A DNA stretch of 63,920 bases, the filler included, from Neoconidiobolus thromboides FSU 785 (Eukaryota; Fungi; Entomophthoromycota): the NCBI GenBank assembly GCA_025603075.1. It is 10 parts of 10 records of this genome, joined end to end, with 100 filler letters (N's around TTAATTAATTAA, not from the genome) between each part and the next. Parts side by side here need not be neighbours in the genome. Positions count along the whole stretch, not along the records: positions 25,563 to 44,980 come from MU626558.1; 9 more parts are not named here. One strand, given 5' to 3'. The number at the start of each line of letters is the position of its first letter. Positions within the stretch are counted from its first letter, which is position 1. The notes beneath the pieces were generated by a model, which saw only the letters and a program-made list of their open reading frames with translations, was not told the DNA's origin and made no database searches. A program made the position numbers and the translations under genes. Below, piece after piece: positions 1 to 63,920 of this stretch.

Positions 1-363
1 CTAATAAATCCGATTTTTAAAATATTGCAGTTTGCTGGTAATATTAATTTTTTACTTTCAGCCAATAGTTTTTTAATGAATATTAGAAATGAAGATTTTC
101 TCATGTAAAAGTATTTATTATTAAAGTGCTAAATCTATATATTATTATATTCATTATCTTAATAATTGCAGTAAGACTTTATCAAACACTAAGCATTATT
201 ATATAAGTAGAATTGAATATAGATTTAATAGTATTTTTAAAGTAAAATAGTAGCATTTAAATCTAATATTTCTAAAGTGTTACTGTTACAATTAATTTGT
301 TTCATTAAATTTACCTCAATTTCTTTTTTTAATTTTAATACTTTTATCATATTTTGTATATTT
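1..363 (+). repeat. Inverted repeat arm at the left end of contig 1
   Basis: 1-363 is the reverse complement of ~16117-16478. It is identical over the first 224 nt, with only about 3 differences overall. Confidence 0.95.
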
Positions 364-853
364 ATTGTATATTTAATATACTCGTATATGATTTATGATG
401 TTTTGATAAAATAATTTCAATTTATAAAATCTCAAGCTATTGTTAATCAGCTTAGTTTGGAATATAAGATAGCTTTAATATTCCGAATTTTTACTAGATC
501 TATTACAAATCCAAAATTTTGTTTGTACTTTTTCCAGTTATTGTTTATGCCTCAATGAACTCTTTGTAAAGTCAAACAAATTTTATTTAATATTTTATCA
601 AATTTTAAATATTTATCTTTATTAGTATTATTATATTATCATTAACTATTATTTGGTAATTAAATGAATAAATTTACTTAACCTTGATAGTTATTTTAAG
701 CGGTATAATTTAGATCATTACTATTATTGTTGTTTTTATCAAAAATTGATACAGATAGTAAAAAACCTTATTTTTAATTAAATCTGATATATTTATAATA
801 CTAACTAGCCTCTTAACTTATTTGATGCCTTTTAAAGCTGCTATGAATAAACC

Positions 854-958
854 AAATGGGGGTGTTTTTTGGTTTCACTACTTTTTCCATCTTTTAAGCA
901 TTATTTGAGTGGAAAAACTGTTAGTAAAATCCTTAAACACAAAAATACATCCTCAAAT
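854..958 (-). mobile_element. MITE family A copy (TSD AAAT/AAAT)
   Basis: Reverse-strand match to the ~105-bp consensus GRGGATGTATTTTTGTGTTTAAGAATTTTACTAAC...GGAAAAAGTAATGAAGCCAAAAAAACATCCCC. AAAT lies on both sides. Confidence 0.85.
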
Positions 959-1465
959 ATTGTTTCAACCGCTCCTTTAGTCCAAAAATTAATATAAAAA
1001 CTAATATCTTATATTTAGCACTATTTGTATATGAAAATTCATAGGACCATCATCTAATCAATTAATAAAAATAGTCGAATTATCATTCACTTTGTAAAGC
1101 ATATATTAAGTCAAAATATTAATTTTACTTTATTTATATATATATAATAATTCAAGAAATTATAGAAATCAGCTTATTATATCTACAGCTATTCATCCCT
1201 GATCACATATGTTTAGCTCTTTCAATCCCTTTCTGCTTTTATCACTTTCCTATGCTATATTTTTTGATAGTATCGCAACTCTCTTTACTCAATTTAAATT
1301 ATTCAAACCTCTTTTCTTTTTAATAGCTCTTTAAATCTTATACTAGAGCTGTGAAGTTTTACACCTAGATCATTTTAAAATAGAATTATTATCTAACCCT
1401 ATCTCTTTCCCTATTATGTGAGAAATTATCTTAAAGATAGAAGTGATTCGGTTTCCATTTTACCT

Positions 1466-1573
1466 ATCTGGGGATGTATTCTTAAGCTTAAGAATTTTAC
1501 TACCAATTTTTCCGCTTAAATAGCGCTTAAAAAATAGAGAAAGTGATGAAGCTAAAAAAAACATCCCCCATCT
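1466..1573 (+). mobile_element. MITE family A copy (TSD ATCT/ATCT)
   Basis: ATCT-GGGGATGT...ACATCCCCC-ATCT; a non-palindromic 4-bp direct duplication. Confidence 0.9.
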
Positions 1574-1774
1574 GATTCTTTTAAGGCTAATTAATTATTG
1601 GTCAGAATTTCTAACTTACCAGATAACTTTCAATAATTATCTTGTTCTCTATTGATTGATTTGAGTCTTAAAGTTTATTTTAGCTAATAAAACACATTAT
1701 GCTTTGGCTTTTCAAAAGAAAAAAAAGTTATTTAGATTCTTCATAATTTTAAATATTTTAGCTAAACAAACAAT

Positions 1775-1882
1775 ATATGGGGATGTATCTTTTGTATTTA
1801 AGAATTTTACTGCCAATTTTTCCGCTTAAATAACGCTTAAAAGGTGAAAAAAGTAATCAAGCCAAAAAAACACCCTTCATAT
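1775..1882 (+). mobile_element. MITE family A copy
   Basis: ATAT-GGGGATGT...CACCCTTC-ATAT. Confidence 0.85.
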
Positions 1883-2554
1883 TAATTAATTAAAATAGTA
1901 AATTTCAATTTTAATTAATGATTAAATTTCCTTTTTACTAAACAAATTTTACTAATATAGTTTATAACTCAGCATTTTGATATTAATATTTTCCGATTTT
2001 AACTTATTTGGAGATAGTAGCTACTATTATTACATATATTATTAATATAAAAAAAGGAACGTTTTGTATTTTCAATATTAGTATTGTTCTTTTATTCTTT
2101 TATTCTTTTATTGATATAATCAAATAATAAAGAACTATTAATATTATTAATATTATTAATATATAAATAAATGATATTCAAGAAATAAAATAAATTAATA
2201 AAGATCAAGGATTTAAATTTACTCAAATGAGTTTTAGACTATTGTTTTAATTTCAATAAATAAGATGCTTACGATAGAAATTACTAAAATATAATTGATT
2301 TAAAAATAAAAGAATGTAAATGTCTTTAATTAGTATTTATAAGCTAATACTTAAATTTAAATTTAAATATATATATTTTAAAAGAAATAAAACATCTAAA
2401 AAGATCAACATTGTTATATGATATTATCCAATCATGTTAATATAAAAAATGATTTGATATAAAATTTGTTATGTATTGACAAATACTATAAATATAATAT
2501 AGAAACATCTTTTTTTTCCTTTCTTAATAAATAAATTAATAGATTCTTTTTAAA

Positions 2555-4288
2555 ATGGTTATCTTAGCACTTCAACGTTGTGATCGATGTAGTAAAGATA
2601 AAAAAGGATGTAGTCGAGAATTAAACGGATGTCAACGATGTCAAAGTAAAAACATACAATGTCATTATACAAGAAAAAATAAAAAATGTAATAAATTTAC
2701 AAAAGGACAAGAATTTATAGAAAAGATACAATTCTTTTCAAATAATGAAACAAATAAGAAGGAAATAAATAAGAATAATAAGAATAATAGAGATATTGGA
2801 TTTATTAATAATAATCAAAATTGGTTACCATTATTTCAAGATTTAGATAGAGATATATTAAAAGTGCCCAATAATACTATTAAATCATTAATTAAAAATT
2901 TTAAATTAAGATCCACTTATAATGTAATATCAACTTTAATGGGAAGTAATTTATTCGATGAAGCAGCTATACATACTAAAATAACGGAAGATATTTATAA
3001 ACAATTTATTACTATATTAACTACTGAAAGTATTAAATTACCAAAGAATTTTCATCAATTTAATGAAGCTAATGAAACTTGGTTAATGGAATTTATACCT
3101 ATAATGGAACAAGCTAAAAGATGTTATTTCAAATATGTTAATAGTAATATACCATTATTTTTAGAATCCACTTTTGAAACTAGAAAAAGAAGTAAATATT
3201 TAATGGCTGCTATTTATGCTTGTGGATTAAAATTTATGAAGTCAAGTAAATTCAGTTTAATATTGAATGATTATTGTCAATTATTGTTATTAAAAAAATT
3301 AAGTCAAATTGATTATCAACCAACATTAGAAACATTACAAATTATTATATTAATTTATCAAGGTTTAAAAAGTACAAGAATTTTATGTGAATTAATTGAA
3401 ATAAGATTTGAATGTTTTGCTCATTTAGCTTATCAATTAGGTTTGCATAATTTCAATTTGAAATATCAAAATTATCAAATTTCATTAGAACGTAAATTAT
3501 GTTATTGTGCTTTAATACATATTTCAGTAATAAGATTAATATCTTATAATTTTCCATCCCCATTTCATTCTTATTTATATGATAATACTATTAATTTAAT
3601 ATCTCATTGTATTAAACTAACCAATAATAGTGATGATATTAAAGCAATGTTGAATGTTGAATCTAATTATCATAAGTCTATGATTTATATTAAGTTTAAT
3701 GAAAGAAATAAGACAATTACAAATGATTATAAAAAAAATGAACAAATAGCCAAAATGTATATCAAAAAATTACAATTTGAATATAAAAAAATTATTATTA
3801 AATATAATAATTTAAAATTTAAAAAAATTATTATTAATAATAATAACGAAGATATATTTTTTATTCAAAATATTAAATTAAGTTATTCTATTTGTTTTTT
3901 ATTAATTTATCGTTATTTGTTATTACAAGCACAAGCTTCTTTTGATACACCATTCTATCCCAATCGTATTAAAACATGTCAAAATAATATAGAATTTATA
4001 GCATCCGAAATATTAAATCATATATTACAAATACCAACTGAAGATATCATGTATTTAAATTATGGTATTATGTGTTTTACATTATCAATAGTTTATTTTC
4101 ATATTGAAAAATATTCTTTAGATACTTATACTTTAATTAAAAAATGTTTGATTTTAATTGAAAAGGGGAGTCAAAATCCAGTATTACAATCATCTTCTCC
4201 ACCTTTAAAAAATATAGTTTATCAAATTATTAATTTAAAGAAAAAAATAAGTACTTTAAATATAGAGCATTTGTTTACAGAGTATTAA
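2555..4288 (+). CDS. Zn(II)2Cys6 fungal transcription factor, intronless
   Basis: 577-aa ORF with CDRC-x6-C-x5-CQRC-x6-C at the N terminus, followed by a helical region like the fungal TF middle-homology domain. Confidence 0.85.
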   Translation: MVILALQRCDRCSKDKKGCSRELNGCQRCQSKNIQCHYTRKNKKCNKFTKGQEFIEKIQFFSNNETNKKEINKNNKNNRDIGFINNNQNWLPLFQDLDRDILKVPNNTIKSLIKNFKLRSTYNVISTLMGSNLFDEAAIHTKITEDIYKQFITILTTESIKLPKNFHQFNEANETWLMEFIPIMEQAKRCYFKYVNSNIPLFLESTFETRKRSKYLMAAIYACGLKFMKSSKFSLILNDYCQLLLLKKLSQIDYQPTLETLQIIILIYQGLKSTRILCELIEIRFECFAHLAYQLGLHNFNLKYQNYQISLERKLCYCALIHISVIRLISYNFPSPFHSYLYDNTINLISHCIKLTNNSDDIKAMLNVESNYHKSMIYIKFNERNKTITNDYKKNEQIAKMYIKKLQFEYKKIIIKYNNLKFKKIIINNNNEDIFFIQNIKLSYSICFLLIYRYLLLQAQASFDTPFYPNRIKTCQNNIEFIASEILNHILQIPTEDIMYLNYGIMCFTLSIVYFHIEKYSLDTYTLIKKCLILIEKGSQNPVLQSSSPPLKNIVYQIINLKKKISTLNIEHLFTEY

Positions 4289-4769
4289 TTATTAGGCTTT
4301 AAATAAACATTATTTGATTTATTACATGAATAATAAAATTATTTAATTAAATATAAATAGAATCTTACTCTTTTAAACTCTCATCTTTTTTATTCAATCA
4401 CTTTTTCTATTATTTTTAATTGATTTTTATATTACTGATATTTGAATTTTAAATTTACTAAAAACTTTTACAGTAATTAATTTAACAAAATAGTTCGAAT
4501 AAAATTTATTGTTAAGAAAAGAAATAAAGAAATAAAATAAAGTTATCATTTTTTAATATAAGATTGTTAATAGAAACTAATTAGTTGAATTTTGAATTTT
4601 ATAAATTTTTATAAATTATTATATTTGTACAAAATAATTCAATACTTAATATGAAATTCAGCCAATAATTCTTCACCATCAAATATCAATTTCGAAATTT
4701 TAATTTTAATTTTAATTTTATCTTTTTATTTCTTTAATATTTGCAACTCAACAATTTGAATAATAAATA

Positions 4770-6944
4770 ATGGATATATTAGTCTATAATGGCCCCGGTA
4801 CCTCACCAGGTTTTGTAATTCAAACAATTAATTATTTAAAACGATTAATGAATGAAAATTATGCTATTCGATCGATTGATGATAAAGCATTGATTAATGA
4901 ACCTTGGCAATTGAATTGCAAATTACTTGTTATTGGAGGTGGAAGAGATATCCCATATTTAGAAAAACTTGAGGGAAAAGGTAACTTAAAGATTCAAAAT
5001 TATGTTTACAATGGTGGAAATTATTGGGGTATTTGTGCAGGTGCTTATTATGCAAGTAAAAGGGTAGAATTTGAATTAGGGACTAATATTCAAGTTATTG
5101 GAAATAGAGAATTACAATTTTTTCCAGGGACATGTCAAGGAACAACGTTTCCTGGATTTCAATATGAATCAGAAATTGGCGCTAAAGCAGTGGATATTAA
5201 ATTTATTAAAGAAGATATAATAACCAAAGTTTATTACAATGGTGGAGGTACTTTTTTAAATGCAACTGAGTTTAAGAATGTAAAAGTATTAGCACAATAT
5301 AATGACATTTTAGACAAAGATAAAAACTCAGCTATTATTTTATGCAATGTTGGTAAAGGTAAAGCTTTATTATCTGCTGTTCATCCCGAATATTTACCAC
5401 TTGAAAAAAATGAAATATCCCAACAAATCAATAATGAAGAATTAAATAAGTTAATGATTAATATATTTAAAGACATTAATTTATTAATAAATAATAATAA
5501 TAATAATAATATGGAAATTGATATTACTCCATTATATATGTTTAATTTTGAGGAACAAATTGAGTTAAAATTAAAATCTAAATTAAACTCAACTAATAAA
5601 TTATTAGAAGATAATAAAGATACATTTGAAATTAATTCAAATCAATTTACAAACAACAAACATCATTTAAAATTAATAATAAATAAAGATATTAATGAAA
5701 TCAATAATCAACTTAATAATAATAATAATAATAATAATAAATTTAATATAATTGAATATTATAAGCATTATAATGAACAGTTTCCAAAAATTATTAAAGA
5801 TAATAAATTATTAGATGAAAATAATAATAAAATACAATTTGGTTATAAAATGATATTTACTCCAGTTATTACATCAACTCAACGTATATTAAATGATAAT
5901 ATCAAGTTTCAATCTTGTTTAGATGATGGTACTTTATGTTTAGCATTAACTCAAATTAGTGGTAAAGGTAAATTCAAATTAAATCAAAATAAATAATTAA
6001 TAGAATATAATAATCATAATATAATTAATATTTCGTATTTAATTAGGAAGAGGTAAAAATGTATGGGTATCACCTTCTGGATGTTTACAATTTTCAATTT
6101 ATTTTCAACATAATAATTCAATTAAATGTTCTGCTATTTTATTACAATATTTATTTGGTATTGCAGTTATTGAAGGCATTAAATCAATTGAAGGTTATAA
6201 AAATTTAGATATTTATTTAAAATGGCCAAATGATATTTATGCTAAAAACAAACTTGGAGAACTCAAAAAAATTGGTGGTATATTAGTCAATTCATCTTAT
6301 TCAAATAAGAATTTTAATATTGTTATTGGTAATTAATTTTATTTATTTATATTATTGTTATTATTATTATTTAGTTATTAATATTTTATTTTATTTTTAT
6401 TTTATTTTATTTTTATTTTATTTTTATTTTATTTTATTTTATTTTTATTTAGGTTGTGGATTAAATGTCAATAACCGTACACCAACATATTGTATTAATT
6501 CATTAATTGAAGATTATAATGAATTAAATAATACTAATTTAAATTTATTAACAATGGAACAGATATTACCTAATATATTGATTCAATTTCAAAAATTATA
6601 TCAATTATTTTTAATATCAAAAAATGGAATGGAACCATTTAAACAATTATATTACAAATATTGGTTACATAGGTAAAATAATCTATTTTATTTATTTATT
6701 ATTATATTAACAATATTTTATTTTATTTTATTTTAGTAATAAAATTATTACATTAAAAGATCAAGATAATATAAAGTGTCAAATAGTTGGGATTACGATG
6801 GATTATGGAGAATTAAAAGTTATATCATTAGATCCAATAACTAATTCTATTAATCCGTTAAATTATCAAACATTTTTATTACAACCAGATGGTAATTCAT
6901 TTGATATAATGAACGGTTTAATATCTAAAAAAATATTAAATTAA
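4770..6944 (+). CDS. BPL1: Biotin--protein ligase (BPL_N + catalytic + C-terminal domains), 4 exons
   Basis: N terminus MDILVYNGPG...GICAGAYY is BPL_N. Splicing out 5968-6046 gives QISGKGRGKNVWVSP (biotin-binding loop). Later exons give KWPNDIY, KIGGILVN, GCGLNV and LQPDGNSFD. The introns are GT-AG. Confidence 0.93.
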
Positions 6945-7030
6945 TATTTAAATAATAATGATAGTTTTATTTTTTGTTTGATATATTTAATTATGTGTTT
7001 TTAAATTTATAAATAATATACTAAAATACA

Positions 7031-7130
7031 ATATAATAATATAATAATATAATAATATAATAATATAATAATATAATAATATAATAATATAATAATATAA
7101 TAATATAATAATATAATAATAATATAATAT
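7031..7130. repeat. Tandem 8-bp repeat (ATAATAAT)n, about 12 units
   Basis: Directly visible; lies between the convergent 3' ends of BPL1 and medA. Confidence 0.85.
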
Positions 7131-7346
7131 AATTTAATAAGAATAAGGATGATACAAAAAGACTGAAAATAGGTAATAATCAAAATGAAAGGGAAGAAAG
7201 ATCAAATAATCAAAAATAGAAAAAAAATTAAATAATCAAAGAGTAATGGTTATACAATAGACGTATTAACAATAGAATAATAATAATAACAATAATAATA
7301 CAAATATCTTATTATTTTTTTTACAATAAAAAGATAATAATACAAA

Positions 7347-9363
7347 TCATTGTAAATAATTAAAATCTTCATTTAAATAATTACTCGTATTTAAATTACT
7401 TGTTGCTGATAATAATAAATCATTATTATTATGATTACTATTTGTATTATTATTATTATTATAATTAAAATTGGCTTCAACAAAATTAAACGAAGTTCCA
7501 GGCTGAGTGTTGTTATTATTATTGGCATTCTATAAATAAAAATAAATTAATAAAAATAACAATAATACAAGGTTAATTAATTTACCATAAAATTATTATT
7601 AAAATGATTATTAAAATTGGTATTATTATTATTATTATTATTATTATTTTGATGATTGTTATTTGAATTATATATTTCATTTTCCATGAAATTATTCACA
7701 TTATTATTCATCATATAACTCATTTGTCCATTATTATTACTATTATTATTATTTACATTATTCAATTGAAACAATGAATTTTCATTTAATTGATTATTAA
7801 ATTCAAATGGGGAATTTGAAGATTGAGTAGTAGAATTCATAGCGAATGGCCCAATCCCAAATTTCATAGCTTGGAATCTTTGAAGGGAATAAGGATCGGC
7901 AAGAGAATGTCTTCTTGGTCCGAAACTTTGATTTTGTTTAATAAAATTATTACTTGCTGATTGCGGTATTAAAAAATCATGATCAAAATTAGTATTAAAT
8001 CGTTGTTGTAAATTGCTATTATTATTATTATTTAAACTATTCATTGTCATAGTAGAATTTATCATATGACTTTGATTATTTAAGTTATTTAAATTATTAT
8101 CATTATTTGATAAAGATTCTAAACTTAATGCTGAAATAGAATTTGTATCTAAATTAGTCATTGGAATAGTAGAATGATTATTATTTCCCATTGTATAATT
8201 AAATGGATTCATTGGTGCTATTGAAGTAATTGTATTCATTGTATTATTATTATTATTATTGTTATTTTCCATAAAAGTATCTTCTTCTTCTTCTTGAATT
8301 CGAAATTGAGAAGATAGTTCATTATTAAATATTGGGTTTTGCATTCTTCCTCCAAGTCCTCGACTTCGATGCATTTGTTTATATGGATGCATAAATTGAG
8401 ACATATCCATCGAATTTATGGGCTGTGAAAATCGACGTTGCATATTTGCACGAGCTAACAAACCATATTTAATTCATTATTATTATTGTATTACTAAATA
8501 ATAACTTACATGGAAAATTATTCATTGGTTGACTTGGATTAAAATTCATTGGGAAATTGGGAGCCGGAGAAGTTAATCCAGAACTTAAATTGGAATAATT
8601 ACTATTGATAGAAGGTGTAATTGGCATAGCAGGAGTATAACCAGCAGCCTAAAATGAAATTAATATTTAAATAATAACATTTAACTTTGATTTTAACTTA
8701 CATATTTTGATATAATTTTTTTAAGTGCAAAAGGTAAAATTTTCCAAGGGAAAACCTTAACATCTTTTTCAATATTCCTTGGCTTAGGATTTGGAAATGA
8801 CATGATCAATTTAAAAAATTCTGAAGTTTCAGGTTTACATTTAGAAATGGTTAATGGTCTAAACCCTTCTAAGTTTCTACGAATTCGATTCTTTTCCTCC
8901 ACTGTAAACCGAACTGCTATTAAAGTTTCTAATAATAATATGCAATCTACCGAAGTGACTAAATATTGTTCTTTTTCTTCCCAATAAATACATGATATTA
9001 TACATGTATTAGGTTCTTTTTGACTAGGTGAAATTGGTTTGAAACTACAATAAATCGTATTGTTTTCATGATGACGCCAAAATTCAACTAAACGTCGTCG
9101 ACTGTTCTTTTCAGTTTCAGACCTATAGAGTTTATTTAATTAATTTATTTTTATAAATAACTTTAATTATTAAACACTTACCAATTTAAAATAACATCTT
9201 CTAAATTACCTTCAAATTGTAAATCAGCCTTATTTAAAATAGCTGGAAAATTGTTATTATTTTGATTATTATTGTTATTATTATTATTTAATAACTTTGG
9301 ATGATTCATTATAAAATTGGAATTGTCTTTAGTAGTGGATAAAGAAAGGGGATGAGATGTCAT
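7347..9363 (-). CDS. medA: MedA/Acon-3/REN1 (Medusa)-family developmental regulator, 5 exons
   Basis: The spliced product contains WSETEKNSRRRLVEFW...CIISCIYW...VTSVDCILLLE...EEKNRIRRNLEGFRP...FFKLIMSFPNPKPRNIEKDVKVFPW..ALKKIISKY, the conserved MedA core. The C terminus is N/M/S-rich and low complexity. Confidence 0.85.
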
Positions 9364-11686
9364 TTATAAAAAATTAAATCTTTTTTTATATAAAATTTAT
9401 AAAAAAAAACTAGTTTAACTACTTTGAAAAAAATTAGTATTTTTATTTATATTTATAATGATTCAGGTGGTTTATGCACTTGAATTCTATTACTTAAATC
9501 AACTAAAAACTAGTTCCACCAATAGAGAAAAGGTAATTAATAAATAAGAGGATTTTATATGCTTTAAGAAAATTTATGCCATTAACCAAATTACGTGAAG
9601 TTTTTGCCTTAATAAAAAATTTAACTACAAATCTCAATAAAAACATTATGATTAAAAACTTATCACTTAATTCTCAATCTGATATAATATTATCTACTAT
9701 TATAATACAATATAAGTCCTCCATTATACTGTGTAACTATGCTAATAGTCGAATAAACATATCATTTTGTTAATAAACTAATTGTTGATGCTTATTCTTT
9801 ATCATTATTTTTGATTTACCCCACATTTAAGCAGTAGGATAAAAGAGATTATCAACCCATTGTGATATATGTTAAGATTAAAACTTTCTTAAAAAAGAAA
9901 GTTAACATCAATGATCAACCAATCATAAGATTAATTGAATTGGAACCTTTTTTAATATTTACATTGAAATCGCTACTTAAAATATCAAAAAAATAAAGGT
10001 TATTAAGGGTTTAAAGTTAACCCTGAGTAGAAAATAAGCTATTTTCAATAATGCCATATTTTTTTAATATCCTATTTTGCCTTATTTATTGAGCTTTTGT
10101 CCCTTTAAAAGACTTCTACCTTTTAATTTTTACTTTGGTTTTATTTTCCCCTGAATTGATATTGTCTTTATGCTTTTTTTTCTTTTTTTTATAACGTTTT
10201 ATTCTTTTATACAATTTAAATATTTTCCGCCATCAATAATTTTGTATTATTTGAATATACCACTATTCTATTTTATTCATTTTATAAAATAATAATATGT
10301 ATAATGATAATGATAACGATAATGATAAACTTTCTATTTAAGTTTTACATATCAACAGTGTTTAATATTAATATATTAAATAATCTCCTCATTGAAATTT
10401 ATTTTAACCTTAATTCAAACCATATTAAAATTGGAATTTCAATATTATAACCCCAATTTGAGAAAAACTGAAAAATGAATCTATAAATTAACTTAAGCTT
10501 TTGAGTTTAAAAATTTGGCAGCTTTAAAACTTTAATTTACTAATAATATTTGCTTACTAATACAAATTGTACTATTTATTAATCTATTTTTATTAATAAT
10601 AAAGTTAACTACAGTTTCCATAATATTAATGTATTAAAATAATAATAAATAGTTAAGTAATGATAAGATAAGCCTTTCATTTAGTTAGGTTTGAGACATT
10701 TATATAATCACAATCTTTGGATTTAGAAGCTATGATTTTTTGAATTTTATAGCTATTGCTATTATATCTCTATTGTAACTCAATTAATTGTTCATTTAGT
10801 AATGAATTTTGTTAAAATTGATGTAATAACTAAAGACCAGATGTCGAAATAATCAACTAAACTAACAGCTAACTCTAAAAATTATGATCAGTTATGCCGC
10901 AATAGAGCTTTAATAGAGTATTAAAAGCTATTGAAATTTTATAATTGGATTTAGGCTTATTTTTTAACAGCATTCATTCAATTTTAATTGAAATTTTAAG
11001 AACTTTCAATTAATTAACTATGGTCCATTGAAAAGTTGAATCCATTAATTTAAAACATAAGATTATTTTACTTCTATTGAGGCTTATTTTATAACACAAT
11101 AGACTTATTCTGTAGAATAGAAGATTTATTAATTAATATTATGTTTCTAGTTTAATAAAATTTAATATAATGTAACCCAGCTATTAAGAATGAAGTCAAC
11201 TGAAGTTGTCAATTTTAAAATATCGCTATTTAAAAAAATTGTCAGGATCGAAATTTTGACTAAAAGTTGGACTACTAAACCAAATTTTATTTTTAAAGAT
11301 CAGCCCTATTTCATTCCACCCTGATAGTTAAGTGCAACAATTGCATTATTTTTTATTTTGTTTAATCCTTGGCAATAAAAAAAAGAAAGATGCCAGTATT
11401 AAGGGAGATTTATTTTTGTACTTTTTTAGAGATAAGTTTCCGCTTAATGAAAGGGTCTGATCTTGCCCATATAAAGTTTTTTTATCAAATATCATTAAAC
11501 AAACTGATTTTTAGCTGATTTTAAGCACATTTTTAAATTAACCAATGAAATAAAATTATATTGAAAAATGATTGATTATTAATAAATTTACGGCGTTTCA
11601 ATTAATCATTTGAAAATTACTAATTAATTGCAGTTTATCATTTTTTTAAGCTTTATTCTTTTTAGTTTCTATTTATTCTTTATAAA

Positions 11687-12782
11687 ATGAAATTTATTTA
11701 TCCAACTTTAAGTGTATTATTTACTTCGTTGATTGCAGGTACTTTGATAGATTAGTTTCTTTAGATTTAATTTCTAATTTTTAAATATTTAGCTTCGCCA
11801 TTCACTGATAAAAGTAAAACTTCTGTTAAACTTTCCAGTGACCCAAGCAATGTCAATAACTTCATTGTTAATGTTAAACGTATTGATGAAATCTCTAATA
11901 AAAATGGAGAGGTTTTAGCTGAACGTTTATACTCTGTTAACCTTAACTTTGAAGTTGAAGATGATATGGTAATTCACTTTTTAATTTTTGATTTATTAAT
12001 AATTACCAACTTTATAAATTAGCTTTTACTTAATGGCAAAAAAGCAGCGCCATTAGGAGAAAGTGTCATTACTACAATTAATGCCACCTATGTGCAAGCA
12101 GGACTTTCAGACTGGCAAACTAAAATTGTAACATCTCAATTTGATGAAGGAATATTAAGTATTTCATTAGCTTCAAGTGTGGAAGATTTTGCCATCATTG
12201 ATGAAACAAAGATGTCCAGTTCACCAATATTAGGTCGTCATATTACTATTAAAGAAAAGATATTAGAACTAAATGGTAAACAAATTCAACAAGAAGAATT
12301 TGTAGAACATGTTTTAGACCTTTATCAAGATGGTACTTTAGTTCGTCAAATTTCAGATACCCTTTCTTCAAAGGATACTAAGAGAGGTGGACATCATCAT
12401 GGTAAAATATATAATAACTGTTTTTTAACATGTTTTAAATTATTTTATAGGACATCATCATAAACATAGTAAACCCCAATCGATGAAATATAGATATAAT
12501 GGAATTGATTTATTAGAATTACTTACATATATCTGTTATGGAGCACTTGGTGGATTATTAGTTTCTATGTTAATTTATGTACCAGTGTTTGGTTATATTT
12601 ATTATCGTCGTAATTATACCCAGGAATATGAACAAGTAGCTAATGAAGACCTTCCAGTTTATTCTGAAAAACCAGAATTTGATTTACCAAAATATATTCC
12701 AGTCGTAACTGAAGATAAAGAAGAAAAGATTACTGTCTATGAAGCTTTAGCTGAAAGTGATGATGAGGAAGAATCTAAATAA
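11687..12782 (+). CDS. Predicted type I membrane protein of unknown function, 4 exons
   Basis: Signal peptide MKFIYPTLSVLFTSLIAA. Three GT-AG introns join track ORFs 12092 and 12483 in frame. A His-rich segment is followed by one TM helix and a tail with LPVY and LPKY. Confidence 0.75.
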
Positions 12783-12891
12783 AGTTTATGCTCGATTTCA
12801 TTAAAAGATATTAGAGATTCGTTTTTTTATTTTTAGTTGTAAAACAAACACTATGAATTCAAAGTAAATCAAAAATAAACTGGATTGTAAT

Positions 12892-12992
12892 ATATGGGGA
12901 TGTGTTTTTTTAAGAATTTTACTAACAATCTTTCCACTCAGATAGCGTTTAAAAAATGGAAAAGTAATGAAATCAAAAAAACATCCCCATAT
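12892..12992 (+). mobile_element. MITE family A copy
   Basis: ATAT-GGGGATGT...ACATCCCC-ATAT. Confidence 0.9.
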
Positions 12993-13047
12993 ATTAATAA
13001 AATTAATAGATTTTAAAACATGTTATATAATATTTATTTGTGATGGT

Positions 13048-13153
13048 ATATGAGGATGTATTTCTGTATTTAAAAATTTTACTAACAGCTTTTCCACTCA
13101 AATAATGCTTAAGAGATGGAAAAAGTGATGAAGTCAAAAAAACATCCCCATAT
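13048..13153 (+). mobile_element. MITE family A copy
   Basis: ATAT-GAGGATGT...ACATCCCC-ATAT. Confidence 0.9.
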
Positions 13154-15347
13154 GCTAAAAACAGTCACACATTAGTTTATTTTGTTTTATTTTGTTTTAT
13201 TTTATAGCACTATTAAATATTGAATTCCCTATTACTGCTTTTTCAAAGTGAATCTATTATTTAAAAATAATAAGCCCCTTATTTTAAACTAGATAACCAA
13301 AATTACAAAAAATGATATAACTTTAAAATATTAATTTTACTTCATAATAAAATCTACAAGCTATAAAGAAATATAATTTCAAAGCTATATATTTATAGTC
13401 CTTAAAAGATCCCAGTCAAGAGATATGGGCGTATACATAGCTCTTTGTGTTTTAAGCTCAGAGCTTTAAGATCCATCCCTCCTTAAATTTCTTGATTACG
13501 GTATTGGAGTAAGGTGAGTAAGTGAATAGCTTAAAAAAGCCTAAAATTTACCTTAGTAAAGCAAAGAAAATGAATGTTCAAAGAAAACGCTAAATAAATT
13601 AAAAGATGAAATTAGATTGACCAGCCCTAACCTTAACATTAACTTTAGCTTTAATCATTCTATTTAAATAAAACGCAATATACTACTTTAAATTATGTTA
13701 ACATCCTATTAATTTTACTTTATGACAAAATAATCCTTTATCAAAAAACTTCGATCTTTTACTCACTTTATTCTAATACCATAACCAATTTCTTTTTCTT
13801 AAATGTCATTACCTGATAAAAGAATTTAGCATATTTCTACCAATAAAAGTCATAATCAGGTGACTAAAAATAGATCTATTAAAAGTTTTTTTAGACTTCA
13901 AGTTTCTATAAAGGCGATTTTTTGAATTCTATTTATGTCTTTCACTTTTCCTCACTTATTTCTTTATATGTAGCTTGTTATTGGCATATTAGTTTAATAG
14001 ATATTATGGAAGGGACAGTGACGATTGATCTTCGATATACTGCATCTCTAAAGAAAATCTCAGCAAGCTGATACAAAACTTTTTGATATTTAAATGTAAA
14101 TAAAAATGAACAAAACAAAACATTAAATTATATAAAGTCATCATTTTTTGCTTTATTCATAAAAACTTACCTCACGATTTTTTAAATTTTGTTTACTTTT
14201 AGAGAATTACTGTCAAAATAAATTTAGATTAACAATCTACACAAAACCTTTGTTAGCTTACAATTTAATCATCCTACCCCCTCATTCTTACCTTTCAATC
14301 CCACTGCTCACCACATATAATAAGAATTATTATCAAAGTGGGAGTTGAAGTGGAACTATTTCGTCTTTCTCAATTTGCAAAAGATAAGATGAGTTTGGAT
14401 CCTCTTCCTATGCTTCCATAAGGCAAGCATTAATGGTGTAGTTCCTAGTGGTCACAACATCTAGTATTTAATCGTCTCATTTTAGTTAATAAAATACTTA
14501 GCGGTCATGCCTTCCAAGAGAAACAGAAAATAACTAATTTGTTCAGATTTTTTATTTTAAAGAGCAGTGATGAGTGGAAATCCTGCAAATCATTATTACT
14601 AATAGCTTGTATTATATCTTATCCTATAAGATACTGTATTGCATATTGACTAATAGAATGAAAAATAAACATATAATTAGATCAATTGCTGTATACAAAT
14701 CTGCTCAAGCTATAAGGTACTAATATGGATATCAATCTATATACTAAAGGAGTAATTTAAGAATAAATGATATAGATCGAAATGGCATAAGTTACTATAT
14801 CTGCATATGTTTTAAACTAAAGAGCAATGATTTTATAAATTTCAAAAAACCGCCTGGGACCTCTAGAGCTGTTTTAAGAATTTAAGAAATGTGAGTGTAA
14901 AAATGAATAATTTAAACAGTTTTTATGGTTGACCCTTCTATACTTCAAGTTTGATTATTTAAGACTACTGAATTTCATAAAAGTACTCAAACATAAAAAT
15001 TTCACTCTATGGGAAACTAGGATTTATGAAATATATTGTTTTTTCTCCATTTATTCCCTAAGATTTTCATGCTATTTTTGATGGAATTTAGTCCAGTGCT
15101 GGATATACATGAGCTCCTTTGAAAGGAATTTCTGAAATTCACAAAACGTTCTATTGAATCCATTCCTTCTTGTATTATCTGCTAAAAAAATTTAGACTCC
15201 CATACGTTGGTAAGGCATATTCAAGTGACTCAGGGATTAATTTTTAAATATTTATTAGGTATTAGATTTCTATGATGATAATCCTTTGGATTTTACGTGT
15301 TAAATCCCTTCTTTATATAAAAATATTGCTATTAACTTCGTTTCAGT

Positions 15348-15451
15348 ATATGAGGATATATTTTTTTGCTCAAGAATTTTACTAACAATTTTTCCACTCA
15401 AATAATCCTTAAAAGATGAAAAAGTGATGAAATCAAAAAAAATACTCATAT
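15348..15451 (+). mobile_element. MITE family A copy
   Basis: ATAT-GAGGATAT...ATACTC-ATAT, with the consensus core. Confidence 0.85.
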
Positions 15452-16116
15452 ATACTTTAGAAAGAAAACAACAACGATTTATTACCTTTATTAACTTATA
15501 TGATCTTAGATTGGTTACTAATCTAAACGTGTATAAATTGCAAGGTGTTGATCTGTATCTTAACCTCTAGACCAAATGAACAACTTAGGTGGTGTTTACT
15601 TATTCTCGCCGATTAGAATATCCATTATATAAGTTAAAAAAATCCCAACTACTACAGATATGTCTATTTCAAAGTAAATATATATAGATGGATGCTTTCA
15701 TATAAATCATAGAAATTTCCGAAAATGATAACAATAACAGTGATAAAAATCGTACCGCTTAAAGTAACTATTTTAATAAATAGATTCCCATAATTTATCA
15801 GTTTAATTGATTTAATCAATTGATATCTAACATTCAGTAAGGATATAATAATAATAATAATAGTGTTCTAAGTTTGATAAAACACAATAAATAAAATATC
15901 ACTTAATCTTTTACAAAAAAATATTTGAAAAGGAGCAATAAGTGGGGTAAACCTCAAATTAAGATATACTAAGTTTTGCAAGTTTATAAAATTAGAATAT
16001 TATAACTGTGCCACATTTTGAACTACATTGCTTAGTATAGCAGTATAGTGTGTTATAAATATCAAATATACTGCTAAGGAATTAAAAGTCCTGTATAATC
16101 ATTTTAGAAGAATAGC

Positions 16117-16478
16117 AAATATACAAAATATGATAAAAGTATTAAACTAAAAAAAGAAATTGAGGTAAATTTAATGAAACAAATTAATTGTAACAGTAAC
16201 ACTTTAGAAATATTAGATTTAAATGCTACTATTTTACTTTAAAAATACTATTAGATCTATATTCAATTCTACTTATATAATAATGCTTAGTGTTTGATAA
16301 AGTCTTACTGCAATTATTAAGATAATGAATATAATAATATATAGATTTAGCACTTTAATAATAAATACTTTTACATGAGAAAATCTTCATTTCTAATATT
16401 CATTAAAAAACTATTGGCTGAAAGTAAAAAATTAATATTACCAGCAAACTGCAATATTTTAAAAATCGGATTTATTAG
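16117..16478 (-). repeat. Inverted repeat arm at the right end of contig 1
   Basis: Reverse complement of 1-363; ends on the base corresponding to position 1. Confidence 0.95.
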
Positions 16479-16578
16479 NNNNNNNNNNNNNNNNNNNNNN
16501 NNNNNNNNNNNNNNNNNNNNNNTTAATTAATTAANNNNNNNNNNNNNNNNNNNNNNNNNNNNNNNNNNNNNNNNNNNN
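16479..16578. other. Artificial contig spacer (44 N + TTAATTAATTAA + 44 N)
   Basis: The same 100-nt spacer recurs at 20718-20817, 25463-25562, 44981-45080, 50572-50671, 53227-53326, 54603-54702, 56336-56435 and 59308-59407. The linker has stop codons in all six frames. Confidence 0.98.
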
Positions 16579-17449
16579 TCTCATTACCCTCGCCGACTTG
16601 GTATATGCTCTTTGGGGCGTGATCCATACCAGTATTCGTTTTTCCACCGATAAACTTATACTATTTGATCCTACATGGTGTGCTGTCTCTATGTTTATTA
16701 ACTCCTTTTCAATTATGTTAAGTATAGGACTGGTAGCTTTGTTAGCTTGCTTGAGGTATTTTAAAATTGTATTGGGATGGAATGGGGAAGCTAAGATGTT
16801 TGCTTGGGTTACTGTGGGTTATGTATTGTTTTGTGGTGTATTAAGTGCATTGGCATTGGTATTTACAGAATGGAAACCATTAGGTGCCGCTGTTTGGTGT
16901 CAACCATGGAATTTGGATAACAAATTTGATTTGATTTATTTAATTGTAACAACAGTGATGTATGGATTACAAGTCATTGCTTTGACTATTTTTTATGTGT
17001 TCATTACATTAAGATTTGTGCAAAAATTAAACCAATATCAATTTACTATGGAGAGTAACAATATTGATGGACAAAGTGGTATTTCCGCTTCAACTACACC
17101 AACCTCAATAGGCCACATAGACCATATGCATAATTACAATATCAAAAAAAGAAACAATCGACAAAGCACAAGTATATTAATAAAAATGACATGCTTAATA
17201 TTTTTTTATTTATGTACTATCTTACCTTATGTAATTGTCACTTTATCTGAAATAATTCAATTTAGAGAAAGGGATAGAGTAGCGGATGCGATACTGGCAA
17301 TCACTATCAATTGTATTAATTTAGTCAATCCATTATTTTTGGTCTTGTTACATGAACCTACAAAGAGGGATTTCTATTATTTAATGGGAGTTTGGTATAA
17401 TTGGATTTTTAGTTCCAATAAGAAGTTGGCTTTTACTGTGGTTCAGTAG
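16579..17449 (+). CDS. Rhodopsin-like (class A-type) 7TM receptor, 3' part (TM2-TM7)
   Basis: LITLADL (TM2), Cys before TM3, ACLRY (DRY-like), WCQP in ECL2, LCTILPY (TM6), NLVNP (TM7). Starts at the contig edge. Confidence 0.85.
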
Positions 17450-20400
17450 GTAGTTGAAGTTTTTTCTAATGACCCTTTTTTAATAATAATAAAATTCAAT
17501 AATACGTAAAAAAGTATAATAAAGCATACATTCTTTTTTTAAATTATTGATTATAAATAAACAGGATATCAATAATAGTTGGTAATATTTTTAAAAATTA
17601 AGAATTTTTGTTTTTTTGGAAGCCCTAGACCCTTTCAGGCAAGTATTTTATTTATTATAACTAAATCAATGATACAGGAAGAAAAAAGCCTAGGACTAAC
17701 TGACTCTCTCTTGTTTCCTTTAAGAGTTACAGTTACACCATGAAGAAGTTAAATAAGTTACAATCGATCATGCTATGCGCTATTCTACAAAGAAATTTGT
17801 AGCTGATAAATCAGTATCCGCATCTTTGGCAGAATGTTCACAATGTAAATAGTAAGTGCTCCACAGGACTGATTCAATAAAGGCTGTACTGAAAGTAAAT
17901 CCAAAGCTAGATAGAAGGACTTAAAGATAACTAAGAGATAAGAGAGCAGCATCAATTAAAAAACATAAATTTCCAAGAATATCCTAGACCATGAGTTTAA
18001 TGCATAAAAAATTCAAAAAAATAAACTAATTTTTAAAACAAGCAAAGGTTTTTTAATAAGGGATACTGTAATAAATTGCAATAGTGGAAGCTATTAGTTG
18101 TAAAATAGTAGTTGGTTCCAAAGAAAAAAAATTCTAAAAAGTATAACTGCTATTACTGCTAATTGTTTTTTTAATAAAAAGATTAAATTACTTTAGAAAC
18201 TACTTTATCATGATTTATTTTAAACAAAGGTGCTATAAACTATTAAGACTATTAACATTGAAACAATAGGATTTGAAAACGTGTAGTAACACTTAAAGAG
18301 CTCATTCTACTTTGAAATCTGCAAACAATTTATACTAACAAAATTTTAGCAATAGGGGCCCTCTTGTTTTGTCAGATTTTGCTATACATTGCCGTAAAAT
18401 AGCTCAGAGAGCTCAAAGATTTGAATGCTTTTAATTATTATTTTTCATCTTAATTATAAAAAATAATATTTGGATATATATGTTTGAGCTCTCGGAACTA
18501 TTTTTATAGTGACTGTAGATATAATTTCAAGTGCCATTGGGCTTTAATAAAGTTTTAGGCTAAGTAGTATTTTCATTTAAGATAGTAATAAGTGGATAAA
18601 GTGGTTGAATTTTTGTGAAGTAGTAGCACTACCTCAGTAAATCATGTAATCAAAAAAAATGAAAAATTGTTTGCATTGTTTGATGAGTATGATTTTTTTG
18701 TATTTATGTTGTATAAGGAAAACAAAATAACAATATGAAAAAGCACGTTTATATATTGACTTTAATAAAGGTATATTAGAGCTCAGCTTACTAACATTAA
18801 CTCTAATTTAATTTTGATACCATGAGTTTTGATATTAAAGTTGTTAGATTAGCTATTATCAAAGTAATCCAAATATGGCTTCTCTTATATAATTTAAAAG
18901 TATTATAAACTAAATGTAGCTTTGTAGTTACGATTTAACTAATCATTTTCTTACTCTTACTTTACTAAACCTTCAAGCTATGTAAGAGAAGTCACATTCA
19001 AATTACTTTAGTAATATCATTTTTACCTAAAACAATAAATAGTGTTTGAATCTTTACAGAAGATTAGCATTACCTTGGTAGATTATATAATCAAGTGAAT
19101 GAAAAAGAAAACTAATTCAAACTATTTAATTTCAGTGATTGATCGAAAAATATTAACTTAATTCAATTCAGTTCTAATTTTAAAAACTATAAGACCTTAT
19201 TACTTTTTAAAGCTAAGAATAAATAAGATCAGTAAAAAAATCACTAAACTGTATACTTTTAAATGCAGTTAAGTTTCGTATTCAAATTGCTATAATATCC
19301 AAGTTTGTGAATTTCTACTTTATTTAAAACATTGATAAGTGAATAAGATGGCTGGATAACTCTATGAAGAAGTAACGTTATTTCAGTAAGCTATAAAATT
19401 CAAGTAATTAAAAAAAAGATAAAGTGAGGCTTACTATTAGGCCAGATGATTCATGCTGGTATCATATAGCGTATCAAAAAACAACAAAAAAGATAACCGC
19501 AGCAATTTAAATAGTTACTTCAAAATAGGCTTTGTTTTTAGACATTAAGAATATTTTTTGTTCTAGCTATATTTTTACTACTTTTTTAAGGCCCATGAGT
19601 TATATTAGCATTAATGGTCTGACTTAATATTAAGATGGAAATGATTGGGATAGAATTAGTTTCTTATTCAAAGAGATAATAGCGAAAGGATTTAGTAACA
19701 AACTATGACTATTCAATGGACTATTGATGTTATATTGTTATTATAATAATATATAGTTGAGTGGATAGAAAAACAAACATAAAACCGTAAAAGTAATAAA
19801 ACTAAGTGACTGTTTTTCATATTTTTAACTAACTTTTCAAAACCATAGAAATGAAAGGTTACATAATTGAAGAATAATTAAATTTAAGTTTGTTATTAGT
19901 GTTTATTCAAGAAAGCTATTTTTATTAAAAATCAGATTTAGTTTCTATATACCAAATATAAACATTTTTATTAAATGATACTAAATGCTTTAAAAAGGAG
20001 AGGGTCAGGTTACAGTTTTACTTTTCAATATGATGGCAGTAGTTCTTAATTTTGATATACAGTTTGGTCAAGGATTTATATGATTAATAAGCTCCTTAAA
20101 TTACTACTATAAATAAAAAATTAAAACGTCTGTTATGGTTAAAAGTTAATGTTTCAACTTATGTAGCATGTTCGTAAAAATTATAGTACAAAAAAATTGG
20201 TATCATTTTTAAATAGTTTGCATGAATAATTAGCATTGTAAAGAAGAAATATTCTCTAATATAAAAAACAGCTGTAGTTTAAAATAAACTAGAATTTATC
20301 ATAACTTTTTTAAATTTTTTATTTAAAATTAAAAATCATTGTTAACAATATTATAAAACCGTTTTGATATACAACTCCATTTTGACTTTTAAAGTCTTTT

Positions 20401-20493
20401 ATTCAACTACGACGATAAAATAAACATATCTTTTTTGTTGTTTTGAAACATATTAATCAGTATATAATTACAATAACCAAATAAAACAAAAAA

Positions 20494-20717
20494 ATGGGCC
20501 CTACCCTTACATTTCCGCCTGATACCCTCCGATACCTCAACTATATCACTAGCATCTTAATCAATGTCATCTGTAACCTCTCTCTCATTCTTAATTTCAT
20601 TGTGATTTACCTCGCCTTCATTAAACAAAACCATAGTAAAGCATTTGACCTTCAACTCGTTCGTCTCATTACCCTCGCCGACTTGGTATATGCTCTTTGG
20701 GGCGTGATCCATACCAG
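20494..20717 (+). CDS. Rhodopsin-like 7TM receptor, 5' part (TM1-TM2)
   Basis: MGPTLTFPP...LILNFIVIYLAF...LITLADLVYALWGVIHT. The last 54 nt (20664-20717) are identical to the first 54 nt of the contig (16579-16632). The joined ORF would be 346 aa. Confidence 0.85.
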
Positions 20718-20817
20718 NNNNNNNNNNNNNNNNNNNNNNNNNNNNNNNNNNNNNNNNNNNNTTAATTAATTAANNNNNNNNNNNNNNNNNNNNNNNNNNN
20801 NNNNNNNNNNNNNNNNN

Positions 20818-20870
20818 GCAAGGACAGAAGTCAAAGCTAAGACAATCATGAAAGGAATAGATTTAACCAT
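20818..20870 (-). CDS. 5' fragment (signal peptide) of a paralog of the 25163 secreted protein
   Basis: 20818-~20913 is the reverse complement of ~25120-25215, covering the 5' leader and MVKSIPFMIVLALTSVL. Truncated by the contig edge. Confidence 0.8.
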
Positions 20871-22335
20871 TTTGATAATTAGAGTAGTATTAGTAATTTT
20901 AATAAATTAAGAAATAGATAAAATTGATTTTTGATATTAACTGTTGATATTTTTTCTGCCATTTATATAGTCTCAATAATGCTAGTCTATAGATTTTATT
21001 TTTAGCTTAAGGCTATTATTAGATAATACATACCCCCACTAAAAAGCTCAACTTTTGTCCTCCCTTAAATTGATGCTAATTTTTTGAATACCTTAATTTA
21101 TAAAACAACTGTTTCAACTGTATTGCAAACTATTTAACCACTTATTTAAGAGCAAAAGTCATGCTAAAGTATTAATAGAATATAGAAGTAAACCATTAAA
21201 GAAATCAGATAGATAAGCCATTTAGCTGTAAAAATTATCACCAAAAGTTCGCAAAATAGTTGAAAGACCTGTATAGCTATAGTTTGAGAAAAAAAGGGAA
21301 ACAAAGGAGTTATACCAGATTGAGATTGGGTGTCAAATTTTAAACCCAATTTTTTTAAAAGTTAGCTTTGTGGCATTGAACCCAACTTTTAACTTTTAAT
21401 TGGGATTTATAAGACTTTTGCCGAATTTAAAAACTCTAACTATAATTAATCAAGTTAACTAGCTAAAATTTAACTAAAATGTAGGTATGAGTAAAGCCTT
21501 TTGCCTTTTACAGAAACCATTCAGTACTAATGTTGAATAACAATATATCTGTTACCCATATTAGTCAATCTATGAGGTATTCGGTGTAGCTAAACTGAAC
21601 ATAATATCTAGATCTGTTCGAGTCTACAAACACCCAAAAACATTTGTATTTTGAAACAAAATTATCACTACCATAAATTGTTCATTAACATAGATAAAAA
21701 CTGACTAAAATTTTGTCTTATTGCATAATAGTCTTAACTATAAAATACCTCTAATAAAATTCGATCAAGCTCACACCTAAAACCCTGGAAATAAATAACT
21801 ATGGGTTGAATTAATTACTTTTAGGTTGATAGAATTGAACTCTAATAACTACTAAAATATCAAATTATTATAGCAATTTATTTTAGAAAATCACTACCTA
21901 TTCTATAGTAATTTACTTTATTTAACTAACATATATTAACCATCTTAAAGCATCTTATAGATAAAACTATTATCAAATTCAAGTAAAAAAACTGATGAAA
22001 AAATCATTTAATTTTAAAAATAATTCTTGTACATTTTAAACAGTCTCTATATAAGCCAATAAGTTTGTTTATATCAATTTACCCAATAATATCCACAAAA
22101 ACAATTCTCGAACTTGTACATTAAAGTTGATTTCACTGATGTTGTGGATCTAGAAGATTATCAAAAAACTACATCCGTAAATGTGTTTCACCATAGCGGC
22201 AACTCATTTAAAGCATTGCTACTAAAAAGGTTACTATTTATTAGCTCTATACCTTGATAGCCCTTTATGGCACATACTGAAAGCATTACTGAACCTCGAC
22301 AACAAATTTAATGAAATACTTATTGGACATTTAAA

Positions 22336-22429
22336 ACATAAGGATGTATTTTTTCGTTTAAGAATTTTTCCATTCAAATAGCGTTTAAAAAAATGAAAAG
22401 TAATGAAATCAAAAAAAAAATCCCCATAC
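22336..22429 (+). mobile_element. MITE family A copy with internal deletion
   Basis: AAGGATGTATTTTT...AAATCCCC; about 15 nt of the core is missing. Confidence 0.75.
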
Positions 22430-23190
22430 TCAAACTTCAGTGACTTATTTGATTGTCTTTTATCCATATTCTCCGCTTGTTTAGTTTTTAAAATAGATTT
22501 CGAAAGGCTATAGCGCCAAGTAACCCTGTTCAAATTAATATTATTAATGCCAATCAATCATATCAATACATAGGTGTTTTCAATGTATATGGACTTAACT
22601 GTAAATATCATATTGTCTTTGAACCATCAGAATCATATAACCGATAGCTATTACTTTATATCAGTAAAGCGGAATTTATTTAAAGTCTTAACTAAGAGAG
22701 GGATGCTTACATCAGACCAATAAATCAGATGATTAATTTTGAAACTACTTTCATATCTTTAATGCTTAATTAGACAATAAAATTCTAAATTCTTTTTATC
22801 ATCTTACTAAATCATAAAATTATACTAGTATGAGCGCACAATTGAAATGCTTTTAAAATGTCTACCCTTCTAAAGGCAATCCTTGAACTATTGAAACTAC
22901 ATAACTGTTTCCAGAATTTTCAAGTTTTGATACAAGTGCTTAAGCGTCTGAAAACAAAAACAAAAATAAAAATAAAAATACTATATTCTTATTTAAACAT
23001 CTTATAAAAAACATATCAAAACTAATGCTACAGTCCTCTTGAATTCATTAAATAATACACTCTACCTAACACAAGTATTAAAGCAATAAATAAAATTTCA
23101 AACTTAAGTTCAAAAGTAAAAGAGAAAGCTAATAGTACTTTCAAAATTTTAATAAATAGCTTTGGAAATTATCAATATACTTTTTTCCTA

Positions 23191-23757
23191 TTAGTAATAG
23201 CTAGATGGTGGGGATACAGGAGGAGTATTATAGCCTGGTGGAGATACAGGAGGAGTATTATAACCTGGTGGAGATATAGGAGGAGTATAATCGCCAGGAG
23301 GAGATACAGGAGGAGTATTGTAGCCTGGTGGAGATACAGGAGGAGTGTTATAACCTGGTGGAGATACAGGAGGAGTATTATAGCCTGGTGGAGATACAGG
23401 AGGAGTATTATAACCTGGTGGAGATACAGGAGGAGTATAGTCTCCAGGAGGAGATACAGGAGGAGTATTGTAGCCTGGTGGAGATACAGGAGGAGTGTTA
23501 TAACCTGGTGGAGATACAGGAGGAGTATTATAGCCTGGTGGAGATACAGGAGGAGTATTATAACCTGGTGGAGATACAGGAGGAGTATTATAACCTGGTG
23601 GAGATACAGGAGGAGTATATGATCCTGGTGGGGACACTGGAGGAGCGTTGTAACCAGGTGGAGTCACAGGTGGAGTCTTATAACTTGGAGGAGTAACAGT
23701 ATAAGAGTTAACACCTGCTAAAGCAGCTAATGTTACAGTAATTAAAAAAGATCTCAT
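23191..23757 (-). CDS. Secreted Pro/Tyr-rich decapeptide-repeat protein (extensin/PRP-like)
   Basis: Signal peptide MRSFLITVTLAALAGVNS, then 16 units of TPPVSPPGYN (variants GDY, GSY). Silent third-position variation between units supports coding on this strand. Confidence 0.9.
   Translation of the reverse strand: MRSFLITVTLAALAGVNSYTVTPPSYKTPPVTPPGYNAPPVSPPGSYTPPVSPPGYNTPPVSPPGYNTPPVSPPGYNTPPVSPPGYNTPPVSPPGYNTPPVSPPGDYTPPVSPPGYNTPPVSPPGYNTPPVSPPGYNTPPVSPPGYNTPPVSPPGDYTPPISPPGYNTPPVSPPGYNTPPVSPPSSYY
23198..23680. repeat. 30-bp coding minisatellite with a 150-bp higher-order period
   Basis: The unit variant order tagcc/taacc/tc(g,t)cc/ttgtagcc/gtgtta repeats every five units. Confidence 0.9.
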
Positions 23758-24509
23758 TAGGTAATAAATTATTAGTGTTGATAAATATTGTTAACTTTTT
23801 TTGTTGTTGTTAAAGATGGTTATATACTTTTTATTAGACACATCAATCTAAACTAGAGTTAAATCACTTCTAGATTTTTAATAATATAATTGAACTCAAT
23901 CTATTGTTATGGAGGTCAAATAAGAGATAATAAGCAAATAAAAAAGTTTAGTTAATTTTAGATGGTTTTAAATTGGGGTCTAACATGGGTGTTAATGTAT
24001 TTAAAAAATTCATATTATGCAAAGGAATAAAATCAAATGATTATGACTTAAGCCTTAAAGTTTAGTTCAAATTATTACACAAAATATATTGATAAAAAAT
24101 CTTGAAATTCTGTTAAATTTTAAGCTTAAGCACTAGCTAAGCAGTTTCTTGACTTGAGGCTTTAAACGAAAGAATTGTGTGCAAATAGACACCTTAGATA
24201 TGCATCTAAAAATTGCACTTAGGAGCTAAAAGTTTGAAATATAGTAAACACTTTTAATATTAAGACCCGTCTCATAAAATATAGTTCATATATAATGTGT
24301 TGTTTTAGTATTACCGAAAGGCGTAGTTAGTTGCAATAAAGTCCGTGTTATATTGTTCTATTCATTTTAGTATAGATTTTGGTTCCATCAAATTTTATTT
24401 TTGAACTGGCCTAGTATTTTTTAATTTTAGGGGGAAAGTAAAGTACTATAAAATTACTACCCAAATGGCTACTCAGTTTAAGCTTTTGAAAATTAAATAT
24501 AGGTCTGTC

Positions 24510-24830
24510 GTTTATGTTTAAGGGTCTTAAATGTCAAAGAAAAATGCATCTTCAACAAATAAAAAGATTTCTAGATAAATATTAAGCAAAAACGTTCTTA
24601 ATTCAGCTTTGCAATTCTATCATAACCCTAATTGACCATTTATTTGAGAGAATTTTAAATCAGGATCTAAGAACTAGATTAACAAATTTTGGCTCTAAAT
24701 TACCACAAATTGGGTCATAATAGAATTGCAAAGCCGAATTAAGAACGTTTTTGCTTAATATTTATCTAGAAATCTTTTTATTTGTTGAAGATGCATTTTT
24801 CTTTGACATTTAAGATCCTTCAACATAAAC
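24510..24830. mobile_element. Foldback element / long-TIR MITE
   Basis: 24525-24619 and 24721-24815 are 95-bp inverted arms with one mismatch; weaker complementarity extends both outward and inward. Confidence 0.85.
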
Positions 24831-24838
24831 TTGACAAC

Positions 24839-24944
24839 AATTGTAGATGTTTTTTTTGGTTTCATTACTTTTCCATTTTTTAAGCGCTATTTGAGTGGAA
24901 ATATTGTTAGCAAAACTCTTAAATACAAAAATACATCCCCATAT
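24839..24944 (-). mobile_element. MITE family A copy
   Basis: Reverse-strand consensus match ending ATACATCCCC-ATAT. Confidence 0.85.
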
Positions 24945-25162
24945 TCTAGAATGTCCATCTAATTCTAATTTACTATAAGGGGTGATAAATTTAAAACAAG
25001 CCAAAAATTTAGTATGTGTGAAAATCAAAAAATAAATCAATTAACCAAACATTCATAAAAATAAAGATATATAAACACTCGAAATAATACTCAAAAGAAT
25101 TATCAAAACAAACTAATATCTCTTAATTTATTAAAATTACTAATACTACTCTAATTATCAAA

Positions 25163-25462
25163 ATGGTTAAATCTATTCCTTTCATGATTGTCTTAGCTTT
25201 GACTTCTGTCCTTGCTGTTCCAGTCCCAACTAATTCTGTATCTCAAGTCAGTGGTTCAGGTGCTATTGGTGGTATCACTAATGGAGGAAGTGTTGCTGTA
25301 AACTCATCTTTTGGTGCTGCAGCTGGAAGTGGCTCTAGTACTAGTACTGGTACTTCAGCTGGTATTGCTTCAGGACCAAACTCATCTTTCGGTGCCAGTT
25401 CTAATGTAGCTGGAGGAACTGCTACTCCATATAGCAATAACTTTTCATCTGGTAATAATGCT
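25163..25462 (+). CDS. Secreted Ser/Gly/Ala-rich protein, 3'-truncated
   Basis: Signal peptide MVKSIPFMIVLALTSVLA, then a low-complexity region with NSSFGA twice; runs into the contig end. Confidence 0.8.
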
Positions 25463-25679
25463 NNNNNNNNNNNNNNNNNNNNNNNNNNNNNNNNNNNNNN
25501 NNNNNNTTAATTAATTAANNNNNNNNNNNNNNNNNNNNNNNNNNNNNNNNNNNNNNNNNNNNATATTATATATCTGTTAAATATCTAACAGAACTAACAT
25601 AAAATACATAGTTAGGAAAATTAGCTATTTAAGAAAAGGAAACAATTAAAATAAGTTTTAAATAGAGACATTTAATTTT

Positions 25680-25780
25680 AGGCTTTTTAGATTTAACCGT
25701 TATATTGGACACAAACTTAAAATTTAAAATTTGGATTAATTTCTAAGTAGATTCTGAAACCAATTAGGACAGCCCCATAT
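25680..25780 (+). mobile_element. Family B element terminus
   Basis: 101 bp, 2 mismatches from the reverse complement of 59207-59307; ends GGACAGCCCC-ATAT like family A. Confidence 0.85.
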
Positions 25781-25869
25781 GGGGATGTATTTTTATGTTT
25801 AAGAATTTTACTAAATTTTCCGCTTAAAAAATCGAAAAAACAATGAAGCCAAAAAAAACACTCCCATAT
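25777..25869 (+). mobile_element. MITE family A copy abutting family B
   Basis: ATAT-GGGGATGT...CACTCCC-ATAT; the left ATAT is shared with the family B end. Confidence 0.85.
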
Positions 25870-26033
25870 TTAATCTTTATTTATCTGTGATCTGAATATT
25901 ACTTTTTATTATGAATAAAAAATTAAACAGCAATTTATTATAGCTTTTATAAATCGAATAAATACCAATTTTATAATTGATCCAATTATTAACTGTTAAG
26001 AAACAATTGATCTTTGATTGTAGCTAAAAGTAT

Positions 26034-26136
26034 ATATGAGGATGTATTTTTGTGTTTAAAGATTTTATTAACAATTTTTTCGCTCAGATATCGCTTAGAA
26101 GATGGGAAAAATAATGAAGCCGAAACACTCCCATAT
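26034..26136 (+). mobile_element. MITE family A copy
   Basis: ATAT-GAGGATGT...CACTCCC-ATAT. Confidence 0.85.
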
Positions 26137-26696
26137 CTTTTTTAGAAATATATTTTATTACATCAACTAAAAGTAGCTATTAAAATATTAACAATTTTAT
26201 TCTGATAGTTTGAGTTTTTGTTAAGTTTATTTCAAAATTAATTAAACAATGAAAACTTAGACAGTTTTTCGGATAAAAACAAAATATTGAAAATAGATCA
26301 ATATTGTATATATGTATGTTTTATTTTTTACTTAAGCTATAAATTATATTTTATTTAAATCTATTTTACTTCTTTAATAGTGTTGTTATAAGTTTCTTGA
26401 AAGCTATAAATGGTTGTTATCAGCACGTTCGGATTCTAAATTCTTGAATCCTTCTCTACTTTAACAATAAGGAATATTAAATGGAGAAGGTAAAATATCT
26501 ACAATTTAAATTGTACCTATACAGAATTACTTTGTTTCTAATTTCATTTAATCTAACTTTGGAGTATTTTCTAGTGAATTACGAATACTCCTAGGAAGGG
26601 AAAAGGTAACCATTATACTTAATAATATAAAAGAAAGCGAATAGTTGGTTTCTATATCTTTATCATTTATTTCGTACTCAAAATTTTCAATTTTAG

Positions 26697-27663
26697 CTAT
26701 TTTGAGATTTGGAAGTAGTGATAAAAAATAACAGATTTTTCAACTGTCCTACAAATAGTATTGATCTTTAGCTGTTTAACATATTTACAATTATACGCTA
26801 TAAATCCATTTATATAGATATGAAGCTTATTCACTCTTATAACATCCAAACAAGCACTTTGAATTTTGGTCAACTCATAAATGGCCTTCAATAACATTAT
26901 TGTTAATTTCCTTATATACTTCTTTCAATGTTGGTATCTTAGTAAAATCACTATTAATTGACTTGGTTCTATTAAAATAGCACAAAATAGTAACATTACA
27001 ATTCTTAATTAATATTAAATTATTAAAATCTTTATCTAAAAAACTGTCTTCCAAATTAATAAATTTTACAGTTTTGAACTTTGTCAAATCATCGAAGCAG
27101 TTAATATCAAAAATTGTAATAAAATAATTCTCAATGATTAATTCTAAATTAGCACCAGTTTGTCTTTGAATCAAATTCATTAGGTGTAAGGATAGTTGAG
27201 CGAGACCTTAAACGTAACAACCATAACTTAATAAATTTAAATTTAATAATATTCAAGCCATCAAGACAAAAGCCGTTTTATCCATCTATCTTTGATATTC
27301 TCAAGCTATCTGGGCTTAGATGATTAATAACATCAGTAATATTTATACCATGTATACAAATATCTGGTATTTCAGTTTGAGCTAGATAGTTACCGAATTT
27401 GACTATTTAGTAAGGAATGTTGCTTAAGAATATCTCTAATGCTCTTGACTCGGGTAGTTTAGCTTTAATAATAATATTACTATCATCTTGATTGCTACAT
27501 CACCAATATGCTTTATGTAATTGATATAGATTATATTTGAACAAGAGTTCAATAGTTTAATATCCTGAGTACACAGATATAAATATTTCATTGAAGGCCC
27601 ATTTTGTCCTAAAAAGTTCACATGGCATTTTCCACAATTGATAGAAGTGTAATGTGAGCGCAT
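26697..27663 (-). pseudogene. Degenerate ORF relic, possibly LRR/RNI-like
   Basis: Three protein-like segments in different frames (27663-27436, 27180-26875, 26897-26697) with no clear splice joins. The family is a guess from the L/I/N periodicity. Confidence 0.3.
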
Positions 27664-29160
27664 AAAATTATATCTTACAACTCTATTTACAACCTTAAAT
27701 AGCTATTTATTAAGAAGGGATAATTTACCTAACCCTTCTAGATGCAATAATTCAAATATTACTTCCATAAAATAATAGTTAAGTACTCAAGCTAGGTTGG
27801 TGTTATGAAAAATAACTAAACTGAAACAATAATATTATTTATTTATATACTTTTTAATTTAGCAAAATTGATAACTATCCTTGATGACGTAATATGCCTT
27901 TTTACCTGTGTAAAATAAAAAATTCAACAGTCATTTTTTCTAAAGTTTCTTAGATTGACTAAAAAAATTTCATCATAACTACAATTTTTTCTTATATTCA
28001 TAAAAGGTTGAAATTCTCTAATCTTTTACAAGTTAATGTTGAAAATTTCAAGGCTACAAAGGAGAAGTAAGATGAGCAACTTGGATAATAGCTACTAAAC
28101 GATTGAATTAAAATGGAGAGTTCTTGGTTATTATCCAATAAAAGTCAAGGATATTGCATTAAAAAATAGCTCTTGTGCCATAACTAATTGAATTGTCAAT
28201 CTAATATCCACTGTTTATTATTAAAAGTTAAGCAGAGCTGGTTATATATAGGTATTTCGATTTGTTTTGATTTAGTATTAATTTTCTTAATATGAATAGA
28301 AGATTTTAACTTTAACCATGGTTGAATTTATTCAAGTGAAATTAATAGTAGATCAAAAAAACTAAAATTAGCTGAAATGCAGCCAGCTCTAGATGATATA
28401 TGTTAGACTCTATGAAAATAGTCACTACAACTTTCGATTCGTTATACTTAATTTGAAATTAATCCTATACTATAAGTATATTTTTTGTGCTTGTTAATAA
28501 TGATGATATAAGTTGTTATTGTAATTATTATTTTATCAATTATCCATTATTCTTTATACTACTATATTAATAAGTATTCCAATTAGTATAAATATGTTTG
28601 TGAACTATTTTTAAACAAACAACTTTGAATGAATAAATTTTTGATGATAGCTTTTATATATTTTCAAAGGATAAACCTAATTTAAATACCTTCAATATTT
28701 CACCATCCTTATCAGCTTTAGAATGTCTAAAAGTGCCCAACTCTTATTTAATTGGTGATATTTTATATTGTGAATCCGATTGATTTGCTCTAAAATATTG
28801 GATCAGAAGTCTATGTGTTCAATTTGGAGTAGCTTGCCAAAATATAATACTTTAAAAGAAACAGATCTAAATCCTTTAGTATCACTTTTCCTGTTCTAAA
28901 TTCAGGATATCCACAGGCTACTTATACTTAAAAAACCGAAGATATCCTCTGGAAATTAGATAATCCTAATAGTTCAAGATATTGTATTTTAGATTAGAGC
29001 CCTTTGTCAATAAAATGAAGTGAGAAGATTAAAGCACGATATTAAAATTGTTAGATTTCAATCTAAATTTTGAGGACTTCAAATTAGCCAATAAAATTGA
29101 AAACTAAAAAATAAACAAAAAAATACCAGTTTCAATTTTTTCAAATAAATTAGACTGAAA

Positions 29161-31016
29161 ATGAATCGTATTAGACCCTTGTTATATCCTACTAAAAGAT
29201 ATTTAACAACTAAAAAATTAATCACTACTCCGATTTATTATGTTAATTCAAGTAAATTTTCATCTATTCAAATACTCCTCATTGATTCATTAACCCTTTT
29301 TCTTAGAACCTCATATTGGTCATTTATATACTAATGTGATATCGGATGTCTATAGTCGTTATTTTGAACTAACTGGAGATAAAGTATTACAAAGTACTGG
29401 ATGTGATGAACATGGACTAAAAATATATCAAGCCTCAACAAAACAGTCAATCACCCCACAATTATTTTGCGATAAAATAGCATATAATTTTTTAAAATTA
29501 AAAGAAAAAAGTGAAATGAAAGAAGATACAATTTTTATAAGAACGAGTGAAGAAAGACATAAAAAAATTATTCGAGAAGTTTGGCTGGAATTGGAACGAA
29601 AGGGGTACATTTATAAGGATTTTTATGAAGGATGGTATGCAATCTCAGATGAAGCTTTTGTTAAAGAAGAAGAAGTAGAAAAGAAAGGGGATAAATATTA
29701 TGTAAAGAGCAGTCAATCTGAAGTGGTTTGGATGAATGAACCAACGTATAAATTCAAGTTGTCCATGTTTAAGGAACAAATTCAGCAATTTATTTTAGAG
29801 AATGAAAATGGTAAATAACATTTGTAGATAGAAATCAATACTAATGATTTTAATTTAAATTTAAATTTAGCTATTTTACCATTAACTCGACGTAATGAAG
29901 TATTGAGTTTAATTGAAGATGGTATTAATGATTTATCTATATCAAGACCAACTGAAAGGGTTAAATGGGGTATTCAAGTGCCTAATGATAATACTCAAAC
30001 TATTTATGTTTGGCTAGATGCTTTATTCAATTATTTAACAGTAACTGAATATCCAGATGTTAATTATAGACAATATTTTGATAATAGGATTCATATTGTT
30101 GGTAAGATTTAATTTAATTTAACATTTATTATGTTATATATATATTAACATTGTTATAATTAGGTAAAGATATATTAAAGTTTCATACTATTTATTGGTA
30201 TGGATTTTGTTTAGCTTTAGGCTTAAGCTTACCTAAAGTAGTATTAGCCCATGGTCATTGGACTAATTTAGGGATGAAAATGAGTAAATCAAAAGGTAAT
30301 AGCGTTGATCCAATACCATTAATTGAACAATTCGGTTCCGATCCTATTCGCTATTTTTTATTACGTAATGGAGGTGATTTTAATATGGATTCAGGTAATT
30401 TTATATTAGTATATTATATAGTATATATTATATTTATGAACTATTTTTTATTTTAGATTTCAATGAAAATACTTTAAAAGTAAAATATAAAAAAGAACTA
30501 GTTAGTTTATTAGGTAATTTAATATTAAGAATTACAAGTCCTTCTATCAATCCAGAACAAAATATTCAAATTATTACAGATACTAAAGAATTTAATATGG
30601 AAGAACATCAATTGATTTTGCAATTTAATAATATAATAAGCCAAAGTAATCAATATATGCTTCAATATCAGCCAAATAAAAGTATTGAATTAATAATTAA
30701 TGGATTAATATTAGCCAATCAATATATACAAAAAAAAGAGCCATGGAAATTAAATAATATAACAGATTTTGATAAAAAACAAAAAATTCTTTATTTATTA
30801 TTTGAAATTATTAAAATTACGACTATTTTATTATTACCTATCATGCCTATTAAATGTAATCAGATATTGACTATATTAAATATTGATGAGAGTAAACGTA
30901 ATTTAAGTAATATCGAATTTATGAAGGGCTGGAATATTACTAATAATAATAAGATTCACTTGATTAATAAGGAGAAATTAATTGAATATTCTCCATTATT
31001 TCCAAAATTAAATTAA
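29161..31016 (+). CDS. MSM1: Mitochondrial methionyl-tRNA synthetase, multi-exon
   Basis: Basic presequence, then ITTPIYYVNS/KPHIGHLY (HIGH motif across intron 29252-29306), GCDEHG, DLSISRP..WGI, TIYVWLDAL, GKDILKFH, KMSKSKGN and an anticodon-binding C terminus. Confidence 0.95.
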
Positions 31017-31062
31017 ATTAAATTAAATAATAATAATATTATTATTAACATTATTATTTAAT

Positions 31063-32229
31063 TTAGTCAATTCGATTAGATACCCATTCATAATAATCGT
31101 AATAAATTTGATTGAAATAATTTCTTTTATCAATTGATTTCTTATTTAATTGTTGAATTTCATCTAATGTCATATTAACTTTTTCTCTTGATTTACTATA
31201 TAAAGATATAAATTGATAAGCTAATATCTTTTTTTCTTTTGATTTAGATTCGAATTCTAATTATAAATAATTAATATTTCATTGATAAGAGAATTATATT
31301 TTTACTTTTTAATTCTAATTCTGGATCATCTTGTTCAATTATTTGTTTCATTTCTTCCATTACTTTATTTGCTTCTCTTAACAATAAAGTATTTCGATTT
31401 TCTTCAGGCTCATCTGGAGATATAAAACTAAATTCTATAAATAATAATAATAATAATAATAAAATAGTTAATAAAATAATTAATAATCAATAATCGATAA
31501 TTAAATTACCATATTTGTCCTTTAATCTTTTATTTAAACAAGTCATATCTTCATTTTCATCATCATCTTCAGTTTTATCAAAACTTTTATTTCTTTGATA
31601 TTGATAATTTAATTGATTCTCTAATTTTCTTTTCTTTTTGTTAAGATTTTTATTCTTGTTCTTATGGGTTTTTATTTGTTCATTTTCAATCCATTTAGTT
31701 TTTTCTTCTTCTTTTTCTTTTATTTCCTCCGTTATATTCTGTCCCTTATCATCCTTTATTTGATTTTTGCTATTATTATTACTTCTTAAATTAATTAACT
31801 GAGATAATGGAGTTGAATTCAATAATCTGTTATTATTAAATAATTCACTAAATTGACTATCTGTTTTAGAATAATTGAATTTATTATTAATATTATTAAT
31901 ATTATTAATGTTTTCTCCATTTAATGATATTTCATCAATAATTTCTTTTTCCTTTTGTTTTTCTTGATGGTATTTATTTTTACTTTTATTTTCTTTACTT
32001 TGATTAAATGAATTGCTGCTTTTTGAGTTTGATTGAAATTCAATCGATGAGGTTAAATTATTACTATTAAACATTGAACTCATTTGATTTTTAATTCCTT
32101 TATTTTGTTGTTTATTATTATTAAATTGGTTTTTATTATCATTTAATAAACTTAATAATGTATCATAACTATCACTTTTATTATTAAACATTGAACTCAT
32201 TTGATTTTTGATTTCTTCATTTTGTTTAA

Positions 32230-32268
<39 letters not shown>

Positions 32269-33106
32269 ATCTATTTTTATTACCATTTAATAAACTTAAT
32301 AATGTATCATAACTATTACTGTTTCTATTATTGCCTTTGTCAATTAATTCAGATAAGGGAGTTGAATTAACTAATCGATTAGTGTTAAAAATATTGCTAA
32401 ATTGAGTTTCACTTCTTGAATTACTTAGTTCATTTTTAATATCAAAATTTTTATTTGTTTTATTATTTAATGAAATATCTTCAATTATGTCTTTATCTTT
32501 ATCTTGAAATAAATTCATTTGATTATTTTTGTTATTAAACATACTATTATAAAAATTAGAACTAAATATTGAAGTTATTGAATTTTCTTCTTGTATTTCA
32601 TTTTGTTGATTATTTAAATCATCATTTAACAATTCGTTATTTGTTCGTTTTCTTTGATTGAATAATTGATTTTGGAACTTACTACTAAATATCGATGGTG
32701 GTAAAATACTTGGATTATATTCTTGATTTTGTTGTTGATTCTTTATTGGATTTTGATTTTGTTTGTTATTTAATAAATTTAATAATGTATCATTATTATT
32801 ACTAGTTATAGATTGTAATCGGTTCAGTTTATTTTTATTATTTATAGTATTAATGTTAATGTTATGTTTTTTATGATACAACTCATCCAACTTATTAGTA
32901 TCAATAAGCATCGTTTTCCTGTTATTATTATTATTATTATTAAATAAATTGTTGTTTTTCTTAATATTATTTCCTATATTTACATTCAACTCGTTACTAA
33001 CATTGTTTTTTTTACTGTGATATAGTTGATCTAATTTATTAGTATCAATTAGTATTTCATTGTTATCTTTAATTTTATTATAACTAAATAACTTTTGTTG
33101 ATTTAA

Positions 33107-33156
<50 letters not shown>

Positions 33157-34846
33157 ATATACTATATTTATTATAATCAATTGACTGGAACTGAACTTTA
33201 TTGTTAATAATGTTCTCTTTATTCTTATCATAATTGTCATTAAATAATAATCCATTATTACTTAAACTATTTTTATATTTTAAATCAAAATCAATTTGAT
33301 CTTTCTCATTATTATTATTATTGCTGAATAAACTCCCCAATTTATAATTCTCACTCTCAAATATAAATTGATTTTCCGACAATGTACTACTTGTATTTGA
33401 AACTAATTTATTCCTTTTGTTATCTTTCTCAATACTTCCTCCTGCCTCTTCAATAACTTTCCATTCTGGATATTGTAAATCAAAAGTAGTATCCATTTTA
33501 TTGTTATTATTGTCATTATTAATAGTGTTATTCCTACTATTAAAATTAAAATGAACTCTTTTGTTTCTTCTACTGTTACTCTGTATATCAGCACTACTTC
33601 CAATAGTTTGATTTTTACTTAAATTATCCTCATTTTTATAATGAAATATTGAATCTTCCATTATTTCTTCTTTGGTCAAATTGACTTTTTTTATTGGAAA
33701 ATAACTTAAATTCGTACTTAAGCTGTCTTTATTGATTTCATTCAATGTCACTTGTTTTCTACCATTTTCCGTGATAGGATTGATACTTCTCATCAGTAAA
33801 GAGCTACTACTTGATTGTATTGATTTCTCCATATTATATTGATTTAAAGTATTATTATCATTAGTATTTCTATTGTTATTATTAAATATATTTTTCTCCA
33901 AATTAAAATCAATATCACTAAATTGACTTTCAAACGAAGAGATTCTACCATGTTCATTATTTTTAATACTATTACTAAAGATGGATATACTTTCACGCGA
34001 TCTATCAATAATTTCATTGTTTCTATCCATTTGTTTCATATCTTCCTCACTGCCAATTTTGACATTCTTTACTAAAAAACTATTAAGAGTTGAGAGTTGG
34101 TTCTTACTATTAATATCTTCATCTTTAACAGAATTTAAATCAATTAATGGAAATGAACCATTGGTTGATGAAGCTAATTGATTCTTATTAAATGGATTAA
34201 AACTATTATTATTATTATTATTAAAAATACTATCCGTTTTATTAAAATCCACCTCATTGTATCTATCTTGAATCCCCACTTCTCCAAACTCAACACTATT
34301 CCCACTACCTTCACGAAACATTGATAAGCTTTTTCTAAAGCAATTACTTTTTGAATCCGATATATCCCCCTTTTTAAAACTTAGTATTTCTTGTTCAATG
34401 GCTTGTTCTCTTAATAAATCTAGTTGATTTGGTGGAATTGAGTTAATATTTTGAGGCCCACTGTTAATTACTTCTCTTTGGATGTTTTCTTGAGTGGGAT
34501 TAAAATCTATCAATGGAAAAGAAGCGCTACTCAAAGCTTGAGATTGATATTGAAGCTGGGAATTGGAACTAAAAATGGACTGGTGATCGTTATTGTTATT
34601 TAAATTATCATTGTTGATAAATATATTTTCGATTGAACTAGTTTTATATTGAGAACTCAATTGAGATTGCGGAATATTATCTTGTTGATTTAAATCCTCA
34701 TTGTTATTCAACCTTTGATTATTATTATTTATATTATCCATACTCTTCTTACCTTCAACTTCGCTTTCTTCCTCATTAATTAATTTTTTATACCTTTGAT
34801 ATAATTCTTGGTATTTACTGCTAGTATCTTTTGTTCCAATTTCCAT
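31063..34846 (-). CDS. Large Asn/Ser-rich, largely disordered protein of unknown function (~1200 aa, 3 exons)
   Basis: The 1119-aa ORF continues through two GT-AG introns into exons EFSFISPDEPEE...ELELK and KFESKSKEKK...YEWVSNRID*. Confidence 0.8.
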
Positions 34847-36123
34847 TAAGATCTAATAAGGTTAAATCTAACCTAAGTTGAAGTGTTTATAAGGTTGAAA
34901 TGAAGATTTTTTTTAATCATTTTAATTTTAGATTAGTTTCATTCTTATAAATTTTTATTAGCTAAAAAATTTACTTGATCAAAAAAACTAAAGATATTTT
35001 GATGTTATTAATCGTAATTAAAAAGAATAGAAATCATTTTGTAAATTTTTATTCCTTTTGATACTATGTCATTTTTGAGTAATAGGGAGGTAATAGACAG
35101 ACAGAAGCTGATCAGCCCATTTCTATTAGTTGAAAATTAACCCTCATTGCAATCTTCCTTAACCCCAATACTAGCCTGAAACTAATCTCTCTAACCTTAA
35201 CATTAAGCCTAACACTGACCTTTACCATGTATGAGTTATCTTTCTAAGCTTGAAAAGCTTACTTTTTTGATTGTCACTTTTTTAACTATAATAGGAGAGT
35301 ATGCAAAAATTAGTAAATAAAATTCTTGAGCATTTAGTAAAAGTCAAAAAGGATATGCTATTAAATGAAAATTAAGTTTAAAGATTAAAAACTCTAAAAA
35401 ATAACTGTTCCTTTTTTAATTTTATTTCATAGTGCCAATCCAATTTAATTATTTAACAGTTATTCTTTTGGAAACAAAAATTAAATTACTAAATCTGGAT
35501 GAATTATTTGATTTATGCTTTTTAAACAAATATTTATAGAGTTATAAATGAAATCCTAAATTGTTAAAATTCATGAATTTCAATTTGTTAATAAAATCTA
35601 TACTTGTGGTTGATTATCTCTATAGTATTTTTTTTAACATCTAAATGAAAATGATATACTTTAAAAGTGCCAACTCATTATAACTTTAATATAGTGGGCC
35701 AAATGGAGGATTTAACATGTTATAAATGAGTCATTAAAATCTAATCGTTGAAGTTTTGCTAAACCAATTAAAAAAAGCAATAAGTTTTTATGTGTGTAAA
35801 AACTTGATCAAAATTAAATAAAACTTATAAAAGCATTAAGTATAAATTGCTATCAAACGATTACAGTTTAATCTGATTACCAATTTGCAAAAAAGACAAT
35901 AATGCTATACCTAATTAGTTAATCAAAAATTATAAAATATTAACTTTAAAAAATATTCCCACACCTTTAATGTTTATAAACTTAGATATCAAAATTTCAT
36001 ATCCAATGGGTCATTACGGTAAACTAAAAGATTGTTTTAATAATAATAGACAAATCAATGCGCTGTTCATCGGAAACACTGATTTGTATCCCCGATAAAT
36101 TATAGTGATACCAAGCCGACGCT

Positions 36124-37095
36124 TTAATATCTATAGCCATTATTTCTAGAGCTATGTCTCACTGGTGATCTTGATCTGTATCTTCCCGATTCTACTTCAT
36201 TAGAACGATATCTATCTCGCATTCTTGGTGATCTAGAACGATCATCTCTTCTTTTTCTTGATTCATAATCATCATATCGGTCATACCTACTAGATCTTGG
36301 AGCATCTCCATAGTATCGCTCTCTGGCTGAAGTCAGGTCATCTTCATAGTGACGACTAAAATAATTAATTTATTTACCAAAACAAAAAAACTAATTACCT
36401 TTTACTTCTACCTTCATGACTTTCATCTTCACTATCTTTTGAGTGTTTTTTGCTTTTGCTTTTCTTTTTTTCCTTTTTTTCTTTTTTTTTTTCCTTTAAA
36501 TGAGCTAATTTGATAGGATTTTTTAATAATTTTTCTAAACTTTGTTTTTCCATTTTTTTAATCATAAACAAAGGATCATCTCTTATTTTATTTTGAGTAT
36601 CTCTAATTGAATTAGCATTGGTTAAATCCAATGCTTTACCACTACTTAAACCTTCTCCACCTTCAATTAATTTATCTCCGCCTAATAACTTATCGATCTT
36701 TTTATCTCCCAATAAATAACTTTCTTTTTCTTCTTGTTCCATCACTTGATGAATAGGTCCAGAAGCATACATCCATTCCAATTTATTGGAGCGTTTTCTA
36801 AATTAAAGCATTAGTACTTTATTAAATTTTAACTTAAAATAAGTTCCTACTTCAGTCCAGCCTGCTCTTGTAACTGCTCCATTTCTTCAATCTTTCTTTG
36901 CTCTTCAATCTCTTTTTTTATTTGCTCAATACGTTTTCCTTCATCTTCTGCTTTTTTTTCTTCAAGCCATACTTTCTCCATATTATGCATCCGTTGCGGA
37001 TGCCATGATTTTTTGAAATTCTATTATAAAAGTTACTTAGTTTATGACTTGAACTTTTTTTTTTAAATTGTACTTACCAGATCGCCTCCTCCCAT
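36124..37095 (-). CDS. CWC25: Pre-mRNA splicing factor CWC25, 4 exons
   Basis: Spliced N terminus MGGGDLNFKKSWHP...EKVWLEE, then LEWMY and RDDPLFMIKK, and an RS/RD-rich tail. Confidence 0.93.
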
Positions 37096-37773
37096 TGTTA
37101 TTTTAGTTTATTTTTTTAAAAGAGTAAAGATGAATTTTAGGATGCTTTCTTTTTTACACTGTTTAGGTTGAATGCAAAATTTCATGAATCAATAGTAATT
37201 GGTAGAAAAATATCCACCCAACTGCTTATTTGAAGCTAAGTTTACATTTTATGCAATTTATCTAAGTTTAAGAATGAAGTTTTAGCTGAGATTTTTTAAC
37301 AAATTTTTAAGCCTGCCCAAAATTTAAAATTTAAAATTTATAACTTGTTCACTTTTGATACTTAAAATTATAAAGATATTTAAACTAACTTTACAATAAA
37401 AAAATAAGCTATTAAACTAAACTAAACTAAAATAAATATTTTTATAATTATTGATAAAATATCTTAAATATGCTATAAATTATATTTAATTAATTAAAGG
37501 TGTTATTTATTATAGTTTATTTTATAAATAAATAAATATCAAATCATTATTTTTCAAGTTTAGATTATAATAATAGATAAATACTTAAAATTTATTATAA
37601 AAAAAGTAATTATTATAAATATAATTAATAATAACAATTAGAGTTATGAGTTTTTGTCTTATTGATACTTAAAATTTAGAAAAAATAATATAATGTTATA
37701 AAATTTTTAAATCTTATTCAAACTTTTAAACTTAAATTTTATATTTTTTTATAAAGTTAGCAAAACTTTATAT

Positions 37774-37880
37774 ATATAAGGGATATACTTTTATGTTTAA
37801 GAACTTTACTAATAATTCTTCCAATCAAATAGCGCTTAAAAAATGGAAAAGTAATGAAACCAAAAAATACACCCCCATAT
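37774..37880 (+). mobile_element. MITE family A copy
   Basis: Consensus core; ends CACCCCC-ATAT. Confidence 0.85.
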
Positions 37881-38015
37881 CTTTATTAAAAATAATAGAT
37901 CTAATAATAAATATTTGCTATAGTTTACTAATAGATTTTTTCATAAGCTGTATAGCTTTTGGAATTTTATTATTACAGGCATTTTTTATCAATCATTAAA
38001 CTCCATTATGCTTTC

Positions 38016-38402
38016 GTGAAACATCACTTTGTTAGTTCTATGATTGATTATAACATAATAATCACTTAAAGTGCTGTGTTCTCGAGTTTGGAGACAATCA
38101 ATCCCAAACTCCTATTTTGATTTAGTATGAGATTTTTTGTCACGCGATTCTGAAGGGCACTATTTTCCCATTTTAATATCCATACTTGTTGATGTATAAA
38201 ATATTTTAGAATGTAATAACTCAAGGCTTTTTAACTGAGTTATTCCCTGGAATCTCATACATTTAATGAAGCCACTAAATTTTTCTGATAGTATTTTACA
38301 TAGATTTTACAGTAGTATCATCTATTCTACTTATCTTACATAGTCTGTAGTCCATTATGTGCTATTCTTCATAATTCAAGTCTATCTTAGTTACATGAAT
38401 TA
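38016..38402. repeat. Dispersed repeat family C, copy 1 (relic ORF on the minus strand)
   Basis: Aligns colinearly with 44593-44980; conserved blocks include AGTAGTATCATCTATTCTACTTATCTTACATAGT. Confidence 0.85.
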
Positions 38403-38961
38403 AAACCTTTTGACTTACAGCTAATCAACTGAGTAGTAACTGCTTTTAATTCCAACTAGTGAGTACCAGATTTCATACTTTTTATTTCAATTTAACAATA
38501 TTAATATCAACTGAAATATACTTATTTAAGTATCAATTTGTTTTTTTGAACTAAAAATTGGTTGATTCGTGACTAAACTATAAGTACTTCAAAAGTAATC
38601 TCCCTTTTAAACTAAAAGTATATATACAAAAGTTAGTATCTATAATGACTAATTTATACTATTATTTTAGTAGATTTGTTCAAAGAATATGATTACTTTT
38701 AAAACAAACTTAGGAACTGTTATTTAAAAATATACATTTTTCAAGTTATTTAGAAGAAAATCAAAAATGATTAAACTCATAGTTTAAAATAAAATAATTC
38801 AATTTCTATTAAGAATAAAAATAACAAAGTATCTATTAAAAAAAAATTTATAATAATAAAAGTAAATCAGGATAAAGACAATGAAATTATGATATTGAAT
38901 AATAATTCTCCCAGAAATATTCAATTCCATTTCCCTCCTTTTCCTCCTCTTCATTTCATTT

Positions 38962-41272
38962 CTAATGATTAATCAATTTCCAATGAATTTCATTTTGTCC
39001 TGCTTTTAAACAATCTTTTACCATAAAATCAATTGCATTACAAATACTTAATAATTTTTCTAGTTTCCCACTCTTAGATCTCCTTAATTCCACTTTATCT
39101 TTATCCAGTTGAATTTTTGTTTTAAATTCCATTGAATATCTAGTAATAAATCCAGACAAAAAAGATAACTCTCGATCTAAATCAATAACAAAAGGTGGAT
39201 TAGGACCATGAAAACCAGAACTATGTAAAGGTGCAGAATATTCTTGTTGAACTGCTAATATTTCTGTTTCAGGTTCAGACTAAAATAATAGTATTGAAAT
39301 TAGTAACATTAAGATGGAAATTTATTCTTATTAAAAATAGGTTACCGCTATATAATCAATAAAATCCATCAAATTGTTCATATTATCCATAATAAACCCA
39401 TTCATTTGGGCCATATATGGCTCTTTAACACCAAAATCAGCTAAATTAGCTAAACATTGTAAAGATTTAGCTAATAAAGTTAATGTTCGATGAGTTTTTG
39501 GATCAGGATGATCTAAATGAAGATTATTTTAGTTTCAAAAAAAAGCGAAAAGTAATTTAATGGGAGGGTAAAATTTACCTTTGACTAATCCAAATAATTT
39601 AGGTGATAATACAGCAGGACAAAATAATCTTAAAAATAAGAAACCACTATATAAAAAGAATTTTATATTAATTATTAAGTATTATTATTATTTGTTTACC
39701 TAACACAAGTATATCTTGTCATTAATAACAATTCAGGTTGATTTTGATATTTTTGACCAATTCTTAATCTCAAATTAAAAAAGAATAATCTCAATTCCCT
39801 ATAAACTTAAATTAAACTTTTATTATCTCCAAATTAATTATTTACCTAGGACATAAATGTTTTGATAATTGAATTGAATTCCATAATCTCTCGCAATATG
39901 AAAATAAAATCTTCCATTGGTTTTTAACATCCTCAGGTCGTTCTAATTTATTACTATCTACTTCACAAACAATTTTATTATTACAAACTTCCCGAATAAT
40001 ACCACCAATAGTATCTTCTAAATATTGTAATCCAACCATTTTCATATAAGCATCAATTGTCTTTGTTAAGATAGAATTCCCTCGAAATAATATATTAGCA
40101 TCTTCAGTGTTATCGACTTCTTTATAAGCTAAATAATTTAATAATTCAATTGCTTTATTTTTACATGAGTATATCTTTAAAAAGGTTTCACTCAACCAAT
40201 CTAAATGTTGATTATTTAAAATTAAATCATAAATTAAATCTGATTTATAATCTAATATCAATTCTAATAAATTATAATATTCTCCACTTTTTAATATATA
40301 AACTTCATCATAACGTAATTTTAATCTTAAATCCCCATGATAGTTAAAAGATATTGGTAGATTTAATTGATTATTACTATTATTGTTCATTTGATTATTA
40401 TTATTATTATTATTGCTATTACTATTATTACTATTATTACTATTATAAGTATTAATATTATTATTATTATTACTTATATTATTATTATTATTATTATTAT
40501 CTTTGGATGAAAATAATGTTTTTTTCTTATTACTTGGTTTATCTTTTAACTTGTTATTGTTATTAGGATTAGAATCTCCCTCCATTAAGGGATACCAACC
40601 TTCATAAAATTCACCAGGACGAATAGATTTAACTGGAATAAAAGAATGAGCTAAACCAACATTTTTTGAATATTTATGATGAGATATCAAATTAATTGTG
40701 ATCCCATCTTTAAATCCTTGTAGATCTTCCATATGAAAATCTTCTCTCCAAAATGGATTATATGTTTTACTTTTAATACTAGTAAATCCAGTTAATTTGT
40801 CATCAAAATAAATTTGACAATAAATAGATTCATTTGTTCTTAAATTTTTGCCATCTAAAATACGCAACCAAAAAGAACGATATACTCGATATAATTTAGG
40901 TAATGGTAATAATTTACCAAAGATTTCAGGTTGAGCAAAAGATTTTAGTAAACAAATCCAGATATCTCGTTCCATAAAAGTTTCTACTTTAAAATAATAA
41001 GCTTCATCATCTGTAATATAAATTGAGAATGTGCTCTTTTCATTAAAATAAGAATCATCTAATTTATTAATATTAAACCGATTCATTTCTTTAATATCAA
41101 TTTTTAATAACAAATTTTTATCATTTTCAGTATACAATGATAAATACCCATATGAACTTAAATGTAATAGTATATTTTTCCAATTACCATATGTTGATGG
41201 ATGATTAAATGTTAAATCTTTATTTTTATTATGTTTATATTCTATAATAAAAATAATAAAATTATTAATATA

Positions 41273-41316
<44 letters not shown>

Positions 41317-43491
41317 TACCTCTTAAATAAGCTTTGCCAACTTTAATGATTTGTTCTTCAATATTAAGTTTTATTAATGATGATCTAGTAGAACTTAAAT
41401 CATCATAGGAATCTAATAAATTCAAATTGATTTTATTCATATCATTACTACTATTATTGTGATGATGAGTAACTATTGTATTATTGTTATTTTCATATTT
41501 ATTATAATTTATTGAATTATTCATATTATTTTCATTTGTTTTTTCATTTTCATTTTCATTTTGTTTTGCTATTAATAACTAAAATAAAATATTTATTAAT
41601 ATTTATTTTATTTATATTATTATTTAATATTTACTTTATAATTTTCTTCAGGTATGTATTTTTTAAAACAATTCATCCATTTTTGTTTATTTATTATAGT
41701 TTCATATTGTAAATATAATTCAAAATTACTAAATAAAATATTATTAATTATTGTAAAACATATATTATATATCATATAAAATTTACTTATTATCATCAAT
41801 CATTGATAATTTTAATATATGATTTTTAGTAGGATGATTATAATCTTCAATAATTGTATTAAATAAATGAATTGGTTCCTATAAATTAGATAAGTAATAA
41901 TAATAATAATAGTAATTAATAAGTTTACTTTCAACGTTTCATTATCTTGATGATCATATAAAATTAATTGAGATTTATGATTAATTTCAAAAAAACCTAA
42001 CTTTGAAGATGAATTATTTAAAAAATAAATTAAATAGCCAAAACATATTTGTTCTTCCTCATTATTTACATCTTTCATTGAATTATTATCATTATGTATT
42101 AATCCTAATTCTTTTTTATATGTTTTAAACTCCGTCTAATTTGAAAAATTAAAAAAATATTAAAATATTATTATTATTATATTAATCTTTCTTACCGAAA
42201 ATAATTCTTCTCCAATTTTATGATGAGTAGGTGGTATATCTAAATTAATAACTTCAGGAAACTAGAAATAATAAATAACAAATTAAAAATATTATAATAA
42301 TAATTAACAATAATAATTAAGATTACTGAATTTAAATTTTCTGCCATATTAGATAAAGTAGGTTCAGTTGATCTTAAAGTAGATAAACAATCGGAATGCC
42401 AACGAGTAAATCGTTCCATAAAACCAATTAATTTAAAATACCACCATAATTCACTATTACTTTTTAATTGATTTAGATAATCAATCCAATTTAAATAGCT
42501 TTGTACTTTATATAATTTTAAATTATATAATTCATGACTTTCCTATTAATTAAAATATAAATTAAATTAAATTAAATAAATGTTATATTACAGTATGATT
42601 TTACTATAATAATAATAATAATAATAATGATAATAATAATAATAATAATAATAATAAACTTACTTCAACTAATTGAATAGCTAAACTCGGTTCCATATAA
42701 CATTTTTTTAAACCAATAAAGGAACTTTTTTTTTGTAATAATTCATTACTTTGTTGTTGGTATTTTTGCATTTTGACCTAATTTAAAAAAAAAGTATTAG
42801 TTTTATATTACATATTAAATTATTATTATTATATTAATAAAATATTTATGTTTGTTTTATTATTATAATTGATAATTTCAACTTACTTCTAAATCCTCTT
42901 GAATTCTTGATTTCATGTTTAATACTGGTACTAAGAAATAATATTATAGTCAATATTGATTTATTAATAAACTTAATTTTATTCTATTTACTTATGACTT
43001 CTTGATCCATAACATTAAGTAAAGAAATATGAGTATTAAATATTAATTCAATTGATTTACTCATTTTATCTAATTTAATAAATAAATAAATAAATAAATA
43101 TTATTAGTAAATGGAAATATTATTAATAATATGATAATATAAAGGTACCTACCAATTAATTGTTCATCAAATGAATCTTTATAAATACCTTCTCTTAACC
43201 CTCGAAATTTTTGCGTCATCAAATTAGTACGTTGTTGAAAAACTAGAAAATAAAATAAATATATTAATAAGCTGGACTCAAAATAAACATAGATAATAAA
43301 ATATGATAAAACATAATCAATTAACATAATTACTGTTTCTTACCTTTCATACTTTCAATAATCCCTCGATACGCTTTAACCCAAGTACTAATCTCTTGCC
43401 AATCTTTTAATATTGAAGATTGTACTTCAATTACAGATTGTCGAAATACTGGATGATCATTATATGCTTGTTTAATGTTTAAAGTGACCAT
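38962..43491 (-). CDS. Ras GTPase-activating protein with BAR-PH-PH-C2-RasGAP architecture (Bud2-like C-terminal half), multi-exon
   Basis: RasGAP motifs LFRGNSILTK, SGFLFLRLFCPA, RTLTLLAKSLQ and IDLDRELS. C2 motif PFWREDF. Two PH-like segments each end in a Trp-containing helix. N terminus MVTLNIKQAYNDHPVFRQSV resembles the ACAP/centaurin-beta BAR start. Confidence 0.85.
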
Positions 43492-44592
43492 TTAATGTTA
43501 ATAGTAACTATAGTTATAATAAAGAAGCTGGAATGTTTTTTATAAATATATACTATAATTATATTTTTATGTAAATAAGATACAAATAAATAAGATAAAG
43601 AAAGAATAAATTTAATTTTATAAACTTTGTTTAATTTGTTTTTATTATTAATCTTACTTTGGAGTTAATACTCCCCCTGAATCTTGCATTTCTCATTGAT
43701 TTTTGAAATTAAAAGAATTCAAGTTATTTTTTAAGGGCTGGATTTACCATCTCCTTTTTTTGGCCTTTTTTTAATGTGTTGGTTTTTAAAAGTGACTTTA
43801 TTTTTATACATTTTAACGTAATAAATTTTGATTTAAAAGCCAATACACACCTAATTAGTTTTATTTTTTTATTATAATAGTAATAAATTAAAGAATTAAA
43901 AAATAAAGTAGAAGAATTGTTTTATTTTATTTAGTATTAAGATTTAATGAATTTCAATAATAACTATCGAAAAGTGAACAAACATTAAAATAAAGGGGTT
44001 ATTTTGATTTCAAGTGATATAGGAGAGCTTAATTTTTAGAATTTTACGAATCGAATTTTACTAAGTTTGAAAATAATTAAAGTCATGAAACAAATAAAAT
44101 TTACATAAAATTTTGTTATAAAATGTGAGTTTCATAAGAACGGATTTATGCAAAATGTTGTAAAAAAATCATAAATTATATTATTTTAATATAATATAAT
44201 ATATATCATTATTACATTTACTAAAGAAATAATTAAATCATTTACCAGATATCATAAATTAAAGACACTACCAGATTCAAAACTACAGTCATTATAAAAA
44301 CAGATAGTTTTATAATGACTGTTAATAATTTATAATTTTGGCTGCTTTAATCAAATAATATTTATTTAAAAGCTAGAAATTTTTATAAAAACGATTAGTT
44401 ATATAAATTAAAAATATATTAACTATACTACAAATATAAAACTGACTGAAAATAAAGCTTTAAAATAGTTTTTATATATTATCAATATTAGCACCGAATT
44501 ATAATATAATTATATATATATATTATTAGATACCTTTAAAAAAATGTAAATAATCATTATTTAAAAATTCAAAAAGTTTTTTATTAATAAAT

Positions 44593-44980
44593 GTGGAATA
44601 TCGCTTTGTTAGTGCCATGATTGATTATAACATAACAATCACTTAAGTTGTTGTGTTTTCGAGTTCAGAAACAATCAATCTCAAGCTTTTTATTTCTATT
44701 TGCTATAACAATTTCTAACGTATATCTCAAAGAATATTATCCTCTCGTTTTGATATCTATACTTGATCAAGTATAAAAGAGATTCTTCAACATAATAACT
44801 CGAGACTTTTTAATTGAGTTATCCTTTGATATTATACCTTTAATAAAGTCATTAAATCTTTCTATTAGTATTTTACATAAATTTTATAGTAGTATCATCT
44901 ATTCTACTTATCTTACATAGTCCATAGTCTATTATGTGCTATTCTTCATAAATTCAACTCTATCTTAATTACATAAACTA
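44593..44980. repeat. Dispersed repeat family C, copy 2 (runs to contig end)
   Basis: Colinear, diverged match to 38016-38402. Confidence 0.85.
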
Positions 44981-45080
44981 NNNNNNNNNNNNNNNNNNNN
45001 NNNNNNNNNNNNNNNNNNNNNNNNTTAATTAATTAANNNNNNNNNNNNNNNNNNNNNNNNNNNNNNNNNNNNNNNNNNNN

Positions 45081-45120
45081 AATAATTCAAATAATAATAA
45101 TTCAAATAATAATAATTCAA

Positions 45121-45152
<32 letters not shown>

Positions 45153-48100
45153 TACAATAATAATAATAATAATAATAAAGAAATAACATCAATATTATCA
45201 AATACAATAGAAACAATAAAAGAATCATTTAATATTAATGGTTTTCTAGAAAAAGTAGCATCTCCTTTGTTTATGCAATTAAGTTTTTGTTTTTATAATC
45301 CAAATTTAAGTCAACAAAACTATGAACTAAAAACAAGTCAAGTACCAACATCATACAAAGTTAAAGAAAATAATAAAATAATTGATTATTCACCAAAAAG
45401 TATTGGTAATGAAGAATCTCCTTTAATTTCAAATGATGATACAAAAGCTAAAATTAAATTAACATTTTATTTACCACATTCATTAGATATTAAACTAGAA
45501 GAAAAAATAAAACAAATCAAAAATAATAATCAAAAAGAGATTATAAAATATGAAGCAATAGAAGCTATATTTAATAACAATCAACGATTAATAATTAATG
45601 AATTCAAATCAAGATTAGAATGGCTAATAAAAGAAGAAATTATTGATGAATTAATAACATATCAACCAATTAATAATATTTTATTAAATTATATAAAACA
45701 AAATTTATCAATACGAAATCCATTTATGGATTTTCCATCAGCATTTAATATTAGTTTAAAATTTGTTAACAAAAAAAGAGGAAAAGAAATATTTTGTAAT
45801 GAATTAAATGAATTAATAGAGTTTCCATTTATAATAAAAAAAGAAGGTAATTATTTTTATATACAAATAGAATCAAATGAGAACAAACAAAATAATAACA
45901 ACTCAAACAATAATAAAATTCAATTTATAAATCAACAAGAAAATAATAATAAAGAAAATGAATTATTTAATGAATTGTCAATCTATATGATAGACAAATT
46001 CAACTTGAATGAATTCGTACCTAAATTTTGGATGATATTAATTCCTAATGAAAATTATGTTCATTTTCTTTTCTTTTGTAGATATTTATCAGGTGTAGAT
46101 AAATCACGTATTGTACAAAGAATAAGAAAAAAAATAGCATTGTTATTAATGAGAGTTAATCAAATGATATTATTATTAGAATTAAATGAAACAAGAATGT
46201 GTAATAAATTATTAATACCACCTGATACTCAAGATGAACCTTATTCATCTGATGATGATTTGTTAAATGAAGAAGAGAATGAAGAAGAGAATGAAGAAGA
46301 GAATGAGAAAAACGAAGAAGAGATAAATAGTATGAAAATGAATAAAAACAAAAGAATAATAAAAGAAATAAATAATATTCAATTCTCAATTCAATCAAAT
46401 AAATTCCAAATTGGTCAATTTGAATGTCCATTATTATTTAAACAAAGTTTTCCATTACATTGGCGATTAAAACCAATGCAAGCCTTAAATTATATCTTAA
46501 CTACTGTTATGCATCCATTATCTGTAATTAATCGACATAATTTATATGTTATTAATGATCAAAACTCAGTTTATTATTTAAGATTAAATGAAAATGAAAT
46601 TAATATTCTAGATGAAAATTATATTGATGATTTATCAAAAAGTAGTTTAAATTTGTCTCAATCTTCAGAATATAATAATAATAATAATTCAAATAACTCA
46701 AATAACAATCAAATAATATTATCAGATGAAAATCGACCAAGTTCTATTATTACTGAATCTTCAATAAATTCATTTCCAAATTCACCTTCGATAAAGAGAC
46801 CCAATTCATCTACATTATTATCTCATTTAAGAACATCAAATTATCAACAATTGTTACCATCAATAAATTCTAATATACAAGATTATCGAGAATTAGTATT
46901 GGAAGTATATGGAATAACAATACCAAGTAAAGAAATAACAGAAGAATTACCCAATTTAATTTATAATCGATTAATGAATCATTTAACTTTAAATGTAATG
47001 TCTTCTTTTTTAGCCAGAAATGTAACATTAAAATTAAGTTTGCCAGATATTAATTTTATATTTCCATTAAAAAAATATCCAAATCCCCAAGCTAAATTAC
47101 AAATTCAATTACCTAATTTTATATTAAATCCCATGTTATTATTAGTTTATATTAAACAAAATGTAACTAATTACCTTCATCCATTAACGGGTAATGAAGC
47201 TAAATTACAATATAAAAAATTTTGCCAGGATTATTATAAATATCAATTTAATACTGAAAATAATTCAAATAATAATTCAAATAATAATAGTAATAGCAAT
47301 AATTCAAATAACAATAATAATAATAATTCAAATAACAATAATAGTAATTCATGTGAATGTTTTGTAGGTGATTTTATTATGTTTTATAATTCAATAGCAT
47401 CACGATCGCCAACTCAAATTGAAGCTACTATTGGACAAGGTATTGGATTAGTTTGTTTTACTATAATTAATTTAAAAGAAAATGAATTACAATTTTTGCC
47501 AAACGAAAAAAATCTACAGCATTTAGGATTTCGACCATTGTTAACTGGAGAATCATTTGATATTGAAACGATAATTGAAGAAAAGGAAAGTAAAAATCAA
47601 AAATATCAATTAAATTTAGATTTATGGGGAATAGGGAATATTAATTTAAATCAATTCAAGTTGCAATTATTATTAAATATTAAACAAAGTTTATTAGACT
47701 ATGTATTAGATTGTTGTACTAAAAGTTTTCTAATGGAAATACCATTAATATCAAATGATAAAAAAATGACTCGAGTTCACTCAGAATCAGATAAATTTAA
47801 ATTAGGCTCAATAAATAACTTAGAAGAAAATAAAATATTATTAATTAATAGTATTAATTTTGATTTAAGATTATTTCAACCAACATCAAATATAATTGAA
47901 TTTGGCAACAAGTTAAATAATCCAACAATGTTCCAATACCAAATTAAAAATCAATTTAATGAATCAACTCAAAGATTATTAATATCTCAATTAATTGATT
48001 GGTTATCAGATTATCATTCTTGTTTTTCACCTATTTTATTACAAGTCAATAAAAATGGAATGATTAACATTATTAACAATTTTAAATTAAATAATAATAA

Positions 48101-50552
48101 TCAATCAAATGAATTAATACCTAAAAGATATACAATATTAAGTGGATTACCTGAATTATCTAACAAAATAAATAATAACAATAGCAATAATAACAGCAAT
48201 TGGAATTCATTTAATGGATTTATGAACAATATTAGTAGTAGAAGAAGTTCAACAGAAGACATTATTAGTATTAAAAGTGGACAAACTAAAAACTTAATAA
48301 AAAAAGAAAAATCAATTGAAGAAATACTATTACATTCATCAATTCAACAAACTCATTTATGTAACAAATATAATAATAATAATAACATAATGGAATTAAA
48401 TCGAAGTTATTATTTAATGATTAATTTTGATAATCAAAGTATCAAAATTAATAGTTATAATTTGAACAAACAATTCAATTTACAACTAAAATTGTTTTTA
48501 GATAAAATAGTACAATTTGACTTATCTAGGAAAAATTTATTAGATTTTATATTACAGCAAAAAATGGGTTGTTTTCATCAAAAATATCAAATTAACATGT
48601 TAATTAATCAATCACCTATTATTAGTAATCAAAATTCAGAATATTCTAAAATATATAATAATAATTCAAATAACAATTCAAATAATAATATAATGAAAAA
48701 TAGTAATAATAGTTATGGAAGTTTAGAAAATGAAACTAAAGTCAATAATAAGCCTAATATTGATTTACATCGATTAGGTTTATTAATAAGGCATACAACA
48801 CCTAATAAAATACGAAATAGTATTGGAATAGATTTAAGAATTAAAACGAATGAATCAAATGTAATAGAAACAAAATCAATAATAGACAATTGTAGTATAA
48901 AATCAATAGAAGATAATAATAATAATACCAACAATATTAAAACAATTGAATTTCAACAACAATACCCTAATATTCATCGAGTATTATATTTAGCGCCATC
49001 TGAAATAAAGATGAATAATATGACAATGAAACATTATGATTATTTACAAATTCATGGACAAGAATTTATGGAGCAATATAATAATTTATTAAATCATCCT
49101 AAAACTGATTTTGAACAATTTCATTTATTAATTGAAAAACTAAAATTATTATTTGAACAAAATAAATGCCTAAATGAACCAGATGAAATGGAAATTATAT
49201 TGAATCAATGTCATCTAGTTCATTTATGTAGAACTCCATTATTTCAATTTAAAACAACAAATTCAAGGCCATTATTTTTAGACTTATTTTTCAAAAAGGA
49301 AGATATTAATAGTAATCAATTTAAATTATGGTATTTAAATGTAATGAAAAATTTAATGAATGAATATGGAAAATATTTGAAATCTTTAGGATTACAATTT
49401 TTAGGAGAAGAAGTTAATAATATTAATACTAATATTAGTAATACATGTTATTCACCAAGTTATTATCAAATATGGACAAATAATTTGCCAATATTTTTAA
49501 GATTAAAAATAAAAGATATGTTTGTTCATATTGATATTTACTCAATACCAATAATAAATCATTATCATCAAATAGAAAATAAAGTAAATACTCAATTGAA
49601 TAAAATCAATTTATTAAAAAAGAAAATTCATGGAAATTCATTTATTTACGATTATCATATACAACATATTAAACATTGGTTAGAAGGACAACTAGAATAT
49701 TTGCCTAAAGTGAATTTATTAAGATTAATTCAATCGTTTATTAATTCAACATTGATAAGAGGAGATTACTCTAATAATTTAATAGAAACTGGAGATATAG
49801 TATTAACTAAAATTAATAACTTAAAAGAAATTTATTATTATATTATTAAAAATCCACTAAGGTATGAAGTTCGTAATGTTTATTTTAATAACAAACCTAT
49901 TGGATTTTATTTTAAAGATGAAAAATTAATTAAAAATCAACGAGTATTAATAGTTTCATTAAAAGAAGAAGAAGATAATAAAATAATAAAATTACAATAT
50001 TGGAATTTAATAGTTGTTGATCAACCAATAGTTAATTCATTACCTTCCAGTCCAATAAATAATGAATTAATGGAAAAATCCGAATATTTAATTGAAAATA
50101 AGTTAGAAGAAGTTATAGAGCAATTTAATAAAGATAAATTATGGAAACAATTTCAAGAAGATGGGAAACAATTTTTAGCTGAGGAATTAAATTTATTCAA
50201 ATCTCAATTTTATTTTATTGATTTAATCCCATTAGAACCCGCATTTAATGAATTAATTGAATATAATTTAAATTGGTTAAAATTAATTCAATCTTTAGCT
50301 TTAAATCCCAATTTAACTACTAAAGTATATAAAGAAATTGATAATTTATTAGAACATTACATCTTTTTTAATCAAGTTAATTCACATCATGTAATTTATA
50401 TAAAATTAAATTTAAAACAAGAAAATGAATTAAATGTTTATGCTGTATCAAGGGACTATAGAAATCAACTATTAAATGTGGAATTTGAACATTCACAAAG
50501 ATTTTTTAATTTATTATTGTTTGAAATATGGAGCGAATTACATTTATCATAA
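45081..50552 (+). CDS. SZT2: SZT2 (KICSTOR scaffold) homolog, 5'-truncated
   Basis: The frame is open from the contig start. VNQMILLLELNETRMCNKLLI, GQFECP...HWRLK...LSVINRHNLYV...VYYLRLNE and EITEELPNLIYNRL...TLNVMSSFLARN...KLSLPDINFI match SZT2 central blocks as I recall them. Confidence 0.8.
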
Positions 50553-50671
50553 AAAGTAGAAAAGATAAAAGNNNNNNNNNNNNNNNNNNNNNNNNNNNNN
50601 NNNNNNNNNNNNNNNTTAATTAATTAANNNNNNNNNNNNNNNNNNNNNNNNNNNNNNNNNNNNNNNNNNNN

Positions 50672-50764
50672 GTTATACGCCCTGATGCCTATATTTCTTT
50701 TAATCAATCGAGTACTTCTGTGGAGAATGTCTTAAACTATTTTAAAACTTTTATTAGCTTATAG
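50672..50764 (+). CDS. 3' end of an FAD-dependent aromatic monooxygenase
   Basis: VIRPDAYISF...NYFKTFISL* resembles the xxRPDxY motif at the C terminus of phenol-hydroxylase/PheA-like enzymes. Confidence 0.6.
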   Translation, partial: VIRPDAYISFNQSSTSVENVLNYFKTFISL

Positions 50765-51375
50765 ATGTCATGGATGCTCTTAACTTTCGATTAGATGATT
50801 TTTAACACTAAAAATTGACATCATTAAATTAACAAAAATAAAATATTTTGAATTTTGTTTTAGATATTTTCTATAAATTTTTTAGATTTACAGCATTATT
50901 GAATATCCTGCTGATGTGGATTCAGGCTATATAATAAGATATAACAGGAAGATGTTGTCTGAGTTGTGGGGACCTATTGAAAGCTTAATTATACAGTATT
51001 TTCAATAAGATATTTTATAGTTCAAGCTTAAAAACTTGCATTAGAGATGTAGATTTTTTAGCCAAACGTGAAGGGAAACATGCTCTTATAATTGCTTCTC
51101 AATCTAAAAGCGGTGTTAGATGAAGGACTAGCCTTTTTTTCCTCTTGAGGATCTTTTCTGGCCCTTTTCTATTGAATTCTACTAAATTTTTTCGTACTTT
51201 TCTTTGAAATAAATTATTTCCTATCCTTTGACTGGTATATTTAAAAAAATCTTCATTACACTTTATTAAGAATTTATAAATTCATTTTAGTTCAATTTAG
51301 TATAAAATTTCAAAACTACTTATTGTATACTACTATAAGTTCTAATGTACAAATTTGATTTTTATAATTATCAAC

Positions 51376-51482
51376 ATATGGGGATGTATTTTTGTGTTTA
51401 AGAATTTTACTAACAAATTTTCCGCTTAAATAACGCTTAAAAAATGGAAAAAATAATGAAGTTAAAAAAAACACTCCCATAT
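51376..51482 (+). mobile_element. MITE family A copy
   Basis: ATAT-GGGGATGT...ACACTCCC-ATAT; close to consensus. Confidence 0.9.
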
Positions 51483-51547
51483 TTTATTAGTAATAATAGG
51501 GCTTAGTTTGATAATCAATTGCTTTACTAGTATTTTTCATTAAATTC

Positions 51548-51653
51548 ATATGGGAGTGTTCTTTTTGGTTTCATTACTTTTTCCATCTTTTAAACACTAT
51601 CGAGCGGAAAAATCATTAGTAAAATTCTTAAACATGAAGACATATCACCATAA
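51548..51653 (-). mobile_element. MITE family A copy, inverted relative to 51376
   Basis: Reverse-strand consensus match 65 bp after the previous copy. Confidence 0.85.
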
Positions 51654-53091
51654 TATACAAAAATGATTTTAAACTTGTAGTTTATAATACATCTGTTAAA
51701 ACACAAATGTGCAGTGGTTAGCAGTAATTTTTATGATTAATAGTTTGTATCGTTTTCTGATTTATAGCCTAATGCTTAAATTATTAATTCAAAATGAGCA
51801 GTCATTTATTCCATTTTTAGACTTTAATAGCTGTAAATTAGTAATAAACTTTATGATTTTAAAAAAATTATTTTAGATAACAAATTGAACCTATAATGTA
51901 ATAGTTAATGTGTCATTATTTAAACTGTGATATAGGTTTAATTCTTGGTGGGTTCTCCAGTCCCACCAGGAAATTTTGCACTTTTTATGTTTTTTATTTA
52001 ATCTTAATCCTTTCGGTCCTATGGATGAGATATCTGGTCACAGCTTTTTTCCAGTTTAATGGTGATGAAAACCTCATCCAATTTGGCCCAGTTAAGAGAT
52101 GAATCTTGTTCAAAATGAAGTTATTTTAAATTTTGTTTGGTATCAAAAGGGTTAATAAGTCGTTTAAAATTATTAGCTCTAGAGTTTCAAAAAAAACGGT
52201 TGTTTTTAAAGAAATTTTAAAATTTCAAGCTGGGCTTAAAATGTAGATAAATACTAAAAAATCATTTACAATATTTAAAAGTGAGTTCAGTCACCATTCT
52301 CATAAATAAAACACTTAGAGCATTACTTTTTAAGACCTAAAAGCAGATTAAGTTTTTTTAACTTGAGTTTTAATTTGAGAAAGTTATTCAATTTATCATT
52401 TAAAAGCCAAACTATAGTTCTATTTATTCTACACTTTAATTATTTTGAATAAAAATCATATTTTGTAATTTTAAAGTTACTTTTAGCTACATTTTAAATA
52501 AAGTTTGAAAAAATGTTTCAAATATTTAAATATGCATATCTGTCATTATTACTCAACAAAAATAAGGAAATAGTAGCTATATATAAAGTAATGCTAGACA
52601 TTTGCATAGGTTTCAATATTTTTATTGAAATAAGCATGGATATTTTTGATTATAAGTGAAGTTTATTTTGTGTAAAAGCAAAAAAATTATTGAAAACTAC
52701 TTACTGTTGCAATCTAATACCCCTACCATGTTAAGCTTTAAAAACAGTAAAAAAATTCGTGGAATACCTAATGAATACCGAAATTAAGCTAATTATAGAA
52801 AATTAGAATGTTAAAATCAAAATCAAAATCAAAAATTTTCGGTGAACACAGCCTAAAGTTTTTAATTTAGTAAATATGCTATTAAATTTATTGTGTCGGT
52901 TTATGCATCCAATTTAAACCGATATACTACTTTCAATGATAATACCAATATTTAGGTTTATAGTATAAAAATTAAAACCGATAAACTATAATTTAGTAAA
53001 TTTTAATTTAATTTGATTCAATTTGCCTGTGATATGAGAATTAGAGAGCTATATAATGGACTAAAATATAGTTATTACATTATATATCAAA

Positions 53092-53226
53092 ATGAGTGAA
53101 CAAAATCAAATAAGTAAGAACAACATAATAGACTTTGAAACTAAAGTGGATGTGCTTATATCTGGAGCTGGGCCAGTAGGTTTAGTAATGGGAAACTTAT
53201 TAGCTAGAAATAATATCAGTTTTAAA
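53092..53226 (+). CDS. 5' end of an FAD-dependent monooxygenase (FAD_binding_3 type)
   Basis: DVLISGAGPVGLVMGNLLAR is a GxGxxG Rossmann motif; truncated by the contig end. Confidence 0.85.
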
Positions 53227-54446
53227 NNNNNNNNNNNNNNNNNNNNNNNNNNNNNNNNNNNNNNNNNNNNTTAATTAATTAANNNNNNNNNNNNNNNNNN
53301 NNNNNNNNNNNNNNNNNNNNNNNNNNCTTTTATCATATTGTGATTTTAATATCTGTTGAATTCCTTGTTTTCTTTTACTCTCTTTTTTTATAGCTCCTTT
53401 TTTTTCATTCATTCCGTTTTTGTTGAAGAATGATTTTTCAGTTTAAAAAAATTGATTTAGTAGATGTTTGAAATATAAATTTTTAATCGTCCAATCAAAA
53501 AAATGATGATTCTAGCCGAGAAAATATCAATACCAGTATCAATGTATTCAAAGTGAAAGAAAGTAGACTAGCGAATACCTTTAAAGTTTTCCGTCTTTTG
53601 TTTTTTTGTCTTTTGTTTTTCTGTTTTCTATTAGAAACCAATAGTATTGTTATTCTCAATAACAAATATATGTTGTGAATTTAAGTAGTTTTATAGCTTG
53701 AAATTAATGACCAACAAATTCAATAAATTGTCCAATTATTGAAATTCTATTCAGCTATTTTAGTTTGAATAAGGACTAAATTGCGATAATTCTTAAACTA
53801 TTCGCCTATTGTGTTAATTTGTACTTTATGATATAAACTATTTTCCTTAAATGAACAGCTAATCAACATATGTTTACAAAACAGTAAAATCTCTTCCATA
53901 TAACCCTTTGAGTATTAAACAGCTTAAAAAAACTATGTTTGATTAAGAAATTTATTGCATATTACTTGTTAAGAGATCTATTTCTAACTCAGATTAAAGC
54001 TACTTGATTAAACAAATACTGCTACAAGCACATAGCTTCAAAAAATCATATACGAGCAATGTTCTTCACAATCGATTTTTGATTCTCGAAAAATTGATAA
54101 GTATTGCTCATCCACGATACCCAAGTGGTTAAAGTGATTTCGAATTGCACAAAATTAATAGAAATCCTTCTATTTTTATTTTTATTTGAAAATATTAATC
54201 TAAGTTTAGTTGGATTGATTATTACTTTTGAAATATTCAAAACCTTATACTTTTATGTATTAATTTTAAATTAAATAGGAATAAAAGTGTGTTTAATTTG
54301 AACTTTTATTTAAATTAAAATTTCGTTTAAAAAACCTAATTCTTTTATATAAACTTGGAACTACTTTCTATTAAATATACAACTAACCTTTTAGATGTTG
54401 AATTATGAGAATTTAAAATTAATCTTGACATAAACCATAAACTAGT

Positions 54447-54602
54447 TGTAAAATTGGGCATTATACCTATACTAAAGTAGAAGATAAAAAAGAAATTTGG
54501 AATGATATAGTAAAGTTTGATCCAAGATATAAATATGATGAAGAAAGATTAGTAATGTTATCTGAATTATGGCATAAACCAAGTGATGAATTACTCAAAG
54601 GA
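54447..54602 (+). CDS. Possible exon fragment of an unidentified protein
   Basis: CKIGHYTYTKVEDKKEIWNDIVKFDPRYKYDEERLVMLSELWHKPSDELLKG is open to the contig end after an AG acceptor; family not recognised. Confidence 0.3.
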
Positions 54603-54702
54603 NNNNNNNNNNNNNNNNNNNNNNNNNNNNNNNNNNNNNNNNNNNNTTAATTAATTAANNNNNNNNNNNNNNNNNNNNNNNNNNNNNNNNNNNNNNNNNN
54701 NN

Positions 54703-55974
54703 TTACGTAATATATCTAGATCATAAGTGATTAAACCAGTACTATTCTTATCCGAATAAGGCTCAATCATAGCTGCACCCCAAGACCCTAAAGCACCATC
54801 TAATACTACCTTAATGCTATGAATTGATAGTCTATCCTTATTTAGATAATTATTATCTGGTAGATCAAGCTTTTTAAATTTTTTTTTACTACAATGTGTA
54901 TCTTTTTCCTTACACATGATCATAGAATGAACGCGTATTGACAAACTATCTTCTTTCAAAGCTTTTTTAAACACGTTAAGTTCTTTTATACTTATCCCTG
55001 CATCATGAGCACCCGTTAATCCAAAGCTTAACATCTCTTGGGTGATACTATTTAGTGCGTCCATTTCCATTTCTTCTGAAGGCTCAGGTATCAAGTCCAT
55101 TATAAGATTACGTGCATTATCAATAAATACACCAGTAGGATAACCATTGCTATCTCGGATTATATTCCCGCCTGGGACTGAAAACTTTGGATCAAGTAAA
55201 TTAGGGGTTGCTTTTATGGCTAAATCTAGGGCTGCTTTGTTAACCCAAGTGCCATGAAAATCCACCCTAGTTAAAGAAATGGGGATTTTATTTAATTGGT
55301 CGTGATTGCTAGAGTAAAATACTAAGTCTTTATAAGTAGGAAACTTTTGCTTTTTAAATAAATTTTGATCCCAGCCGTATCCTTCTAAAAAGGGAGCTTG
55401 TTTCCGTGTTTTTGAATAAGCCATAATTTTATTTTGTATTTCCACTACACTTTTTGAGCCCGTCAGATCCACTTGGAGATTCTGTCTTCCTCTTCCTAAT
55501 AAATGAGCATGTGCATCAATTAGTCCTGGCAATACTGTATGTCCTTTTAAGTCATATTTTTTTATTTTAGGATATAACTTTCTCACTGCTCTATGGTCCC
55601 CTATATATTCAAATTTTCCATTAGCTATTACAGCCGCTTCTTTATAGTCTGGTTTATCTTTGTAAATCAATATTCTAGCATTATATATCCCATAAATATC
55701 CTCATCTGGCTTTGGTAATCTAAGTAAACATCTAAGTATAAAAAGCACAAAATATAAACTCGGGCTTTTTTATTTAAATAGCAAAGGTTTGTATCACTTA
55801 CTTTGTATCATTTACATCTACGTTCCAAAATAAATACCAAAACCCCATTAATACTACAAGAATTGACCATAGAGTATACCCTCTGATATTAAATAATGGT
55901 GTTGAACTGTTTTGGCTTGTTTTCTCAATATCCTGTTCGTTTAGTTGGATGTCTTGCTTTAATTTGGATTCCAT
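54703..55974 (-). CDS. Amidohydrolase-3 (YtcJ-like) metallohydrolase with N-terminal membrane anchor, 3'-truncated
   Basis: Exon 1 MESKLKQ...WSILVVLMGFWYLFW, one GT-AG intron, then DLKGHTVLPGLIDAHAHL, RVDFHGTWVN, GLTGAHDAG and KVVLDGALGSWGAAMIEPY. Confidence 0.9.
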
Positions 55975-56243
55975 TTTTTAAATTTTATTAAATTAAGTAA
56001 ACTCACTTGTTTATTCAATATGCTTTTATAACTTTAATTTAATCCCTTCTTTTTAATGTTACTTTTTTATGCTGCATGGTTCTAACTTGTGACTAGACTG
56101 TGACAATTATTTCTAAATTTTATTCTTCAAACAAATTCAAAAAATTATGTGATTAAAATAGGAGCTTTTTAAGATTTTTATTAAACAATTAAAATTTTTA
56201 AACATGAAACTTATAAGAAAATACTGTATTATTCAAGCTTTAT

Positions 56244-56335
56244 TTAGAAAACACGCTTCCCACTTAGAAAGGTAGCACGTACTCTTGAATCATCATGTAA
56301 TAGCTCTTTAGCTGGAATATCCAACCATGATTTCT
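56244..56335 (-). CDS. 3' end of an upstream amidohydrolase-3 copy
   Basis: KSWLDIPAKELLHDDSRVRATFLSGKRVF* resembles the terminal beta-strands of YtcJ-like enzymes; same strand, 270 bp before the next ATG. Confidence 0.7.
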
Positions 56336-57456
56336 NNNNNNNNNNNNNNNNNNNNNNNNNNNNNNNNNNNNNNNNNNNNTTAATTAATTAANNNNNNNNN
56401 NNNNNNNNNNNNNNNNNNNNNNNNNNNNNNNNNNNTTTGATTTTATAGAATTTTAAGCGAAGTTTTTAAAATACAAAATTTTTCAAAAATCGGATAAAAT
56501 AATGAAACTAATTCAGACATCCCCTCATATAGGTTAGAGGAGGTGTATTAGCCAAGTTTGATGAGAAAATGAACATTATTGCATTGCACCTTTGCTTTTT
56601 ATCATAGGAGATACCCCTAAAGCATAGGCTATGCGGGATTTCACTTTTACTACTAAAGTAATTAGCCATTTAGAGTTGGTTTATTGCTATAATAAGCAAT
56701 AGAAAAAACAGGTAAAACTCCAACAGAGAATGTAATAAAAAATATATCTAGAAGGGGACCTTTTCAATAATTATAAAAAGTAAAGTTATTTCAGCTTAAT
56801 TATCCAATAAAAGGAAGGTTCATTATGAAAAGCAAGGATTTATGGTATAAAAGCAACTATCAGAGCAAATAATCATTTCATATGCAAAGATTTCTAACTC
56901 AAAAATAATAAAGTAACTAATTTATTAAACTCAAGAAGCATTCAAAATACATCTTTTTAGACATACACTCCTCCTGGTAAAAATTATGCATACGATTCTA
57001 CTAAACAATGTTGAAATTTAATTGAATTTTTGTTTAACCAACATCATGAGAAATGTGAATCCAATGATTTTGGGATAAATAATACCCAAAAATAAATTAT
57101 TGATTTTTAAGCTTCAATAGTGCTGATGTAAAGCCAAATAAAATTACATTTCTGATATTTTTAACTAGTTTTTTAATGGGAAGTATTTCAAGCTTGTTTA
57201 TTATCATCCAGCATGGTTTTTATAGCATAGATAAAATCGAATTAATGGTACATGGTTTGGCTACTATATTAGTATACCTATATCTTTACTATTTGTTACT
57301 AGAAAAATTCTGCTAAATTACATTATACTAATATATTGGGTACAATTGTAGATAAATTTATTATTTCATTGAGCAACTTATAAAGATCGATCCTTCAGAT
57401 TCAAAAATACATTATACAAAAATTGCCAAAAACACCCGTTTATTTGGCTATATAGG

Positions 57457-57562
57457 GGAGGAGGGGTGTTTTTTTGGCTTCACTACTTTTTCCATCTTTT
57501 AAGTACTATTTGAGCGGAAATCTTGTTAGTAAAATTCTTAAACACAAAATACATACCCATAT
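57457..57562 (-). mobile_element. MITE family A copy
   Basis: Reverse-strand consensus match ending CATACCC-ATAT. Confidence 0.85.
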
Positions 57563-58674
57563 TTTACCAATATAATAATGTTGTTTGCTTTGCCTGTTGT
57601 TTTTCCAATAAAATAGGAAAGTAAAGTCTATACAATAAATCTATATGGCAAAATCGAAAGTTTTAATAAACAAAAACCTCAAAGATACTATTGCAAATAA
57701 TTTTCAAGGATATTTATGATATGTTACAAATAAAGGAAATTAGATTAAGAATAACGTAATAAAAATGTAGGTAATATGATTTATTAGTAGGATATATAAA
57801 AGGAGACAAATCTGTATTGAACCTTCATTACTTAACAACCCAGAAATTCATACTGAAAATAGCTTTAGTATAAAATTGGGGTGATTTGGAAGAATAGTCA
57901 TTTTAGAAGTTTAAATAGTCCGTCTCAAATATAAACTGAAAATACGCATAAATTATACAATATGCTTCATATAACATAAACAATGACCATTTATATATAA
58001 ACTACAGTATTATTTTAAAAAATAATATATTCAGTAATTGTATATTGTTATTCCAATTATTTTTTTTGGTAATGACGTACTGGTTCTTTTATCGTATGAT
58101 ATTTTATTAAGTAAACCTTAAAAGTAGTAATTTATATATTATTAAGTTTTTCATTATTTTAGTTAATTTTATATAAGCCTCCAAAAAGAAACAAACTCCT
58201 CTTCACGTAATATATTGTTAGTGATAAATAAAATACAAAAACTGAATGAACAGCGAAGTGGATGGATGGGTGGAACGGAAGAAGGAGAAAAGAAGGAAAA
58301 AGTAAAAAACCGCTCTGATTTAATCAAATTGATTTTTTGCCTGTCCTCTCAGATTTCTAAGCTGGATTAAAAATCAAATTTCTGTTTTATGCGATATTAT
58401 ATTACCTAAAGAGTAAAAAAAGTATGAACAATAAACCTATTAGCCCTAATCATCAAAAGCTAAGAGTATTACTAAGAGACAGTTTATTGTAAAAGGAGTA
58501 ACTGTTTATAAAAGTTAGCAAAGATAAACATAGAGAAGTAGAGAGAAAAGCAAGTAACTGAGGATATTACTAAATTAGTAGTCTAATTATAAATGAAGGG
58601 CATTTTTAGAGGAGGTTGTTTAGTGTCATAATTTTGCTCTAAAATAGTTAATAGAAAGCAAAACACAAACACAG

Positions 58675-58772
58675 TATGTGGGATGTTTTTTTGGTTTCAT
58701 TACTTTTTCCATTTATTAAAGCGCTATTGAGTGGAAAGATTGCTAATAAAATTCTCGAAAAAATACATCCTT
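58675..58772 (-). mobile_element. MITE family A copy, degenerate
   Basis: Reverse-strand consensus core. Confidence 0.75.
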
Positions 58773-58863
58773 CGTTTCGTATGATAATTTTTTCAATTTT
58801 TTACTTTTATTGCTTAATGAATTAATTTGATAGCACAAATATTTTATACTACTAAATTAATCT

Positions 58864-58970
58864 ATATGGGAGTGTTTTTTTGACTTCATTGCTTTTTCCA
58901 TCTTTTAAGTACTATTTGGAGCGGAAATCTTGTTAGTAAAATTCTTGAACGCAAAAATACAACCACATAT
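58864..58970 (-). mobile_element. MITE family A copy
   Basis: ATAT-GGGAGTG...CAACCAC-ATAT. Confidence 0.85.
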
Positions 58971-59206
58971 AGTATATAACATAGATTAATAATACTATAA
59001 ATATACTTATTAGCTTATAAATTAATTTAATGGGGAAAGATATATATATCTATGCTGTTAAATTATAAATTTATGCCCTCTCTTCTCACTCTCTCTCTAA
59101 CTCTAACTCTTTCTAACCCTTTCTGACTTGCTCATTTTAAAAATGTTAAAAATTACTAATATAAATATCAGCAATATAAAAAAACCACTTGTGTGTAAAT
59201 CACAAT

Positions 59207-59307
59207 ATATGAGGCTGTCCTAATTGGTTTCAGAATCTACTTAGAAATTAATCCAAATTTTAAATTTCAAGTTTGTGTCCAATATAACGGTTAAATCTAA
59301 AAAGCCT
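59207..59307 (-). mobile_element. Family B element terminus at the contig end
   Basis: ATAT-GAGGCTGTCC...; reverse complement of 25680-25780 with 2 mismatches. Confidence 0.85.
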
Positions 59308-59408
59308 NNNNNNNNNNNNNNNNNNNNNNNNNNNNNNNNNNNNNNNNNNNNTTAATTAATTAANNNNNNNNNNNNNNNNNNNNNNNNNNNNNNNNNNNNN
59401 NNNNNNNT

Positions 59409-59567
59409 ATTACTGGTGGGATGTTAGGGACTCTTAATTTTATTGCATTCTTTCTCGACCCAACTGTACATCATGCGCTCAAAGTTATTTATTCGAGAAC
59501 TATAAAGAATCAAGAGATTGAAGAGGTTCAATCTACTAACCTGAGTAAATTTATATGTTCGGATTAA
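59409..59567 (+). CDS. 3' end (TM7 and tail) of a 7TM receptor-like gene
   Basis: ITGGMLGTLNFIAFFLDPTVHHALKVIY...SD* is a TM7/helix-8-like motif at the contig start. Confidence 0.7.
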   Translation: MTGGMLGTLNFIAFFLDPTVHHALKVIYSRTIKNQEIEEVQSTNLSKFICSD

Positions 59568-59846
59568 TCAATTATTTATTTTTTTTAGGTATAAATGTCG
59601 ATTTTGAATTAAATATATTAGAAAGTGGCATAAGAGAAAACATTGATAATGAAAGAGAGGATCAATGTAGCATTATTAGTTCTAACTTGATCAAAAGCTT
59701 ATAACTCGCGACCTTTTATTAATCTTTAAAAAATACTTAAATCTCACTCTTTTATGTTTTGTTTTTTCCTTATATTGATGAATTTTAGATTAAATACTAA
59801 GTCAGGAATTATTGTATTTATTTTACTTAACCTAATATAAAGTAAC

Positions 59847-59952
59847 ATATGAAGGCATTTTTTTGGCTTCATCACTTTTCCCGTTTTGCAAGTACTATTT
59901 AAGTAGAAAGGATATCAATAAAACTTTTAAATAAAAAAATGCATCACTATAT
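59847..59952 (-). mobile_element. MITE family A copy, diverged
   Basis: Reverse-strand match with ATAT flanks. Confidence 0.7.
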
Positions 59953-60484
59953 AAAATACTAACTTTTTAAATTTATTAAAAAAAGTATACAGTTACAGTT
60001 GTAAATGTTGTCGCATCTTCCAAAACGCTTTTCCAAGTACGAGAAATAGATCACTTCAATTTTGAAGATTACATCTGAATTTAAGCACAAAGTTTAATGC
60101 AAATTTTAAAATATATTATTGATCAAGTTATTAGTGTAATTTTAATACTTTATTTCCTTTCAACTAAATTTTTTCAAACAGCAACAAAGCAAATATTGAA
60201 TCACATATGTAACTTTTCTTCCATCACAAATTCGATCTTGTCCGTTTTCATAGGAAAAAGTGTCCAAATATTTGTGATCATCTAATATTGTTTATTTAAA
60301 ACAACGAATTTAAGTTCAGTTTTTAACTATATAATATTATTACAGAGTAGACGCAGCTTCAGTCAATATAGTACATTTGTATATTATTCATATGAAGGGA
60401 TATTTTTTACTAATTGTCCTCTTTGGCATCTTTAGAATTCTGAAGTTAATCAATCAGGAAACTGTTTAAACTTGGATGTGTACT

Positions 60485-60590
60485 AACTGAGGATATATTT
60501 TTATGTTTAAGAATTTTACTAACAATTTTTCCACTCAAATAGTGCTTGAAAAATGGAAAAGGTGATGAAACCAAAAAAAAACCCTATATA
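60485..60590 (+). mobile_element. MITE family A copy
   Basis: GAGGATATATTTTTATGTTTAAGAATTTTACTAAC... Confidence 0.85.
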
Positions 60591-60744
60591 TAAGTGAACC
60601 CTTTATTTTTTTAATGTTCGAAAAATTTAATTAAAATTTACTTGACTTTACCTTTTATTAAAATAAAAATAAAACTAAAACAAGTTTAAATCAAATTTTT
60701 CTATTCAATTTTAAGCTTTTTAAACTCAATTAATCACATATTAA

Positions 60745-60816
60745 GGACTTGCAAATTTAAAAACTTGAAATTGGATTAATTTAACTAAATTCTGAAACCA
60801 ATTCGGATATCCCCAT
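60745..60816 (+). mobile_element. Diverged family B terminus
   Basis: TTGGATTAATTT...ATTCTGAAACCAATTCGGATATCCCC matches the family B end. Confidence 0.6.
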
Positions 60817-60860
60817 TGTATCACACAAACAGCAGAATTTTAATTATTAGATCAAACAGT

Positions 60861-60964
60861 ATATAGGGATGTCTTTTTTGGTTTCATCACCTTTTCCATC
60901 TTTTAAGTGCTATTTAAGTGAGAAAATTAGTAAAATTCTTAAGTACAAAAATACATCTCCATAT
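60861..60964 (-). mobile_element. MITE family A copy
   Basis: ATAT-AGGGATGT...ACATCTCC-ATAT. Confidence 0.85.
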
Positions 60965-61680
60965 TTATTTATGATTAAAATTTTATCAAACTTTAAACTT
61001 GATTATATTAAATGCCATTATAACACTAAATTATTTGATTATAAGTTACATGGAGGATTGGAATAAAATAGTGATAGTGAAATTAGTACAAAGTTTTAGT
61101 CGAATTATAGAGTTAATTTTTTTAAAAGTCAAAGGGCATTAAATATTAATTTTAATAAGTTCATCATTGAAAGTATTAATATAAGGACTAATAATAAAGA
61201 AAAGAAAAATTACATAGATACAATATTATCTACATCAAAAATCAACCTTCATAATTATTAATTCTATAAATAAACAGATAAATTCAGAAATGTTCTGTTG
61301 CTTTTTATCTCAATGTTCTTATCAACAATTCACTTGTGAGTTATATTTGATCACGTTTATTTGGATTTTAGATGTAATTTTGCCACATTTTTATTTTCAA
61401 TTTATTATTCCATATGTTTACGCAGCATGCACTATTTTTAATTCCAGATACCACCACCTCGGACTTTAAACATTTATAGCTTAATTTCGCAAATATGCAA
61501 AGAATTTGTATAAAATTAGTTTAAATGTTCCAAAAAATAAAGTCAAAACCATCTAAGTCATTGTAAATTATTTAAATACTGGCCTCTCCCAAAACAAAGT
61601 TGTTTTTTGTATGTGGATCGATATAAAATTGATATAAGTAGATTTATGAAAAATGTCGTATTTGATAGAGAACATCTACA

Positions 61681-61786
61681 ATATGAGGATGTGTTTTTGT
61701 GTTTAAGAATTTACTAACAAACTTTCCGCCTAAATGACACTTAAAAAATGGAAAAAATAATGAAGTCAAAAAAAACACTTCCATGT
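61681..61786 (+). mobile_element. MITE family A copy
   Basis: ATAT-GAGGATGT...ACACTTCC-ATGT. Confidence 0.85.
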
Positions 61787-62265
61787 TTTTTCAGAATTTT
61801 TAAATTTTGGATAACTATACTTTATTTTGGTTGCTTATTTACTTTCTAATATAGCTATTTTGTTTAGTTCGAAGCCTAATATCTAGCATACATGATGCAA
61901 TACCTTTTTTAACATCAACGTTCTTAATATGACTATGTTTGAGGGATTTATATTCATATTTATTAAAAAATCAAATTATAATTTAATGAATAGATTTTAA
62001 GCATGTATTTTTTATCATTAAGTTGTATAGATTAAATAATTAAGTTATTTTTGGAATTTATCCTACAGACTTCATAAGCCAATGTATAGTTTAGGCAGTA
62101 AACTAATGTAATAGTATTCTATGAACCGTATTTATTCTTAAGTTATCAATTACAATAAATAAATTTTTTATTTCACCTTTCAAAACTAACGCATGATATT
62201 AAAATTACAGTGATATCTTTTCTAGTTTTATTTTTTGCCTGTCTTTTATGCAACAAAGCTGGACA

Positions 62266-62343
62266 ATTTTACTGATAGTCTTTCCACTCAAATAGCGCTT
62301 TAGAAGCAGAAAAAGTAATGAAACCAAAAAAATATCTCTACAT
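62266..62343 (+). mobile_element. MITE family A, 5'-truncated copy
   Basis: AATTTTACTGATAG...TTTCCACTCAAATAGCGCTT...AAAAGTAATGAAACCAAAAAAATATCTC. Confidence 0.65.
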
Positions 62344-63266
62344 TATTTTAACTTGAAAGTTATATAATGAAGATTTAAGGTTTTGAGTCTGCGAATCAAA
62401 AATGATCCGAAAAAAGTAACAATAGTCATGCTTTTGAAATATGTAAAGCTGGATAATCACATAATTATATTTCAAAAAGTGTATAGACTTAAACTGTAAC
62501 CGTAAATGGTAAAAATAATATTAAAGTTAATTAATTTATATAATAATATGTGGAAATATACAGAATCATTATACTTTATGATACTCACTATATTTTCAAA
62601 TAAAGTGATTTAAGGATACTTATAGATGTACAAGGTTTATATGTATATTTAAGAATAAAATGACTAAACAAATATTTATTTTTGATTTCAAAGACCAAAT
62701 GCTCTAAACAAATATTCCAAAATCAAATCTTGTTTATGCAAATGTGAGTGATGCCACAAAAAGTTGAAATTGCTTTATTAATTTTAATGATTGGTTGAAT
62801 TACAAAGTAATGCCTATAGAAAAGTCCACTTCAAGGATTCAAAAATTAAAGTTTATATAGTAGCTTTAGTTATGGTATTTCGATGCCATTATTTGGTGGC
62901 TATATATGTTATATATTACCTACATCTCAGCTATATTTAAATATTAGATAAGGGAATTTTGATAATTTTTTAATAAACTCTATACTTAATAATGAAATCG
63001 TAATATTATTCATTCCATCATTGTTAGTTTTTAAAAATTTATGGAACAGCAAAGTGGATAGAAGCAGGGATAAATTTCTATTAAAAATGAATCATTTTAT
63101 GAAAAATCTCTAGTTTTAAATCTCTACTAAAAAACTCAAAACAGAACAAGCACTCTTAGAAATGTATTTATAACAGGTTTAAAATTTCATACCTTTTAAA
63201 AAGTATAAAAGGTGGCGAAAATTAGAGAAAGCATAGCAAATATTGAGCTTCAAATTTTTATATAAC

Positions 63267-63920
63267 ATGGCTACTAAAGAGTATACAACTTATATAGTCA
63301 AAGTGGTATATCCAGCAATGTATAAAACATCATTAGTGTTAGCTTCATTGCTAGTTTTAACAATGATAGCAATATGTAACTTATATTATGATTTCAAATA
63401 TATACTAAAACTTTATAGCAATATATGACCGTAAACTAGTTGACAGGGTGACACTTAGAATACAAACTGTCATTTCATGTTACGATATATGGTTGCATTC
63501 TTTACCACTATGGAGTTCCAAGTATAACTATCAAGGGTCACCTTTATGCACTTTTATTGGCTACCAACTATTAGCTTTACCTTTATTCTATAGTTTTCTT
63601 AATGTCTGCATTGGAATTAATATGCAATTAATTTTTATACATGGAATCAATGTGACATGGAAGATTGAAGCAGCCTACTGGATTGGATCAGCTTTGCTTA
63701 CTTTATTAATTACCATCCCACCTCTCGGTATAAAATTTTCATTATCTATGTTGACATTAAGATTAACCTTGTTTTGTTTAGCAATGGGGATGTTTGGGTA
63801 CAGTGAATTCAACAAATGTTTTATTGCAACAGATGATGAAAATTATCTAAAAATGTTCCATTTCTATTCTAATATGTTGATTATGATAGTTTGTATGATT
63901 TATTTATTCATAGTTGTGGT
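63267..63920 (+). CDS. 7TM receptor-like protein (cAMP-receptor/Git3-like fold), 3'-truncated by the window end
   Basis: Introns 63376-63418 and 63728-63781 splice in frame to MATKEY...TM1, SIYDRKLVDRVTLRIQ (TM2), LCTFIGY (TM3), YWIGS...IPPL (TM4), KCFI and TM5. The ORF track missed most of it. Confidence 0.8.

What the first reader, a model, noticed from the sequence alone, without database searches (positions are those of the whole stretch)
38962..43491. RasGAP fused to an N-terminal ACAP/APPL-type BAR-PH module (BAR-PH-PH-C2-RasGAP)
Seen in sequence: I joined a dozen-plus small exons, most absent from the ORF track, by GT-AG splicing. The N terminus reads MVTLNIKQAYNDHPVFRQSVIEVQ (compare ACAP1 MTVKLDFEECLKDSPRFRASIELVE, from memory). 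Later blocks LLNVMDQEVIIPVL, WIDYLNQLK and LIGFMERF fit BAR helices 2-3. Two PH domains, a C2 domain and a complete RasGAP domain follow. Established knowledge: this BAR-PH module is normally paired with ArfGAP, RhoGAP or PTB domains, and Bud2- or p120-type RasGAPs lack it. Inference: a curvature-sensing Ras/Rsr1 switch-off enzyme linking membrane shape to polarity signalling. I do not recall this architecture being described, but could not search.
Basis: partly seen in the sequence, partly recalled or inferred. Interest (0 to 1): 0.7.

Follow-up and report, generated by a model that had tools for sequence, protein, structure and literature searches.

The report
BAR-PH-fused Bud2-like RasGAP gene
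The window holds a real 16-exon gene of the insect-associated fungus Neoconidiobolus thromboides. Its protein joins an APPL/ACAP-type BAR-PH membrane module to a PH-C2-RasGAP "off switch" for Ras-like GTPases, a combination already sitting unnamed in databases for many early-diverging fungi but, as far as I could find, never described or studied.

Summary
On the minus strand, 43491..38962, 16 exons joined by 15 GT-AG introns (47-121 nt) give an 1151-aa protein. It is identical, residue for residue, to GenBank KAI9291347.1, a "hypothetical protein" of Neoconidiobolus thromboides FSU 785.

- **Pfam:** BAR_3 above its curated cut-off (residues 4-231), two PH domains, C2 and RasGAP.
- **N-terminus:** a profile of it and seven relatives matches solved APPL1 BAR-PH over its full length (E 5e-29) and ACAP1 over the BAR part (E 8e-25). 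A model of it finds only APPL/ACAP BAR-PH structures at the top.
- **C-terminal half:** it models confidently (pLDDT 85.5) as a p120RasGAP/SynGAP-like C2-GAP unit. The arginine finger (R856) and the FLR arginine (R974) are intact.

The architecture is not unique. It recurs in Massospora, Conidiobolus, Basidiobolus, Dimargaris, Mortierella, Radiomyces, Jimgerdemannia and the non-fungal Fonticula. Dikarya Bud2 proteins and Coemansia keep only the PH part. Chytrids and Capsaspora carry an F-BAR in the same place.

Four literature searches found no description of it. It is best filed as an uncharacterised, conserved variant of the Bud2/p120-type RasGAP. Membrane or curvature sensing and the GTPase target remain inference.

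The parts
38962..43491 (-). Whole coding region: 16 exons, 15 GT-AG introns, 1151 aa, ATG at 43491, TAG at 38964-38962
   Evidence: Model built. It is identical to P0001/KAI9291347.1, and the public record has a gene of the same span.
42259..43482 (-). BAR domain of APPL/ACAP type, aa 4-231, spread over exons 1-7. Three long helices at 14-67, 76-145 and 151-228.
   Evidence: Pfam BAR_3 scores 40.6 bits against a cut-off of 31.7. The family profile matches APPL1 BAR-PH at E 5e-29. AF2 model and Foldseek agree.
41656..42045 (-). PH1, the PH of the BAR-PH module, aa 283-376, exons 8-10
   Evidence: The AF2 model shows a beta sandwich plus a C-terminal helix. The profile alignment to APPL1 PH runs through it. 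It aligns with the first PH-like region of Dikarya Bud2 proteins at hhalign probability 91%.
41321..41578 (-). Asparagine-rich linker, aa 384-469, exon 11
   Evidence: 25% Asn. No Pfam hit for this exon.
40937..41320 (-). PH2, aa 470-571, start of exon 12
   Evidence: Pfam PH at 470-566. The AF2 model has pLDDT mostly above 90 here.
40583..40891 (-). C2 domain, aa 587-689
   Evidence: Pfam C2 at 596-688. Foldseek matches the p120RasGAP C2-GAP structure 9bz4.
40358..40570 (-). Asparagine-rich disordered insert, aa 694-764, lying before the last long strand that packs against the C2/GAP unit
   Evidence: pLDDT below 50 at model residues 235-305. 48% Asn.
39268..40342 (-). RasGAP catalytic domain, aa 770-1050, exons 12-16. 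The arginine finger R856 (LFRGNS) is at 40084-40082. The FLR-motif R974 is at 39630-39628.
   Evidence: Pfam RasGAP at E 2e-33. F855/R856 are invariant and FLR is kept in at least 90% of 33 relatives. Foldseek matches 1wq1, 1wer and 9bz4.
38968..39180 (-). C-terminal helical extension, aa 1080-1150
   Evidence: AF2 helices at model residues 621-691, mostly confident. No Pfam family.

Best explanation
This is one expressed gene of Neoconidiobolus thromboides (Entomophthorales). It encodes a RasGAP of the Bud2/p120 kind whose PH-C2-GAP core is preceded by an APPL/ACAP-type BAR-PH module. Shown here: the gene structure, the five domains, intact catalytic arginines, and conservation of the whole architecture in many early-diverging fungi and in Fonticula. 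Inferred: the BAR-PH part forms the usual crescent-shaped dimer and, together with PH2 and C2, holds two GAP domains on an anionic and possibly curved membrane. There the arginine finger switches off a membrane-bound Ras-family GTPase. By analogy with Bud2 the target would be an Rsr1/Rap-like GTPase acting in polarity or hyphal-tip signalling. Dikarya Bud2 looks like a derivative that kept the PH of the module and lost the BAR helices.
For: - **Gene model:** the 16-exon model equals GenBank KAI9291347.1 exactly.
- **Domains:** Pfam gives BAR_3 above its gathering score, plus PH x2, C2 and RasGAP.
- **BAR-PH by sequence:** the family profile matches APPL1, APPL2 and ACAP1 BAR-PH crystal structures at E 5e-29 to 8e-25. 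The APPL1 match covers profile positions 3-385.
- **BAR-PH by structure:** the AF2 model shows three long helices plus a PH domain. The top 15 Foldseek hits are all APPL/ACAP BAR-PH. In the Atlas, the BAR_3 families with ArfGAP or RhoGAP are nearest.
- **C-terminal half:** the model has pLDDT 85.5. It matches p120RasGAP C2-GAP 9bz4 at E 1e-29 (TM 0.80-0.85) and the Ras-RasGAP complex 1wq1.
- **Catalytic residues:** R856 is invariant and FLR R974 nearly invariant in 33 relatives.
- **Same N-terminal module elsewhere:** Massospora, Conidiobolus coronatus, Basidiobolus (two genes), Dimargaris, Mortierella, Gamsiella, Radiomyces, Jimgerdemannia and Fonticula.
- **Link to Bud2:** a Neolecta BUD2/CLA2 protein is among the close hits. 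BUD2/CLA2 is among the nearest large Atlas clusters. PH1 aligns with the first PH-like region of Dikarya Bud2-clade proteins at probability 91%. Yeast Bud2p is published as PH-PH-C2-RasGAP (PMC5091641).
Against: - No reads could be laid, so one continuous transcript is supported only indirectly.
- The BAR region carries no net positive charge. It is 0 here and ranges from +2 to -14 in relatives.
- PH1 of this species lacks the basic residues seen in relatives, so lipid binding is not evident from sequence.
- In RGBARG the BAR domain did not sense curvature (PMC7416115).
- The backbone of the C2-GAP tree is unresolved (support 44). Fonticula falls next to the F-BAR group with weak support. Neither orthology with Bud2 nor ancestral presence of the BAR is shown.
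- The BAR-PH model has only moderate confidence (pLDDT 71, 8 sequences).
Confidence: 0.8

Rival explanations
1. This is a gene-prediction chimaera. A separate BAR-PH gene (exons 1-10) and a separate PH-C2-RasGAP gene (exons 11-16) were wrongly merged, both by the reader and by the public annotation.
For: No read-level evidence was obtained. Several relatives in databases are annotated without the N-terminal part, for example Dimargaris xerosporica, D. verticillata and some Basidiobolus isoforms.
Against: Introns 10 and 11 are only 56 and 78 nt, and the frame runs through all 15 junctions without a stop. There is no room for a terminator and a promoter. The same fused architecture was predicted independently in at least ten genomes from different projects, including Fonticula and Radiomyces. 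Runs X1 and X2 hold about 0.62 of the words, close to the value for all exons and well above the 0.46 expected for exons 11-16 alone. The shorter relatives are marked partial or start mid-domain.
Confidence: 0.04
2. The N-terminus is a generic coiled coil or another helical bundle that only resembles BAR, so the protein is an ordinary Bud2-like GAP with a helical extension.
For: Single exons give at best a weak BAR_3 hit (E 0.077). Identity to APPL is only about 13-15%. TM-scores for the whole BAR-PH are about 0.46-0.50.
Against: The full protein passes the Pfam BAR_3 gathering score over profile positions 1-224 of 235. The family profile hits APPL1 at E 5e-29 across both BAR and PH in the same order and spacing. 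The signature start (F-x-D-S-P-x-F-R) is shared. The top 15 fold matches are all BAR-PH crystal or cryo-EM structures.
Confidence: 0.04
3. The protein is a catalytically competent GAP, but the BAR-PH works mainly as a dimerisation and protein-binding scaffold rather than as a membrane-shape sensor. APPL BAR-PH, for comparison, binds Rab5 (my own knowledge).
For: The BAR region is neutral to acidic overall in the family. PH1 of this species lacks the usual basic residues. The RGBARG BAR domain showed no curvature preference (PMC7416115).
Against: ACAP1 BAR-PH, a close structural match, decorates and tubulates membranes (entries 4ckg and 5h3d). The protein also carries PH2 and C2, which typically bind membranes.
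Confidence: 0.3

Closest known systems
APPL1/APPL2 and ACAP1 BAR-PH modules (PDB 2q13, 5c5b, 4h8s, 4ckg)
   Same: An N-terminal BAR of three long helices followed directly by a PH domain. The start motif is the same, and the match passes the Pfam BAR_3 gathering score. Profile E-values are 5e-29 to 8e-25, and these are the best fold matches.
   Different: The downstream partner is PH-C2-RasGAP instead of PTB (APPL) or ArfGAP-ankyrin (ACAP). Sequence identity is only about 13-15%.
Fungal Bud2/CLA2 (GAP for Rsr1/Bud1). Yeast Bud2p is PH-PH-C2-RasGAP (PMC5091641).
   Same: The order PH-PH-C2-RasGAP is shared. A Neolecta BUD2/CLA2 protein is a close hit, and BUD2/CLA2 is among the nearest large Atlas clusters. 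PH1 aligns with the first PH-like region of Dikarya Bud2-clade proteins.
   Different: Dikarya Bud2-clade proteins have no counterpart of the about 280-residue BAR part. Their N-termini are Ser/Pro/Arg-rich instead. Orthology is not resolved by the tree.
p120RasGAP (RASA1) and SynGAP C2-GAP units (PDB 9bz4, 3bxj, 1wq1)
   Same: C2 packed on a RasGAP domain. The arginine finger FRGNS and the FLR motif are present. Foldseek gives E 1e-29 and TM up to 0.85 normalised to the target. Sequence hits reach E 2e-17.
   Different: There are no SH2/SH3 domains. A 70-residue Asn-rich insert follows the C2 domain, and a BAR-PH sits at the N-terminus.
Dictyostelium RGBARG (RCC1-RhoGEF-BAR-RasGAP; PMC7416115)
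   Same: It is the only experimentally studied protein I found that combines a BAR domain with an active RasGAP domain.
   Different: The order and domain set differ: RCC1 and RhoGEF are present, and there is no PH-PH-C2. I did not test whether the two BAR domains are related. The lineage also differs (Amoebozoa).
GRAF/oligophrenin (BAR-PH-RhoGAP) and ASAP/ACAP/plant AGD (BAR-PH-ArfGAP)
   Same: The design principle is the same: a BAR_3-PH module placed in front of a GTPase-activating domain.
   Different: The GAP domain belongs to a different superfamily and acts on Rho or Arf, not Ras.
F-BAR(FCH)-PH-C2-RasGAP(-SH3) proteins of chytrids and Capsaspora (for example XP_016606263.1, XP_004343558.1)
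   Same: They share the PH-C2-RasGAP core. They form a neighbouring, well-supported group in the C2-GAP tree.
   Different: The N-terminal membrane module is an F-BAR, not an APPL-type BAR. Only one PH is detected, and some carry a C-terminal SH3.

Membership tests
BAR_3 / APPL-ACAP-type BAR-PH module | Sequence match to the family model above the curated threshold, covering the whole domain | tested here: met
   PF16746 scores 40.6 bits against a cut-off of 31.7, residues 4-231 on profile positions 1-224 of 235. The hit is also on record in the precomputed annotation.
BAR_3 / APPL-ACAP-type BAR-PH module | A PH domain directly after the BAR, in the same register as in solved BAR-PH structures | tested here: met
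   The family profile aligns to APPL1 residues 6-371 over profile positions 3-385, E 5e-29. The AF2 model has its PH at 283-376. The top 15 Foldseek hits are BAR-PH entries.
BAR_3 / APPL-ACAP-type BAR-PH module | Crescent-shaped homodimer that binds or bends membranes | not testable with these tools
   Only a monomer was modelled. The net charge of the BAR region is 0. Biochemistry is needed.
RasGAP (PF00616), p120/SynGAP-like C2-GAP | RasGAP fold with a C2 domain packed on it | tested here: met
   Pfam RasGAP E 2e-33 and C2 E 1e-8. Model pLDDT is 85.5. The match to 9bz4 has E 1e-29 and TM 0.80-0.85.
RasGAP (PF00616), p120/SynGAP-like C2-GAP | Catalytic arginine finger (FRGN) and the stabilising FLR arginine | tested here: met
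   LFRGNS with R856 is invariant. FLFLRLFCPA with R974 is kept in at least 90% of 33 relatives.
RasGAP (PF00616), p120/SynGAP-like C2-GAP | GAP activity on a Ras-family GTPase | not testable with these tools
   This needs an enzyme assay.
Bud2/CLA2 family | PH-PH-C2-RasGAP domain order | tested here: met
   Pfam and models give PH1 283-376, PH2 470-571, C2 587-689 and GAP 770-1050. The yeast Bud2p layout is taken from PMC5091641.
Bud2/CLA2 family | Groups with named Bud2 proteins in a tree, to the exclusion of other RasGAP subfamilies | tested here: inconclusive
   The Zoopagomycota clade (98*) and the Dikarya clade containing Neolecta BUD2 (support 90-96) are both solid. The backbone joining them has support 44-80, and no outgroup was included.
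Bud2/CLA2 family | Acts on Rsr1/Bud1 in site selection | not testable with these tools
   No functional data exist for any BAR-bearing member.

The most novel reading that the evidence does not exclude
The APPL-type BAR-PH module is the ancestral N-terminus of the fungal Bud2 lineage. It was already present in the common ancestor of fungi and Fonticula. The puzzling first PH-like domain of yeast Bud2 is then its leftover after the BAR helices were lost in Dikarya and, independently, in Kickxellales such as Coemansia. Under this reading the polarity GAP was originally a dimeric device that reads membrane lipid or shape. Early-diverging fungi still use it that way, with an F-BAR version in chytrids and Capsaspora as a parallel solution.
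Probability: 0.4. Interest if true: 0.55.

Novelty: new variant of a known kind. Interest (0 to 1): 0.42.

Why it matters
BAR-PH modules are known as front ends for ArfGAPs, RhoGAPs and APPL adaptors. A conserved family that puts the same module in front of a RasGAP extends that design to the Ras/Rap branch. It also offers an explanation for the orphan N-terminal PH-like domain of yeast Bud2. It gives a concrete, testable link between membrane lipid or shape and Ras/Rsr1 inactivation in hyphal fungi that lack genetic models. The finding is modest. The proteins are already in public databases with automatic domain hits, and nothing about their function has been measured.

Tried and rejected
- **Read laying:** No splice junctions could be read.
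- **Exon-by-exon Pfam:** this detected PH, C2 and part of RasGAP in exon 12. For the BAR it gave only a weak BAR_3 hint from exon 1 (E 0.077), because the BAR is cut into seven small exons.
- **Joined protein:** I sent no self-joined protein to any search tool. The joined model was built only inside a local script and compared with P0001. Because P0001 is identical, all whole-protein work used P0001.
- **The search for homologous proteins with the family alignment:** it returned only two proteins, probably because Asn-rich words swamped the word index. It was not repeated.
- **Literature (papers read):** none describes BAR-PH plus RasGAP. The Phycomyces madC paper and the Ras-module evolution paper do not mention BAR.
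- **Trees:** they could not settle the position of Fonticula or the link to Dikarya Bud2.
- **Rejected readings:** a dictyostelid or anaerobic gut-fungus origin, my first guesses from 22% GC and poly-Asn, was rejected by the exact match to the N. thromboides record. The database name "Rho GTPase activation protein" is most likely a superfamily label (my inference); the domain is RasGAP.
Full report
**Where the window comes from.** The piece 25563-44980 is very AT-rich, 15-31% GC. The exact protein match described below identifies it as contig MU626558.1 (19,418 bp, assembly GCA_025603075.1) of Neoconidiobolus thromboides FSU 785, order Entomophthorales.

**Checking the observation.** I read the minus strand from 43700 to 38800 and translated all frames. 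Coding-looking blocks are separated by short AT-rich stretches, and each stretch begins with GT and ends with AG.

- Joining the blocks gives 16 exons and 15 introns of 47-121 nt.
- All phases are consistent and there is no internal stop. The CDS is 3456 nt, or 1151 aa, from the ATG at 43491 to the TAG at 38962.
- A TAA stop lies directly upstream of the ATG and in frame with it.

Exon by exon, Pfam sees PH, C2 and the start of RasGAP in the large exon 12. It sees the FLR part of RasGAP in exon 14. For the BAR it gives only a faint BAR_3 hit from exon 1, E 0.077. That is expected, because the putative BAR is cut into seven small exons.

**A legitimate reference for the whole protein.** I searched exon 12 alone against the 1.84-billion-protein representative library. 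The best hit, P0001, has 1151 aa, with exon 12 matching its residues 471-934.

- A local comparison showed P0001 to be identical to my model at every residue.
- P0001 is GenBank KAI9291347.1, "hypothetical protein K502DRAFT_321331".
- The public record has a gene of exactly the same 4530-nt span. Precomputed Pfam hits to BAR_3, PH, C2 and RasGAP are on record for its product.

I did not send my own joined sequence to any search tool. All whole-protein analyses used P0001.

**Transcript evidence.** I sent nothing from those places to any search tool afterwards.

Indirect evidence remains. Five runs, whose type is only guessed as RNA, hold 0.46-0.62 of the sampled 31-mers of 38900-43600. A fully spliced transcript would hold 0.64-0.67, exons 11-16 alone 0.46, and genomic DNA about 1.0. 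The two best runs, at 0.62 and 0.61, therefore look like intron-free copies covering both halves of the gene. This does not prove one continuous molecule.

**What the domains are.** Pfam results on P0001:

| Family | E-value | Region |
|---|---|---|
| BAR_3 (PF16746) | 2.9e-10 (40.6 bits, cut-off 31.7) | residues 4-231, profile positions 1-224 of 235 |
| PH | 2.3e-10 | two stretches |
| C2 | 1.3e-8 | 596-688 |
| RasGAP | 2.3e-33 | two stretches, best 907-1013 |

*The N-terminus.* I aligned the N-termini of eight family members (A2).
- The profile of that alignment hits solved APPL1 BAR-PH structures (5c5b, 2q13, 2z0o, 2elb) at E about 5e-29. The match covers profile positions 3-385 against chain residues 6-371.
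- It also hits APPL2 at E 6e-28 and ACAP1 at E 7.6e-25, the latter best over the BAR part.
- An AlphaFold model of residues 1-385 has mean pLDDT 71. It shows three long helices (14-67, 76-145, 151-228), a short fourth helix, and a PH domain at 283-376.
- Its 15 best Foldseek matches in the PDB are all APPL1, APPL2 or ACAP1 BAR-PH entries, E 3e-13 to 9e-10.
- In the ESM Atlas the nearest large clusters are BAR_3 families joined to ArfGAP or RhoGAP, none to RasGAP.

*The C-terminal half.* Residues 460-1151, modelled with 33 relatives, give mean pLDDT 85.5 and pTM 0.84.
- The model shows PH2, C2, a disordered Asn-rich insert (aa 694-764) and a helical GAP domain.
- It best matches the C2-GAP crystal structure of p120RasGAP (9bz4, E 1e-29, TM 0.80-0.85 normalised to the target). 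SynGAP C2-GAP and the Ras-RasGAP complex 1wq1 follow.
- The arginine finger (LFRGNS, R856) is invariant. The FLR arginine (R974) is kept in at least 90% of the 33 aligned relatives.

The enzyme therefore looks catalytically competent.

**Distribution.** I built local profile searches from the family's N-termini and ran them over the 150 best representatives and their cluster members. Pfam scans and source names were added.

- The APPL-type BAR-PH N-terminus occurs in Massospora cicadina, Conidiobolus coronatus, Basidiobolus ranarum (two genes) and B. meristosporus.
- It also occurs in Dimargaris cristalligena, Mortierella, Gamsiella, Radiomyces spectabilis, Jimgerdemannia, an unnamed assembly (GCA_025677835.1) and the non-fungal holomycotan Fonticula alba.
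- Mycoemilia and Spiromyces give weaker matches.
- Coemansia proteins begin with PH1 only.
- About 20 of the 150 representatives carry an FCH/F-BAR in front of PH-C2-RasGAP instead. These include Spizellomyces, Borealophlyctis and Capsaspora (Capsaspora also has an SH3).

**Relation to Bud2.** A Neolecta protein named BUD2/CLA2 is among the close hits. A "BUD2/CLA2 family" cluster is among the nearest large Atlas clusters, which is a lead only.

Yeast Bud2p has been described as PH-PH-C2-RasGAP (PMC5091641). A profile-profile comparison of the BAR-PH alignment with the N-termini of 15 Dikarya Bud2-clade proteins aligns only the PH (probability 91%, E 1e-6). Nothing aligns to the BAR.

Trees of the C2-GAP region give several solid groups:
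- the window's protein with Massospora and Conidiobolus (99);
- a Zoopagomycota clade (98);
- a Dikarya clade containing Neolecta BUD2 (90-96);
- the group that holds the F-BAR proteins (93-99).

The backbone between them is unresolved (44-80). Fonticula sits weakly beside the F-BAR group. The protein therefore belongs to the same wider PH-C2-RasGAP assemblage as Bud2. Strict orthology, and the direction of BAR gain or loss, are not shown.

**How it most likely works.** Shown: a single gene encodes BAR-PH, PH, C2 and an intact RasGAP. Inferred from the solved relatives: the BAR-PH dimerises, and together with PH2 and C2 it places two GAP domains on a membrane, where they inactivate a Ras-family GTPase. 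By analogy with Bud2 the target would be an Rsr1/Rap-like GTPase.

Several cautions apply.
- The BAR region has no net positive charge, either here or in relatives.
- PH1 of this species lacks the basic residues seen in relatives.
- In Dictyostelium RGBARG, the only studied BAR+RasGAP protein I found, the BAR domain gave general plasma-membrane binding rather than curvature sensing (PMC7416115).

**Novelty.** Four full-text searches and the papers read found no description of a BAR-PH RasGAP. The proteins are nevertheless public. They carry names such as "hypothetical protein", "Rho GTPase activation protein" or "Ras-GAP domain-containing protein", and for the window's protein the Pfam hits that reveal the architecture are already on record.

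I therefore rate it a new variant of a known kind: a conserved but uncharacterised architecture, of moderate interest. Its main value lies in what it may say about the origin of Bud2's N-terminus, and as a testable membrane-to-Ras link in early-diverging fungi.

Noticed in passing
P0029/P0180 (Spizellomyces), P0039 (Borealophlyctis), P0037/P0182 (Capsaspora), and about 15 further representatives: A second, apparently undescribed architecture, FCH/F-BAR-PH-C2-RasGAP, sometimes with a C-terminal SH3. It lies within a well-supported group next to the BAR_3-type proteins in the C2-GAP tree.
   Followed up: partly
window 40358-40570 (-): A 70-residue insert that is nearly half asparagine lies between the C2 core and the long strand that follows it. 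It is modelled as disordered (pLDDT below 50). A second Asn-rich linker (41321-41578) separates PH1 from PH2.
   Followed up: partly
window 31063-34846 (-); L002:10135-13918: A long Asn-rich gene. The window shows a 1119-aa ORF at 31487-34846, and the public record annotates 1219 aa. It has no Pfam family at all, and its short internal repeats include SYDTLLSLLN and IDTNKLD-LYH.
   Followed up: no
window about 36395-37100 (-); L002:7886-8586: The neighbouring gene encodes a pre-mRNA splicing factor of the CWC25/Cir_N type.
   Followed up: no
window about 29160-31020 (+); L002:13965-15820: A methionyl-tRNA synthetase gene split by introns, with Pfam tRNA-synt_1g and Anticodon_3.
   Followed up: no
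L001:1-675 and L001:1001-5490: In assembly GCA_025677835.1 the BAR-type RasGAP (P0087) lies next to a divergently oriented RasGEF gene, so a GAP and a GEF are neighbours.
   Followed up: no
P0027, P0158 and other Coemansia proteins: Kickxellales (Coemansia) orthologues start directly with PH1, while their relatives Dimargaris, Mycoemilia and Spiromyces keep BAR-like helices. This suggests a BAR loss independent of the one in Dikarya.
   Followed up: partly
I left it out of every later search.
   Followed up: no
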